From Escherichia phage nithesis, in the sequence record PV252060.1: a stretch of 64,000 nt of DNA; one strand, 5' to 3'. This document shows, one piece after another, positions 1 through 64,000 of this stretch; within the stretch, counting starts at the first letter, position 1, and each line of letters begins with the position of its first letter. The notes under the pieces are model-generated. The model saw only the letters and a program-made list of their open reading frames with translations. It made no database searches and had not been told where the DNA came from. A program made the position numbers and the translations under genes.

Positions 1-690
1 ATGAGTGAACTAACTAAGCAGCAGATTATTAATGCCTTACCTGCTAACTTCAAAAACAGTGTGACCCAGGAGTTGGTAGATACAATTAACAACATTACCC
101 AAGACCAACTGGTTGCTGAGTCCTTCCGTGAAAACTTTATCTCCTACTCTAGCGTAATGAAGGAGGGTAAGTTTAAGACGCAGGACTACATGAATGCAGT
201 TCAGTATGTGACTTACAAACACATGGGCTACTCAAATAAGGAAGCCTACTTCAAGACATTCCCTAATCGGCAAGCTGAACTCGTAGCACGAGGAACCAGT
301 GAGAAAGATATTAGTGCTTATGTATCTGCTTATCACAGAGGTAAGTTAGTTAACCTCATCATGGAACAAAGTTTGGTTCCAGTGTGGATTGTGAACCAGG
401 ACAATTATCAGAAGGCTATCAATGTTCAGGTTGAACTGATGACTACGGCAGCAAGTGAGAAGGTACGTTGTGATGCAGCTAACTCTATCCTTACCCACTT
501 AGCTAAACCAAAAGACCAGGTAACGAATATCAATCTGGACTTGAGAGAGAACTCTGGATTGACTGACCTCAAGGCAACACTTGCTGCATTAGCTGAACAG
601 CAAATTAATGCAATCAACAGTGGTGTACCTACCAAAGAGGTTGCTGGTTCTAAACTAGTACGTGCAGATGAGGACATTACAGATGTCTGA
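1..690 (+). CDS. putative terminase small subunit (possibly truncated at window edge)
   Basis: 229-aa ORF immediately upstream of and overlapping the terminase large subunit; assignment is by position only, no motif recognised; ATG at position 1 may not be the true start. Confidence 0.3.
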   Translation: MSELTKQQIINALPANFKNSVTQELVDTINNITQDQLVAESFRENFISYSSVMKEGKFKTQDYMNAVQYVTYKHMGYSNKEAYFKTFPNRQAELVARGTSEKDISAYVSAYHRGKLVNLIMEQSLVPVWIVNQDNYQKAINVQVELMTTAASEKVRCDAANSILTHLAKPKDQVTNINLDLRENSGLTDLKATLAALAEQQINAINSGVPTKEVAGSKLVRADEDITDV

Positions 691-2272
691 GTTAATTAAA
701 CAGGAACTAGATGAATGGCTAGACCAGGTGGATTATTCCCATCTTAATTCATCTAACTATGTTCCCAGTCAGTTTGCCCTTACCTTTGCCAACTTTATTA
801 AGTTGGTTAATGGCAAAGAAGGTGAGTCCAACAAAACACCCCCAGTTCACTTGAAGATGCTGGATAAGATGATTAGTCCGAACCAGTATGTAGTTAACCT
901 GTGCTTCCGTGGTGCAGGTAAGACTGCTGTGTTCATGGAATACTTTACTTTATTCCTGGCAGTGTTCGGGCATTTACCAAGTCTGGGTAAGGTAGAAGGA
1001 ATGATTTACGTATCTGACTCAATGGATAACGGTGCTAAGTCTGCACGTAAAAACATTGAGTTTCGTTACAAGAATAGTGAGTTCCTTCAGCAATGGATAC
1101 CTGAAGCTACCTTTACGGATAACCTACTGGAGTTCCGTAATGTAGAAGGGCATCGACTTGGTGTTAAGCTGTTTGGTGCTAAGACGGGTCTTCGTGGTAC
1201 GAAGATATATGGTAAGCGTCCAACACTCTGTGTACTGGATGACTTGATTAGTGATGGTGATGCTAACTCCAAGACTAGCATGGAAGCTATTAAGGATACC
1301 GTCTATAAAGGTGTGAACCATGCTCTTGACCCAACCCGTCGTAAAGTAATCTTCAATGGTACTCCCTTTAATAAGGAAGACATTATCATTGAAGCAGTCG
1401 AATCTGGTGCATGGGATGTCAACGTATGGCCTGTATGTGAGAAGTTCCCCTGTAGTAGGGAAGAATTTCAGGGTGCATGGGATGACCGTTTCTCTTACGA
1501 CTACATTAAAGCCCAATATGACATGGCAGTTAAGACCGGTAAGCTGGCAGGCTTCTATCAGGAACTTATGCTCCGTATTAGCTCAGAAGATGAGAGACTG
1601 GTTCAGGATAGTGAAATTAGATGGTATAGCAGACAGCAGCTATTAAGAATGAAGTCCTGCTACAACTATTACATTACAACCGACTTTGCTACTTCGGAGA
1701 AACAGACCAGTGACTACAGTGTCATATCAGTTTGGGCTTATAGTTCTAATGGAGATTGGTTCTGGGTTGATGGTGTGGCTAATCGTCAGCTTATGGATAA
1801 AAACTTTGATGACCTGTTTCGTCTGGTTCAAGAATACCAACCACAAAACGTTGGGGTCGAAATCACAGGGCAGCAAGGTGGATTCATTTCACTCCTTCAG
1901 AAAGAAATGATTAACCGTAATGTCTTCTTTAACTTTGCGTCCTCTGAGGGTGGTAAGCCAGGCATACGTCCTGTAACCTCTAAGCTGTCTCGCTTTAACC
2001 TGGTAGTTCCATGGTTCAAAGCTGGTAAGATGTACTTCCCAGAAGAGTTGAGAGATTCAACTATTATGGGACTGTTCATGGGCCAGATTAAACTAGCTAC
2101 CATTAATGGAATCAAAGGTAAGGATGACTGTATTGATACTATCTCCATGCTGGGTTATCTCAATCCTTGGAAACCACAAGCAGGTATGACTATGGTGGAT
2201 AACAAGGGTGACCCGATGTGGGATGACGAAGAAGAAGATAGTGTTAACCCACTACGTTCATACATTGTGTGA
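662..2272 (+). CDS. terL: terminase large subunit
   Basis: 536 aa; P-loop-like RGAGKTAV near N-terminus, acidic C-terminal nuclease-like region; position at head of structural module as in N4-like phages. Confidence 0.75.
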   Translation: MQMRTLQMSELIKQELDEWLDQVDYSHLNSSNYVPSQFALTFANFIKLVNGKEGESNKTPPVHLKMLDKMISPNQYVVNLCFRGAGKTAVFMEYFTLFLAVFGHLPSLGKVEGMIYVSDSMDNGAKSARKNIEFRYKNSEFLQQWIPEATFTDNLLEFRNVEGHRLGVKLFGAKTGLRGTKIYGKRPTLCVLDDLISDGDANSKTSMEAIKDTVYKGVNHALDPTRRKVIFNGTPFNKEDIIIEAVESGAWDVNVWPVCEKFPCSREEFQGAWDDRFSYDYIKAQYDMAVKTGKLAGFYQELMLRISSEDERLVQDSEIRWYSRQQLLRMKSCYNYYITTDFATSEKQTSDYSVISVWAYSSNGDWFWVDGVANRQLMDKNFDDLFRLVQEYQPQNVGVEITGQQGGFISLLQKEMINRNVFFNFASSEGGKPGIRPVTSKLSRFNLVVPWFKAGKMYFPEELRDSTIMGLFMGQIKLATINGIKGKDDCIDTISMLGYLNPWKPQAGMTMVDNKGDPMWDDEEEDSVNPLRSYIV

Positions 2273-2278
2273 GGAACC

Positions 2279-2989
2279 ATGCAAAAATTATCGGAAGTAT
2301 ATCGTGGCTTGGCATTAAGTACCTTGAAGGGTACTGGTGCAGTCACCGATGACAGATTAGGCATTGAACCAGATAGTAAGCCAGAGATATTGGCTGCTAT
2401 TAATGAAGGGTTAGTTCGACTGCATAGTCGTTTCCCCCTTAGAACTAATAGCTGCATTGTGGAGATGAAGGAAGGTCGTACTGATTATCCCCTCCAATCT
2501 CGGTATGCTTACTCCAGATTTACTAAGCCTACTCTTGAGATTCAATATCCATACATCATGGATGGGTTCATGAAACCTTTCCAGGATGATGTTATTAAAA
2601 TCTTAAATGTGTTTGATAACTCAGGGAATCGCCGTAGACTTAACGACGATTCAGATCCCCATGCAATTTTCACCCCACGGCCTGATACTATTCAGTGTAT
2701 GCGACCTCGACACTTCGAGGCACTTAACGTAACTTATCAAGCTAAGCACCCAATACTTACGGGTGATGAAGAACAGGAAGTTGACTTAGCAGATACACTA
2801 ATGACAGCACTTCATAACTGGGTGGGTTATCGTTACCACACTGGTTTGAATACTCCGGAAGCTAATGCTAAGGCAGCAGAGTATCTGCAAACGTATGAAA
2901 GCATCTGTGGTGAGGTTGTTGATTACGACCTGGCTAATGGAAGTATTTCAATTACCGAAACTAAATTTGAACAACGAGGATGGCGATGA
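2279..2989 (+). CDS. virion structural protein, function unknown
   Basis: 236-aa ORF between terminase and tail fibre genes; 10-nt overlap with the next gene suggests translational coupling. Confidence 0.4.
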   Translation: MQKLSEVYRGLALSTLKGTGAVTDDRLGIEPDSKPEILAAINEGLVRLHSRFPLRTNSCIVEMKEGRTDYPLQSRYAYSRFTKPTLEIQYPYIMDGFMKPFQDDVIKILNVFDNSGNRRRLNDDSDPHAIFTPRPDTIQCMRPRHFEALNVTYQAKHPILTGDEEQEVDLADTLMTALHNWVGYRYHTGLNTPEANAKAAEYLQTYESICGEVVDYDLANGSISITETKFEQRGWR

Positions 2990-5900
2990 ACGCACATACC
3001 CCCTTTGATGCAAAACAGGATTGGACCAATCCATACTGCCAGAACAGTTCCAATGACCCAATGGTAGATGCACTACTTGGTAATGCTTACCATGTGGTTC
3101 GAACTGTGTACTGCAATCTTGGTAACCTCAAACTTCTGTATGATTTCCTGAACCAGTATGGAATGGTACTTGGTGTACAGTCTGAGGCAGAACTTAAGGC
3201 TCTAACCACTGAAGCTAAGTATGCCCGTATCTACGGTTTCTCCCGTGCAGGTGACCGTCAGATAACTGACTACCTTTATGTGGAAGGTGACCGTACCGGT
3301 ATCATTCCAGATGACCCAAAGGCAACTGGTTCATGGATTACCGTTGCTACTTCTGGTTCCAATGATAGTGGTACTTCCTCCGGTGAAGGTGCTTATATTC
3401 CATGGGTATATGCAAACGGTTCTGCTACTGGTGGTGAAACTACAATCAACGTACCAGATGGTACGGTGGGTGTACCTTTTATTATTGTTAATGGCGACAT
3501 GCAGTATGTAGGTCGTGGTTTTGAGTTTAATATTGACAGCCTGTCTGTAACTCTGGCTCAACCTCTGGAAGAGGGTGATGAAGTAGTATTCCTGCTGACT
3601 GGGGTTCCTGCTGTGCCAGATAACCCTAACGTTAGTGATTGGGTTCAGATCAACTGGTTATATAACAATGGTGCTGCTGTAGGTGGCGAGCAGGTTATTG
3701 CTATTCCTTATACCTTCCAGTCTGTTCCTGCTGTGTATAAGAATGGGCTTCGTTTATATAAAGGATTAACCACTGAGTCTTATACTGCTGACCCCGATAA
3801 CCAACGTATACTTCTTACTGAGTCACTGGCAACCGATGACCGGTTGATTGTACAGCTTGGTGGCGAGTCATGGGTATTTGAAGCATCAGACAGTACACTT
3901 CAAGAAGTGGCTCGTGCAGCTAACGTAAAAGACTCTGAAGTAATCCTTAGTACGGACACCACTCAGGTACTTAATGGTAAGAAGGTAATTTATGATGTAG
4001 TTTCCCAACGTATATACTGGTTACCTACCCTACCTACCAATGTTTATATCATCTCTGTCTCAGACGGACAGCTAACATATTCTCCTGGAAATATTACTGT
4101 TACTCTGCTGGATTCCTACCAGCAGCAGAATGCCAGAGAACTATGGCGACGTAACCTTGCTGAGGCCGGTTTAACTCTTGTCGATGGTAGCTTTGAAGAA
4201 GGTGTCACGGCGAACAGTGCAACTGATGCTGTTTGGCATATCGCTGGTGGGCAGTGTTACACGTGGGGTGGCGAATTTCCTAAAACTGTAGTACCTGGCT
4301 CAACTCCAGCAACAACTGGTGGGATTAGTGATGATGCATGGTTAAGTGTTGGTGATGTAAGTTTAAGAAGTGACCTGGCTGATGATGACGGAGTTGATTT
4401 AGTTAACGGAGCAGTCAAGGATAAAGATTTTGAGCTTTACAAAAGGCAATCAATTGCAAAAAATAGATTTAATTTCGCTTTTGGGAATAAATACTCAAGA
4501 AGCTTTAATAATAATTTGCGCTTACAGTTGCAAACTTATGTAGAGAATGTATTTAACTTTGCACCAAAAGCGGTGTCACTTCCGAGTGGGCGGGTGGTAT
4601 GTATCTACACAGTGAAGGATGGTGCTAATATTGACCCAGGACAGGACGGCACACCTATGCACATTGATTACCTAATATCTGATGATAACGGTGTGAACTG
4701 GACCACTGGAACTGTTGTTAACAAAGGACCAGGATATGCCACTTCTGAAACGGTACTATTCCTAAATAATCTTGATGGATATTTGTATTGTTTCTTTACA
4801 TCAATGAAGGGGATTACTGGGTGGGGACATGCACAACAAGGAACTAACCCTGACACAACATCAACTATTGAATATGTCATATCAAAAGATGGTGGCAATA
4901 CATGGAGCACCCCTGTTGATATTACGCCATTGGTTAAACCATCTGGTGCTTACTTCTCATCAATTGCACCTACACAAGTCGGGTACATAAATGGCAAGCC
5001 TGCAATTCCTTATTATTATTTAACTCAACTATCTACAGGAATAGTTGAGGGGTATATCACAGTTGATGATAGCGGTAACTACACCTACGGTGAAGATGTC
5101 AGGAAAGACACCGATGTCGATACGCTAGGAACTTCTGGCGGCGAGATTGGATTTGGCAATTTCTATGATGGAACACCTTTTGCAATTGAGCGTGCTGCCG
5201 ACACAACAATCAAACCGTATAAAATCGCAATACAAAAGCTATTAATGCAAGATTCTAGTGGAAAGTGGGTTGTAAAAGGACAGTTCCCTACCACTAACTG
5301 TATGGCGTCGTTCTTACGCGTTGGCCCTGATTATGGTTTTGATAAGGATTATCTCTTTGTTATCGCACCTGTTGGTCAATCAGGTAATTATGAAGGACGT
5401 GCAAACATTAGAGTATTCGACTGCTCTGACGATTTTAGCAATCCTATTGATCGCGGCATGATAACAGACACAAATGCTTTGGAGGCAGGTTACAGTTCAA
5501 CCGTGCTTCTATCTTCTGGTTCATTTATGAGTATGTGGAACGGTAGACAGTGGACGATTAGCAATTCAATTTACACTATTAACAGGCTTGCGGGCAACGC
5601 AATTATCCCTGTCCCGTTTTGTGGCACTATTAAAATTGTTGACATTAGAAAGACTTTTGCACCCGATTTAAGAACCAACGAGCGAGTGATTGGTCTTGCT
5701 GACGGCAAAGAATATACATGGAACGGTTCATCATTTGTGCTTGGTATTTCGTCACCAACGAAAACGCTAACAACTGAAACAACTACATTAGATGCCAACT
5801 CTTGCGACGTATTTTATCTCGACGCTGGAAGTAATGGGTCAGTGATAACGTCAATCACTGGTGGATATATCGGACAAAGGATATCAATACTTCCGTTATC

Positions 5901-6072
5901 CGGCAGCACTGTTGTGACGCTTTCAAGACAAGCGTCCGGCGTCTCTGTCACCGACAGAATTATGTATAATACAGAAACCGGGAAGACAAAATACAACACA
6001 AACGGGGAGATTGTAGAGTTAATAAAAACGAACTACGGATGGTATTTAAACAAATCAGCAAATGCATCATAA
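2980..6072 (+). CDS. tail fibre/tailspike with BNR/Asp-box (sialidase-like) C-terminal domain
   Basis: 1030 aa; two Asp-box motifs S-x-D-x-G-x-T/N-W (ISDDNGVNWTTG near nt 4675-4710; ISKDGGNTWSTP near nt 4880-4915); Gly/Ser/Thr-rich N-terminal half typical of fibres; hairpin terminator follows. Confidence 0.6.
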   Translation: MAMNAHTPFDAKQDWTNPYCQNSSNDPMVDALLGNAYHVVRTVYCNLGNLKLLYDFLNQYGMVLGVQSEAELKALTTEAKYARIYGFSRAGDRQITDYLYVEGDRTGIIPDDPKATGSWITVATSGSNDSGTSSGEGAYIPWVYANGSATGGETTINVPDGTVGVPFIIVNGDMQYVGRGFEFNIDSLSVTLAQPLEEGDEVVFLLTGVPAVPDNPNVSDWVQINWLYNNGAAVGGEQVIAIPYTFQSVPAVYKNGLRLYKGLTTESYTADPDNQRILLTESLATDDRLIVQLGGESWVFEASDSTLQEVARAANVKDSEVILSTDTTQVLNGKKVIYDVVSQRIYWLPTLPTNVYIISVSDGQLTYSPGNITVTLLDSYQQQNARELWRRNLAEAGLTLVDGSFEEGVTANSATDAVWHIAGGQCYTWGGEFPKTVVPGSTPATTGGISDDAWLSVGDVSLRSDLADDDGVDLVNGAVKDKDFELYKRQSIAKNRFNFAFGNKYSRSFNNNLRLQLQTYVENVFNFAPKAVSLPSGRVVCIYTVKDGANIDPGQDGTPMHIDYLISDDNGVNWTTGTVVNKGPGYATSETVLFLNNLDGYLYCFFTSMKGITGWGHAQQGTNPDTTSTIEYVISKDGGNTWSTPVDITPLVKPSGAYFSSIAPTQVGYINGKPAIPYYYLTQLSTGIVEGYITVDDSGNYTYGEDVRKDTDVDTLGTSGGEIGFGNFYDGTPFAIERAADTTIKPYKIAIQKLLMQDSSGKWVVKGQFPTTNCMASFLRVGPDYGFDKDYLFVIAPVGQSGNYEGRANIRVFDCSDDFSNPIDRGMITDTNALEAGYSSTVLLSSGSFMSMWNGRQWTISNSIYTINRLAGNAIIPVPFCGTIKIVDIRKTFAPDLRTNERVIGLADGKEYTWNGSSFVLGISSPTKTLTTETTTLDANSCDVFYLDAGSNGSVITSITGGYIGQRISILPLSGSTVVTLSRQASGVSVTDRIMYNTETGKTKYNTNGEIVELIKTNYGWYLNKSANAS

Positions 6073-6077
6073 CAACA

Positions 6078-6100
6078 AACCCCGCTTAGGCGGGGTTTTC
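6078..6100 (+). terminator. intrinsic terminator after tailspike 1
   Basis: CCCCGC-TTAG-GCGGGG hairpin followed by TTTTC. Confidence 0.6.
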
Positions 6101-6121
6101 TAGAAAAACAATGAGGTTTAC

Positions 6122-8419
6122 ATGAACGAATTATTCTCTCAAGGTGGTAAAGGCTCTACTGGTATTCTTACCAATAAACAAGCCATTGCCCGTAAGTTTG
6201 GTGTTAAACAGAATGAAGTGGTCTACTTTGCTGTAGGTGTAGACTTAGGTGGTTACAAAGTTATTTACGATAAGACTACCCAGCGTGCTTACTCATTACC
6301 CGCACTCCCAACAGGAACTACTGCTGTAAGCCTCAATGAACATGCAATCCTGATTCATTCAGCAGGTACAGTTGATTTGGGGGAACTGGCTGCTACACGT
6401 AGAGAGTTCGTGGTCCTGTCTGACACGTTTGCTACTGGTTTGGTAGTGAATACACGAAATGAATTATTATTTCATAATGGAGTAGGTTATACCTACTTAG
6501 GTACTCTACCTGTAACAATTACCACAGGAACTAATCCTGTAGGTAACACAGATTGGAAACCACAGACTGACCTTAATTTACGGGAAGAATTAGCGGCTGA
6601 CTTCGGTTATCAGCTAGTTCCGTCTGTGGAAAAGCAACGATGGCTTTACGCCGGGGACGTGCGTGCTTTTGGGGTTGTTGGTGATGGGTCTGATGAGGCA
6701 TCTAGTTTGCAGTTAGCCATTAACTCGGGTAATGTTTTTGTTCCCCCGGGCATGACGGTTTCTCATTCACAAGTCAACATACCAAAAGGTACGATTTTTA
6801 CTTTCGGTCATGGTGCTGGGTTGACATCATTGACTGCTAATGCTCTTAATTTCGTCAGCGAGAGCCAATTCAGCTTGCTTTCCCCTGCAGCTTCTGGAGC
6901 AACGTCCATCACATTAACATCTGAGGTGACAGGAACTGGGTATACCCGGGCTTTGGTAATACGCACTGAGGACACAAGTGACGCTTGGTATATCGCCAAC
7001 GCACAGAATCCGGATGTAATCGGATACCAAGGTGAATCTTTTTTAATATCGTCCATATCAGGTGCTACTGTAAATTTAGCAACGGCTTTACCGTGGGACC
7101 TAACTACCACCAATTCGATTATTTATCTTATAAAAGGCAACGCTACTAAGTTCATCGGGGGAATCTTAAAAAATGCTGCGTCAGGGTCTAGCTACATGTA
7201 CCAATCCGTGGGGGCTTCACTTATAGAGTTCCATGGTACTGCTTTTGATTATAATGGAAACGGCGGTTCAAGGCATGATAACGCGTACGGTGTGGTTTAC
7301 CACAACACTACCCATACCGGGCGTGTCGGAAATGGTAATATATTTTTTGGTTATGGATCTACAGATTGTACTGTCACGGGTACGACCCACATTGGAGGGA
7401 CCGGTGGGGATGCGCAAATAATATCTTACGCTGGCTGCCGTAACATCCGTACATCCCTTAACATCCTAAAACCTACAGCTAACAACGGGGGTATATATTT
7501 TGGTGCAAAAAGCTTCGACTGCAACACCCATGCTGATTATATTAAAGGCGGAAAGTATGGGGTTATGGGGGCATTTGGTGCTCAGCGTATTGTTGTGGAC
7601 TCGCTGGCGGCAGACGACCAAGTATCAGGCGCTATCTTTATGGAGCAATGCCAGAACTTTACCATCACAAACCCGTCTATTAGATTCGTAAGGACTGGCG
7701 CTCAAACAACCGCTGCGATATTAATTAAGGACTGCGATTATGTGACAGTGGATGCAAATGTCCCTGTAAATACAGGGGCGAACGGGTATATAGTCAGTAT
7801 GTATAGCGCTCCTGCATACGCCCTAACAGTTAGAAAAAATATAAACATTACGGTAAAAGGTACTGGCAGTGTATACCTTACTAGCCCTATGACCAATTTC
7901 TCGATTAAAGACTGTTTAACATCCGGCGGTATGACAGTTTACTACGCCAATGGTACGTCTACTTACGGCAAGGTTACGCGTAATAGTTGCCGGTTTTTAG
8001 TAGCTCAAAGTTTCCAATATTGTGACATAGATAGTAACACCATTGTGGGGGATTCTGATTCTGAGGGTATACGCCTTGGTGGTAACTGTAGATGGAACAA
8101 CGTATATAGAAACAAGGTTAGTGGGGTTACTACGGCATTCTTCGTTAACTCAGCACCCGCAAATCTATACACGAATGCGTTTCATGATGATAACGTAATA
8201 GATTACTCAACAGTAACCACCTTCGTATCATCTCAGACTGGAACCACCACACCAGTTACTGGAGTGTTAAACCCCGCTCCAGTGAGGAATTTCTTTCTCC
8301 CGGCAACAGGTTGGCAGGATAGCCCTACGGTAAAAAGAACTGTTAGTGGCTGGAGGCATAAAGGCACTACAACAGGCACAGCGTCTGATTGGTTTACTAT
8401 CCCCTCGTCAGAAGCGTGA
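6122..8419 (+). CDS. second tailspike / tail fibre, probable beta-helix depolymerase-type protein
   Basis: 765 aa; long Gly/Thr/Asn/Ser-rich repetitive sequence consistent with a beta-helix tailspike; located in the tail module; followed by a hairpin. Confidence 0.5.
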   Translation: MNELFSQGGKGSTGILTNKQAIARKFGVKQNEVVYFAVGVDLGGYKVIYDKTTQRAYSLPALPTGTTAVSLNEHAILIHSAGTVDLGELAATRREFVVLSDTFATGLVVNTRNELLFHNGVGYTYLGTLPVTITTGTNPVGNTDWKPQTDLNLREELAADFGYQLVPSVEKQRWLYAGDVRAFGVVGDGSDEASSLQLAINSGNVFVPPGMTVSHSQVNIPKGTIFTFGHGAGLTSLTANALNFVSESQFSLLSPAASGATSITLTSEVTGTGYTRALVIRTEDTSDAWYIANAQNPDVIGYQGESFLISSISGATVNLATALPWDLTTTNSIIYLIKGNATKFIGGILKNAASGSSYMYQSVGASLIEFHGTAFDYNGNGGSRHDNAYGVVYHNTTHTGRVGNGNIFFGYGSTDCTVTGTTHIGGTGGDAQIISYAGCRNIRTSLNILKPTANNGGIYFGAKSFDCNTHADYIKGGKYGVMGAFGAQRIVVDSLAADDQVSGAIFMEQCQNFTITNPSIRFVRTGAQTTAAILIKDCDYVTVDANVPVNTGANGYIVSMYSAPAYALTVRKNINITVKGTGSVYLTSPMTNFSIKDCLTSGGMTVYYANGTSTYGKVTRNSCRFLVAQSFQYCDIDSNTIVGDSDSEGIRLGGNCRWNNVYRNKVSGVTTAFFVNSAPANLYTNAFHDDNVIDYSTVTTFVSSQTGTTTPVTGVLNPAPVRNFFLPATGWQDSPTVKRTVSGWRHKGTTTGTASDWFTIPSSEA

Positions 8420-8436
8420 CTTATAGCTGTAAAACT

Positions 8437-8460
8437 AAGGCCCCAAATGGGGCCTTTTCT
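8437..8460. terminator. bidirectional hairpin terminator between convergent genes
   Basis: AAGGCCCC-AAAT-GGGGCCTT perfect hairpin with T-rich flank, between + gene ending 8419 and - gene ending 8460. Confidence 0.6.
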
Positions 8461-9113
8461 TATATAGAATTTACTGTTTGCATTACCCTAACCGATACTG
8501 CTGTTAAGGTTATTACTTGTCCTGATATATTAAACATACCCAACTGAATACCATCTACCATGAAAGGGTCAGATGAACCAAGTGTGTAAGTAGCTAGTAC
8601 GTTATCCCTATTAGCTATGTCCGTACCCTGTACCTTAACACTAGCATCTGAACCTACTACCGTAGTTCCATTGGTTCGTCTTGTTTGTGTTCTCCATTCT
8701 CTTGCTGTACCAGCACCTCCTGCAATAGTTCCTGAGATACGAACACTGAACATTACCTGGGTATTCCTGGTTCTAGCAGGGAACTTAAGATTACCCCCTT
8801 CAATCGTTAGTGCTGCTGTACCTCCTGGTGATTTAGTTATTCCTGGTAATGAAAAGTAATTGAACCAGGTCTGGTCATTTACTGCTTGGTTACCAGTCCA
8901 TGTATACAAGTCCAGAAGGAAAGTATCTTCTAACTCTGTTGGTGGGATGGGTAGTAGTTCAGGGGGAAGCTCTGAAACGTTATTAGCAGAAACTATTCGT
9001 TCCCCATAGCTTCCCACGACCAACAAACCACCCTTCATTTTGCACACAACATCCTTACCACTTTGGAAAATATCTTTAATAGACATAGTTACCTCGTAGT
9101 TGATACCAGACAC
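8460..9113 (-). CDS. hypothetical protein on opposite strand inside the late module
   Basis: 217-aa ORF in a gap with no + strand ORF; GAGGT Shine-Dalgarno 6 nt upstream of the ATG; Gly/Thr-rich, possibly tail-associated. Confidence 0.45.
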   Translation of the reverse strand: MSGINYEVTMSIKDIFQSGKDVVCKMKGGLLVVGSYGERIVSANNVSELPPELLPIPPTELEDTFLLDLYTWTGNQAVNDQTWFNYFSLPGITKSPGGTAALTIEGGNLKFPARTRNTQVMFSVRISGTIAGGAGTAREWRTQTRRTNGTTVVGSDASVKVQGTDIANRDNVLATYTLGSSDPFMVDGIQLGMFNISGQVITLTAVSVRVMQTVNSI

Positions 9114-9210
9114 TATGTCTGGATGTACTTCATCATACTAAGTATTATCTAAGAGTCATCTTATGATACGACCCTATTGGGGTTCCTAACTTCACAACTA
9201 CGGTAATATT
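9114..9210. promoter_or_regulatory. divergent intergenic region (putative promoters for 8460-9113 and the lysis cassette)
   Basis: 97-nt AT-rich gap between divergently oriented genes; no promoter consensus verified. Confidence 0.25.
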
Positions 9211-9540
9211 ATGAATGAATCGGGTGAACTGCTTCTAGTCAGACTGGAGGAACGATTGAAGACTCTGTTTGAGAACCAGACAAGGGACAGGCAGGACCGT
9301 GAGAAACTGGAGGAAACTCTGGTAGAACTACGGGATTCAATCAATGACATAGGCAATAGACTAAAGAATGTGGAGGATAGCTTAGCTAAGAATGAACCTA
9401 CTATTGAAGAGTTCATCACCATTAAGCATAAAGTTGTTGGTGCTGGAATCTTCGGTAAGTGGGTGTGGGCTGGGGCAGGTGCAATTATTGGTGTATTGGC
9501 TGCTGCAAGACGGGAGATATTCGCATGGTTCGCAGGTTAA
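9211..9540 (+). CDS. putative holin/antiholin-like protein (coiled-coil plus C-terminal transmembrane segment)
   Basis: 109 aa; charged coiled-coil-like N-terminus, hydrophobic Gly/Ala-rich C-terminal segment IFGKWVWAGAGAIIGVLAAA; directly upstream of endolysin. Confidence 0.35.
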   Translation: MNESGELLLVRLEERLKTLFENQTRDRQDREKLEETLVELRDSINDIGNRLKNVEDSLAKNEPTIEEFITIKHKVVGAGIFGKWVWAGAGAIIGVLAAARREIFAWFAG

Positions 9541-9785
9541 AAAGAAAGGTAGAGTTAGTACCTAACTGGAAAAGATGTTGGAAGTGGGCATCCATTCAGA
9601 TTAGTACATTTGGTTTAATTCTGTTCTCTGCTGTAGATATTATCCAACCAATGCTGACTGGGTTACCCCGTCACATCCTGGAAGATATTCCCCATGGTTC
9701 CAATATTGCAATTGCACTGTTTGCCTTAAACATCATAGGCAGATTGATACGATTCCGTCCAAAGGAAGATTCACATGAAAGCTAA
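9525..9785 (+). CDS. putative holin (two predicted transmembrane helices)
   Basis: Start moved to internal ATG at 9525 overlapping the upstream stop; basic N-terminus then two hydrophobic stretches; overlaps endolysin start. Confidence 0.4.
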   Translation: MVRRLKRKVELVPNWKRCWKWASIQISTFGLILFSAVDIIQPMLTGLPRHILEDIPHGSNIAIALFALNIIGRLIRFRPKEDSHES

Positions 9786-10410
9786 ACAAAAACTTGCTGC
9801 GAAAGGTGGTGCAGTGGGAGGAGTTGTCGCTGCTATCCTGGGGGCAGTGTTCTATATGGAAGGGGGATATGTAAACAATCCTCGTGACCCAGGTGGGGAA
9901 ACTAATCATGGTATTACCCATGCAGTAGCTAAGTCTCACAAAGAAATTCTGGCCACTGAATACGGTTGGGATGGTTCTATGAAAGGTTTATCTAAAGAGA
10001 TGGCTGCTGAGATATATATTGATGACTACGTACTTAAGCCTAACTTCGTATCCTTCGCTGATATATCTCCTGCTGTAACACATAAGCTGGTAGATGCTGG
10101 TGTTAACACTGGTGTAACCCGTCCTGCTAAGTGGTTGCAGTTATCTCTTAATGAAATGTCCCGTAATGGCAAAGACTACCCTAAAATACAGGTTGATGGT
10201 AAAGTCGGTACAAGTACTGTTAATGCATATAAAGCATTACAGAAAAAACGAGGCAAAGTTGCAGCATGTCAGGTAATGATTAAGTTACTTGATGCCAAAC
10301 AACTGAACCACTACACCTCATTAAACATGCCAGACTTTACGTATGGTTGGGTAGCTAACCGAATAGGCAATGTGCCACTGGAGGCATGTAATGAAGATGC
10401 TAATCTCTAA
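9775..10410 (+). CDS. endolysin, GH108-type N-acetylmuramidase with peptidoglycan-binding domain; possible SAR N-terminus
   Basis: EGGYVNNPRDPGGETNHGIT matches the GH108 catalytic motif; N-terminal weakly hydrophobic Gly/Ala-rich stretch GGAVGGVVAAILGAVFY resembles a signal-arrest-release segment. Confidence 0.75.
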   Translation: MKAKQKLAAKGGAVGGVVAAILGAVFYMEGGYVNNPRDPGGETNHGITHAVAKSHKEILATEYGWDGSMKGLSKEMAAEIYIDDYVLKPNFVSFADISPAVTHKLVDAGVNTGVTRPAKWLQLSLNEMSRNGKDYPKIQVDGKVGTSTVNAYKALQKKRGKVAACQVMIKLLDAKQLNHYTSLNMPDFTYGWVANRIGNVPLEACNEDANL

Positions 10411-10897
10411 AGGTTGGCCTTATCTTCTGGTGGTGGTCCTAGGGACCACCATTTACTTTTGGGGCAATTCCAATGGGCAGTCTACTGTTCAAAAGAAGTG
10501 GGATGACCAAAAGGTTGAATATCAGAAGGCAATGCAAAAATTACAGGACAAATATAATGCTCTCCAAAGAAACCATAGTTATGAAGTCGGGTTACTCACT
10601 TCCCGGTTGCAGACGGCTGAGAGTAATTACGCAAGCGAGCTTGCTCGCGTTAGCAGTGATTACGACAGCCGGATGCAACAGTCTGAAAGACGAGCATCGG
10701 TATATAAACGTCAAGCCGAAGCCGGAACCTTTGAGTGCAGAAGTCTTGCAAGCCATGCAGCCAGACTCGACAACAGTCTTGAAGAAGGCAGACGTTTGGT
10801 TGAAGAACTCAGGGCAACTGTTAGACTCCGTGACAGCCAACTAATTGAGTTGGGTAAACAGATTCAGGCTGACCGTAAACTTTTTGAACAGGAATAA
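10391..10897 (+). CDS. i-spanin (Rz-like)
   Basis: N-terminal transmembrane helix ([16 protein letters not shown]) then charged coiled-coil-like periplasmic domain; directly after endolysin; start moved to internal Met. Confidence 0.55.
10581..10844 (+). CDS. o-spanin (Rz1-like lipoprotein) embedded in the i-spanin gene in another frame
   Basis: Embedded ORF with basic n-region, hydrophobic region ending in a T-A-G-C lipobox-like motif, and a proline-rich mature part (KPKPEPL). Confidence 0.5.
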   Translation: MKSGYSLPGCRRLRVITQASLLALAVITTAGCNSLKDEHRYINVKPKPEPLSAEVLQAMQPDSTTVLKKADVWLKNSGQLLDSVTAN

Positions 10898-10899
10898 CT

Positions 10900-13170
10900 A
10901 TGGAACACCAAGACACTTTTAAGCCTTTACCAGACCCAGCTCAATCAGAGAAGTTAACGGACTGGAAAAAAGAACCAAGTATCCAATTACTGAAAGGTGA
11001 TTTGGAATCAGCTAAACCTGCTCACGATGCAATCATGGCTCAGATTCGTGAGTGGAATGACCTGATGGAAGTCAAAGGCAAAGCTAAACCCCCAAAGGTT
11101 AAAGGGCGTTCTCAAGTTCAGCCTAGACTGGTTCGCCGTCAGGCTGAGTGGCGTTATGCACCACTATCTGAACCATTCCTCTCTTCTAATAAACTCTTTA
11201 AAGTAACTCCTGTTACTTTTGAAGATGAGTTAGCTGCACGACAGAATGAATTAGTTCTTAACTACCAATTCCGTACCCAGCTTAATAAAGTAAAGCTGGT
11301 GGATGATTACGTACATAGTGTCGTAGATGACGGTACTGGTATTGCACGTATTGGCTGGGAACGTAAGACTGTTAAGATTAAAACAGAAACCCCGGTCTTC
11401 CAGTTGTATCCAATTGAGAACCAAGAACAAGCAGATATTCTTCAGCAGGCTTTGCAGCTTCAGGCAGAGAATCCCCGTGAGTATGATGAAACAATGCCGG
11501 AAGATATTAAGGAAGCTGTTAACTACTTCAATGAAACTGGAGAAGCCACTTATGCAATCCAGACTGGTGTTACTGAGGTAGAGGTAGAGAAAGCATTGGT
11601 TAACAGACCTACTGTTGAAATGCTTAATCCAAATAACGTAGTTATTGACCCAAGCTGTAATGGTGATTTGGATAAAGCTTTGTATGCAGTTATCTCATTT
11701 GAGACATGCAAAGCAGACCTCATGAAGAACAAAGACCGTTATCATAATCTGGATAAGATTGACTGGGAAAGTTCCAGTCCTATGACTGACCCAGACCATG
11801 AAAGTAAAACTCCTGGTGACTTCCAGTTTAAGGATGCACTTCGTAAGAAAGTAATTGCTTATGAATACTGGGGATTTTACGACATCAACGATGATGGCTC
11901 ACTGGAACCAATTGTAGCTACCTGGATTGGTTCTACTCTTATTCGCATGGAAAAGAATCCATTCCCGGATGGTAAGTTGCCTTTGGTAGTTGTTCCTTAT
12001 ATGCCTCGTAAACGCGAACTCTACGGTGAAGCTGATGCTGAATTGTTAGGAGATAACCAAGCAATTCTTGGTGCAACTATGCGTGGGATGATTGACCTGT
12101 TAGGTCGAAGTGCAAATGGGCAACGTGGTTATCCTAAGGGGATGTTAGATACCCTAAACCGACGTCGATATGATGATGGTCAAGACTATGAGTATAACCC
12201 AATGCAGGGCAATCCTAGTCAGGCCATTATGGAACATAAGTTCCCTGAGTTACCTCAGTCGGCAATAGTAATGACTCAGATGCAGAACCAGGAAGCTGAA
12301 GCACTAACTGGTGTTAAAGCATTCTCTGGTGGTGTAACTGGTGCAGCTTACGGAGATGTGGCTGCTGGTATTCGTGGTGCACTCGATGCAGCATCCAAAC
12401 GTGAGATGGCAATCCTTCGTCGGTTAGCTAAGGGTATGGCAGACATTGGTACTAAGATTTGTGCAATGAATGCTGTGTTCTTATCTGAGAAAGAAGTAGT
12501 ACGTATTACTAATGAGCAATATGTAGAAATTAACCGTGAAGACCTTAAAGGTAATTTCGATATTGAAGTTGATATTAATACTGCTGAAATTGATAACCAG
12601 AAATCTCAAGATTTGAGCTTCATGGTTCAAACGTTAGGTAATACAGTTGACCAGACTATTACTTTATCTCTTGTAGCTAAGATTGCAGAACTCAAACGCA
12701 TGCCTGACCTTGCACATGAATTACGTACCTGGAAACCACAACCAGACCCTATGGAAGAACAGCTTAAGCAATTGGCAATTCAGAAAGCACAGCTTGAGAA
12801 TGAAGAGTTGAAAAGTAAGATTGCACTCAATAATGCTAAGGCTAAAGAGGCTATTTCTAGTGGTGATCTTAAAGACCTGGATTATCTGGAACAGGAATCT
12901 GGTACTAAACATGCTCGTGATATGGAAAAACAAAAAGCACAATCTCAAGGAAACCAGAACCTTCAGATAACTAAGGCGTTGACAACACCTACTAAAGAAG
13001 GTGAAACTACCCCCAACATATCTGCTGCTGTCGGATATAACGCTTTGACTAACGGGAACTCTTTACAGGAACGTGACTTAGCTGCACAGCAAGACCCGAC
13101 TTATTCACTTAGTTCCCAGTATTATGACCCTAGCCAAGACCCAGCATCGGCTCTTGGTATGAACTTATAA
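10900..13170 (+). CDS. portal protein
   Basis: 756 aa, size and position match N4-like portal; follows lysis genes and precedes scaffold/capsid genes. Confidence 0.65.
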
Positions 13171-13183
13171 GGCAGACCTTCAC

Positions 13184-13528
13184 ATGAGTAAAGAATCAAC
13201 AATCGCAGGACTGGAACATCGACTGGAAGTTGCTAAAGGTGCAGTTGCACATGCAGAAGATGTACGTAAACTTCTGGAGAACCCACTGTTCCGTAAAGTA
13301 ATCCTTCGTCAGTTCTGTGTAGAAGATTGTGCACGTTACGTGCAGGAGTCTGGTGACCCACTCCTTGAACCTAATAACCGTGCTGATGCATTGAACATGG
13401 CTCAGGCTGCTGGTCACTTACGTCGTTGGCTCGACCTCGCCATTCGTATGGGTGAAAACGAAGCTGACGTTATTCTTCAGGTAGAAGAAGAACTCGATGC
13501 AGTTCGTGCTGAACCTGAAGACGAATAA
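13184..13528 (+). CDS. hypothetical head-morphogenesis protein
   Basis: 114-aa ORF between portal and scaffold-like gene. Confidence 0.35.
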   Translation: MSKESTIAGLEHRLEVAKGAVAHAEDVRKLLENPLFRKVILRQFCVEDCARYVQESGDPLLEPNNRADALNMAQAAGHLRRWLDLAIRMGENEADVILQVEEELDAVRAEPEDE

Positions 13529-13547
13529 TTAACCGGAGATATTTCCT

Positions 13548-14768
13548 ATGACTACGGAAGCTGCAACCACAGCTTCCGACATTCTCGCAATGTCGGATGA
13601 TGAGATTCTGAATATGGAAGCCCCAGCAATTGTTGCTGAGGAAGAAACTTCCACTCAGAACAACCCAGAAACCAACGGCGTACAGACTCCTGATGAAGAA
13701 GTTGACACCTCTGCTGTTGAAGACCTACCAACCGAAGAAACCTCCCCCGAAACTGAACCAGTTGAAGATGATTCAGCAAATTCTTTAACTTCTGATAAAG
13801 TTGATGATAAAGTTGTTGACACAGAAGTTGATAGTAACGGCAAGCCGATTACTAAAGCTGAACCTTCTACTGCTGAACCAGGCCAGGAACAGAAAGAAGA
13901 AGGCAAACAGTCTGAAGGTCTGCCTGCTGACTTCAACTATAAGGAAGGTTATGAGAAGTTGATGGCTCCTTTTAAAGCTAACGGCAAAATGATTACTCCC
14001 CGTTCACCGGAGGAGGCCATTAGCCTGATGCAGATGGGTGCTAACTATACTCGTAAGATGCAAGAACTTCAGCCGTACCGTAAGGTAATGCTGATGCTAC
14101 AAAACAACGGTTTAATGGATGAGGAAAAACTTTCTTTCCTGATTGACCTGGATAAGAAGAATCCTGAAGCCATTAAAAAGTTGTTGAAAGACTCTGGTAC
14201 AGATCCTCTGGACTTTAATCCAGAAGAGGAGATTAACTACCAGGGTGGCAAACACCGTGTTACAGACACCGAAGCAGATTTTGCAACCGAAATTGACGAC
14301 TTAAAGTCTACTCAAGAAGGACAAGCTACATTAGGTGTTATTAGCTCGACATGGGATGCTGCCAGTAAAGATGCTCTTTATCAGAATCGTGGCTTACTCC
14401 ACACCATTCACGAACAGCGTGAGAATGGTATTTATGACACCATTGCTAACGAAGTGAATCGTCTTCAGGTGTTAGGTCAGATTCCGGTAGGTACTCCGTT
14501 TATTCAGGCTTATAACTACGTTGGTAACCTCCTTGCACAACAGGGAGCATTTAACCAAGTGGCTAAGCCTGAACCGGTACAAGCAGTTAAACCAGCAGTT
14601 CAGCCGGTAGTGCGTATAGCACAACCTAAGCAGACTCTGGCTAACAATGAGCAAGCTAAAGCAGCTTCCCTTAATCGGGCTGCTACACGTAAAGCAACAC
14701 CTATTGTAAACCCACTCGCTATGAGTGATGAAGATTTCGCTAAACTCCCAGTACCGGGTAGTCTTTAA
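13548..14768 (+). CDS. putative scaffolding protein
   Basis: 406 aa; strongly acidic low-complexity N-terminal region (E/D/T/P-rich); immediately upstream of major capsid gene. Confidence 0.4.
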   Translation: MTTEAATTASDILAMSDDEILNMEAPAIVAEEETSTQNNPETNGVQTPDEEVDTSAVEDLPTEETSPETEPVEDDSANSLTSDKVDDKVVDTEVDSNGKPITKAEPSTAEPGQEQKEEGKQSEGLPADFNYKEGYEKLMAPFKANGKMITPRSPEEAISLMQMGANYTRKMQELQPYRKVMLMLQNNGLMDEEKLSFLIDLDKKNPEAIKKLLKDSGTDPLDFNPEEEINYQGGKHRVTDTEADFATEIDDLKSTQEGQATLGVISSTWDAASKDALYQNRGLLHTIHEQRENGIYDTIANEVNRLQVLGQIPVGTPFIQAYNYVGNLLAQQGAFNQVAKPEPVQAVKPAVQPVVRIAQPKQTLANNEQAKAASLNRAATRKATPIVNPLAMSDEDFAKLPVPGSL

Positions 14769-14784
14769 ACAGGAATGAGATGAT

Positions 14785-15987
14785 ATGTTAAACTATAACG
14801 CTCCAATTGACGGTCAGAAATCTAGCATTGATGGTGCTGGTTCCGACCAGATGAATACCTATTACTGGCTGAAAAAGGCTATTATTCAGTCCCGTAAAGA
14901 CCAATATTTCATGCCTCTGGCTAACACCGTTAACATGCCGAAGAACTACGGTAAGACTGTTAAGGTGTACGAGTACGTTCCTCTGCTTGACGATAAGAAC
15001 ATTAACGATCAGGGTATTGATGCTAACGGTGCTACCATAGTTAACGGTAACCTGTACGGTTCTTCCAAAGACGTTGGTAACATCACCTCTAAACTGCCTC
15101 TGCTGTCAGAGAACGGTGGTCGTGTTAACCGTGTAGGCTTTACTCGTCTGGCTCGTGAAGGTTCTATTCATAAGTTCGGTTTCTTCTACGAATTTACTCA
15201 AGAATCTCTGGACTTTGATTCTGACGACCAACTTAAAGAACACCTGTCTCGTGAACTGATGAACGGTGCTGTACAGTTGACTGAAGCTGTTCTCCAGAAA
15301 GACCTGCTGGCTGCTGCTGGTACTGTACTGTATGCAGGTGCTGCTGTTTCTGATGCTACCATCACTGGTGAAGGTTCTACCCCGTCTGTAGTTTCTTATA
15401 AGAACCTGATGCGTCTTGACCAGATTCTTACTGAGAACCGTACTCCGACCCAGACTACTATCATCACTGGTTCTAAACTGACTGATACCAAAGTACTTGG
15501 TGGTACTCGTGTAATGTACGTTGGTTCTGAACTGGTTCCAGAACTGAAAGCGATGAAAGACCTGTTTGGTAATAAAGCATTCATCGAAGTTCAGCACTAT
15601 GCTGATGCTGGTACACTGATGAATGGTGAAATTGGTTGTATTGATAAGTTCCGTATTATCCAGGTTCCAGAGATGCTGCATTGGGCAGGTGCTGGTGCAC
15701 AGGTTACTACTAACCCGGGTTACCGTACCACTATGGTATCTGGTCAGGAGCACTACGACGTATTCCCGATGCTGGTAGTTGGTGATGATTCCTTCTCTAC
15801 CATTGGCTTCCAGACTGATGGTAAGTCTGTTAAGTTCACCATCATGACTAAGATGCCTGGTAAAGAAACTGCTGACCGTAATGACCCGTATGGTGAGACT
15901 GGCTTCAGTTCTATCAAGTGGTACTATGGTATCCTGGTTAAACGCCCAGAACGTCTGGCTCTGATTAAGACTGTTGCTCCTCTGTAA
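14785..15987 (+). CDS. major capsid protein
   Basis: 400 aa, size and position match N4-type major capsid protein; codon usage of a highly expressed gene; strong hairpin terminator directly downstream. Confidence 0.7.
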
Positions 15988-16003
15988 TAGTCCGAAATAA
16001 AAC

Positions 16004-16030
16004 AAGGGGGACATAAGTCCCCCTCTTAAT
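16004..16030 (+). terminator. intrinsic terminator after major capsid gene
   Basis: GGGGGAC-ATAA-GTCCCCC hairpin followed by TCTTAAT. Confidence 0.6.
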
Positions 16031-16054
16031 AAAACTAAATGAACTACAGGAAAT

Positions 16055-16693
16055 ATGAACATGAGCATTAACGATAAACCGACCACTGACGTAGAAGTGA
16101 ACGTACAGGGCAACGAAGATACCGTTAACGATATTGCAATGCCTAGCGAACTTGAAGTTCTTAAGCAACGAGCAACGTTGATGAATATCAAGTTCTCTAA
16201 CAACATTTCCGTTGAGAAGCTTCGTGAGAAGATTGAAGCTGCACAAGTAAAAGATGAACCAGTAGTAGAAGCTACTGTTAACCCATTGGGTGCTAATCAG
16301 GAAGCCGGTGTTAAGAAGATGACCCTGGGTCAGAAGATTCGTGCAGAACAGACTCGACTGATTCGTGTACGTATTCAGAACCTTGACCCTAAGAAGAAAG
16401 ACCTCCCGGGTGAGATTATCACCGTAGCTAACGAATACATGGGTACTGTACGTAAGTTTGTTCCGTTCGGTGAAGTAACCGACAATGGTTATCATATTCC
16501 GTACTGTATCTACGAGTTCCTTAAAGAGCGTAAGTTCATTAACATTACTACCCGTAAAGGTAAGAATGGCTTACCTGACATCCGTGCAACAGAAGCACGA
16601 GAGTTCTCCATTGAAGTACTGCCTCCGTTGACAGAAGCTGAATTAGCTCAACTGGCTCAAGCACAGATTGCTGCTGGTAGCCTTAACGATTAA
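16055..16693 (+). CDS. virion-associated protein, function unknown
   Basis: 212-aa ORF downstream of capsid gene. Confidence 0.4.
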   Translation: MNMSINDKPTTDVEVNVQGNEDTVNDIAMPSELEVLKQRATLMNIKFSNNISVEKLREKIEAAQVKDEPVVEATVNPLGANQEAGVKKMTLGQKIRAEQTRLIRVRIQNLDPKKKDLPGEIITVANEYMGTVRKFVPFGEVTDNGYHIPYCIYEFLKERKFINITTRKGKNGLPDIRATEAREFSIEVLPPLTEAELAQLAQAQIAAGSLND

Positions 16694-16763
16694 CGTATAA
16701 GCTACAGTTCAACACGGCTCACTGGGGTAACTCCGTGGGCCGTTTCTTTTTGAACCAAGAGGA

Positions 16764-17606
16764 ATGATTATGTCTTGTTCTGCTGAGGTAGAAGCTAACC
16801 GACTCCTAGAAGAGTTAACTAAGGGTGATGACTTTACCCTTCCTGATATTGATATGTCTGGCCCTGAATGGGATATCCCTGGTGGTGATGATTCTCCAAT
16901 CTTTGGTGCCATTACTAAAGTAACCAACGAATCTCTTACTACCCGTGAAGTAGGTGGCAGTGGTACGTTTGATGCATTAATGGAATCTGCACATAATCAC
17001 CTTAAAGCTGAGTTTAAGGCTAACCGTATTACAGGTGGTGAATATACCAAAGCATACATTGCTATGATGGAATCATGCATGAGTAATGCTGTTCAGTTCT
17101 TACTTGGTCGTGACCAGGCATACTGGGCTGCTGCATTGGCACAGATTCAGGCTGTTACTGCACGTGTTACACTGGCTACCTCTAAAGCACAGTTTGTACT
17201 AGCTAAGATTCAAGCAATATCTGCTAAGAGTGAATACGCTCTTACTAAGATGAAGATTGCTACTGAGTCTGAAACGTACTGTGCTGCATTGTTTAATGCC
17301 GACCAGATGTTACCTCAACAGCTTAAATTGCTTACTGAGCAGACTGAAGCACAACGTGCACAGACACTGGATACTCGTACTGATGGTGCAGTAGTTAAGG
17401 GTTCTGTAGGTAAACAGAAAGAGTTGTACTCCCAGCAGATTACTTCTTACCAACGTGATGCAGAGGTTAAAGCATCTAAGCTGTTCACTGATGCATGGAT
17501 TACACAGAAGACTATTGATGAAGGCTTGAATCCACCTAATGGTTTCACCAACGCAAGTATTGACACCATTCTGACCAAGCTGAAGTCTAACAACGGGCTG
17601 AACTAA
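16764..17606 (+). CDS. virion structural protein, function unknown
   Basis: 280-aa ORF in structural block. Confidence 0.4.
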
Positions 17607-17607
17607 T

Positions 17608-20262
17608 ATGGGTTTATTCAGTGGGAAGACCAAAGTATACGTAGCATCCTCTGTCTATAACATGGCAGGGGATATACACAAACGTCCCAACTATATGAAG
17701 ACTGTAGTCATCGGTAACATTGTTTCCAATACAGGATTCACTATGGCAGACACTATCTCTGATAGTTATCTGAATGGACCGGGTATTCGTATGCGACTGT
17801 TCTCTAGCTGGAGTAAGAACCACTATGATTCAGAAGTTGGTATGGCTGGCTCTTCATTAGGTGTACTGGCTAAGATTGACCCTACTGTTATAGAGGGTCA
17901 AATTACACCACCTGCTGGAGAGTCCGTCTATGTTCAGGCAGCAGAGATTGGTTTTGCTGACTTTGAACAATGGTGTGACCAGTATCTTTATGAGAATGCC
18001 CCAAGTCGAATCATGGAACGATTCGATATAGACATTGATGAAGATACTAATGAAATTACTATGACCTCCCTGGATGGAGGTTCTACTATTAAATTCACAC
18101 CTACTAACTTTGAACCAGGTGCTTTGTATCTCTATGCTGATTACTCGTTTTACAAGTCCCCCTCTATCAATCCACCTGTAGTAGGGCCAACTACTGTCTA
18201 TGATGATGAGGATGACTTACCCTCTACTTTGCTATGGACTACTGTATCAAGTGATACAACAGCCAATACAACTAACCTTACTAAGATTATACATACTCAT
18301 TCTGTTTACTCTGATGGTAGACCGGATGAAGATAGTACCGTCACGGAACCAAGTGTAGATAACTGGAACTCTTACGTTAAGGTCTACCGTAGAGGGTTTA
18401 CTGAGAAACCTGATGGTGTGACTGTGGTTGTATCTGACAGGGTAATGACTCATAAAAAGTTTGGTGAGGTTCAATCCAGTACCACTGTAACTACCAATGT
18501 AGTTGATATAGGTGGAGGAGTTACTCGTACTGACACAATCACTACAACCACAGAGACACTGGTTCGTAAGTATTCCTCCCAGACTACTCGTACAGATACA
18601 GAGATGACTGCTGTTGGTACACCTAAGATGCTTATCTATAAGCAGAACTCTGGTAACGTTGCACTGGATTCACTGTTTGAGACTGAGGCTACTGACAACC
18701 GATTCTACCCATTCATCCCAATCAGGAATGATAAACGATGGGTAGAGAATGACCCAATATACCCTCACTGTAAGAAAGCTCTTTATAAAGCTACAGGTGG
18801 TAAGCTCAATAATGTAGTAACTGAGCTTAAGAAGAATAAGGATATAGGAGATATCCAATACATTTATGGCACATTCGGTGTATCTCTTAATACCCCAGAA
18901 GATACTGCTAAAGAATACATCTACCGTTTCTTTCAGATGGCTACTGAAGCATTCCCACCTGACCCAACCTACCCTACATTGGAAGCAGTGATTGCAGGTT
19001 ATCAGGCAGCTAATGATGCAGTTGATGCATACGTAAAATGGTGGAACGAGGGGGTAAATCAGGTAGTTGGAACACCCCCACCACTGCCAGAATACCCTGT
19101 CATACCTAAGCGAGAGTTTAGGGTACATAGTAATAAGCAGTACAAGTATGACATGACTATTGGCTGGAATTACGTGTCTGAAACTACTCACTCAGGGCAA
19201 GCATGGTCTGGTGCTAAGCAGGGGCAACTTCGATCCAGGTATGCAGGAGATATAACCCTTACCCGTAAGAACATACGTACTGCTAGTAACTCTGGCTCAA
19301 CTAAGAAGCTGGAGGTTACTACTACATTTTACTCTATGCAGGAATACGAACTGCTTTGGCAGGATGGTAATAATACCTACCGTAAACTTAGGGTACTGGG
19401 CCTAAACCACAATAACAGGGTATATAAAAATAAGTCAGTGCATATTGATGTTGCCGGGGCAATGGGTGATGCAGAGGAGAGTGGATTTATTATTCCACTG
19501 CATACTAACATCTATCGTTCAATGTCACTGGTTCGAAGTACTCAGTTATCCACTGCCTGTTCCTACTTAGTGATGAACTCATATAAGAAGGTTAAGCAGA
19601 AGTGGTATCAAACATCTGCTTTTAAAATTGTGGTTGTTGTAGTTGCTGTCGTTGTATCCGTATTCACTATGGGTGCTGGTGGTGCAGGTATACTTGGAGC
19701 ATATGGTGCAGTTGGTGCATCACTTGGCTTTGTTGGATTAGCTGCCGTGATAGTTGGTGCTGTAGCAAACGCTATTGCTGGAATGATTCTGGTATCCATT
19801 ATTACAAAAGTATCCACTGCACTGTTCGGTGATAAACTGGGCTTTATTATTGCAGCTATTGCTTCGATGGTAGCTATGAATGTTGGTACTGCATTGTCTA
19901 CTGGTACATCTCTGTCTACCTTAGCCAGTGAGATGATGAATGCCCAAAACATCATGCAGCTTACCAGTTCAGTTGGTAATGGTATTAGCCAGTATATTAA
20001 TGCATCTACGGCTGCTACTATTCAGAAAGCAGAGAAAGTAATGCAGCAGTACAATACTGATATGATGGCAATCAATAAGCAGTATGAAGAGATGTTTGGT
20101 ACTGCTGGACAGGGCGTAATTGACCCTATGCAATTCGTGTCAATGGAGTCACTGGATTCTTTCTTATCCCGTACACTTATGACTGGTTCGGATATAGCTG
20201 ACATGTCTTTAAACATGGTTGGCAGCTTCTCTGACATGACCCTTAATACTGATCTTGTTTAA
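17608..20262 (+). CDS. large virion protein with C-terminal Gly/Ala-rich multi-transmembrane region (putative internal/ejection protein)
   Basis: 884 aa; C-terminal 150 aa contain consecutive hydrophobic segments (VVVVVAVVVSVFTMGAGGAGILGAYGAVGASLGFVGLAAVIVGAV...). Confidence 0.45.
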   Translation: MGLFSGKTKVYVASSVYNMAGDIHKRPNYMKTVVIGNIVSNTGFTMADTISDSYLNGPGIRMRLFSSWSKNHYDSEVGMAGSSLGVLAKIDPTVIEGQITPPAGESVYVQAAEIGFADFEQWCDQYLYENAPSRIMERFDIDIDEDTNEITMTSLDGGSTIKFTPTNFEPGALYLYADYSFYKSPSINPPVVGPTTVYDDEDDLPSTLLWTTVSSDTTANTTNLTKIIHTHSVYSDGRPDEDSTVTEPSVDNWNSYVKVYRRGFTEKPDGVTVVVSDRVMTHKKFGEVQSSTTVTTNVVDIGGGVTRTDTITTTTETLVRKYSSQTTRTDTEMTAVGTPKMLIYKQNSGNVALDSLFETEATDNRFYPFIPIRNDKRWVENDPIYPHCKKALYKATGGKLNNVVTELKKNKDIGDIQYIYGTFGVSLNTPEDTAKEYIYRFFQMATEAFPPDPTYPTLEAVIAGYQAANDAVDAYVKWWNEGVNQVVGTPPPLPEYPVIPKREFRVHSNKQYKYDMTIGWNYVSETTHSGQAWSGAKQGQLRSRYAGDITLTRKNIRTASNSGSTKKLEVTTTFYSMQEYELLWQDGNNTYRKLRVLGLNHNNRVYKNKSVHIDVAGAMGDAEESGFIIPLHTNIYRSMSLVRSTQLSTACSYLVMNSYKKVKQKWYQTSAFKIVVVVVAVVVSVFTMGAGGAGILGAYGAVGASLGFVGLAAVIVGAVANAIAGMILVSIITKVSTALFGDKLGFIIAAIASMVAMNVGTALSTGTSLSTLASEMMNAQNIMQLTSSVGNGISQYINASTAATIQKAEKVMQQYNTDMMAINKQYEEMFGTAGQGVIDPMQFVSMESLDSFLSRTLMTGSDIADMSLNMVGSFSDMTLNTDLV

Positions 20263-20719
20263 CAGGAGAATCCCCATGGATTTGTCATTCTTAACAGGCA
20301 ACCAAACCCCACAGCCAGCTGCTATGTCTTGGATGTCTAACAACAATCAGAACTTTAATACCCCAGCTATGAACTATAACCCAGGTGCAGCTATTGGTAT
20401 GGGTACGAATTTGGGAGCATCTTCCCCTACTACTTTCATGTCTGGTTCAGCTAATCAGTTGGGCCTGAACGTACCCACCTTCCAGTTAGGACTGGGTGCA
20501 CTTGGTTCATTAGCTAATATCTATAGTGGTTTCCAGGCCAATAAGTTAGCCAAAGACCAGTTGAACTTTGCTAAGAGTGTTACTAACACTAACCTGAATA
20601 ACCAGATTAAGTCTTATAACACTGCACTGGAAGACCGTGCTCGTAGCCGTGCTGTTGCAGAGAACCGTGACCAGTCTACTGCTGATGCTTATATTGCAGC
20701 TAATAAATTAACCCGTTAA
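20255..20719 (+). CDS. virion protein, function unknown
   Basis: 154-aa ORF overlapping the upstream stop; Asn/Gly/Ser-rich. Confidence 0.35.
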   Translation: MFNRRIPMDLSFLTGNQTPQPAAMSWMSNNNQNFNTPAMNYNPGAAIGMGTNLGASSPTTFMSGSANQLGLNVPTFQLGLGALGSLANIYSGFQANKLAKDQLNFAKSVTNTNLNNQIKSYNTALEDRARSRAVAENRDQSTADAYIAANKLTR

Positions 20720-20731
20720 TAGGAAACCATC

Positions 20732-22678
20732 ATGGCTCAAATTACATGGCGTAATGTTGATGCACCTAACTTCTCTGGAGTTGGTGACAGCATTCGCACA
20801 TTTGGCAACATGATTGGTAACGCCACCTCCGGCTTAAGTGATGCACTGGGTAATTTCCAGAACGCTGCCAAGCAGGAGGCTGGCAATGCCGTCATGATGA
20901 ATGCTATGCAGTATCAAGACCCTACTGAGTACCGTAATGCTTTAGCATCCGGTGCACTATTTCAGGGGGTTGACCCTTCATTAGTAAGTCAGCGTACCCT
21001 CCAAAATCTGGATGAACGAGCAGGTACTCTTTTGACCCAACAAGGTCAGCAGGGAATTAATGACTACAATGCTTATCGTTTTGGCCGTTTACAGGATACT
21101 GACTCTGCATTAGATAATGCATCTCCAGCTATTCGTTTACTGTCTGAGGCATATCAGTCTGGTGACCAGAACCGTGTTAATGCTGCACTGAGTCAAACCC
21201 GTGATGCACTGTCTGCACTACCTGCTGACCAACAACTGGATTTGTTGAGTCGTCTACAAGGACAAGGTGGTGCTGCTATTAATCAGGCGAGTAATCGCTT
21301 TGACCTTAATGTACGTCAACGTAATGATGCTGATTCACAAGCTGCATCCGGTATATTGACGGATATTTTCCGTAGTGCTTCTACACCTATGGATGCTCTT
21401 ACACTGGCAGAGTCTGCTATGCAGAATGCTTCCCCGGGTGTACGTGCTGCAATCATGCGAGGTGTGAACCAGAGATTCCCAGGTACTTACGCTACGTCTC
21501 CTTCTGGTTCTGCTCCTGGAACTGCTGGTACTCGTTCTGGTTCTCCTTATGATGCAACCTATACCTTTGCTGCTACTGATAAGCCTATTACTGAAATGAC
21601 ATTAGGTGAGGTTACTAATCATCAGCAAACTATGATTAATAACCCGTCACAAGGTCATTCCCCTGTGGGTGCATTCCAGATTAATAAAGCTACTCTGGAG
21701 GACTATGCTCCTAAAGTACTTGGTTCAGATTGGCGTAATCAGCAAATGACTCCTGAAGTACAGGACAAAATAGCTGAAGCAATCTTTAATGACCGCAAGG
21801 GTGGTAACCTTTCCAAGACTTGGGCTGCATTGCCTGATTTAGGTGTAGGCGGTTATAAGGATATGCCTTGGAGTGAGGCACGTCAGTTAATTGCACAAGC
21901 AGAAGTAGGTGCACCCCTTGATCAGCTACAGACCCAGCAAGTAGTCTCAAACATGGCAGGCAATACGGTTGCTGCTCGTCAGTCTGAAGATAATACTGGA
22001 ACCATTACTGCTAACTATGCTCGTGCATTACGTGACAACTCTACCATTGGTGAAGTAGCAGACCGTCTTCTTAAGGATGCTTTTAAAGGTTCTGAGAAAG
22101 GATGGATGATTGCACGACTGAATGATGTTATGCAGGAATCTGGGCAGTCTCCTGCTGTAGCTGCTGAGATTCTTAAGCAGTCTACTACCAACGTACCGGA
22201 AGGTATGATTAGTCGAGCACTTGATGCACTTAACCCATTCATCTCCAATGAGGGTGGTGGTGGTATTCGTATTGACGATACCGTTGCCAGAGAACTAGCA
22301 CGTTCAGTACGACGTGGGGAAGGTATTGAAGCTACTGCTCGTGATAATGTTCTTACTCTGGTACAGGGTAATATTGAAAATGCTCAGAACCAGGTAACAC
22401 AAGCAGAAGCCTTACTTGCTGATACCCGTCGTCGTGTAGCTGCTGGACAAAGTGGACTTGCTGCTACTATTCCTGCTCGTGAAGCTGAGTTAGTAAGAGC
22501 ACGTGCTGCACTTGATGCTGCTGTTAATACTGTGGTAGCTGACCAGGGAAATCTGGTTCCACAGAACTTCCGTTCTAATGCTTCAGTAGAACGTGAACGT
22601 AGTCGTGAAGATGAAGAACGAGCTAAACGTTATCGAAAATTAGCAGAGGGTTTACCTCCCTATATGCAACCTCGATAA
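20732..22678 (+). CDS. virion protein, function unknown
   Basis: 648-aa ORF immediately upstream of the virion RNA polymerase gene. Confidence 0.4.
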   Translation: MAQITWRNVDAPNFSGVGDSIRTFGNMIGNATSGLSDALGNFQNAAKQEAGNAVMMNAMQYQDPTEYRNALASGALFQGVDPSLVSQRTLQNLDERAGTLLTQQGQQGINDYNAYRFGRLQDTDSALDNASPAIRLLSEAYQSGDQNRVNAALSQTRDALSALPADQQLDLLSRLQGQGGAAINQASNRFDLNVRQRNDADSQAASGILTDIFRSASTPMDALTLAESAMQNASPGVRAAIMRGVNQRFPGTYATSPSGSAPGTAGTRSGSPYDATYTFAATDKPITEMTLGEVTNHQQTMINNPSQGHSPVGAFQINKATLEDYAPKVLGSDWRNQQMTPEVQDKIAEAIFNDRKGGNLSKTWAALPDLGVGGYKDMPWSEARQLIAQAEVGAPLDQLQTQQVVSNMAGNTVAARQSEDNTGTITANYARALRDNSTIGEVADRLLKDAFKGSEKGWMIARLNDVMQESGQSPAVAAEILKQSTTNVPEGMISRALDALNPFISNEGGGGIRIDDTVARELARSVRRGEGIEATARDNVLTLVQGNIENAQNQVTQAEALLADTRRRVAAGQSGLAATIPAREAELVRARAALDAAVNTVVADQGNLVPQNFRSNASVERERSREDEERAKRYRKLAEGLPPYMQPR

Positions 22679-22694
22679 AATCTTACATACTAAT

Positions 22695-22720
22695 AAAGCC
22701 CCATCCGGGGCTTTTCTCTT
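22695..22720 (+). terminator. hairpin terminator/attenuator upstream of virion RNA polymerase gene
   Basis: AAAGCCCC-ATCC-GGGGCTTT hairpin followed by TCTCTT. Confidence 0.5.
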
Positions 22721-22763
22721 ACATTCACTTACTGTACAGTGAATCTTCTTATACGATATAAGT

Positions 22764-25700
22764 TTGAACAGGAATCATGCTATGTCAACATTTGACCGTC
22801 TGGCAGGTTTCGCAGACAGCATCACTACTGCTAAGCAAGTCGATGTCTCTACTGCAACCTCTCGGAAACAAGCTGAACAAGGGCAAAACCCTTTCCAATT
22901 AACTCCTCAGAATGCCTACCAATTACAGGCAGGTCGTGCTGGTAACTTAGGTGCTGGTGCATTTGACCTAGGTTCTATTCAGGCAGATTTTACTAATGCC
23001 TCTCCTCTTGAAATCATAAACAAATATGGCAATGAGCAAGGAATGGACATTCTCAATGCCCGTGTCAATGCAGCTAATGCTGTTCGTCGTGATTTAACTA
23101 AGAGTCGTACATATGGTGAAGCACTTGGTGATACCCTCTCTGGTGTTGGTCTTGGTGTTGCTAATACCCTTGGGGGCATTGCTGCTCTTGGTACAGGTTT
23201 GGTCAATGATAATGCCGGGGCATCCATTGCTTCCGGTCTTGACTGGTTAAACAAAGGTGTACACAACCTACAGTCTGATGCATTGAATGCTCGTCGTAAT
23301 GTAGTACAGAACCAGAACGTAATATCTGCACAGGAAAATGAGAAACTCTATAAGCAAGATGTTGCTAAAGGAGAAAGTGAACTCGTTGCATCCTTATCTC
23401 GTATTGGTCGTGATGCTTATGATTCTGTTGCTAATACTTTGTCCAATGGCATGGCTGCTACAGATGGACTGGCTGAGGGTGTTGGTTCTCTGTTTACTGG
23501 TGGCCCACTTATCCGTGGTGTATCTGCGCTCGGTAAAGTAATGGTAGGTGGTGATAAAGCTGTTAAGGGTATTACCCTAGCTGCTGAGTTAGGTTCACGT
23601 CCTGCACGTACTGCATTAGCTACTGGTCATGTTGCTGCACCTGCTATAGCAATTGGTGGTATGGAAGCTGGTGGTGCATACCAACAGACTGCTAATGAAA
23701 TTATGGAAATGCCATTCAGTGAGTTGGCTGCTAAATCTCCAGTATACCAACAGCATATTAAAGATGGTTTATCTCCTGAAGAAGCACGTCGTCAGACTGC
23801 ATCTGAAACAGGTATCACTGCTGCTGGCTTAACTGCTCCGGTTGCTGCTCTTACTGGTCCACTGGTATCCAAGTTTGAACTTAATCCACTTAAAGTAGGT
23901 TCATTGGCTGGTGCTGGTTCTAACATGCTGCGTGAGACTGTAGAAGAAGGTATCCAGTCTGGTACAAGTCAGTTTGCACAGAACAAAGCAATTCAGGGTA
24001 ATGTAGATGCTAATCGTGATTTGCTTAAAGGTGTGGGTGAACAAACTGGTCTTGGTGCATTGTATGGCTTTGGTTCTGCTGGAGTTGCTCAAGCTCCTGG
24101 TGCAACTGTTAAGGCTGCTGGTGCTGCCGTTGGTCCTGCTGTACGTACTACCCTGGCTGGTGCTTCTCTGGCTGGTAAGGCATTAGTAAAAGCTGCCTCC
24201 CCTATTACTAACATTCTGGTTCAACGTGGGGAAGAAATAGCCAAACGTAATGAACAAGCATCCCCTGTATCAGATGCTACGGTTAACGCTGCTGCACAAG
24301 AAGCTACTGCTCAGGCAGAACAAGCACAAGCAATTGTTCAGGAAGCAGTAGATGCAATGGATATTTCTCCTGAAGAGAAAGCTGCTGCTACTCAGTATGC
24401 TGCTGACTTAACTCAGGCGATGAAGTTCGACCCAGTAGAACTGGAACAAGCTAGTCCTGCAATCCATGAAGCTGTTTCTGGTTCCACTAACCGTGTTGAA
24501 GCTATTCAGAAGATGGCTGACTTGGTTAATACTGCTGAAGACCCTAATGTTCAAATGGAAGCTGCAATCCAGATGTATGACAACATCATGTCTATGGATA
24601 GCTTCATTAACCGTGACCCAGGTGCATTAGCTAATCTGGAACAAGGTTCTCCTGCTGCTAATATTGTTGACCAGTTCTCTGGTCTGATGGCTAACGTTCA
24701 GAATACACCAAAGGTACTTCGTGCATTCCGTGCTATTCATTCTATGATTCAGGAACAGGCTGAAGCAGGTAAACTGAAAGCTACTGAGGAAGCCAACCAA
24801 GCTCAGGCAAACAATATTGCTATGGCTGCTGATATGTCTCCAGAAGTACTGGATGCAGATTCAGTGAACATGGTTCTGAAACATGCAAGTGAAGGTAAGA
24901 TTACACTGGGGAATCGTCAGCGTGCTGCCCTGCAATCTGCTGCTGCTCTATTGCAAGGAGCACGAGAATTTGACGCTAAAGCAGAAGAACTAGGCTTACG
25001 TCCTCAAGACATTGTTAGTAAACAGATTAAAACCGACGAATCTCGTTCTAATGAAGGCCAGTACTCTGCGTTGCAACATGCTAAACGCATTCGTTCTGCG
25101 TACAACTCTGGTAACTTCGATTTGGCTTCCGCTTATCTCGACGACTTTATGAAGTTCGCCCAGCACATGCAGAATAAGGTCGGAGCGTTGAATGAGCATC
25201 TGATTTCTGGGAATGCGGATAAGAATAAGTCTGTCCATTATCAGGCTCTTACTCCCTCCCGTGAATGGGTACGTAGTCGTACTGGCCTCGGTATCAATCC
25301 GTATGATACCAAGTCTGTTAAGTTTGCCCAGCAAGTAGGACTGGAAGCCAAGACCGTAGCTGATATTGCTAACGCACTTGCTACGGCTTACCCGGAGCTT
25401 AATGTTTCTCATGTGAAAGTTACCCCATTGGATTCACGTCTGAACAAGCCTGCTGCCCAGGTAGTTAAAGAGTTCCGTCAGGGCAATCTTGATGCTGCTC
25501 AATCCCAACAGACCAATGAACCAGTGAATCAGGTTGATGAAACTCCTGTTACGAAACAGGAACCAGTTACCCCTACTGTACAGACTAAACCCTCTGTTAG
25601 TGAAGCTGTTAAAACAGAACCTACTATTAAAGAGTCTAAACCACAGACTGTAAAAGAACCTGAGAATCAGTCTGAAAAACAGGATGTCATCGAGAAGTCT

Positions 25701-28700
25701 ACTGAATCTGAAAGGGATACTTATGTGAAAGAGAATACTATTTCACAGGAAACCCTTAATAAGTATGGCGACCGTAAAGAGAGTCCTTGGCTCTTCGCAG
25801 ATGGTACTGTTGTTGGTTCTAATGGTGACCATATCAGTCTGTCCGATGTGTTTGGGCATGATGGTTATCGCGATATGTCTATGGACACTGGTGCTGTTCG
25901 CTCTACCTTCTACAAAGGAAGTGAGCAACCATTTGTATCATTGCAACTGTTTGATAATCAGAAGCTGACTGCTGAACAATTCAATACTGTTCAATCATTC
26001 GTAGAAGCAAACAATGCACTGATTCAGATTGGTGTAGATATGTCTGGGCGTAATACCAATAACGTTGAAAAAGAAGAAGTATCACTGGCTCAACTGAAAG
26101 CAGACTATACCGTTGGTGGTAAACCTCTATCGGAAATGGAAACAGTGTTCCCTGTCTATAACAATGACAAAACACCGAACCAGTTCCTTAAAGCATTTTC
26201 TCTGCCAGAAGAACCTAAGTCCCGTACCATTGGTTCTGAGTCTCCTTTGACTGATGTTAAGAAAGCACTGTCTTCTGCTGCTCGCTTTGAAGCATTCACT
26301 CAAAAAGAAAATAACGCTCTCACAAATGATGTGATTAAGCGTTATCAGGACTTGTTTGATTTTGGTGAAACTTTGAAGACTACTCTGTCTGACCGTCTGG
26401 CTAAGTTCCTTGCTAACAAGAACGTTGGTAAACGTTTTGTAGAAGGTACTGAGGCTAACCGTTGGGTAGGTGGTAAGTTACTTAACATCGTTGAGAAAGA
26501 TGGTGATACCTTTAAGTTCAATGACCAGTTGTTAGAGACTGCTGTACTTGCTGGTCTGCAATGGCGATTAACTGCTACACAGAATGCTGCTGTTAAAGAC
26601 GTGAAAGACGTAGCTGCTATTACTGGTGTAGAAGCATCTCTGCTACCAGAAGGCATTTTGGCTGACTTCGAAAATGCTCAGACATTGGTTGAAGCTACTA
26701 ACTCACTGGCTCAAAAGATTGAATCTTATTGGGGTTTAAATCGTAATCCTAATGCACCACTGGGTTATACCAAGGGTATCCCAATGGCAATGGCTACAGA
26801 GATTCTGTCTTCTCTCATTGAAATGGGTGAAGTTAAAGAGTCCATGCTGGATGTATCTGAGATTGACCCAGAATCTAACAAGACTGTTGGTCTGTATACC
26901 ATTGAGAAGTTAGATGATAACGATGCCATTAACAAATTCCCTACTGCTATTGAAGAAGCTGTTCTCGTAGAACCAGTAGAGAAATTGTACCTGGGTGATG
27001 ATATTCCTTCCGTGGCTCAAACTCAGTTACGTAACCCGGCTGTTAAGAATACCCCGGAACAGAAAGCTGCTCTTAAAGCTGAGCAGGCTACTGAGTTCCG
27101 TGTACATATGCCGATGGTTAACTTCTACGAAGCATTAGGTCGCGACAATATTCTGGAATTGATGGGTGCTGGTGCTCTTAATCCAGAATTGTTGAATGTG
27201 AATACTGCTAAGTCTCTGGAAGGTAAAAACCTGTCAGTGTCTATGGCATATGATTCTTTGTTTGGTGTAATCAACCAGATTAAGGAACAAGAGAATGGTC
27301 TGGATACACCTATTCACTACGGTTACAACATGACCCGTGTAGGTCGTATGCAGATGCTTGGTAAGAACAACCCACAGTCCAGCAAGTTGGTTCGTGAAGC
27401 AATTCTGCCAACCTTCTCTACTATCGACTTGAGTAATGAAAACAGCCAAACGTTCTCTGATTTCCAGTTAGGTCTGGCTCAGGCATTGGGTATCAAAGTT
27501 CATAAAATGTCCCGTGAAGTTATGTCAGATGAGCTGACTAAAGCTCTGGAAGGTAAACTGAAGCCTGCTGTTGATATGATGGTTGAGTTTGATAAGTCTG
27601 GACACTTACCTACCAATGCAGTGGATATTCTGAAGACTTCTTTGGGAAGCGATAAATCATTCGTAGCTCTTATGGCTCTTATGGAATATGCCCGTTATCT
27701 GAATAGTGATGACCGTGCCAACTTTAATACCCCACTGTACGTTGAAGCCGATGGTGTAACCAATGGGCCAATCAACGCAATGGTATTAATGACTGGTGGT
27801 AAGTTCACATCAGACTGGATTAAGAATACTGCTAAGGGGGGTTTGTTCTTTGGTAAAGCTGGCAAGACTATGAACGAGCATCATTCGCATGAGGACAGTG
27901 TTGACCTGTATGAAGCATCCACTAATAATCTACAACAGGCACTGAATGAATTACGCAATACTTACCGTAACAACGTTCCTGTTATGAACCAGATGAATCA
28001 TCTCCAGAAATTAATGGATTTGTTCATTAAAGACTTCAATCTTAATGAAGATGGTACTCTGGACCTGAAACGTGGTATTGCTAAAAACCCACTGACTATT
28101 ACCATCTATGGTTCTGGTGCTCGTGGTATTGCAGGCAAGATGGTTAGTGCAATTACTGATGTCATCTATGAACGCTTTAGTGACGTTCTGCAAGCTCGTG
28201 CTGCTGACCCTAGCATTTCTCCAGCTATGGCTATGTTTGGTAAGGAGGCTGCGTCTGAGGCCGATGCTCAGGCTATGCTGGATACTTTCCTTACTTCTAT
28301 GGAAGCACTGACTGGTAATGTTCCGGTTATGCGTAAAGGGGAGTTGTCTATTCAACAAGTAGAAGGTGCTCTGACTGGTAAGTTAAATCCCCAGAAGTTT
28401 ACTGTATCTGGGAATGCTCTGAAGAACTTGCAGGAGAATATGCTCCATCTGTTCGTTGAACCAATGCGTACTGGTATCCGAAATACTGTTGGTGAGGGTT
28501 TGATGCATTCTACTGAGAATTTGCAGAAGGCTACTCAGATTCAATCTCTGGTATTGCAGGATATGTTCCAGCAAGCAGTACAGGCTAAGCTGGCAGAAAA
28601 AGAAAAAGACCCAACGTGGAAAAAGGGTGATTTCTTAACACAGAAAGAACTGAATGAAATCCAGAATAGCTTAGCTCCACTGGCTCCAATGATTGAGACT

Positions 28701-31700
28701 GGTTCACAAACTTTTTATATTGCAGGTAGTGAGAATACTGATGTTGCTAACCAGGTTCTGGCTACCAACTTGGATGACCGTATGCGTGTGCCAATGAGTA
28801 TCTATGCTCCGTCACAGGCAGGTGTTGCAGGTATTCCATTTATGACCATCGGTACAGGTGATGGCATGATGATGCAGACCCTTTCTACTATGAAAGGTGC
28901 TCCAAAGAATACCCTGAAAATCTTTGATGGTATGAACATTGGTATCAATGACATTACTGATGCAAGTCGTAAAGCTAATGAGGCTGTATATACTTCCTGG
29001 CAGGGGAACCCTATCAAGAATGTTTACGACTCCTACGCTAAGTTCATGAAGAATGTAGACTTCAGCAAACTGTCTGATGAAACCAAACAGGCTATTGCCA
29101 AGTCTGCTCTGGAATACGACCAGCGTGAGGGTGCTACTGATGACCTGTTACGTGTTGGTGCTGAACAGATTGAACGTAACCTACGTAACATTGCTCTGGG
29201 TGTAGATATTCGTCACAAGGTAATGGACCAGGTGCAGGTCACTGTTGACCAGATGGCTGCTGTTGGTGCTCCTTATGTGAACAACGGTAAAATCTCTCTG
29301 GAAGGCCTTACTGTAGACCAGCAAGTAGCTAAGCTGAACGAACTGTTTGATGCTGAATTAAACAAGCGTCGTGATGCAGTGCGTGCTACTAAAGCAGAAC
29401 CAGTAAAAGAAGTACCTGCTATGGAACAGTTTGGTCGTGTACTGAAGTCTGGTGTACGTCTGCTGTCTAATACTGCCATTGCTAAACTGGCTAAAGAGAT
29501 GTCTCCTGAACAGCAAGCAGTATTGAAAGAAATACAGAAATCCCTTGCTGCTAAAGACTATAAAGTTGTTTATGGTACACCTTCTCAACTGGATGCCTAC
29601 GCTATTGAGAAGAATATTACTCGCCCAGCACCAGAAGACATTGAAGCTGCCGAAGCAGGTAATGCATATGGCTGGACTAACTTTGAAGATAAAACCATCT
29701 ATTTAGTTACCCCTTCCTTAGAGACTCTGGTTCATGAATTGGTACATGCTTCTACTTTTGAATCTGTACTGGCTCACTATGAGGGTACTCCTAATGAAGC
29801 AGTCCAGAATATTGAAGACCTGATGAACCAGTTCCGTACTCTGGATGTTAAGGATGAATCTCCGGTAGTACGTGAAGCATATGCTGATGCACTCAATACC
29901 ATTAATGGTCACTTGTCTAATGGTTTTATTGAACCAGCAATGGCTAAAGCTGCTGCACTGAATGAGTACATGGCTTGGGGTTTAACCAACCGTGAACTGA
30001 TTGGTAAGCAGAAGAAAACTACTGCACTTAAAACTATGGTTCAGGCTGTATATGAAGCAATCAAGCGTCTGGTATTCGGACGTAAGAAAGCTCCGGCTAA
30101 TGCAGATGATATGTTCTCTGGTTTACTGTTTAACTCTGCTGTAGTAATGCGTGGACAAGCTCCTACTGCTGCTGTAGCCAAAGACACTACTCTGTTCCAT
30201 AACAAAGCATATGGTGACAATACTCGTCTGGAAGAGCTAGGGAAAACCTTCGATAAGCTGATTACTGACTACATTGGTTCAGAACCAGTACAGCAAGTAA
30301 TTCGTAAAGGTAAGTTCTCTGATGCAGTAGTGAATGCAACTAAAGTAACCCGTGATGTTCAGGCTCATGGCTTCACCATGAATATGCAGGAACAACGTCT
30401 CTTTACTAACATTGTTGCTGCACTAGCTACCGAGGCTGCTATTAATCCAGCTGCTCTGGCTCGTGCACAGGAATACTACACACACGTTACTAAGAACCTG
30501 ACCGTCGAAGCATTCATGGCTGACCCAGATAGTACTAACCCTGCTGACCGTTATTATGCACAGCAGAAGTTCGATACCATCATGGGTGCTAACAACATTG
30601 AGTTTGATGCACAGGGTCGTTCTTCCTTACTGCCTACCTTTGTAGGTCTGGCAATGGTAAGTGAGGAAGTACGTAAGGTACTGGCTGACATTCCTGTTAT
30701 GAAAGCAGATAAGAAATCTGGCAATACTGTTGATGCAATGCTGACTAACATCGGTACTGCTGCAATGGCTAGTCTGAATGCTCGTGTAGCAGGTGATACT
30801 AAAGCTACTAACGTACAGGAAGGTATGGATGCACTGGCTCAGACAATCATGCAGACCAGTCTTAATGCAGAGTCTTTCTATGATTCAGTTGCTACCCCTA
30901 CCGGTAATGCTATTGACCGTGCTAACCAGTATCTGGTGGATTCTATTGATGTACTGTCTACCCGTGCTTTGGAAGGTGCTCGTGAAGTTGCAGCTAATAC
31001 CAAGAACCCACTGGTTAAAGGTGCTGCTCATGCTGCACAACTGGTAGCTGCTATTGCTACAGAGAAGAATGGTTCAATCGTAGCCGAAGGTGTTATGACT
31101 GCAATGAACCAGGGTAAAGTATGGCAACCTTTCCATGACCTGGTTAATGACATAATCGGTCGTACTAAGAGCAATGCTTCTGTATATGACTTGATTAAGG
31201 CAGTACGTGCACAGGTACAGGCTGACCGTCAGCAGTTCCGTGAACACTTGCCTACCACTATCGCATCTAAGTTCAGCCGTAAGCTGACTAATGATGAGTG
31301 GAAAGCAATGCATACCGGTATGGGTAAAACTGACTTAGCTGTTCTGCGTGACACTATGTCTCTGGATGAAATCCGTGACCTACTGTCTGACCAGAAAATT
31401 GTTGACCGTGAGGTTAATAAACTGGAAGCAGATTTGCAGAAACAAGCAGGACGTAACTGGCCTCTGATTAATCGTAAATCTAAGCAACTGGCTCAGTACA
31501 TGATTAATGGTACTGTTGGTAATAACCTGCTGCGTAATGCTACTGCAATTTCTCGTTTGCTGGGTGAACGTAAGACTACCAGTTCTATCGTAGATGTAGC
31601 TCAACTGGATAAACTCATTACCCTGTATGCACTAGAAGCAATGAATAAGACTGACCGTGAGATGTTATCTTCACTGGCTCAGACAGAAATTGAAGGTATG

Positions 31701-33536
31701 GACTTTGCTACTTCTTATCTGGTTGGTCAGCGTAAAGATGAAATGGCTAAAGCCAAGTCTGATAGCCGTGCAACCATGAACCAGTACAAAGGATATATCC
31801 CTGGTGAGAACAAACAGGGTGTTAACCTGATTGTTGCTGAAGATAGTCAGTTTGCTGATTTGATTGAGAAATCCTATGTACGACTGGGCACTTATCATGG
31901 TAGCTCTGCTAACCGTGGTCCAGCACGTAGCTACTACTTTGCACCAGTACAGGCACAGGCTCCATTCTCACAGGGTATCCTACAGAACGTTCGTAATACT
32001 GCTAGTGGTGTAGACCTTGGCACAGGCTTTACGATGGGAACCATGGTAGCTGGTCGTATTACTGACAAGCCTTCCGTGGACCGTATTACTAAAGCACTGG
32101 CTCGTGGTGAACGTGGTAATGAACCACTGCTGCCTGTATATGATGCTAATGGTAATGTGGTTGCTTATGAGCAATCCATTGACCCTAACATGCTGAAGCA
32201 TATTGAAGGTGAGAACCATCTTGCTCGTGCAATTGGTGTATGGCGTGGTCGTCAGGTGGAAGAAGCTAAGGCTCAGCGTTTCAACGATATGCTGATTGAA
32301 AACCTGCATAGCATGTATGAGAACGACCTTAAGATGTCTGCCTCTAATAAGTCCCAGTACGTTAACCTTCTTGGTTCTAAACTGGACCCAGTGACTGCTG
32401 ATGCACTTAAGCTGATGAACAGTGAAACTCGTCAGAAAGCAGAAAGTTTGTTTGGCCCGGGTGAGCTGTGGGTGCGTCGTGACATGCTTAATGATGCTCT
32501 TGGTTATCGTGCAGCTTCTGTTGGTGATGCCTGGTCTGGTAATTCTCGATGGTCCCCAGAAACACTGGATACCTTTAAGAAAGCTATGCTGGGTGTATTC
32601 GGCAACCGTGCTTACAAGTACGTAATGGGTGGTGAGAACCTGGTTCAGAACTTAGTTAAAGAAGCTAAGACCCTGATTGTAGTTAAGTCAGTAGTCGTAC
32701 CTGCTGTTAACTTCTTGGCTAACCTTTACCAGATGGTTGCTCGTGGTGTACCTGTTAAGAACATTGCTAAGAGCATCCCACAGAAAACTGCTGAGATTAA
32801 TCAGTACCTTAAATCTCGTCTGCGTCAGGTAGATGCAGAAGCAGAATTACGTGCAGCTACTAACCCGAACCAGATTCGTAAACTTAAGGCTGAGATTCAG
32901 TCCATCTCTGATAGTCATAAGCGTTTGAGTATCTGGCCTCTGTTGGAAGCTGGTGAGTTCTCCTCAATTGCAGATGCTGGTATTGGGCGAGATGATATTC
33001 TGATTACTGAAGGTAAACTTCACGAATACATGGAAAAGCTGGCTGATAAGTTGCCTAAGTCTGTACGTAACGCAGGCCGTTATGCACTTATCACTAAGGA
33101 TACTGCTCTGTTCCAGGGTATCCAGAAGACGGTTGAGTACTCTGACTTTATCGCTAAAGCAATCATCTATGATGAACTGACTCAGCGTAAAGGTAAGACT
33201 CGTGAAGAAGCACTTGGACGTGTAACGGAAGAGTTTATTAACTATGACCGTCTGCCTGGTCGCTTCCGTGGGTATATGGAAAGTGTTGGTCTGATGTGGT
33301 TCTACAACTTTAAGATTCGTTCTGCAAAAGTTGCAGTGTCCATGATTCGTAACAACCCAGTTCATGCTGCTATGGCTATGTTGGCTCCAACTCCTACCAT
33401 GTTTGGTAACGTTGGTCTTCCTATTCAGGACAACATCTTTAGTATTGCTGCACAAGGCAACCTCGGTTACTCCTTCGGATTCGGTCAAGGCTTACGTGCC
33501 CATACTCTGAACCCTTGGCTCAACCTCACTAACTAA
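22764..33536 (+). CDS. virion-encapsidated giant RNA polymerase (N4 vRNAP-like)
   Basis: 3590 aa single ORF, the hallmark of N4-like phages; central region has T7-like polymerase motif B-like LKRGIAKNPLTITIYGSGARG near nt 28081. Confidence 0.85.
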   Translation: MNRNHAMSTFDRLAGFADSITTAKQVDVSTATSRKQAEQGQNPFQLTPQNAYQLQAGRAGNLGAGAFDLGSIQADFTNASPLEIINKYGNEQGMDILNARVNAANAVRRDLTKSRTYGEALGDTLSGVGLGVANTLGGIAALGTGLVNDNAGASIASGLDWLNKGVHNLQSDALNARRNVVQNQNVISAQENEKLYKQDVAKGESELVASLSRIGRDAYDSVANTLSNGMAATDGLAEGVGSLFTGGPLIRGVSALGKVMVGGDKAVKGITLAAELGSRPARTALATGHVAAPAIAIGGMEAGGAYQQTANEIMEMPFSELAAKSPVYQQHIKDGLSPEEARRQTASETGITAAGLTAPVAALTGPLVSKFELNPLKVGSLAGAGSNMLRETVEEGIQSGTSQFAQNKAIQGNVDANRDLLKGVGEQTGLGALYGFGSAGVAQAPGATVKAAGAAVGPAVRTTLAGASLAGKALVKAASPITNILVQRGEEIAKRNEQASPVSDATVNAAAQEATAQAEQAQAIVQEAVDAMDISPEEKAAATQYAADLTQAMKFDPVELEQASPAIHEAVSGSTNRVEAIQKMADLVNTAEDPNVQMEAAIQMYDNIMSMDSFINRDPGALANLEQGSPAANIVDQFSGLMANVQNTPKVLRAFRAIHSMIQEQAEAGKLKATEEANQAQANNIAMAADMSPEVLDADSVNMVLKHASEGKITLGNRQRAALQSAAALLQGAREFDAKAEELGLRPQDIVSKQIKTDESRSNEGQYSALQHAKRIRSAYNSGNFDLASAYLDDFMKFAQHMQNKVGALNEHLISGNADKNKSVHYQALTPSREWVRSRTGLGINPYDTKSVKFAQQVGLEAKTVADIANALATAYPELNVSHVKVTPLDSRLNKPAAQVVKEFRQGNLDAAQSQQTNEPVNQVDETPVTKQEPVTPTVQTKPSVSEAVKTEPTIKESKPQTVKEPENQSEKQDVIEKSTESERDTYVKENTISQETLNKYGDRKESPWLFADGTVVGSNGDHISLSDVFGHDGYRDMSMDTGAVRSTFYKGSEQPFVSLQLFDNQKLTAEQFNTVQSFVEANNALIQIGVDMSGRNTNNVEKEEVSLAQLKADYTVGGKPLSEMETVFPVYNNDKTPNQFLKAFSLPEEPKSRTIGSESPLTDVKKALSSAARFEAFTQKENNALTNDVIKRYQDLFDFGETLKTTLSDRLAKFLANKNVGKRFVEGTEANRWVGGKLLNIVEKDGDTFKFNDQLLETAVLAGLQWRLTATQNAAVKDVKDVAAITGVEASLLPEGILADFENAQTLVEATNSLAQKIESYWGLNRNPNAPLGYTKGIPMAMATEILSSLIEMGEVKESMLDVSEIDPESNKTVGLYTIEKLDDNDAINKFPTAIEEAVLVEPVEKLYLGDDIPSVAQTQLRNPAVKNTPEQKAALKAEQATEFRVHMPMVNFYEALGRDNILELMGAGALNPELLNVNTAKSLEGKNLSVSMAYDSLFGVINQIKEQENGLDTPIHYGYNMTRVGRMQMLGKNNPQSSKLVREAILPTFSTIDLSNENSQTFSDFQLGLAQALGIKVHKMSREVMSDELTKALEGKLKPAVDMMVEFDKSGHLPTNAVDILKTSLGSDKSFVALMALMEYARYLNSDDRANFNTPLYVEADGVTNGPINAMVLMTGGKFTSDWIKNTAKGGLFFGKAGKTMNEHHSHEDSVDLYEASTNNLQQALNELRNTYRNNVPVMNQMNHLQKLMDLFIKDFNLNEDGTLDLKRGIAKNPLTITIYGSGARGIAGKMVSAITDVIYERFSDVLQARAADPSISPAMAMFGKEAASEADAQAMLDTFLTSMEALTGNVPVMRKGELSIQQVEGALTGKLNPQKFTVSGNALKNLQENMLHLFVEPMRTGIRNTVGEGLMHSTENLQKATQIQSLVLQDMFQQAVQAKLAEKEKDPTWKKGDFLTQKELNEIQNSLAPLAPMIETGSQTFYIAGSENTDVANQVLATNLDDRMRVPMSIYAPSQAGVAGIPFMTIGTGDGMMMQTLSTMKGAPKNTLKIFDGMNIGINDITDASRKANEAVYTSWQGNPIKNVYDSYAKFMKNVDFSKLSDETKQAIAKSALEYDQREGATDDLLRVGAEQIERNLRNIALGVDIRHKVMDQVQVTVDQMAAVGAPYVNNGKISLEGLTVDQQVAKLNELFDAELNKRRDAVRATKAEPVKEVPAMEQFGRVLKSGVRLLSNTAIAKLAKEMSPEQQAVLKEIQKSLAAKDYKVVYGTPSQLDAYAIEKNITRPAPEDIEAAEAGNAYGWTNFEDKTIYLVTPSLETLVHELVHASTFESVLAHYEGTPNEAVQNIEDLMNQFRTLDVKDESPVVREAYADALNTINGHLSNGFIEPAMAKAAALNEYMAWGLTNRELIGKQKKTTALKTMVQAVYEAIKRLVFGRKKAPANADDMFSGLLFNSAVVMRGQAPTAAVAKDTTLFHNKAYGDNTRLEELGKTFDKLITDYIGSEPVQQVIRKGKFSDAVVNATKVTRDVQAHGFTMNMQEQRLFTNIVAALATEAAINPAALARAQEYYTHVTKNLTVEAFMADPDSTNPADRYYAQQKFDTIMGANNIEFDAQGRSSLLPTFVGLAMVSEEVRKVLADIPVMKADKKSGNTVDAMLTNIGTAAMASLNARVAGDTKATNVQEGMDALAQTIMQTSLNAESFYDSVATPTGNAIDRANQYLVDSIDVLSTRALEGAREVAANTKNPLVKGAAHAAQLVAAIATEKNGSIVAEGVMTAMNQGKVWQPFHDLVNDIIGRTKSNASVYDLIKAVRAQVQADRQQFREHLPTTIASKFSRKLTNDEWKAMHTGMGKTDLAVLRDTMSLDEIRDLLSDQKIVDREVNKLEADLQKQAGRNWPLINRKSKQLAQYMINGTVGNNLLRNATAISRLLGERKTTSSIVDVAQLDKLITLYALEAMNKTDREMLSSLAQTEIEGMDFATSYLVGQRKDEMAKAKSDSRATMNQYKGYIPGENKQGVNLIVAEDSQFADLIEKSYVRLGTYHGSSANRGPARSYYFAPVQAQAPFSQGILQNVRNTASGVDLGTGFTMGTMVAGRITDKPSVDRITKALARGERGNEPLLPVYDANGNVVAYEQSIDPNMLKHIEGENHLARAIGVWRGRQVEEAKAQRFNDMLIENLHSMYENDLKMSASNKSQYVNLLGSKLDPVTADALKLMNSETRQKAESLFGPGELWVRRDMLNDALGYRAASVGDAWSGNSRWSPETLDTFKKAMLGVFGNRAYKYVMGGENLVQNLVKEAKTLIVVKSVVVPAVNFLANLYQMVARGVPVKNIAKSIPQKTAEINQYLKSRLRQVDAEAELRAATNPNQIRKLKAEIQSISDSHKRLSIWPLLEAGEFSSIADAGIGRDDILITEGKLHEYMEKLADKLPKSVRNAGRYALITKDTALFQGIQKTVEYSDFIAKAIIYDELTQRKGKTREEALGRVTEEFINYDRLPGRFRGYMESVGLMWFYNFKIRSAKVAVSMIRNNPVHAAMAMLAPTPTMFGNVGLPIQDNIFSIAAQGNLGYSFGFGQGLRAHTLNPWLNLTN

Positions 33537-33541
33537 ATGAA

Positions 33542-33570
33542 AAAGCCCCTCTAATGAGGGGCTTTACTTT
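33542..33570. terminator. bidirectional terminator at convergence of late (+) and middle (-) transcription
   Basis: AAAGCCCCTC-TAAT-GAGGGGCTTT perfect 10-bp hairpin between + gene ending 33536 and - gene ending 33569. Confidence 0.65.
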
Positions 33571-33775
33571 AGAATCGAGAAATTCTCAATTCAAGTACAC
33601 GGGCATATGCAGACATAGTATCTAATTGCGTGCGTAGTAATGCCTGGTCAAACTGGTCCAGTTTGGTAAATGTTTCATTTGTATTGATAAACACTGATAG
33701 ATCATGAATTTTTTGATTCAGTGAACCCAATTCATCTAATACACGAAGTTGATGTGCTGCAAAAGATTTAGTCAT
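33569..33775 (-). CDS. small hypothetical protein
   Basis: ORF-track ORF; start probably at internal Met; overlaps next gene. Confidence 0.3.
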   Translation of the reverse strand: MTKSFAAHQLRVLDELGSLNQKIHDLSVFINTNETFTKLDQFDQALLRTQLDTMSAYARVLELRISRF

Positions 33776-34001
33776 GTGTCCCCCACATTTTAGGCTTACG
33801 CCCTTCACTTGGAAATTTACCAGTCTCTTTAATCTTCCGTAGTGTTTCCTCTGATGGGAACCACAGGAATGTGAAGTAAAGTTTCTTAGCTACGTAACGA
33901 GTTACGCCCAGTTTCTCTGCGATTTCATCAAATGAATATGTACGAACGGTATTGTTGAGAATGGCTTCACGAACAACAGAGGTAATAGATACTTGTGTCA
34001 T
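33768..34001 (-). CDS. small putative DNA-binding (helix-turn-helix-like) protein
   Basis: 77 aa; segment FDEIAEKLGVTRYVAKKLY resembles an HTH motif. Confidence 0.35.
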   Translation of the reverse strand: MTQVSITSVVREAILNNTVRTYSFDEIAEKLGVTRYVAKKLYFTFLWFPSEETLRKIKETGKFPSEGRKPKMWGTHD

Positions 34002-34124
34002 GCTATTTTCCTATAAATGATAAAGCCCTCACTAGGAGGGCTTTTATTTTACTGGCTTCTAGAGCCTTACTACTTTGTCGGGTAGTTCAGTACCTTTCGG
34101 TAAAAACTACCTTACACCTTTGAA

Positions 34125-34505
34125 TCAGATTGTACAACCACCACCGTCACAGGTGTTGTTTTCTGCAAATGAAGCCAGAGCCTTAGCAGTCTCTTCTTTC
34201 TCGTGCAGTGCCTGACGTAGCAGGTAACCTTCTAATTCCCAAATCTTATTGAATGCATTTTCATATGCATACTGACGACCCTTCTGTTCATCATAGATAG
34301 CAGGGTCTACGCAAGCAGATACACCTTCAATTTTGAATCCATTTTCCAGGATGATAATGCAATGGGTTGTCAGACCCAGATTAGCCAAATCATCTGCTGG
34401 AAGTGCAGAAGGATCAACGAATGCAGACTTCACTGCGTCAGCACCATTGAAAAAGTAAATGCTCTTAATCTTAGCTTCGATTGCTTCTTTACTTACTGTT
34501 GCCAT
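34125..34505 (-). CDS. conserved phage protein (N4 gp49-like family, tentative)
   Basis: About 126 aa; recalled similarity in character to the Phage_gp49_66 family and matching position; start moved to internal ATG with AGG upstream. Confidence 0.35.
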   Translation of the reverse strand: MATVSKEAIEAKIKSIYFFNGADAVKSAFVDPSALPADDLANLGLTTHCIIILENGFKIEGVSACVDPAIYDEQKGRQYAYENAFNKIWELEGYLLRQALHEKEETAKALASFAENNTCDGGGCTI

Positions 34506-34565
34506 TATTAACCTCATAGAGTGGTTTGAATTTGTACTTAAACATGATTGTGCTTATTAATACTC

Positions 34566-34595
34566 AAATAAAAAAGTCCCTCCGAAGAGGGACTT
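34566..34595 (-). terminator. intrinsic terminator downstream of tRNA-like cluster
   Basis: On the minus strand: AAGTCCCTC-TTCG-GAGGGACTT hairpin followed by TTTTTATTT. Confidence 0.6.
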
Positions 34596-34717
34596 AGTAG
34601 CTTTAACTTAGCTAACGAGGCTAGGTCTCTTAGTATATATTAGTAGAGTGCCGGACTGTCTCACCGGCATTGTCTTTAGAGTGCAATGCAATCAGGACTA
34701 TGTTCTCTATTAAAAAG

Positions 34718-34791
34718 TACCCACTACTGGATTTGAACCAGTGACCTTCCGATTATTAGTCGGTTGCTTTCCCCGTCTAAGCTAAGTGGGC
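34718..34791 (-). tRNA. tRNA gene, anticodon uncertain (apparent AAU with mismatched anticodon stem)
   Basis: Minus-strand cloverleaf: acceptor GCCCACT/AGTGGGT, D-arm GCTT..AAGC, T-arm ACTGG-TTCAAAT-CCAGT; anticodon arm ACCGA-CUAAUAA-UCGGA has an A-A mismatch; no encoded CCA. Confidence 0.55.
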
Positions 34792-34796
34792 ATAAA

Positions 34797-34872
34797 TGGT
34801 TACCCGGACAGGATTCGAACCTGCGTCCTAGTTGGTTTACTAGTGGGGCTTTACCACTAAGCCTACCGGGTA
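34797..34872 (-). tRNA. tRNA-like gene with non-canonical 6-nt (or 8-nt) anticodon loop
   Basis: Acceptor TACCCGG/CCGGGTA, D-arm GGCT..AGCC, T-arm GCAGG-TTCGAAT-CCTGT, encoded CCA; the only good anticodon stem (CTAGT/ACTAG) leaves a 6-nt loop AAACCA. Confidence 0.5.
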
Positions 34873-35315
34873 TTAATGAGTGAGTCATGCCAGACTTTAA
34901 CTGGCTCCTTCTTCGCAATCCTTACATACCCCTACATAATTATTGCGTTAAGCTTTTTTGTTTAAGTTTAAATGAAGGCGTTCTTGCTGACTCATAATAG
35001 AGTGGGCGTTTGACGAATGACTAGTTCGTTACTACCCGTTTGCCATAAGTACCTGGCGACTTTGGTTTGAGGTGGGAGTCCGAGTCCTGTACAGCCTTAC
35101 CGTTCACACATTGGCAGCGTATCTAGAATAGCACTTCCGGCAACTGGATTTAACTGTTACACCCCAAATCTGGTAGGGGCGTCCAGAGGTCTCATCTGGT
35201 ACTTACGCCGTCGTATGGTTACGCCTTACCCCCATAATTCTTATAATTCAGAGTAGCACTGCTCCATGTTTGGCCTTTGAACTCCGGGATGGATTAGTGC
35301 AATGCTACTTTGAAT

Positions 35316-35439
35316 TGGTTACCAGTGAAGGATTCGAACCTCCGGTTGGAGTCTATAGCTTACCGCAGCAGCCCTCCAATCTAGCGGTGTCACACTTAGT
35401 CCAAACTTGAACATGTCAAGCCATCTCGTGCAACTGGTA
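35316..35439 (-). tRNA. tRNA-like element with elongated body (124 nt; insertion-containing or degenerate tRNA)
   Basis: Canonical 3-prime module (GGAGG-TTCGAAT-CCTTC, acceptor ACTGGTA, A, CCA) but the only complementary 5-prime acceptor strand (TACCAGT) lies about 120 nt upstream; internal hairpins present. Confidence 0.3.
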
Positions 35440-35441
35440 AT

Positions 35442-35507
35442 TGGTTCCGGCGTCTGGACTCGAACCAGAACACTCATGCCGTGCACGACACTAGTACCTA
35501 CACCGGA
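35442..35507 (-). tRNA. short tRNA-like element (66 nt, apparently lacking a normal D-arm)
   Basis: Acceptor TCCGGTG/CGCCGGA with one G-U pair, T-arm TCTGG-TTCGAGT-CCAGA, encoded CCA; only 31 nt between acceptor and T-stem. Confidence 0.3.
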
Positions 35508-36507
35508 ATTAATTGCCAGGGATTCCACCTGGCTCCATCTGTTTTTATAGTCACTCAGATATCGTCTGGACTTGTTGTGGTGGCCGGTACTGATCTCCGA
35601 CATAAGGCGCTTATTCGGCGGCGTCGAGCTTGCTTATTCGCTTGAGCCATCCTCGTGAGTCAGCCACGTCCCACTGCGCATCAGCCTGCGCATTCACCAC
35701 AACGGAAAGAGCACTTAACAGAAGATAGGTCTGATTGCCTCGGATGATTTCTCAGTAGCCTAAATGCTCTTACCTGTTGTGTGCCCATTATTAATCACAG
35801 CGGGCCACTGCGCCGAATTTGCTTACAAGGAGTCGGAAGACCTTGCTGACTTACAGGCTATTACGCCGCCATCAGAATAACATCATCGTTTGCATTTATG
35901 TTATTGGTTCGTTTCTAAAAAAACCGCATAATCGCTACGAAAACTATCGGGGAGTGCACTGAGGGTTAGCTAGACCTCCACAAACTGGGATATCCCTATG
36001 TTTGGTTAGATGGGCTTACCTGTATTAGCGCACTAACACAGTCTTAATCACCACTCTCGCACGATACAATGCACTCTCCGATAGTTCATAATAGGAGGGA
36101 GGAGACGAATCCCCCCTTTATACCCTATATTGCATGTAAGATCTAACAGTTCGATGTTGTAGACGGATAGGCTTATACTTACCGGCATTAAACTCCCGCC
36201 CCCTTAGTGGGCTGGGTTAATTAGTATGCTCAACATGAGCGGTTAGTTGATAAGGTATCTGAAGCCTTATCCAAAAGATACTAACCTTTGGGATATAGCC
36301 TAAGATTCAGAAATGGCCCCTATAGGAGAGGCCATTGATTAACCCTAATGTTGCTTTACATTTTCTGAGATAACCCATTCTTAAAATAGTCTGTCTGACG
36401 GATGGGGGGCCACCCCTAGCGTCAGTGCCATACGGCAAAGATTAAGTTAAGAAAGGTTATGATAGGAGTTCCTATCTCAAAGGATTCTAACAGAACCCTT
36501 CACGATA

Positions 36508-36678
36508 TTAACTACTCTTTTTTAATGCTTCTACTTCACCCTCTTTATACCAAGCATATGGTACTAAGATTTTGCAGCCTTCTGATTCAATGTGAAATGC
36601 TTTCTTTCCTTCAACAGGTTCTCCACCCATGAAAGAACTAACCTTTCCATTGAGCCAGTGAATAGTAAATTTGTTCAT
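36508..36678 (-). CDS. small hypothetical protein
   Basis: 56-aa version of the ORF-track ORF starting at an internal ATG preceded by GAGG. Confidence 0.3.
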   Translation of the reverse strand: MNKFTIHWLNGKVSSFMGGEPVEGKKAFHIESEGCKILVPYAWYKEGEVEALKKSS

Positions 36679-36909
36679 ATTAGCCTCAGTTGAACCAATG
36701 CACAGGGGAGAGTATTCCTGCACACTGGTTCTGTTGTTGTTACTCTGGCGGCTTGTCACCACCGTGTTTACCACTGCATTTCCACAGGATAATGACAGTG
36801 ATGATAAAAGCTATGTATGGAGCCGACACGTCTATAATCCTGACCAGTAGTAGCATCAGGACTATAAACACTACCACACCTAGCAGCAGCTTCTGAGCCA
36901 CCTACCAGA

Positions 36910-37389
36910 TTAACTACGTTTAAGGCCAGCGAACAGTGAAGGCTTAGTAGCAGGTTTCTCTGCTGGTTCTTCAGCCTTAGTCTCTTCCTGCACAACTTCT
37001 TCTTGTGCTTCTGGTTCAGCTACTGCTTCTTCTTCAGGTTCCGGCGTAGAACTCTCGTTCTGACCACCAACTGAGGTCGGGGCATCTACTTTCGGTCCCA
37101 GAGGTGCTCCCTCCTTTACAGATTCGGTAACAACTTGCTCACCAACCTCAGGTTCTGGAGTTGAGTCAACAGGACGATGTTTGGCTTCTTGTGGATTCTT
37201 ACGAGAACGACGAGTTTTTTTCTCTACTCCCACGGGTGGAGTATCTTCGTGAACCTCTTCGTTGATACCAACGGAGGCTGTGCCATCTGCATTGATGACA
37301 ATACTAATGTCACCAGCAAGATTGATTTGATCATCGACATATGCCTGTACAGCAGCTTCTACTTCGGACTGGTTCAAAATGATTTGCAT
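36910..37389 (-). CDS. acidic, Pro/Glu-rich low-complexity protein of unknown function
   Basis: 159 aa; folded-looking N-terminal 45 aa then long acidic repetitive region (PEPEVGEQ, EPEEEAVAEPEAQEEVVQEETKAEEPAEKP). Confidence 0.4.
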   Translation of the reverse strand: MQIILNQSEVEAAVQAYVDDQINLAGDISIVINADGTASVGINEEVHEDTPPVGVEKKTRRSRKNPQEAKHRPVDSTPEPEVGEQVVTESVKEGAPLGPKVDAPTSVGGQNESSTPEPEEEAVAEPEAQEEVVQEETKAEEPAEKPATKPSLFAGLKRS

Positions 37390-37390
37390 A

Positions 37391-37945
37391 TTACGCCTTT
37401 ATTAATTTAATGAGGTTCTGGAAAGCTGGGAGATTTACACCAGCATGGATTGCACCGATTGCATCTGCTAAGTGCTCATTCTTATTCAGAAGTTTGCCTT
37501 TCTTATCAGTGAGCCAGTTGGCTTCAGGATAAATGGCATGAGCAGCACGAATCATCGTGTCCTTAGATGCTGTTTTATCACCGACCAGTGCAAGTTTGTT
37601 TTCAATTGGGGATACTTCAAAGATTGGACAACCCAATGCACGAAATGCACCAATTAATCCTACGCATACTCCATAGGATTTCATACCGTTAGCAGACTGA
37701 GAGCCTACTGGTACTTCTACGAATACTGCTTTAGCAGATCGTAACCATTCCTCACAACCAAGAAACAAATCGTGAGCGGCTTGTATATCTTTGGAGTTGG
37801 TTCGAACTTGTTTGTTGTGGTCAACTTCAGTTTGAACCAGTTTAAGTTCGACCTGCTCGAAAACGCCGGACTCAATGTCCAGCATCCCACGAGCTAAACC
37901 CCAATTGCGGAGACTAATGTCTGCACCGACAATTGGGATTTTCAT
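37391..37945 (-). CDS. RuvC-like Holliday junction resolvase (tentative)
   Basis: 184 aa; N-terminal IVGADISLRNWGLA, later FVEVPVG and HLADAIGAIHAG, consistent with RNase H-fold resolvase acidic residues. Confidence 0.45.
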   Translation of the reverse strand: MKIPIVGADISLRNWGLARGMLDIESGVFEQVELKLVQTEVDHNKQVRTNSKDIQAAHDLFLGCEEWLRSAKAVFVEVPVGSQSANGMKSYGVCVGLIGAFRALGCPIFEVSPIENKLALVGDKTASKDTMIRAAHAIYPEANWLTDKKGKLLNKNEHLADAIGAIHAGVNLPAFQNLIKLIKA

Positions 37946-38748
37946 TAACGTTTACCGAACAGTGATTTACCACCAGCAGGAGTAGTACCCGTGCCAGCAC
38001 CTGCACCTGGTTTAGGAGGCAAGCCACCTTTACCATTACCACCAGCAGAACTCTTAGTTTTGTCACGAGTTTTGCCTTTGTTCTTTTCCAGCCATGCTGC
38101 ATAGAATACAGCCAGTTCTGGGGTCAGTTCTTTCTCAGCCTTCTCTGCTTCCTGAGCCTCGACGACTGTGACCAGCAGTTCCGGGTGAAACACCTTCTGA
38201 ATCTCATTTACTTCACGAGTTTCACCGGAGTCAACGTAACCGTTGTCACCTTTAACCTGCTTGGATTCCAGAACTTTTTCCAGAGCGAAGGTAACAGTCT
38301 GACCTACCAGGTCAACTGGAACCATGACAGACTTATTAACTTCTGCTTTAGCATCGAAGTCATAGACTTTGACAATCTTCTCTTCGAAATCAGCTTCAGG
38401 CAGTTCAGTACCGGTAGCCATCAGCATCATGTCGTTAATGACGGTATAGCCAGGCAAGAAGTATTCTTTACCGTTCTTCTCGTAAGTCGGTTTATTACCT
38501 TTAGCATTACCAGAAGTGAAGTACACCTGAGCACGGAACTCACCGGCAGGTACGCCATCAGAGTTTTTCAGGTCTTCAACGATTAACTGCATCCAGTCTG
38601 CACCAGAGTCAGCTTTACCTACGTAAGCTACTTTTACAGTACCAGTGTAGATATCGGATTCTTTTGCACCGAAGCCACCACCACCCAGGGAGTCTTTTAC
38701 AGCTTCAACGTTTTTGGTTTTTTCTTTCAGATTACTGAACAATGACAT
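37945..38748 (-). CDS. single-stranded DNA-binding protein (N4 gp45-like)
   Basis: 267 aa with Gly-rich flexible C-terminal tail; size and position at the end of the replication block match the N4 SSB arrangement. Confidence 0.5.
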   Translation of the reverse strand: MSLFSNLKEKTKNVEAVKDSLGGGGFGAKESDIYTGTVKVAYVGKADSGADWMQLIVEDLKNSDGVPAGEFRAQVYFTSGNAKGNKPTYEKNGKEYFLPGYTVINDMMLMATGTELPEADFEEKIVKVYDFDAKAEVNKSVMVPVDLVGQTVTFALEKVLESKQVKGDNGYVDSGETREVNEIQKVFHPELLVTVVEAQEAEKAEKELTPELAVFYAAWLEKNKGKTRDKTKSSAGGNGKGGLPPKPGAGAGTGTTPAGGKSLFGKR

Positions 38749-38787
38749 ATGATTTTCCTAATAAGTGATTAACAACCAGGCAAACGC

Positions 38788-39540
38788 TTAAGCGTAATAT
38801 TCAGCCAGATGGTCTAAGAGTTTCTGGGCATCATTATCAATGTAAGTCTCGGACTTATCGAACATACCCATTGGGGAACGAAGTCGTTTACCAACAGACT
38901 TCTTGGTTGGACGGGTCTGGAATACGTGCTTATACCCTAAGTCACGTTCTTCTTCCGTAATTTCTAACATCTTGTTCCCATACTTCTCCAGTTCTTTGAT
39001 GTCTACACGTTCTGCGTAAACCACTGTAGAGAAGTAGGCTTCAAGCCCGTTATTCTTAAGAGAGCCTTTCACTGGGATGAACGTTTTCATCACACCGGCA
39101 GCTTCATCAAGTTCGTCTTTAGCATGAGCAGTAATAATTACTGGCTTACCAAACTTAACGACTTTTTGTTGCAGCAGTATCTTAAAGAACTGTGCAAAAT
39201 CTCCCCATGCTTTCTGCGTGTTTGCAGATGGCAGAACATACTGGGATTCCAGCATATCCATCATGAAGGTTGCTGAGTCAATGATGATGCCATCAACATC
39301 GTCTGCCATTTCTCCACCAGGAGATGCAACATCAAATGCTTCCCAGATTTGATAAGGGTCTTCAATGTTGTAGGTATTGAACTTATTACGGAAAGGCAGA
39401 CGTTTACCTGCTTCAGTATTCAGATAGAGCCAGCGTTCCTGGTTCCTGATGTTACGTAGTGATGCTGATTTACCACTTGCTGAGAAACCTGCAATCAGGA
39501 TTAGCTGAGTGTTCATATCATTGGGAATTACTTCGGACAT
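38788..39540 (-). CDS. P-loop ATPase (Sak4/RecA-like, N4 gp44-like)
   Basis: 250 aa; Walker A GFSASGKS near N-terminus, Walker B-like hydrophobic stretch ending in D (GIIIDSA). Confidence 0.5.
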   Translation of the reverse strand: MSEVIPNDMNTQLILIAGFSASGKSASLRNIRNQERWLYLNTEAGKRLPFRNKFNTYNIEDPYQIWEAFDVASPGGEMADDVDGIIIDSATFMMDMLESQYVLPSANTQKAWGDFAQFFKILLQQKVVKFGKPVIITAHAKDELDEAAGVMKTFIPVKGSLKNNGLEAYFSTVVYAERVDIKELEKYGNKMLEITEEERDLGYKHVFQTRPTKKSVGKRLRSPMGMFDKSETYIDNDAQKLLDHLAEYYA

Positions 39541-39596
39541 TATTTTTCCTCATTTAATTTAGGAGTCCTTCAAACCAAAGAAAGACTCCTGTTTGC

Positions 39597-41750
39597 TTAC
39601 TTGCCAGCGAAGCGTTTAGCCACGGTGACCATTACGGTTGCATTCAATTCATCATCTGGTAATGGATTAGCCAGCTTCTTATTGAATGAGTGGACGGCTT
39701 GCTGTACTTGGGCAAAATCCCAACCACTGTCAACCAATGCCAGTGCGTACTTAATCATTTGATTATTACGATTACCGGTAGCAATACGACTAGCGAACCA
39801 ACGCTCCAGATTATCCAACGACTGTACTTCCTTCATCTGGTTCTGGAACTGCTCGTTCTTACTAGTACGAGGAATAAAGTCACGCACGTCCAACAGATTT
39901 GCTTCAAGATTGTAATGATAGGAACCAGTCTCACAGGACATCCATTTCTTGGCTCGCTGGTTAGCAGATTCATCCGTTTCGAACGGTAGCCAAGACATAA
40001 CGTTATTCATGAACTCTTTGTACTCCTCGGTATCGAGGTGTAACTCATAGTTCATTGGAATAATCAATCGGAATCGGTTCTCTTCATCGGAATGACGCTT
40101 AGTGGTATAGGTCATGAACTTATATTCCTTCATTAGTTCATGGCACGTATGCAGTGGTACTCCACCATCACAGTCAATAACAATCATGTTAAATCCTGGA
40201 ATAACGTTCTCTTCAGAACGATGCCCATTCTTCATGTGATGGTTTACCCAGTGCATACCTGGAGCTTGGGTTAATACATGCAACTGATCGAACGGTACAC
40301 GCTCACCAATGTAGTCATAAGCAAAGCTATCACTATATGCCACTATCATCTCATTGATGTCAGTCTCTTTCAGAGTCTCACCACGGAAGAACTCAATACC
40401 TTCATTGAAGGTTTTCTTAATGATGATGTGCTGTTTGTAGCCCCATGCTGTAGCAAGAGTCATCATCTCATTACGGGCTGCATTGCCACTCTTATAGAAA
40501 GGCAATGACTCCAGTAAGTCAGCATGTGTCACTTCTTTACCTACAGAGGCAATGTACTTAGCCAGCTTCACATAGGCTTTCTCACGATTGAGAATACCCT
40601 GGAATGCTGCCCCGGATTCCTCTACAAGCAGAATTGCTTGTTTGAGGTGAGACATCTCAATGAATGAACTCTGGTCAATAAACGCCAGTGCTCCAGCCAG
40701 TTTAAGTGCTTTGAAGTAACGGTGGGAGATTTCAGCTTTACGAATTTCTTCGTGGTCAGCCATAGCTTCTGCTTGTTTCTCACAATCAATCTTGTAAGTA
40801 ATCAGAGCAATTCCCACAGCATCTTCCACAACCATCTTAAAGCCGAACAAGTTTGGATCAGCCAGACTATGGAAGTGGTTAGCCCATTTGCCAAGAGACT
40901 GTACGTTATCCTGCTTAATCAGGTTACGGTAGATTTCTTCTGGAGACATTGTTGCATGTGCTCGTTTGTCTAAATGCCCAATAGCAAACAGACAACGACG
41001 TGCATACCCTGTATCAAGGAAGTCATAGAACTGGTCTTCGGTCTGACCACCATCTAATAGCTTACTTGGTGTACCAAATAGCAACAGGTTAGCTGGAGTT
41101 TTACCATCCAGTTCTTCACCACGAACACTTTCAGCAGTGTTCTTGGTTAGCTTCTGCTTAACCTTACCCTGGTCATATAACTCCAGGAACAGGGTTAATA
41201 CATCAGTGTTAGCCAACAGGTTTGAACCAATCTCATCAATCTGAAGGTTGATTGAACCACACCCAGCCATTAACAGTTTATGTCGTAGCTGTTTAACTGC
41301 TGGTGGAGTACCAGAGTCAAACGTAAACGGATATGCTCCAGCACGTTTATATTCTGCTTCAACTTTATCAAACTCATCATTCTGGTCTGTACCTTGTCGA
41401 GCAGCACGTTCGTTAGCAATCTTCCATAAACGGTCATTTGCAATGACGGGCATGGTGTCTTCCATAAAGCGTTTACGGAAGCCAGTCATGAACCCGTCTT
41501 CAATAATATTTACCGAGTGACCTTTACCGAAGCCAGACGTTGCTAATGCCATAGCGTAAATGTTGACTGGTAAGTCACCACGGTCTTTAGTGACAATGGT
41601 TGCACCCATGCAGGATGCCATTTTAGCCAGGAAGTAGGCTACTTCGACACGGAAGAATCCTCTGTCGTTGTTTTGTGTCTTGTTACACAGCACGTCTACA
41701 ATTTCTTCAATTGCAGGGTGGTGAGTGACTCCGGTCAGGTCAATACTCAT
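39597..41750 (-). CDS. putative DNA primase (N4 gp43-like)
   Basis: About 717 aa; position between nuclease and ATPase genes matches N4-like replication module order; glycine-rich loop TSGFGKGHS; start moved to internal Met to abut upstream gene. Confidence 0.45.
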   Translation of the reverse strand: MSIDLTGVTHHPAIEEIVDVLCNKTQNNDRGFFRVEVAYFLAKMASCMGATIVTKDRGDLPVNIYAMALATSGFGKGHSVNIIEDGFMTGFRKRFMEDTMPVIANDRLWKIANERAARQGTDQNDEFDKVEAEYKRAGAYPFTFDSGTPPAVKQLRHKLLMAGCGSINLQIDEIGSNLLANTDVLTLFLELYDQGKVKQKLTKNTAESVRGEELDGKTPANLLLFGTPSKLLDGGQTEDQFYDFLDTGYARRCLFAIGHLDKRAHATMSPEEIYRNLIKQDNVQSLGKWANHFHSLADPNLFGFKMVVEDAVGIALITYKIDCEKQAEAMADHEEIRKAEISHRYFKALKLAGALAFIDQSSFIEMSHLKQAILLVEESGAAFQGILNREKAYVKLAKYIASVGKEVTHADLLESLPFYKSGNAARNEMMTLATAWGYKQHIIIKKTFNEGIEFFRGETLKETDINEMIVAYSDSFAYDYIGERVPFDQLHVLTQAPGMHWVNHHMKNGHRSEENVIPGFNMIVIDCDGGVPLHTCHELMKEYKFMTYTTKRHSDEENRFRLIIPMNYELHLDTEEYKEFMNNVMSWLPFETDESANQRAKKWMSCETGSYHYNLEANLLDVRDFIPRTSKNEQFQNQMKEVQSLDNLERWFASRIATGNRNNQMIKYALALVDSGWDFAQVQQAVHSFNKKLANPLPDDELNATVMVTVAKRFAGK

Positions 41751-42727
41751 GATGGAAAATATCTCTCTCTTTGTTTGCAAATGGACGCGACAGGGCAGTA
41801 TAGACAACGCTTAACCTGCCCCTCCACGACCTTGATAGCACCCTTGCCACCTTTTTCAGCCATGAAGATACGAGCAGATGCCATATCGTCAAAGTTTTTG
41901 GTACTTCTGGCTCCAGGTACATCTACCTTAGAAGCATCAGAGAAGTATTTGAACTGTGGCTCTGTTCGCCACAACTCTTCATCAGTACATTCAGGAATTT
42001 CCTCTTCAGGAGCATTCCAGTACTTCTCAATAAGGTGAATCTTCTCTTCTACCCAACGTTCAGTCTTCTCGACAGATAGCAACGGAATATCCTTATGCAT
42101 AATACGATTAGCAGGATAGTTCGGATTGCTATTAGCCATATGCTTCATGAAGTCAGTGAAGATGTAGTTAATACGAATTACATCCTCGGTAATGATGTCG
42201 TTGTGAATCCAACGGTACAAGCTGCCTTGCATCTTGTGTTCATCATCACGGGAACCAGCAACCCAGGAATAGGTTGAGGTAGACTTAAAGTCCTGCAACA
42301 GACCTTCTGTTACGATGTCGAACTTACCACCAATAGTCCAACCCTTAACTACCCTGGTTCCACGCTGTTCAATGTAGATTGGGATAAGGTCAGGGTTAGC
42401 ATCAAAGTCTGCTTTGGTTGGGTTAATGACTACTGCATCAATTACTCGCTGAGGATAACCCAGTTTCTTCAATGCAGTTTTATGACCCAGCTTCCAGGCT
42501 TTCTCAATAGAATCATGTAAACCAGTACCCATTGATGTGGAGACGAAATCCATAACATCAATTGACTGGTCACTAAGATCTACACGATGTTTCATGACGA
42601 TTTGCTTAATAGGCTTAAGCAATGTAGTAACAGACAAATACTTAGGATTGTCTACGTAATCATACTCGTCATGTAATAGCCATACAGCCAGGGCCAGTGA
42701 GACATCATGGTTGTTGGTTATCTTCAT
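41747..42727 (-). CDS. PD-(D/E)XK-family exonuclease with C-terminal Cys cluster (Cas4/RecB-like)
   Basis: 326 aa; C-terminal CTDEEL...CLYCPVASIC cysteine cluster typical of Fe-S-containing RecB/Cas4-type nucleases; in replication module. Confidence 0.45.
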   Translation of the reverse strand: MKITNNHDVSLALAVWLLHDEYDYVDNPKYLSVTTLLKPIKQIVMKHRVDLSDQSIDVMDFVSTSMGTGLHDSIEKAWKLGHKTALKKLGYPQRVIDAVVINPTKADFDANPDLIPIYIEQRGTRVVKGWTIGGKFDIVTEGLLQDFKSTSTYSWVAGSRDDEHKMQGSLYRWIHNDIITEDVIRINYIFTDFMKHMANSNPNYPANRIMHKDIPLLSVEKTERWVEEKIHLIEKYWNAPEEEIPECTDEELWRTEPQFKYFSDASKVDVPGARSTKNFDDMASARIFMAEKGGKGAIKVVEGQVKRCLYCPVASICKQRERYFPS

Positions 42728-43194
42728 CAGTAGGTAATCCTGTATTTATGCACCTGGTTCCAGCGAATACCCTCTACCTCATCGAAGTTATAGCTGACTA
42801 TATTATCTAGCTCACCTTTGTACGCTACCTCAATGAACTGAAAGTTTGTTGTTATATAAGGCTTCCCATTTCCTGGGTAATGCCAGCATCTCCCAATAGC
42901 AGTGGTATCTGTGGCAGGAAATTCATCTACTAACTTCTCCTTAGTAAGAATACGATTAGCGTAATGAACTAGCTTTTCAGCGTCATATACTGAAGTGTTT
43001 CCTGGTTTACCATTACCCATACGGGCAGCAGCATTTCGCCATAGAGCTTTAAAGGCACAACCTTCATCGAAGGTCATGCCCAGTGCTTGGATAATATCCT
43101 CACACTCCGCTTGATATGGCTCTTGCTCTTTCCGTTGAGGGTGCTTAACCAGTACTACATACCAGTTATTCAATCCACCGGAGAGCTTAGCCAT
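42727..43194 (-). CDS. hypothetical protein
   Basis: 155-aa ORF, start/stop coupled to neighbours. Confidence 0.35.
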   Translation of the reverse strand: MAKLSGGLNNWYVVLVKHPQRKEQEPYQAECEDIIQALGMTFDEGCAFKALWRNAAARMGNGKPGNTSVYDAEKLVHYANRILTKEKLVDEFPATDTTAIGRCWHYPGNGKPYITTNFQFIEVAYKGELDNIVSYNFDEVEGIRWNQVHKYRITY

Positions 43195-43499
43195 TACTTC
43201 TCCTTAGGAATCATGTTTGCCTGGAACTCTGGTTCAGACATCAGACCCAGGTTGCTAAGAGACAGGTAAACAATGTCTTTCAAGTCAACTGAGGTATCGA
43301 AGCGTTGGTCCAGACTAATTTTCAGGGAGTGATTGGCACGGGCCAAATCTTTATAGGTCACATAAGGTTCATCAGTGAGCAACATTGTGTTCATGGTAAG
43401 CAGGGAACCATCATCCACTTTAGGAAGCTGGAAGACTACCTGTGCTGCTACCATCCAATGATATTTTCTGACTACGGTTTCTTTAGTACTTTTGGTCAT
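43194..43499 (-). CDS. hypothetical protein
   Basis: 101-aa ORF overlapping neighbours by 1-4 nt. Confidence 0.35.
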   Translation of the reverse strand: MTKSTKETVVRKYHWMVAAQVVFQLPKVDDGSLLTMNTMLLTDEPYVTYKDLARANHSLKISLDQRFDTSVDLKDIVYLSLSNLGLMSEPEFQANMIPKEK

Positions 43500-46075
43500 G
43501 CGAATGCCTTTTGAATTATTTGATGAACTTCTTCTGGGGTAGCGTGATTTGGAATTTCAATCTCGTTAGCCCACGTTGGGTAGAACAAGGATAGTTCCCC
43601 ACCCAAACCAACCTCTGGGTGAGCAATATCAGGATGGTCTTGCCAGTTAACGGCCTCAACCAGATGCTTGTTCGTGAACTGCAAGGTATCCATGTTGTCA
43701 CGAATCATGAAGTACTGAGCATCATGAATGTGAATACTAGGACGTATATCTAACCTGAACTCACTGGCTCTGACTTTACGCATAAATTCTGAACCAGCAC
43801 GGTTATTTAGTAGACACCAGCTTTGCCCTAAAGCATTACCAGCAGTTCTACCTTCTGCTTCTGCTTCATACGGAGTCTTACATGTCCCACGTAAAACCTG
43901 AGCCAGTAAAGGAGTACGCACTCTCAAACCGAATGCGGCAGTAACATAACCAGTTTTGGCAGCCTCGTCTAGTTTAGCCTGAACCCACTGGTCGCTAACT
44001 ACATAGAGATCGTGATAACGTTTCTCTGTAGTCTTAGCCTTCTCTTCAGAGAAGCCACAGTTTTTCATTAAGCCCATATAAGTACCACCATAGGTAAGCA
44101 AGAAGGTTGGAGCCTTCGAGTCACTACGCAATGATTTGTACTTATGCTGAATGGAGTTAATGGATTCTACAGTATCTACTATGTCTGGCATCTGCTCACC
44201 AAAGTAAGCATATGCACGGAGACTGTGACCATCATAGCCATCGGTATACACCTTGAGCTTCTGTGGGTCTTTAGTAGTCAGTGCAGATATTCTGTCTTCC
44301 AGCGAGGCGAAATCCAAGCCGCAAAATATCCAGCCTGGAGGAGCTTCGAAGCATTTCTTAATCTTCTTGGCATATTTAGAGCCGGATGGAATTGTTTGTA
44401 GATTTGGCTCTGAAGCCGATAACCTACCGGAGACTGTGCCTCCCAGATTGAGGTTACCGAACAGGTAGTGCCAGCCGTCCGGTCCCGGTTGGGCATTCCG
44501 GAAAGCTGGTATAAAGCTAGTGATAATCTTATCCACGAGCTTATAGTCGATAAGTGCATTGAGCAGTTCCTTAACATCTTCACTCTGCGTATGTGTACGC
44601 AGTGCTTTAATAGTGTCACCGTCAGTAGCAGGTTGCTTGCTCTTGGTAAGACCAAGAACCGGTAAGCCAATATAATCAAATAACAGTTTTTGTAATTGTG
44701 GACCGGAGTTAGGATTAAACTCGATGTCACAATCAGCAAGTGTTACTTGTTTCTTCTTCAGCTTAGCATTCTTATCGTCTACCCATTCCTGACGGAGCAT
44801 CAGGGTGAAGTTCTTCATGAGCTTAGACTCACGAATAGTTTTCAGAGCCTGGTTCCTGTCAGTTTCCATCTCCTTAGCTACCTGGTTAACGGTATCCATA
44901 TTCATGGGCATACCGGTTAACTGCATCTGGATGATGTCTTCACAAGCTGGTTTAAAGATGTTGTTGTAAACATCTAGTTGGTCATCTGCAATGAGAGTAT
45001 CCCAGTGCTTCTCATAGGTGTACCAGGTACACAAACCATCAATGAGGTTGTAGCGTAACAGTTGCTCATTAGGTATAAGACGGATGTCTTTAATATCATC
45101 CTGAGCATAGTTACCAGCATACTCCTGAGCCTGGTCTTTCAGACTAAGATGATTACCAGCACAACTATTAGTAGCCAGGTAGGTTATTAACTTAGTACAG
45201 TCCCAGTTGCGTAGCATGATCTCCATGCCATGCAGTAAGCCTTCCGTATCAATCAGGTTATCCATGAATAACTGATAGATAAGCACATACACGTCATAGC
45301 TAATGTTGTGATACATCTGCCGTTGGGTGTACTTAATGAAGAACTCACGTAGAAGATTTCGAACAATATCATTTCTGTTAATACGACCGTAGGGTGCTTC
45401 AGTAGCCCCAGGAATTGGCTCGTAGTCCACATTAAAGGCTATGCCTTGCGTCTTACTCCAACAGAATGTAATTGTTCCTATACCGGCGTTATAGTGCTTT
45501 AAACCGAATGCTTCGATGTCTATAGCCAGTGGCTTATTCATCTCAAGCAGTTGGTCTAACCAGGCTTTAATCTTCTCTGGAGTATCCGGGTAGGCTTCAA
45601 ACTCAATGATTCCCTGACCTGGTTCAGCATATTGCCCACGTATGTGGTTAAGTAATGCATCCATACCCTGAGCAATCTTGGACTTCACTACAGGTGGGTC
45701 ATAAAATACCTGCCTGTAGCTAGGTGCATAGATAACCTTCTGCTTACCCCATACTGAGTCACAAACATAGCCGAGGTTGGCCTCTGCTTTAGCCTCTTTA
45801 GTCAGTATTTTGAAGTAATCGGAATCGGTACAGATAATGTACTGAGTCTCTGCATCATCCAGTACTTGTTGTAGTTCCTGCTGTATGAACTCCTTAATCT
45901 CCCTTGCGGGAGTCTTCTTCTTGCCAGGGGCAGAATGAAGTTCAATGAAGATGAAATCTTCCATGCTTAGGTCATTAGGCAGCAGGTAGGTTTTAATCAT
46001 CTCCTCCCTTCGGATTTGATGACCGAGGATAGCAATAGGATACTTACCCGTATCTTGAGAGGTGATGTAACGCAT
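43496..46075 (-). CDS. family A DNA polymerase with 3-prime-5-prime exonuclease domain
   Basis: 859 aa; motif A-like LDFASLEDRI, motif B-like RSDSKAPTFLLTYGGTY, motif C-like IHIHDAQYF. Confidence 0.8.
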   Translation of the reverse strand: MRYITSQDTGKYPIAILGHQIRREEMIKTYLLPNDLSMEDFIFIELHSAPGKKKTPAREIKEFIQQELQQVLDDAETQYIICTDSDYFKILTKEAKAEANLGYVCDSVWGKQKVIYAPSYRQVFYDPPVVKSKIAQGMDALLNHIRGQYAEPGQGIIEFEAYPDTPEKIKAWLDQLLEMNKPLAIDIEAFGLKHYNAGIGTITFCWSKTQGIAFNVDYEPIPGATEAPYGRINRNDIVRNLLREFFIKYTQRQMYHNISYDVYVLIYQLFMDNLIDTEGLLHGMEIMLRNWDCTKLITYLATNSCAGNHLSLKDQAQEYAGNYAQDDIKDIRLIPNEQLLRYNLIDGLCTWYTYEKHWDTLIADDQLDVYNNIFKPACEDIIQMQLTGMPMNMDTVNQVAKEMETDRNQALKTIRESKLMKNFTLMLRQEWVDDKNAKLKKKQVTLADCDIEFNPNSGPQLQKLLFDYIGLPVLGLTKSKQPATDGDTIKALRTHTQSEDVKELLNALIDYKLVDKIITSFIPAFRNAQPGPDGWHYLFGNLNLGGTVSGRLSASEPNLQTIPSGSKYAKKIKKCFEAPPGWIFCGLDFASLEDRISALTTKDPQKLKVYTDGYDGHSLRAYAYFGEQMPDIVDTVESINSIQHKYKSLRSDSKAPTFLLTYGGTYMGLMKNCGFSEEKAKTTEKRYHDLYVVSDQWVQAKLDEAAKTGYVTAAFGLRVRTPLLAQVLRGTCKTPYEAEAEGRTAGNALGQSWCLLNNRAGSEFMRKVRASEFRLDIRPSIHIHDAQYFMIRDNMDTLQFTNKHLVEAVNWQDHPDIAHPEVGLGGELSLFYPTWANEIEIPNHATPEEVHQIIQKAFA

Positions 46076-46084
46076 AGCTTTACC

Positions 46085-46615
46085 TTAGAAAATCAGATGG
46101 GAAGCTGCATAGTACTCAATAGAAGGCAGAATCTTCTCATACTGTTTGATTGCCATAGCATCACCAGCAAGTGTCCAGGCTGCTTCACGAGTACGTGGCA
46201 GTTCCTTGTACTTGCCAGTCTGGTCCTGGGCTACCAGGCATTCAGGCAAAGCATCACGTACATCCTGATAAGACATACAACCACGAACCAGACGATATAC
46301 AGTCTGGTTCACAAGGTGTACTTCCATAATCAGACGACTGGAGGCTTTCAGATACTTGTCCATTGCAGGCCATAGTTCTGGATTAAGTGTTAATCGTTCA
46401 CCGTAGGTTGGAGGTCTGGCAGCATTAGAACGCTGATAGAACTCTCCCTGATAAAGGAATCCAGCCGATACATCAATACCATTGATACGGTCATTCTTAT
46501 CAATGATACCGTTTAACACACTATCAAGACGAACCAGTTCTGCTAAGAACAGGTGTTTGACTATCTCACTGCTATTGGCAACTTGACTAATAGTCGCTGA
46601 ACCAATCTGAGGCAT
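46085..46615 (-). CDS. hypothetical protein
   Basis: 176-aa ORF between helicase and polymerase genes. Confidence 0.35.
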   Translation of the reverse strand: MPQIGSATISQVANSSEIVKHLFLAELVRLDSVLNGIIDKNDRINGIDVSAGFLYQGEFYQRSNAARPPTYGERLTLNPELWPAMDKYLKASSRLIMEVHLVNQTVYRLVRGCMSYQDVRDALPECLVAQDQTGKYKELPRTREAAWTLAGDAMAIKQYEKILPSIEYYAASHLIF

Positions 46616-46625
46616 ATACCCTCCC

Positions 46626-47936
46626 TTAGAAAGTTAGACCACCATACTTACTGGCAAGATTTCCATAGAACACTACTCGCTTACGGGCACGAGACACAGC
46701 GACGTAAAGCAGACGAGCAACCATATCAGGTTGGCGACAGCTTGAGAGGTCATCTGCATCAATGAAGATTGTGTCGTAAGTAGAGCCTTGTGATTTATGG
46801 ACAGTACATGCATGAGTAGCACGTAAGTCTGGAATGGTTTCTTTAAGACGAAAGTAAGGTTCCCAGTTCTTCTCTTTACCTAGCCACTTAACCAAACGGT
46901 TGAAGTATTCCGGGTCAGTAGGTACTGGAACTTCGCTTACAATACCACCATAACCAAGGTCCAGAGTACTATCACGAACTTCCAGTTCCAGATCACCTGT
47001 AACCTTAATCATGCGAGTACTGCTATCCTGGTCGATGAGTTTTACGTCTTGCTCGATAGACAGACGGTCATCCACCCCCAAGCGAACAGCAGAGTTAGAT
47101 ACTAGCTGTTCACCAATGGAGTACTCGCCCACGTAGCCATTAGCTTCACGAATGTAGTTATTGTAATTAATAACCTGGTCATTTGTGTAAGCAACAATAC
47201 GGCTATTGGTAGGCTGAGTGAAGTGACTGAGAACCAGTTTCTCCATCTCTTCTCCCTGTACCCAGTCAATAATGCCTGGAATACATTTAATGGGCAGGAA
47301 TCCTGTCTTACCTTCTACCGTATCACGCAATTGCTGGTGCAATGCTTTGAGTTCCGGTGCATCGGTACGCATCTGTTCAGTCAGATAGTGTGTTGGGATA
47401 TTACCTGCATATACAGGAGACTTATTCTCTTTAACAGGTAGAAGCTGAGAAGCATCTCCTACGAATACCAGTTTGCACTGGTGAGTACCTTCACGAGCAT
47501 ACTTAAGTAACTGACGGTCAATCATGGATGCTTCGTCTACGAAGATGATTTTGTTCTTCTTAATATTGAATGATTTAGAAGGTACGACATTAGCCTCACC
47601 AGTCTTAAAGTCATTCTTAACAATCAATCCCTGGAAGGAATGATAGGTAGATGTTGGACGTCCAGTAGCCTGAGCCAGAACTTCAGCAGCTTTGTTCGTG
47701 GTCGCAGTCATAACAACTTCGTTATACAGGGGCTTGGTTCCCATCAGGGAGCAAGTTTCCATATATGCAGGCATAGTGTCATCAATGAGGTGCGACATCA
47801 GGAATGTCTTGCCAGTTCCCCCTGGGCCACTAATATTGAATTCGGTAGCATTAGGGTCGAGCAGGAAGTCGAAGAACTCCTTCGCAACCGCTTCTTGCCC
47901 CTTGTTCAGCGGGGCTTTGGTAGGTTTGGAAAACAT
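46626..47936 (-). CDS. SF1 DNA helicase (Dda/RecD-like)
   Basis: 436 aa; Walker A GPGGTGKT, Walker B FVDEASMI, C-terminal CTVHKSQGSTYDTIFI motif typical of RecD/Dda helicases. Confidence 0.7.
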   Translation of the reverse strand: MFSKPTKAPLNKGQEAVAKEFFDFLLDPNATEFNISGPGGTGKTFLMSHLIDDTMPAYMETCSLMGTKPLYNEVVMTATTNKAAEVLAQATGRPTSTYHSFQGLIVKNDFKTGEANVVPSKSFNIKKNKIIFVDEASMIDRQLLKYAREGTHQCKLVFVGDASQLLPVKENKSPVYAGNIPTHYLTEQMRTDAPELKALHQQLRDTVEGKTGFLPIKCIPGIIDWVQGEEMEKLVLSHFTQPTNSRIVAYTNDQVINYNNYIREANGYVGEYSIGEQLVSNSAVRLGVDDRLSIEQDVKLIDQDSSTRMIKVTGDLELEVRDSTLDLGYGGIVSEVPVPTDPEYFNRLVKWLGKEKNWEPYFRLKETIPDLRATHACTVHKSQGSTYDTIFIDADDLSSCRQPDMVARLLYVAVSRARKRVVFYGNLASKYGGLTF

Positions 47937-47969
47937 TAAAATCTCCAGTAAAAAACCCTCCGTAGAGGG

Positions 47970-48437
47970 TTAGATGTAAGGGGTTAAATCCGGGGGAGTG
48001 TAGTCTTTCCCTTTCATAACTTTCTTATTCTCGTTGAAGACAGGTTCTCCATCTTCAAACTTAGAATAGTTTGAGCGATTGACTTCAGCCAATGCTCCAG
48101 GGACATTCATCCCAAGGAAAGTACCGACGCCAGTTGCTGTAACAATCTGGTCTGCCAGTGAATCCAGCAAAGCTAAGCGATTGTTATTAGCTGGGAAGAT
48201 AGCCATGTGGTTTGTTTTCATCAGCAGAGATAATTTACCCAAAGCAGCCTGTGCATCGGCTAACACTTGCATACTATCCTCACTGGATGGGGTTAACTCA
48301 TCTAACATTTCACATACTTCTTCCAGATGGCAACCAATCTGGGTACTAATGTTCTTACTTGTCGGATTTGGTACTGCTTTCCGGAACCAGGCTTCCGTAT
48401 TTACCAGCGTACAAACGGATGAACTTGTCATGCTCAC
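47970..48437 (-). CDS. MazG-like nucleotide pyrophosphohydrolase (tentative)
   Basis: 155 aa; acidic helix motif HLEEVCEMLDEL and later LLDSLADQIV resemble the EExxE/D metal-binding helices of all-alpha NTP pyrophosphatases. Confidence 0.3.
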   Translation of the reverse strand: MSMTSSSVCTLVNTEAWFRKAVPNPTSKNISTQIGCHLEEVCEMLDELTPSSEDSMQVLADAQAALGKLSLLMKTNHMAIFPANNNRLALLDSLADQIVTATGVGTFLGMNVPGALAEVNRSNYSKFEDGEPVFNENKKVMKGKDYTPPDLTPYI

Positions 48438-48750
48438 TCTCTTGGTTAAGGTGGCGATTGTTATATGCCTCCAGAATCAAGTCTCTTACATATGAGCGAA
48501 TCTCATAAGCAGGACCAACTTGTTCTGACAGCCAATCAGCCACATGGGTTGGTAAAGGACGTAATACGTTTTCCATGAACGTCCGACGTGTGTCGGCTGG
48601 TTCAATGTTTAGAGAACGCAATCGCAAAGTAACCGTAGTGGGGTGAACCCCCAACGTCTTAGCGATAGTTGCGAGGGACATACCAACAGCATTCATACGA
48701 ATGATGTCTTCATCAGTTGCTTTGCGATTACTTCTGAATACTTTAGACAT
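48355..48750 (-). CDS. putative HTH DNA-binding protein
   Basis: 131 aa; MSLATIAKTLGVHPTTVTLRL resembles a helix-turn-helix; its end overlaps the start of the gene at 47970-48437. Confidence 0.35.
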   Translation of the reverse strand: MSKVFRSNRKATDEDIIRMNAVGMSLATIAKTLGVHPTTVTLRLRSLNIEPADTRRTFMENVLRPLPTHVADWLSEQVGPAYEIRSYVRDLILEAYNNRHLNQESEHDKFIRLYAGKYGSLVPESSTKSDK

Positions 48751-48812
48751 AGCTTATTTCCTCTTCAAAGATAGCCTCACTTTATTATAAGTGAGGCTAT
48801 TTGAACAGGCTA

Positions 48813-50858
48813 TTACTTAGCAGCTTTGACCAGCTTGGTAGCTAACTTAGCTTCTTCTTCAGTCAGACCCATTGCAGTGAATGACTTCTTAGCATGACGC
48901 TTATAGTCTTGCAGAGCATGACCTTTCTGATAGTCGGAGTACGTCGTATCGTTAAGGATGCTACGTAGATTATCAGCATATTTACCAGATGGAGCTACTT
49001 TAGTGGCAGTAGCTGGTCGGTAAACCTTAGCTTTCTTCACTGATTTAGTTTTTGGTGCAGGAATGCGAGTACTACGGATAGTAGCAATAGCGTCTACTAC
49101 ATCGCTACCTACTTCGAATGCACCCCAAGGCTTACGAGCTTTACTACGCAGTTCTACCAGAAGATCAGCAGCAGCTAACTTATCTTCTGGTGTTGTTGCA
49201 TGAAGGAACTCTTTAACCAGTTCCTGAATCTGTTCTTTCACAGTAGGAGCCTTCTTATTAACAGGTTTAAGGTCAGTAGCCTTCACTGGTTCAGCAGCTA
49301 CAGCTTCATTCAGTGACTCTTCCATGTTCAGTGCTTCTTTACTAGCAACTGTACGGAATTGTTCTACAGAACCAGATGTGAGATTGGTGTATTTGAGGTT
49401 AGTACCATAATGACCACCAACCATAATAAGTGTGGTAGGTGAACTATGGTTCCCAACGATGGCATCATTAAGCAGCTTCTTACCTACTTCTGTTTTAGAC
49501 AGGTAGATACCATTGTTAACGTTATTACGCTCTTCTTCCGGTAACTCAGCAATAATATGATATGCAGATACACGCATCTTATTAGTGTTGTACTGAGGAA
49601 CAGCAAATACATCTTCCGGTGCTACTTTACCGAGAATAGTTACGTTACCACCGAAGCTACGGATATAGCTCATGGATGCTACATGCAGACCATTTGAGCA
49701 GTCCTGACGACGGTCAGGGTCTACCAGGTCTTCACGTACCTGCACTTTACAGCCTACCCATTGACGAATATTACCTGAGTGACAGTCAACGAATACACGC
49801 TTACCACCATTTACCTCTTTATACTTCAGACGCTTCAGGAACAGGATTGAACCATCATCAGCAATAGGCAGTTCAGCAGTTTCCATGAATTTCATCAGGT
49901 CTTCCACTGAGTGCAGACGGTCTTTAATAACCGGAGCCAGACGCTCAAGGAACTTAGTAAAACCCTTGTAGTCTTTCAGCTTGGCAGACTGACGTAAGTG
50001 ACGATGCAGGTTCTCAACTCCAGGGATAACCCCATTGTTGGTAACAGCAACAACCACTTCATCTTCCTTCATTTCGGTGTGGAAGTTAGCGTCATCGGTA
50101 CTAATAGCACCTAATGCAGCTAACTTCTCGGAGGCAGCAGCCAGTTTGTCCTGGTTCGTAACTTTAACCACTTCCACATGAGGAGGTGGCACTTCCCCCC
50201 TGTTAGTAAATACAACGTATACGCCTTTGATGTGCTGAGCTTGTTTAGCAAACTCATTCATCTCATCATCGGATACTGCACGAACTGCAACAGGCCATTC
50301 TTGTTTGAGCATGGTGTTGGTATGTTCATGACCCCAACACAGTACGTCGTTAATAAAACGAACCAGTGCAGGATGGTTATGGTCCTTATCCCAGCCAGTA
50401 ACCCACATCAGATTGTCACGTCTGTCGTAGAAACCGTCAGATACTGTTACTTCCGGTTCATTAGCCTGTACAGCCAGGAAGGTATCCATGGCTTTAGACA
50501 CTAGTGTCTTAGTAGGATTGCCTAACTTGATATCTGAGACGATATGTGCAGGTGGAACACCTGTACCATCCTGGAAGAACTCTTTCAGTTTAGCTTTAGC
50601 TACCTTGAAAAAACGGACGAATCCGTTAGTGTTCTTCTCTGCTTCCAGATATTCAGTACGCAGGTTTACTTCTGGTGCGATGTTTACTTCTATCTGGTCT
50701 TTGGTAGTTCCCAGACCTTTGGTTTGTGCTTCAGATACAATGCGAGCAACCCGTGGGTCGCTCTGAGGATATACAACCGTGGAGCCATCAGGCTTCCACA
50801 GTGTAAGGTTACGACTGTCAACTGCCAGTGCGATGATAGAAATCAGTTCGATTTTCAT
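48813..50858 (-). CDS. rIIB-like protein (tentative)
   Basis: 681 aa directly downstream of an rIIA-like gene; Lys-rich C-terminus; assignment by synteny and size only. Confidence 0.35.
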   Translation of the reverse strand: MKIELISIIALAVDSRNLTLWKPDGSTVVYPQSDPRVARIVSEAQTKGLGTTKDQIEVNIAPEVNLRTEYLEAEKNTNGFVRFFKVAKAKLKEFFQDGTGVPPAHIVSDIKLGNPTKTLVSKAMDTFLAVQANEPEVTVSDGFYDRRDNLMWVTGWDKDHNHPALVRFINDVLCWGHEHTNTMLKQEWPVAVRAVSDDEMNEFAKQAQHIKGVYVVFTNRGEVPPPHVEVVKVTNQDKLAAASEKLAALGAISTDDANFHTEMKEDEVVVAVTNNGVIPGVENLHRHLRQSAKLKDYKGFTKFLERLAPVIKDRLHSVEDLMKFMETAELPIADDGSILFLKRLKYKEVNGGKRVFVDCHSGNIRQWVGCKVQVREDLVDPDRRQDCSNGLHVASMSYIRSFGGNVTILGKVAPEDVFAVPQYNTNKMRVSAYHIIAELPEEERNNVNNGIYLSKTEVGKKLLNDAIVGNHSSPTTLIMVGGHYGTNLKYTNLTSGSVEQFRTVASKEALNMEESLNEAVAAEPVKATDLKPVNKKAPTVKEQIQELVKEFLHATTPEDKLAAADLLVELRSKARKPWGAFEVGSDVVDAIATIRSTRIPAPKTKSVKKAKVYRPATATKVAPSGKYADNLRSILNDTTYSDYQKGHALQDYKRHAKKSFTAMGLTEEEAKLATKLVKAAK

Positions 50859-50862
50859 CAGA

Positions 50863-53430
50863 TTAGTTACCTTTCAGTTTATTTAGACGATTACGGTAGA
50901 GGGACTTAAACCCAGGAATATCCTCTGGATTCTTCTTGAGATGTTTAACCAAACTACCTAAGTCCAGTGTCTGTAGAATGTCATTTTTATTCCAGCTATA
51001 ACTGAATAATTCTTTGTAACCGTTAAGTATTTTAAAGTACTTATGGTTACGGGGATTAACCATCTTTGCATACGGCTCTAAGTCATTCACTGACTTAATA
51101 CAACCCATTTCAACAAGTTTTTCTTTGTTGTCGTGTGGCCGATTTCGTAGAAAGTCATACGCCCATTCATATTCTGGTTTAAAAATCAGATTCTGTAATG
51201 GTTTGAATGTTAGACCCAGTATGTCGAGGATTTCCCAATATTCCCTGTCATCCAGTCCCACGTATTCAAGAATACCAATACGGTGTTCAGTAACATATTT
51301 CTTGAAGCCTTTACTGGTAATAACTGACATCAATTCACTAAAGCGAACATCATCAATGTGGATAGCACCACGTCGTTTAGCCTTGTTAGCTTCGATTTGA
51401 TTGCGACAGACAACTGTCTCTGCTTTCATCTCATCGGACAATTCATACCATTTCCACATGGTTCCTATTTGAGCAGTTACAGGACTACCAGAACCAACCT
51501 GATTGGCTAGCACGTAGTACTTAGGTTGCTCCACTTCGACGAAACCGTACTTCTTATGGCGACTTGAGTCAGCAAAACCCTTGTCAATGAATGGTTTAGA
51601 TACCAAATCACCGCTCTTATCCCGTACAGGGGTAGTACCAAGAACTGCATTCAATGAAATCAGAGCATTGGTTTTACCCCCTGCTTTGGTTTTATTGGCA
51701 GCTATTGTCTTAGCACGTTTCTCAGCAGCTAACTTAGCCTGCTCTCTACGGAAGTTAGTCGGTTTGTCCCACTCATTATATTGAGTAAGGTCAATTACTC
51801 TATAACCCATAGCAGTGAACTTAGCTACAGCTTCCTCTGCTGCACCCTTCTTAGGACCAACAACGTGAACAAAAGCTGTACGCTCCAGGTCACCTCGGTT
51901 GTACTCAGGGAAGTATGAGAAAGAGTCTGCACAATCAGATAAACGTCGGGTAACTACAACGTTCTTGGTAGTGAATATGCCAATACTCTGATGAGAGTTA
52001 TGGAATATCCTAAAGTAGTCAGCGAGTTTACCCTTCTCCAAGTCAACACTGTTACCCTGGTTCACTATGTAACCAGACCACTTAATACCAGTAGCTTTTA
52101 AAGCAGCAAGCTGAGGTAAGTGCAGATGTCGATAAACTAATTCATGGAATTGGGAGTGTGTACCTTCTTCACGAGTATCCTTAAGAGCACGCATAGCCTT
52201 ACCATAAAGTTTCTTAAGACCTGCATATTCAGGACGAGCTAACAATGCTTTATTGGATAAATTACGCCAATGCTTGATGTGATGCTTACGTTGCTTAGCC
52301 CATAAACTAGAGGACATATAACGTTGAACGATTCTGTCTGTAACAGCAAGCATAAAAGAAGGATAGGTCCAGAAGCAAGTAGAGGATTTAGAGGCGTATT
52401 CTTCAATCTGCTTAATAGCTTCAGGAATCTTAGCCTTAATCTCTTTCTCCATACGGTCTACTAAATCTACACATAGAGTAGTAATACCATCGTCGGTTAA
52501 CTTCTGGTTAGACAGCGTTTCTCGACTAGGAGCAATAGCCAGAGTATCCGGTGCAGCCTGAACTACTAAATTAGATGCTCCAATAATATTCATGAAGTTG
52601 AGGATAAGACCTACAGCCTCTTCACTAGCCGGGCTGGATACAATTGGGTACATTACGTTACCGTAACGAACGAATATGTTGCTGTTACCCATATAGCCTT
52701 TATACCAGCTATCAGACATATCATATGAACCAGGTTCAAATGACATGCCTAATGTATTCAGTAGAGTGTAGTCACCCTGCTGAATGCTATTACCTGCTTC
52801 TGTTTTAACAAGTTTAGGGATACTAAGCTTAGCTTTAATCTCACCATTGAACACGATTGATGTGATGTAATGCACGAAGGTATTTACGTCATGTTTACCC
52901 AACTGGAATTTAACTTCCAGTCCAGATTCCTCAGTGGGAATATTAGTAACAATAGGAACAATACCAGGCTTACCATCATTCTCAATCGCAGCTTTAGCTA
53001 CGTTATATACCGACATCTTCCCTTGGTTCCATGAAGTAACCTGGAAGCTATCTGTATAAGCGAATGGGGATTTACATCCCAGACCAAAGCCACCAGTAAC
53101 ACTACTGTTGGACTTTTTAGTAGATGTACCATAGACACCATAAATGGAACCAATGAGTTCATCTGGGATACCGTTACCGTAGTCACGAAAGGTAATAAAG
53201 TTGTTTGTATCAATAGTGATACGAATAGGGGTATCAGTCTTACCTGCTTCAATATGAGCATCCCAACTGTTACAGATAGTCTCACGGACTACTGCCAGAG
53301 TAGGATTGTTATACAAGGAAGTACTTAATACATGGAAGAATGCCGGGTCATCAGAGATGCCAAAGGCAATTGTTTCTTTGCCACCCAGTGTCGCTGAGGT
53401 AGCTATTTCATTGGTATCTGCAACTAACAT
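50863..53430 (-). CDS. rIIA-like protein with N-terminal GHKL/histidine-kinase-like ATPase domain
   Basis: 855 aa; N-box-like RETICNSWDAH, G1-box-like RDYGNGIP, G2-like GTSTKK...GGFGLG. Confidence 0.5.
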   Translation of the reverse strand: MLVADTNEIATSATLGGKETIAFGISDDPAFFHVLSTSLYNNPTLAVVRETICNSWDAHIEAGKTDTPIRITIDTNNFITFRDYGNGIPDELIGSIYGVYGTSTKKSNSSVTGGFGLGCKSPFAYTDSFQVTSWNQGKMSVYNVAKAAIENDGKPGIVPIVTNIPTEESGLEVKFQLGKHDVNTFVHYITSIVFNGEIKAKLSIPKLVKTEAGNSIQQGDYTLLNTLGMSFEPGSYDMSDSWYKGYMGNSNIFVRYGNVMYPIVSSPASEEAVGLILNFMNIIGASNLVVQAAPDTLAIAPSRETLSNQKLTDDGITTLCVDLVDRMEKEIKAKIPEAIKQIEEYASKSSTCFWTYPSFMLAVTDRIVQRYMSSSLWAKQRKHHIKHWRNLSNKALLARPEYAGLKKLYGKAMRALKDTREEGTHSQFHELVYRHLHLPQLAALKATGIKWSGYIVNQGNSVDLEKGKLADYFRIFHNSHQSIGIFTTKNVVVTRRLSDCADSFSYFPEYNRGDLERTAFVHVVGPKKGAAEEAVAKFTAMGYRVIDLTQYNEWDKPTNFRREQAKLAAEKRAKTIAANKTKAGGKTNALISLNAVLGTTPVRDKSGDLVSKPFIDKGFADSSRHKKYGFVEVEQPKYYVLANQVGSGSPVTAQIGTMWKWYELSDEMKAETVVCRNQIEANKAKRRGAIHIDDVRFSELMSVITSKGFKKYVTEHRIGILEYVGLDDREYWEILDILGLTFKPLQNLIFKPEYEWAYDFLRNRPHDNKEKLVEMGCIKSVNDLEPYAKMVNPRNHKYFKILNGYKELFSYSWNKNDILQTLDLGSLVKHLKKNPEDIPGFKSLYRNRLNKLKGN

Positions 53431-53457
53431 TTATTTACTCTCCAGATTAAATGTTGC

Positions 53458-53706
53458 TTACATTAGAACTTGTTTACACTTATCAAAAATAGCTTTACGA
53501 AGTTCAGCTTCTTCCCGTGGTTCATCATTAGGATGGTGACCCACTGGACTGTTTTGAAAAGCATTCATTAGGAATAAGACCTGATACTCGGTTAAGCCAT
53601 TAATCTGAATGCTATACGTTTTCTCTGAGGTGATATTTACATTAGCCATTACGTTTACCTGCCATTGCTTGTAATACAAACACAGCCATATCTGATGCCA
53701 TGTCAT
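53458..53706 (-). CDS. small hypothetical protein
   Basis: 82-aa ORF in a run of tightly packed small minus-strand ORFs. Confidence 0.3.
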   Translation of the reverse strand: MTWHQIWLCLYYKQWQVNVMANVNITSEKTYSIQINGLTEYQVLFLMNAFQNSPVGHHPNDEPREEAELRKAIFDKCKQVLM

Positions 53707-54016
53707 CCGTTATATCGTTGACCGTTCCATATGGTAATGGGCCATTCTCTTCCCAGTTATCTAATGTGTTTTGTACTTCAGCTAAACCAGCCTGAATCAT
53801 TTCCCTATTTGGCTCCAGCCATAATTTACGTTCCTCTGCTAATGCAGCAATACACACACAAAGGGAGGCTATATTAGCTGGACAAGCAGCAATATCACCC
53901 GTAACAGCAATCTCACTAAGTGGGACAGCCTTACCGGTTTTACTATGAATTACTTCAGGGTTAATCATGAATTTGCTCCAGGTTATGGGCAGGAATAGGG
54001 AAGCATGGATAGTCAC
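53642..54016 (-). CDS. small hypothetical protein
   Basis: ORF-track ORF; true start probably at an internal Met. Confidence 0.3.
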   Translation of the reverse strand: MTIHASLFLPITWSKFMINPEVIHSKTGKAVPLSEIAVTGDIAACPANIASLCVCIAALAEERKLWLEPNREMIQAGLAEVQNTLDNWEENGPLPYGTVNDITDDMASDMAVFVLQAMAGKRNG

Positions 54017-54173
54017 CGGTAGGGTCCAGTGTTACTGATACATGCAGTGTATTGGTCATTTGGGTTAGCATCTGAGCAGCATTGAAATCATCCTGGATAC
54101 AGGCATATACAATGTCACCCTTCTCACCCTCACACATTATTGGGGTGTCTTTAATGCGGTATTTAGCAGGCAT
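53961..54173 (-). CDS. small hypothetical protein
   Basis: 70-aa ORF. Confidence 0.3.
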   Translation of the reverse strand: MPAKYRIKDTPIMCEGEKGDIVYACIQDDFNAAQMLTQMTNTLHVSVTLDPTGDYPCFPIPAHNLEQIHD

Positions 54174-54202
54174 ATGCCCTCCTGAAAGAGTTAATTGAAA
54201 CC

Positions 54203-54227
54203 AAAAAAAGACCTCCCGGAGGAGGTC
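54203..54227 (-). terminator. intrinsic terminator (minus strand)
   Basis: GACCTCC-CGGA-GGAGGTC hairpin followed on the minus strand by T7. Confidence 0.6.
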
Positions 54228-54233
54228 TTAGGT

Positions 54234-54470
54234 TTACTTACGATTTCCACCAAAGAAGCGTATCACACGTTCCTTTGCTTCATCCTGCTCTTTAATAGCT
54301 ACATAGTCTCGTGCATAGTAATAAGCACACCATAAGCCAATACTACATGCAGAGAAGCGAGCCACTACGAAGAACATCTCTTCTAGGCTCTGAGCATTAT
54401 GTAATGAAAATACAAATTCCAGAACCAGGATGATACTTACAATCATTGCCTGGATAGCTAGTTTTTTCAT
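54234..54470 (-). CDS. small membrane protein
   Basis: 78 aa with two hydrophobic segments. Confidence 0.35.
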   Translation of the reverse strand: MKKLAIQAMIVSIILVLEFVFSLHNAQSLEEMFFVVARFSACSIGLWCAYYYARDYVAIKEQDEAKERVIRFFGGNRK

Positions 54471-55411
54471 TCAGTAATAGTCTCACCTGGGATTAATTTA
54501 CGGAACTGGATAAAGTGGAGTAAGTTGCCTGAGTACAGATTTCCTTCTTTATCCATGGATGTAACACCTTGTTCCCAAGTAACTGAGTTCATGTTATTCA
54601 CATACTTCTCACTAAGGTTCATAGGAGTAGCCTGATGTTCTGTTGGAGAAGCATGAATAGGTTGGTCTTCCACTAACTTAGCAAATAAGCTAAGGTCTTC
54701 TTCGATAGTAGATGGGCGTCCCTCAAAATTGTTATAGGAAGCACGGGCACAGCGTGCAGCACTTACTTTAAGAAGTAGTCCATGCACTTCTGCATCACTT
54801 GGTTCATCGCGTGTAATTCGATTACGTTTGCAGAAATTGTAAGCCCCAACACGGTCAATATGAGCAATATATGGCAAATGCCATTGCCCATACGATAATG
54901 TCCTTGGTGTACTTTCTTCGTGTGCCTTACGCATGGCCTGAGCCAGTAAACGGATTTCCGGCTGGGCATCCTCATGGTCACGTAAACCATAGAAATTAGC
55001 CCAGCTAGTTGAAGTTACTACTACACGGATATGTGTGAAGGGTTCCAGAATACGGTTAACAATCTGCTTGTGTACTTGCCCACGACGCAGCTGTTCTGCA
55101 TACACAGCAGCAGCAGATGCAGCGTTATCCCAGATAAACTTAGCATCCTCAATCTCCATAGGAGTGAGTTCTTCCTCTGCTTGCATGCCTTTCTGGTTCT
55201 TGCCCCAGTGACTTGGCATCACTGGTTCATTACGAACCTGTTCGATAAGTTTAGAGGTAGGAATAGCACGACTACTTGAAGCATTACGGTTGAATACACG
55301 GTGAGTCATAAACTCACTGTGAATGAATCGGGGATAAACCAATTCAAAGGTTGTGATACGAGTTCCTGTTTCTGGATGAACGGAATCTGCAATTACTGAT
55401 GCCTTAATCAT
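54467..55411 (-). CDS. thyX: flavin-dependent thymidylate synthase (ThyX)
   Basis: 314 aa; HRVFNRNASSSR matches the ThyX signature (R)HR-x7-S-x-R apart from the first Arg. Confidence 0.55.
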   Translation of the reverse strand: MIKASVIADSVHPETGTRITTFELVYPRFIHSEFMTHRVFNRNASSSRAIPTSKLIEQVRNEPVMPSHWGKNQKGMQAEEELTPMEIEDAKFIWDNAASAAAVYAEQLRRGQVHKQIVNRILEPFTHIRVVVTSTSWANFYGLRDHEDAQPEIRLLAQAMRKAHEESTPRTLSYGQWHLPYIAHIDRVGAYNFCKRNRITRDEPSDAEVHGLLLKVSAARCARASYNNFEGRPSTIEEDLSLFAKLVEDQPIHASPTEHQATPMNLSEKYVNNMNSVTWEQGVTSMDKEGNLYSGNLLHFIQFRKLIPGETITE

Positions 55412-55854
55412 TAGAATGACCTTAGATAGTTGGTGATACCACTTCTCGTTTCTGTGATTCTCTTAACCTGAACATATACCAGCTTAAACTCACTACGAGG
55501 TAGTTCCTGTAATACTGCCACACCTTCAGTAAGAGCCACAGAACACGCTATGGCGGTTTCTTCTTTAAAGGAGTACAAGTCTTCATACATGAGGGCTTCA
55601 TACTCTTTACGGAGCATACAGAGAGCATTTCTTGCCTTATCACTTACTTCTTGTGAACCAGCAGTCATAGCTAAGCTGTATATGATAAAGACTTGTTCAA
55701 AAACAAAGTCCAGTAATCTATCAGGGTTGTTAGTCCCCATAAATAATTTTGTTATGCAGGAACGAGCTTTACGGTTGAGTTCATACTCATCCTCTATGCC
55801 TTTATTATAAAGAACAGGATTTCGTTCCCTTTTTCTTAGAAATGGGATACGCAT
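55411..55854 (-). CDS. hypothetical protein
   Basis: 147-aa ORF, stop/start overlap with neighbours. Confidence 0.35.
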   Translation of the reverse strand: MRIPFLRKRERNPVLYNKGIEDEYELNRKARSCITKLFMGTNNPDRLLDFVFEQVFIIYSLAMTAGSQEVSDKARNALCMLRKEYEALMYEDLYSFKEETAIACSVALTEGVAVLQELPRSEFKLVYVQVKRITETRSGITNYLRSF

Positions 55855-56237
55855 TAGTATTTACTACCTCTTCTATACCAGGGGTAGTGATGGGTAGTGC
55901 TCTTACCTTTGAACACATCCTTGGTACGGGGATTCTTTTGTATTTGGGCCAGATAAAGATGCATTTCGTCATAACATGGACTAAGCCAGAACTTATCTAT
56001 GATTCGGTCTACCTTAGATTTCAGATGTGGTTCTGGGGGAATGTATGGATGAAAAGATCTGCTAGTAGTCCATCCTTTTTGAACAAGAACCTGCATTGCT
56101 GCATAAACATCAGGACCAATTCCATTATCTTCTACTAGGTCATGGATAGTTTTACCCAAAGTGAGCATTGCAGTTTGTTCTAGTTTACTTAAGTCCAGCC
56201 CATACAAGATAGACTTACCATTTCGTCTGTTTGTCAT
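55854..56237 (-). CDS. hypothetical protein
   Basis: 127-aa ORF. Confidence 0.35.
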   Translation of the reverse strand: MTNRRNGKSILYGLDLSKLEQTAMLTLGKTIHDLVEDNGIGPDVYAAMQVLVQKGWTTSRSFHPYIPPEPHLKSKVDRIIDKFWLSPCYDEMHLYLAQIQKNPRTKDVFKGKSTTHHYPWYRRGSKY

Positions 56238-56252
56238 AAGAGTACCTGTAAA

Positions 56253-56280
56253 TAAAAAAGCCCACTGGTTAGGTGGGCTT
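56253..56280 (-). terminator. intrinsic terminator (minus strand)
   Basis: GCCCAC-loop-GTGGGC hairpin followed on the minus strand by a T-run. Confidence 0.5.
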
Positions 56281-56354
56281 GGGTTAGGAGATGGATAAGC
56301 AATGAGCTGGAAGCAACTTCCACAAGCACCACTATGTAATGATGCTTAGATTAG

Positions 56355-56651
56355 TTACTCTGCTTTACTGCTCGTTTGAGACACGTTGTATTGGTTACCA
56401 CTACCAACGTTAACGATTGTAGTCTGAGACTGTCCTTTATTAGACAGTGACCAAATCAGTGCTACTACCCAGAATACTAGTGACCAGCCTAATACGATAT
56501 TAAGCACACCAATGCCCCACTTAGAGGCATGGCCTCGTGCAAAAGCAATGATAGTAGGGATAAGGTATACAGCTAATATGAATAAGAAAACAAGGATTGC
56601 TGCTAAAGATTCCATGATGGTTCCTATGTGGGGTTGAGTTAGTTTCTTCAC
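56355..56651 (-). CDS. superinfection-immunity-like small membrane protein
   Basis: 98 aa; two transmembrane segments and IIAFARGHASKWGIGVLNIVLGWSLVFWVVALIWS pattern resembling the phage Imm family. Confidence 0.45.
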   Translation of the reverse strand: MKKLTQPHIGTIMESLAAILVFLFILAVYLIPTIIAFARGHASKWGIGVLNIVLGWSLVFWVVALIWSLSNKGQSQTTIVNVGSGNQYNVSQTSSKAE

Positions 56652-56688
56652 AAATAGCCCAACTATGTTGGGCTATTTAGGCAGCTAC

Positions 56689-56898
56689 TTACTCAGCATC
56701 TTTGCTTGTAGGAGCAAGAGCTTTTTTCAAGTAATTACGTACTGAACGATAAGTTTCTTTGGTTTCCATAGCACCATCATTTACGAATGTGATGCGTGCA
56801 CAATCAGACAGTGGAACAGATTCCACTGCAATCACGTTTGCAGCATTAATGGTTACACGTACATTTGAGGTTGCATTAGTTACTTGAAATACTGACAT
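56689..56898 (-). CDS. small hypothetical protein
   Basis: 69-aa ORF. Confidence 0.3.
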   Translation of the reverse strand: MSVFQVTNATSNVRVTINAANVIAVESVPLSDCARITFVNDGAMETKETYRSVRNYLKKALAPTSKDAE

Positions 56899-56907
56899 GT
56901 TGTTTCC

Positions 56908-57414
56908 TTATTTACTGCTTCTTGCAGCTACTGGTTTGTTTTCCTGATTCTGATACTTGCCATTGTAATTAGCAGGTTCTTGAACCAGATGAAATAATAC
57001 TTGAGCTATCCCAGCACCAGCCGGGATATGCAATTTCTTGCGACCATTATAGACCAGTTCAAGAGTCAAATACCCTTTCCATCCCGGTTCTATTACGGTA
57101 TTGAACACAGATAATGCACGTCTTGCCCACGTAGACTTATCGTGAACGATGGCTACGCAGGATGGTGACATGTTGAACTTCTCAATTGCTGAAGCCAATG
57201 TGAACTTACCGAGATGGCGTGATACTTGATCTCCATCAACGACCTTCACCATTGGAATCAACCCAAATAAGCGATAAAAGGTGATATCTTGTTTGATACG
57301 AATATCGTAACCAGCTTCACCTAATCCATAGCTTACACCGTGTTCGGATACCTTATGGTCTGGAACATCCAGCAATTGGGATGAACGATAGAGAGAATTA
57401 CCATTAACAACCAT
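56908..57414 (-). CDS. dcd: dCTP deaminase / dUTPase-superfamily protein
   Basis: 168 aa; GYDIRI, NTVIEPGWKGYLTLEL and GAGIAQ resemble conserved dCTP deaminase/dUTPase motifs. Confidence 0.55.
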   Translation of the reverse strand: MVVNGNSLYRSSQLLDVPDHKVSEHGVSYGLGEAGYDIRIKQDITFYRLFGLIPMVKVVDGDQVSRHLGKFTLASAIEKFNMSPSCVAIVHDKSTWARRALSVFNTVIEPGWKGYLTLELVYNGRKKLHIPAGAGIAQVLFHLVQEPANYNGKYQNQENKPVAARSSK

Positions 57415-58589
57415 TATTTCATTCCTTTAGGGATATGAACTACCTCCCCAAAAGGTACGGTAGCATTGGGATTATTCAGAACACACCAGATGATTGGAAT
57501 ATCAAATGGCAATTCTTCCATAGGGCGAACATACATATCAGAGAATATGATTGCAGCGGTTGGCTTATTCTTAATAATCCACTCGCGTACTGGTTCAAGG
57601 TTTGTACCACCACGACCGGTAATCTTAATCTCTTCAAAAGTATCTTCTTCAGTGATGTCTATTTCTTCCTGGATAATATCGTCGAAGGTAATTAGGGACA
57701 TCTTCTTAGGATTGAACTGGCTCTTAACGTAAGCAACCTCTGAGTTAAAACGCAGAGAGTCAGCACTACTAATAGAACCAGATACATCCTCAAAGTAGGC
57801 TAAGTGACGTAGACGTCCTTCATCATCTTCCAAGGAAGGTAGATAAATATCTGTGTAACGACGGTTAGGTCTGGCCCACGTATAGTGAGTGTCATCAATG
57901 TCGGTAAAGAAGTTCATGAGAACTTCCTGCCATGGAACCACTGGTTTAAGGAATTGGGTAATAACCTCTTCCATACGTCCAGCACCTTTACCGGGCATCT
58001 GTCCACCGGCCATTTTCTGGCTTTGCATTGAACGTACTACGTTGTTGACGACAGCACCCTGGGACTGCCCCGAAGTGGGGGATTTCATGTCGCCAGCAAG
58101 ACCTGCTCCAGCACCCCCTGACGGCTTCTGCCTTTTCTGGGGGTTCTTCATCAGGTCATCGTAGATGTCTTCTTCGACCCATCCCTTATATTTATGGTCT
58201 TTGCAAATACCTTCATTGATACCAGTGAACTTGTAACCATCTTCTTCTAACTGAAGGTTAATGAAGTGGTCACATGCCTGGTTCCAGATTTCCGGGTCAC
58301 GGCTTCCACGACGAATGTCATGTAGATATGCCACATGCCAGAGTTCGTGCATTAATACTGTTTCTCTTGCATCTGGACACATCCAGATAAAGAAATCAGG
58401 ATTGAAATGGAGTTCTATCCCATCAGTACATGCAGTGGGACAATCCTCACGTTTCCATGAGAATTTAAGACTACAAAGTAATGAACCAAAGAACGCAGCA
58501 GACTTGCCTAGGAAAGCCTGAGCCTGAATACGGTCATACTCACGCATGAGTTGTTCATCACTAAGTGTGTGCTGAGGAAATTGGTTCAT
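57414..58589 (-). CDS. VWA-domain protein with N-terminal HExxH metallopeptidase-like domain (DUF2201-like)
   Basis: HELWH zinc-binding-type motif in N-terminal half; MIDAS-like DVSGSIS motif in C-terminal half; adjacent to AAA+ ATPase gene; start moved to internal Met. Confidence 0.5.
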   Translation of the reverse strand: MNQFPQHTLSDEQLMREYDRIQAQAFLGKSAAFFGSLLCSLKFSWKREDCPTACTDGIELHFNPDFFIWMCPDARETVLMHELWHVAYLHDIRRGSRDPEIWNQACDHFINLQLEEDGYKFTGINEGICKDHKYKGWVEEDIYDDLMKNPQKRQKPSGGAGAGLAGDMKSPTSGQSQGAVVNNVVRSMQSQKMAGGQMPGKGAGRMEEVITQFLKPVVPWQEVLMNFFTDIDDTHYTWARPNRRYTDIYLPSLEDDEGRLRHLAYFEDVSGSISSADSLRFNSEVAYVKSQFNPKKMSLITFDDIIQEEIDITEEDTFEEIKITGRGGTNLEPVREWIIKNKPTAAIIFSDMYVRPMEELPFDIPIIWCVLNNPNATVPFGEVVHIPKGMK

Positions 58590-58593
58590 TGTT

Positions 58594-59646
58594 TTATCCG
58601 TGAATGTAGCGAGAGATATTAGCAGCAGCCTTACGCCATTCAGGAGTAGCCTGAAGATCTGGTAATGCATTGCCTACTGTACGGAAGTACAGAATCTTAT
58701 GGGTGAACGTTCTAAAACGTTCAATGTACTGAAGAACATCAACAAAGTTCTCTTCAGTAGTCTTGTTAGCCAAATGGTTAACAGTAGCCCAACACAGGTT
58801 GTTATCATCAGGTAGTGCACAGCCCAGAGGGTCTTTGACTACCTTCTCAATCGTAATTATACGATTGTATACCTGAGTAAACTGAACAAATTCTGTAGCC
58901 TTACCAGCAGTAACGTGTCCTGCATAGTAGATAGAATCTTCATCAGGAAGAGCACCTTCTGGTAAGTTCTTGAGGTCTTTGTTAACAAAGTCCCAGGTAC
59001 GAGGGCAACAGAACGTTTTGTTCTTATGTGCTGGGTCGAAGTCATGCAGATAACCAGGGTTAGCATGTAAGAATGCAACCAGACGTTCATCCCATTGCTG
59101 AGGAATCATTACGTCTTCAACAAAGATGTCGAAGTTAAGTTCCATTTCAAAGTGAACCACACGAGACTGCATTGCAGTACCTAATGGGTTAACAATGGCA
59201 CGGTCAGTAGCTTTATTACCTGCACAGACAATCATCACATTAGGATGAAGTTTTTTCTGACCAGTCATACGGTCTAGAATCAGTTTATATGCAGCAGCTA
59301 CTACTTCTTTCTTAGCTGAGTTGAACTCATCAAGGAATAAGAGCCAGCCATTATACCCTTCTGGTAATTCATCTCCCTCAATTGGGAATAAGTCAGCGAA
59401 TGGAATAAACTCTGCACGGTCACCATTACGGAATGGTAAACCAGACAGGTCTTCCGGGGCAGAAGTAGACAGACGATGGTCTATCAGTTTCATACCAAAT
59501 TCTTCTGCAATAGAACGAATGATTGCAGATTTACCCATACCAGGTGATGAAGTCAGGAACGGTACGTTACCTGCTTTCAAAGCACGGATAATAAAGTTAC
59601 GAGCTTGACGTGAATTACATACGGTCAAGGAGTCGATGCTTGTCAT
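58594..59646 (-). CDS. AAA+ ATPase (MoxR/AAA_5-like)
   Basis: 350 aa; Walker A SPGMGKSAI, Walker B LFLDEFN, sensor-like VCAGNKATD. Confidence 0.6.
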   Translation of the reverse strand: MTSIDSLTVCNSRQARNFIIRALKAGNVPFLTSSPGMGKSAIIRSIAEEFGMKLIDHRLSTSAPEDLSGLPFRNGDRAEFIPFADLFPIEGDELPEGYNGWLLFLDEFNSAKKEVVAAAYKLILDRMTGQKKLHPNVMIVCAGNKATDRAIVNPLGTAMQSRVVHFEMELNFDIFVEDVMIPQQWDERLVAFLHANPGYLHDFDPAHKNKTFCCPRTWDFVNKDLKNLPEGALPDEDSIYYAGHVTAGKATEFVQFTQVYNRIITIEKVVKDPLGCALPDDNNLCWATVNHLANKTTEENFVDVLQYIERFRTFTHKILYFRTVGNALPDLQATPEWRKAAANISRYIHG

Positions 59647-59680
59647 TTACTTACTCTCCTAAAGCTAATGGAATTACTGA

Positions 59681-60010
59681 TTAAGATTTGGTGCAGGGAT
59701 ATGCCTTGTGTACTGAGTACACAACAATTTGAGATGTATTCTTCATCTTGAGGATTGCAGAATCATAAATAACTACTTTGGCAATCTTAGGCAGAATGAC
59801 AGAATACTTAATACCTTCAGGAACACAGTTATTTGTACTCTCGATGTAAGAGATCATACTGCCCATGAAGAATCCTTGTCCGAACGCATCACGAGTGTCA
59901 TCCAGATAGGCCTGAGCACCTTCCAGAATTGGTTCTGGTTCAATTGCTTGTGCATTTGGAACCAAAGCTATCAGTGCAGCTACTGCAATACCTTTAAGTA
60001 AAGTTTTCAT
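59681..60010 (-). CDS. small secreted/periplasmic protein
   Basis: 109 aa with classical signal peptide MKTLLKGIAVAALIALVPNAQA. Confidence 0.4.
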   Translation of the reverse strand: MKTLLKGIAVAALIALVPNAQAIEPEPILEGAQAYLDDTRDAFGQGFFMGSMISYIESTNNCVPEGIKYSVILPKIAKVVIYDSAILKMKNTSQIVVYSVHKAYPCTKS

Positions 60011-60196
60011 TTAGTTACCTTTCATTTCATTGAGTTTAAGTACACCGATAGGGGTTAATGACCACCCAAGACCAGTATTGAACTGCACTAAGCCCAGTTT
60101 CTTAAGAGACTGTGCGGTTTTGTTATTACGGTTGCTGGTGGCAGAACCACCTTGAACCATACGAAGGAAAATAATCTGAGACTGGGTTAATTTCAC
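60011..60196 (-). CDS. small hypothetical protein
   Basis: 61-aa basic ORF abutting neighbours. Confidence 0.3.
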   Translation of the reverse strand: MKLTQSQIIFLRMVQGGSATSNRNNKTAQSLKKLGLVQFNTGLGWSLTPIGVLKLNEMKGN

Positions 60197-60453
60197 TCTT
60201 CTTCCTCTTCTTCGGGTAATACGGATAGATCAACCCCTAAATGTTTTAGGCGTTTCTCTAAGTCATCTATCTTCTTTTGATAAAATGCTACTAATTTAGG
60301 GTATATGCTTGCACGAGCTTGTATTCCTAAATCCGTATCACAGAAGGTTACTTTAATCATGTGAGGAGCTTTCTTCAGACTAGCCAATTGCTGCCGGTTG
60401 TCGTTGTACTCTTCATACAATTTTTCAACTAAACGTAGGTTGTGAATATTCAT
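60193..60453 (-). CDS. small hypothetical protein
   Basis: 86 aa, charged, coiled-coil-like. Confidence 0.3.
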   Translation of the reverse strand: MNIHNLRLVEKLYEEYNDNRQQLASLKKAPHMIKVTFCDTDLGIQARASIYPKLVAFYQKKIDDLEKRLKHLGVDLSVLPEEEEEE

Positions 60454-60671
60454 TTCTTCTCCGGTATGAACTGCATTATACAGTTTTGATTACGAGGGAT
60501 ATTCAATTCACATTCATACTTGAGGGTTTGTGTTACAGAGTTTGGGGTAGAACCAAAGTAGGTATTAGAAATAGCTACAAATCCTGCACCTATTAGACCA
60601 CCTAGCAAGAATGAGAAAAATGCAATCTCTTTATACATTTCCTGGCTCCAGATGTAGAAAACCCCAGTCAA
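60450..60671 (-). CDS. small membrane protein
   Basis: One predicted transmembrane helix (FFSFLLGGLIGAGFVAI). Confidence 0.3.
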   Translation of the reverse strand: MTGVFYIWSQEMYKEIAFFSFLLGGLIGAGFVAISNTYFGSTPNSVTQTLKYECELNIPRNQNCIMQFIPEKK

Positions 60672-60699
60672 TGCTGGGGTTTATCTATCAGTTTATGCT

Positions 60700-60960
60700 T
60701 TATAGGCCATGTGGTCGGCATAGACTACCCGAACCAAACGAACGGTGTCCAAGTCGGCCCAGGATTAGATTGCTTACTTCAGCAGCAGCACGGCTGAATG
60801 CTTTAAAGTCAAAGACTACGACACCAAAGAGTGGGGCTGCAATAGCAGCTACCATGATTGGCGTCAGGTCAACCAGTGACATACCCAAGATTAAGTGAGC
60901 AGCGTAGGCAATAATACCCATTCCAAAACCACAACCATATCCAATAGCAATTTTACGCAT
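60700..60960 (-). CDS. small membrane protein
   Basis: 86 aa, two hydrophobic segments. Confidence 0.3.
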   Translation of the reverse strand: MRKIAIGYGCGFGMGIIAYAAHLILGMSLVDLTPIMVAAIAAPLFGVVVFDFKAFSRAAAEVSNLILGRLGHRSFGSGSLCRPHGL

Positions 60961-61017
60961 AGTTACCTTCTTAGTTAGTAAGTTAATTAGTATTCATATA
61001 ACAGACAAACAATAGTC

Positions 61018-61044
61018 AAAAAAAAAAAAAAAAAAAAAAAAAAA
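61018..61044. repeat. 27-nt A/T homopolymer
   Basis: Uninterrupted run of 27 A on + strand (poly-T on minus strand) immediately next to the hairpin at 61045-61067. Confidence 0.9.
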
Positions 61045-61067
61045 GACCTCCCTTCAATATGGAGGTC
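61018..61067 (-). terminator. intrinsic terminator with unusually long T-tract
   Basis: GACCTCC-9 nt loop-GGAGGTC hairpin followed on the minus strand by T27; downstream of the gene ending at 61118. Confidence 0.6.
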
Positions 61068-61117
61068 AAACTTGAGGGTTTCATTTCAGGGTTTATAACC
61101 CCAAACAAAGAATACCC

Positions 61118-61951
61118 TTATTCTGCAACAGTAACAGGGATGGTTACATCGACAGTACCGTTGGTAACTACTACAGAAGTAGCATCACCAGCAGCTACTG
61201 GTTTAACTGTCAGGACATTGCCAGAAATGGTAGCTGTAGCACGTCCAGATTCTGGAGCAGTCTTGATAGACAAAGTACCGGAAGAGGAACCAACAGGCAT
61301 AGCAACAATTGTTACAGTCTTGCCAGCAACAGTATCGGCAGCAACAGACAGAGCCAGTGAATCAGGAGTAGCTACCAGAGAGCTTGCTTCGTAGTAGCCT
61401 ACAGCCAGCAGTGACTCATCTTCTACAGTGGTTACATTAGCATCTGTAACAATCACTTTATAAGTACCAGCAGAAGCAGCTGTTACGTCATTAAGGGTCA
61501 ATGTTGCAGTAGCAGCAGATGGGTTAGTACTGGAACTAATATCAGCGAATGCTGCACCAGCAGTATTTGCTTTGAATTGCCATTTATAAGTAAATGGTGC
61601 TTTACCACCTGCTACATCAACATGCCAGTTAATATCTTCACCTTCAATAGTGGAGACTACACGAGGCAGTTTGGTAGCAATGGTCAGTCGTGGAGTAGCT
61701 TTCATATCAATAGAGATAGACTGCATATCCACGATGTTGTTAGGCCAGAAGCCTTCTTCAGCAGGGTTTTTAGCAGAGCGTTTATATAGCAGATCACGAA
61801 CACTATGAAAGATAACTAAGCTATCTGGGTAAGTGGCATCTGGGTGTACAAAAGTACCTACTTCTACGGAACCACCTGGGATAGAACCACTGGCATCCAG
61901 TACAGTTGCAACATTAGTGGTTTTGTTAAAACCTACTTTCAAAGTTGGCAT
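61118..61951 (-). CDS. Ig-like (Big-type) domain protein
   Basis: About 278 aa from internal ATG with GAGGAA Shine-Dalgarno; Thr/Val/Ala-rich beta-strand-like repeats (TYKVIVTDANVTTVED, TVTIVAMPVGSSSGTLSI) typical of bacterial Ig-like domains. Confidence 0.4.
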   Translation of the reverse strand: MPTLKVGFNKTTNVATVLDASGSIPGGSVEVGTFVHPDATYPDSLVIFHSVRDLLYKRSAKNPAEEGFWPNNIVDMQSISIDMKATPRLTIATKLPRVVSTIEGEDINWHVDVAGGKAPFTYKWQFKANTAGAAFADISSSTNPSAATATLTLNDVTAASAGTYKVIVTDANVTTVEDESLLAVGYYEASSLVATPDSLALSVAADTVAGKTVTIVAMPVGSSSGTLSIKTAPESGRATATISGNVLTVKPVAAGDATSVVVTNGTVDVTIPVTVAE

Positions 61952-62025
61952 ATCAATTTCCTCATAAGTAAATAGCAGGATTAGTATACATGACATGTAA
62001 AAAAATAAACCCTCCGTTAAGAGGG

Positions 62026-62241
62026 TTAGTTGTTTACACAGTAGATAGCAAAAGCTATCCATCCTGCCATTACAAAGCAGCCAAGTGAGTATGCTCCATA
62101 GTAGCAGTAAGCAAACTTAGACTTGTGGGCATGAACTATTGTAGACAGAACCAGTACAGATAAAACTATCAGTATTAGCTGAAAGATTACTTCAAAAGGG
62201 ATTAGCATAGTTTTTACCTCCAAGCAAAAAATAGGCCTCAC
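62026..62241 (-). CDS. small membrane protein
   Basis: 71 aa, two hydrophobic segments; start likely internal. Confidence 0.3.
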   Translation of the reverse strand: MRPIFCLEVKTMLIPFEVIFQLILIVLSVLVLSTIVHAHKSKFAYCYYGAYSLGCFVMAGWIAFAIYCVNN

Positions 62242-62265
62242 TCCCGAAGGAATGAGGCTAGTTTA

Positions 62266-63483
62266 TTAACTTAATGCATAGTCAGTTTCAAGAATGTCCT
62301 GCCAGAGGCTGTCATCCAGCTTACCAGCAGAGAACTCTTGTCCTAGTACCTGTGACAGAATGAAGCCTAGCAGGTCACTCTTAGCAATGTCAGACAGAAT
62401 CTGATTGTACTGACGACGCAAGTCGTTGCCATAGTTAGGATGACAACGGAAGCAGTCATGTACAGTCATTACAGGGAAAGGTTTCTTAGGCATAGTATTG
62501 AGCATAGCTAAGATTACATCTGTATCTACCAATGCAATGGTTTCTGAGTCCAGATAATCAAGGATACGCGTAGACAGGAAGCCTGATTTCTCATAACTAG
62601 ACCACAGTGTATTAACCATTCCATAGTTATCATCAGAACCCACCATATAATCGCCAGTTCCTTCACAGAGGGATTTAATATAGTTCACCTGGTTCATGTC
62701 GAAGTTACAACGACGCAGCATCTCACGTACCACCATCCCATCAATAGAGTGAGTGATGTTAGCAGAGAGCATACGAGTCTTCTCTTCAGTACCCTGAACC
62801 ATACGAGTGATGTCGAATGGTTTACCTAAGAAGTTAACGGTCTGTACTTCTGGAACCATGACCTTAATGACAGCATGGAAGTTGTCAGGCAGTATCCATA
62901 CATAACGGTTGGCATCCGGGTTACCACATTGTAATAAGAACTTGTTAAGTGCCCAAGGACCACTAGCAACAGTTTCCATTACATTCTCAAAAGTCTTGAG
63001 ACGAATACCTTCACCGAATACTTCTTTAGGCTTAGCTTCTGAGCCGTAGAATGCAGTCATAACTGCCTGCTTAGTGTCACTACGTTTAATACGAGATGCT
63101 TCACCAAGGATGTCCAGCATCTTGTGATAGATAACTGTATAAGCATCACGACGTAATGGCTTACCATTCTCTCCCATGTAGTTAACTACGTTACACAGTT
63201 CAGCAGCAGAGCGGTCACCAGTTAGGCAGGCCAGTAACTGCAAGCCGGATGATGTAGCATCCAGAGCTACGGCATAACCGATAGGCTTACCTGCTTTCAT
63301 ATCTTTCCATGCGTTTACACCAGCAAAGAACAGAGCAGAATCTTCAGCTTCATCTACCAGATTAAGCAGGTTAGCTTCGTTTTCATCGAACCAGGCAATA
63401 CGCTCATCCCATGTCTTCTTATCTAAGCCATAGTTATTAGCGATATCTACTTTCAGGTATTCACGAGCGGTTAACAGTTGCAT
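62266..63483 (-). CDS. T7-like RNA polymerase, large (catalytic) subunit of split RNAP II (N4 gp16-like)
   Basis: 405 aa; VALDATSSGLQ matches T7 RNAP motif A (DGSCSGIQ), TVHDCF matches motif C (HDSFG); N-terminus aligns with the T7 RNAP region before motif A. Confidence 0.7.
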   Translation of the reverse strand: MQLLTAREYLKVDIANNYGLDKKTWDERIAWFDENEANLLNLVDEAEDSALFFAGVNAWKDMKAGKPIGYAVALDATSSGLQLLACLTGDRSAAELCNVVNYMGENGKPLRRDAYTVIYHKMLDILGEASRIKRSDTKQAVMTAFYGSEAKPKEVFGEGIRLKTFENVMETVASGPWALNKFLLQCGNPDANRYVWILPDNFHAVIKVMVPEVQTVNFLGKPFDITRMVQGTEEKTRMLSANITHSIDGMVVREMLRRCNFDMNQVNYIKSLCEGTGDYMVGSDDNYGMVNTLWSSYEKSGFLSTRILDYLDSETIALVDTDVILAMLNTMPKKPFPVMTVHDCFRCHPNYGNDLRRQYNQILSDIAKSDLLGFILSQVLGQEFSAGKLDDSLWQDILETDYALS

Positions 63484-63690
63484 TTTATGTTCCTTTTGCT
63501 TCTTGGCTCCCCACTATGGAGAGCCTGCTTATTGGATGATTAGGCAGTTACTACGTCAGCAGTTAGTTTATAAATAATGGTTTTACTTTCAGGGTTTTGA
63601 AGCTTGTAAAGCTTCTCAAAGTATAAGCACTTCACATATGTACCTGAGTAAACACATTCTTCATTAACCCATAGCTCATAAGAGCCAATG

Positions 63691-64000
63691 TTAGTCTTCA
63701 TTTACTAACTCCTTATCAGCGAATTCCAGTACAGCTTTGTTGTAGCTGGTTCCCTGAAAATTTATGTGGTAGCCACAGGCATATGTACGCCCACGTTTGT
63801 CGTATTTGTGAGCCAGGGAGAAGTTATTGCCTTCTTTGGTCACTAACTCCATTACTTCTTTAGCTGTACGGCTGTATTTCTCAAAGGCTTTAACACGTTT
63901 CTCATAGTCCTGACGGGTTTCCCCCTCTTTGGGTTTATCCATATTAGGACGTGAGTCTTTTACATAGTTAGCAACGTCCCAGTTAATGCAGAGACGTTGA
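63691..64000 (-). CDS. T7-like RNA polymerase N-terminal (small) subunit of split RNAP II (N4 gp15-like), 5-prime truncated by window
   Basis: KYDKRGRTYACGYHINFQG aligns with T7 RNAP NMDWRGRVYAVSMFNPQG; reading frame stays open to the window edge. Confidence 0.55.
   Translation of the reverse strand, partial: QRLCINWDVANYVKDSRPNMDKPKEGETRQDYEKRVKAFEKYSRTAKEVMELVTKEGNNFSLAHKYDKRGRTYACGYHINFQGTSYNKAVLEFADKELVNED

Follow-up and report, generated by a model that had tools for sequence, protein, structure and literature searches.

A 53-codon gene under purifying selection lies in a polymorphic slot between the RNA polymerase II subunit genes of Escherichia phage nithesis

The two genes for the N4-type RNA polymerase II (RNAP II) of Escherichia phage nithesis are separated by a small ORF of 53 amino acids, and this ORF is a real coding gene under purifying selection. 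The slot in which it lies is polymorphic: in about 40 distinct Gamaleyavirus genomes it has at least nine contents, four of them endonuclease types. The window, by which we mean the whole analysed stretch of 64,000 nucleotides (PV252060.1), carries three minus-strand ORFs in its last 1.7 kb, namely the end of the small-subunit gene, the 53-aa ORF and the large-subunit gene. By megablast the region belongs to Gamaleyavirus, the G7C-like, N4-related coliphages within Schitoviridae; its top match, 95% identical, is Escherichia phage vB_EcoP_PE007, and a query coverage of at least 80% is reached by 47 records.

The large-subunit gene (62266-63483, minus strand) encodes a homologue of N4 gp16/RNAP2. 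Its 405-aa product matches the N4 chain (PDB 6dt7_B) end to end, residues 1-405 against 1-404, with an E-value of 7.4e-195, and it also matches the Pfam family RNA_pol (PF00940, E 2e-14). The ORF upstream of it (63691-64000, minus strand, stop codon TAA at 63691-63693) is the 3' part of the gene for the small subunit, the N4 gp15/RNAP1 homologue, which is cut by the window end since the frame is still open at base 64000. The window shows 102 amino acids of it, which correspond to residues 172-268 in the RNAP1 chain of 269 aa (6dt7_A, phmmer, E 1.1e-42) and match phrog_2166, "N4-like RNA polymerase" (E 4.7e-49). The full protein has 272 aa in St11Ph5 and relatives; the N-terminal 170 or so residues fall past base 64000, and the visible part is the C-terminal third.

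T7 gene 1 was aligned to both subunits, with gp15 of St11Ph5 used for the small-subunit alignment (phmmer). Residues 219-265 of that gp15 align to T7 RNAP 401-448 and the large subunit begins at about T7 residue 451. The DX2GR motif (T7 D421-R425) is found in the small subunit as DKRGR (63787-63801, minus strand). The large subunit, on the same strand, contains motif A with D75 (63259-63261; T7 D537), motif B with R134, K138 and Y146 (63046-63084; T7 R627, K631 and Y639) and motif C with H342-D343 (62455-62460; T7 H811-D812). A reading made earlier from the letters alone, the sequence-only reading, had taken the two genes for the halves of an N4-like heterodimeric RNAP II and proposed alignment to T7 RNAP and N4 gp15/gp16 as a check; the matches to both 6dt7 chains and the placing of motifs A and C in the 405-aa protein bear it out. 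The N4 enzyme (gp15/RNAP1 and gp16/RNAP2; PDB 6DT7) is likewise a two-gene heterodimeric T7-like polymerase with the same split, its small subunit bearing DX2GR and its large one A, B and C, and this distribution agrees with what has been described (PMC4496689). In T7-like podophages, a query fused from the two halves of the junction matches as a single continuous piece. Judged by these alignments, the two genes encode a heterodimeric N4-type RNAP II, the assembly and activity of which we infer from N4. The small subunit would supply the N-terminal region, the thumb and DX2GR, the large subunit would supply palm and fingers, where motifs A, B and C lie, and the two together would form the heterodimeric middle-gene polymerase.

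Two observations on the large-subunit gene may be added here. At about 62560-62700 (minus strand), roughly residues 265-310, there is a mosaic patch where the nucleotide identity is 47-65% to St11Ph5 and about 92% to U1G; the same stretch differs from N4 too. This suggests a recombination tract within an essential polymerase gene. The record of Shigella phage pSb-1 (NC_023589; L007 2177-3393) gives the large-subunit gene as two overlapping CDS of 795 and 456 nt, which is probably due to a frameshift or a sequencing error in that record and not to a further split of the polymerase.

The gap between the subunit genes spans 63484-63690, which is 207 nt, and the small ORF (63540-63701, minus strand; MKTNIGSYELWVN...) has 54 codons, that is 53 amino acids and a stop, and shares 11 nt (63691-63701) with the end of the small-subunit gene. 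Gap and coordinates are exactly as the sequence-only reading had given them, and its 54-aa ORF corresponds to these 54 codons. It had left open whether the ORF is spurious or encodes a small regulatory protein, and had asked for its conservation and coding potential in related genomes. By tblastn, 23 phage records from 15 distinct phages have the ORF at full length, with 65-98% identity, and it is intact in all ten copies that were read directly, two of them metagenomic. The Nei-Gojobori (NG86) dN/dS is 0.03-0.31 in 44 of 45 pairs, the single higher value (0.51) coming from a near-identical pair with only 3 differences. Variable sites among the ten copies fall on codon positions 1, 2 and 3 in the numbers 14, 8 and 31, a clear third-position bias, and this is the one open frame of six in ten diverged copies, the other five having 3-9 stops each in every copy.

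One could still argue that the ORF is spurious and that the 207-nt gap is non-coding and serves only as a leader, perhaps an RNA structure, of the large-subunit gene. The ORF is after all short, matches no known domain and is missing from many relatives, and the gap does contain a hairpin. This hairpin is however located outside the ORF, in a 56-nt leader that the phages with an empty slot share, and nothing above chance is found in Rfam: a scan of 61900-64000 gave a sub-threshold hammerhead as its sole match (E 0.8), which we take as chance. The substitution pattern is that of a coding sequence, conservation at the protein level persists at up to 35-43% divergence, and a strong Shine-Dalgarno sequence precedes the single open frame. 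We regard a spurious ORF as extremely improbable, and that half of the earlier alternative is rejected.

The protein matches phrog_15352 over its whole length (residues 1-53 against profile 1-53/53, E 1.1e-40). The gene is not new, as it is already in GenBank and in PHROGs, and is annotated as "hypothetical protein" in St11Ph5, U1G, PhAPEC5, PhAPEC7, ECBP1 and Bp4; it was thus unlisted in the earlier reader's own gene list and not in the public records. PHROG 15352 and the GenBank proteins St11Ph5_00022, ECBP1_0018, EpBp4_0079, LD33_gp17 and LD35_gp17 are of the same family, length and genomic position, with 90-98% identity. They differ in nothing of substance from the 53-aa ORF and are annotated without a function. 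A word-indexed search of 5.8 billion proteins gave only 5 close clusters, and one further true homologue, of 47 aa and 57% identity, came from an exhaustive profile search with HMMER against 1.84 billion representatives; the remaining profile matches were rejected as repeat-like chance matches in long or low-complexity proteins. The 47-aa homologue occupies the same slot in an N4-like metagenomic contig (L021), the polymerase subunits of which are 82-84% identical to those of the window. The family is confined to the slot between the RNAP II subunit genes. Measured by amino acid identity, the 53-aa protein diverges much faster than the neighbouring subunits: it is 65% identical in U1G, where the flanks are 93-97% identical, and the family protein in L021 is 57% identical as against 82-84% for the flanks. 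Its GC content is 34.6%, compared with 43% in the flanks.

In the metagenomic contig (ERR11042398_28170; L021 2817-3144) the slot holds two small ORFs, one of 57 aa (MNSKYELWYKVKEV...) and the 47-aa homologue. They have a common "YELW" start and a similar predicted pattern. Paralogy of the 57-aa ORF with the 53-aa family was considered and rejected (hhalign probability 4%).

We surveyed the slot with an empty-site query, reading 14 loci among about 40 distinct Gamaleyavirus genomes, while loci that were not fetched were assigned from the length of the insert, from their annotation and from tblastn searches with the 53-aa and 79-aa ORFs. EC1-UPM and phiG17 have an empty slot. The 53-aa ORF is alone in 13 phages and in the present window, and it is accompanied by a 79-aa ORF in 24-32N and IME11; seven phages have the 79-aa ORF only (tblastn). 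CU10EC has a 36-aa ORF, and E20 and F22 have ORFs of 38 and 80 aa. The endonucleases are one of 204 aa in HK2 and pSb-1, one of 193 aa with a NUMOD1 domain (annotated HNH) in G7C and four others, and two types of 168 aa with HNH_3 and AP2 domains, type 1 in the three phages of the PW8 group and type 2 in the three of the UE-S5a group. All these endonuclease genes start at one and the same junction, the one with the stop codon of the small-subunit gene. The slot is bordered on its left side by this stop codon and on its right side by the conserved, hairpin-containing leader of the large-subunit gene. As for absence or disruption of the 53-aa ORF in close relatives, on which the sequence-only reading had staked its small gene, every copy that occurs is intact, but in about 25 of the 40 congeners the slot is empty or otherwise filled. 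Where the content differs from the 53-aa ORF, the flanking polymerase DNA is still 85-93% identical. In N4 itself the slot is empty with a gap of 47 nt, and in other Schitoviridae genera the gap can be as short as about 35 nt or can exceed 750 nt, and it contains up to four hypothetical genes. The slot contents, the GC content of the 53-aa ORF and its fast divergence are the signature of an accessory-gene hotspot.

The 79-80-aa ORF of the slot (phrog_5444; L002 1980-2219, L008 1090-1329) has homologues with 28-56% identity in unrelated phages, among them Erwinia, Salmonella and Kosakonia jumbo phages and phages of Acinetobacter, Rhizobium, Vibrio and Microcoleus, and is therefore a widely travelling small phage gene.

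The translation signals of the 53-aa ORF lie inside the neighbouring gene. Its Shine-Dalgarno sequence AAGGAG (63709-63714, minus strand, read from the sequence) is part of the final small-subunit codons and precedes the ATG by 7 nt. In all genomes that have a small ORF in the slot these last codons read AAG-GAG...AAT-G, which makes up both the Shine-Dalgarno sequence and the ATG, whereas the empty-slot phages EC1-UPM (L005) and phiG17 (L013) have the synonymous AAA-GAA...AAC, with neither. Both codon versions (63699-63714 on the minus strand in the window, compared with L005 and L013) encode DKELVNED identically. Either the border of the cassette could extend about 25 nt into the polymerase gene, or the synonymous sites could be selected for translation of the small ORF. 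The ORF would be translated from its own AAGGAG and ATG, written synonymously into the final codons of the small-subunit gene. A programmed frameshift joining the small subunit to the ORF was also considered, and rejected on the grounds that there is no slippery heptamer at the overlap and that a good Shine-Dalgarno sequence is present.

The protein (6.2 kDa, pI 6.1) has six tyrosines and two invariant cysteines and includes MKTNIGSYELWVNEECVYSGTYVK; with a GRAVY of -0.16 and no obvious hydrophobic segment it is a neutral, tyrosine-rich protein, predicted to be cytosolic. AlphaFold2 (AF2) gives a beta-beta-alpha-beta fold with a pLDDT of 77 in the best model, and the fold is tentative because the other four models score only 37-59. 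The protein matches nothing in Pfam, NCBIfam or PADLOC, and structural comparison gave no significant match. Since the slot of relatives holds four different endonuclease genes that share one start junction, the ORF might be thought a decayed remnant of a homing endonuclease, for example a DNA-binding or N-terminal module, now functionless. By eye its "GSYxL...VYSG" is loosely like the GIY-x10-YIG spacing together with the beta-beta-alpha part of AP2. Neither a nuclease nor a NUMOD/AP2 domain was found in the protein by sequence or by fold, and the idea of a GIY-YIG or AP2 remnant gets no support from the profile or fold results; we consider such an origin very improbable. There is nevertheless a likeness to free-standing homing endonuclease genes, as the same genus has mobile insertions in or next to polymerase genes and the slot is shared with such endonucleases. 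Unlike these, the 53-aa ORF lacks any nuclease motif, and it is too short to encode an endonuclease.

What, then, might the protein do? In N4 the virion polymerase makes gp15 and gp16 as early products. With its own AAGGAG and ATG embedded in the small-subunit gene, the 53-aa protein is therefore probably made alongside the subunits early in infection, and by analogy with N4 early co-expression with them is probable. The explanation we lean towards, with a fair amount of doubt, is that the phage can dispense with the product, an accessory early protein which is co-expressed with the polymerase subunits and binds another protein, and that it is not a polymerase component. The slot carries a single 53-codon gene as its cargo in the present genome, and other cargo in relatives, and the product would act as a "moron"-type accessory protein with a protein partner, either in host takeover or in a conflict between phage and host or between phages. 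We infer both the dispensability for the polymerase and the protein-binding accessory role. The protein is probably not a polymerase subunit because N4 and the congeners with an empty slot do without the ORF, because gp15 and gp16 of N4 alone make an active enzyme, and because unrelated cargo substitutes for it between near-identical polymerase genes.

An unlikely explanation, though one with several points in its favour, sees in the 53-aa protein an accessory or regulatory factor of RNAP II, specific to the lineage, that might take part in assembly of the heterodimer, in promoter use or in the early-to-middle switch and whose synthesis would be tied to that of the subunits by translational coupling. 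It is located exactly between the subunit genes and its Shine-Dalgarno sequence and ATG are embedded in one of them; retention in the slot and translational coupling would be expected of a polymerase-associated factor as well. A more distant N4-like contig, with subunits only about 83% identical, has the 47-aa homologue at this very place, and N4 RNAP II is known to need gp1, gp2 and a promoter-melting protein "X" (PMC4496689). On the other hand, the ORF is absent from N4, EC1-UPM and phiG17, and in about 25 of 40 congeners unrelated ORFs or endonucleases take its place while the flanking polymerase DNA remains 85-93% identical. The enzyme that was purified and crystallised from N4 consists of gp15 and gp16 alone (PMC4496689; 6dt7), and the 53-aa protein evolves much faster than the subunits. 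These points favour the dispensable accessory protein. It is distinctly unlikely that the gene encodes an unrecognised, lineage-specific partner of RNAP II (or of gp1/gp2) that is made by translational coupling with the small subunit and tunes middle transcription, or a new anti-defence or host-takeover protein in the polymerase operon.

The split polymerase is textbook N4 biology, and both the spacer genes and the idea that an endonuclease split it are already published. In the "G7C-type" organisation of N4-like RNAP genes, RNAP1 and RNAP2 are spaced by 0 to 8 genes, and an ancestral RNAP of a single subunit is proposed to have been divided by the insertion of a homing endonuclease (Amgarten et al. 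2017, PMC5418858). For the G7C set of phages, mobile insertions are described in g16 and g39 (bioRxiv 10.1101/542787). The present genome has this organisation, its subunit genes being separated by an unrelated gene, the 53-aa one; in G7C itself the slot is held by the 193-aa NUMOD1-domain endonuclease (annotated HNH), whereas in N4 a stretch of 47 nt separates the subunit genes and no gene lies in it. A known arrangement and an already annotated gene are of little importance beyond annotation. What is added here is that the ORF really codes for a protein and is subject to purifying selection, that its ribosome binding site and start codon are synonymously written into the end of the small-subunit gene, and that within one genus the slot has at least nine alternative contents with four endonuclease types among them.

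On the other side of the slot, the large-subunit gene has a Shine-Dalgarno-like AAGGAA (63490-63495, minus strand, read from the sequence) and, in its leader, a 9-bp hairpin (63505-63525, minus strand; RNA fold -16.3 kcal/mol, z -2.3). The leader of about 55 nt (window 63484-63545, minus strand) is kept beside every slot type, and the hairpin comes in two allelic sequences, GGCTCTCC-ATAG-TGGGGAGCC in the present genome and GAGCC-AAnA-GGCTC in U1G, phiG17, PW8 and UE-S5a; the leader of N4 has a weak hairpin, AGCC-AATA-GGCT. In each of the four folds, the GGA in the Shine-Dalgarno sequence of the large-subunit gene is paired with a UCC further upstream. The hairpin could be an element for processing or translational control.

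Just past the large-subunit stop codon, a consensus scan revealed an intrinsic-terminator-like hairpin with a T-run (62235-62258, minus strand), having a 10-bp stem with 6 G-C pairs, followed by CTATTTTTTG. Downstream of the polymerase gene there is also a hydrophobic ORF of 60-71 aa (62026-62241, minus strand), which is gp16.1 in St11Ph5 and matches phrog_12530 (E 1e-39). This ORF is flanked by two intrinsic-terminator-like hairpins, the one at 62235-62258 and another at 62008-62027, and in EC1-UPM and 24-32N its position is without an annotated gene.
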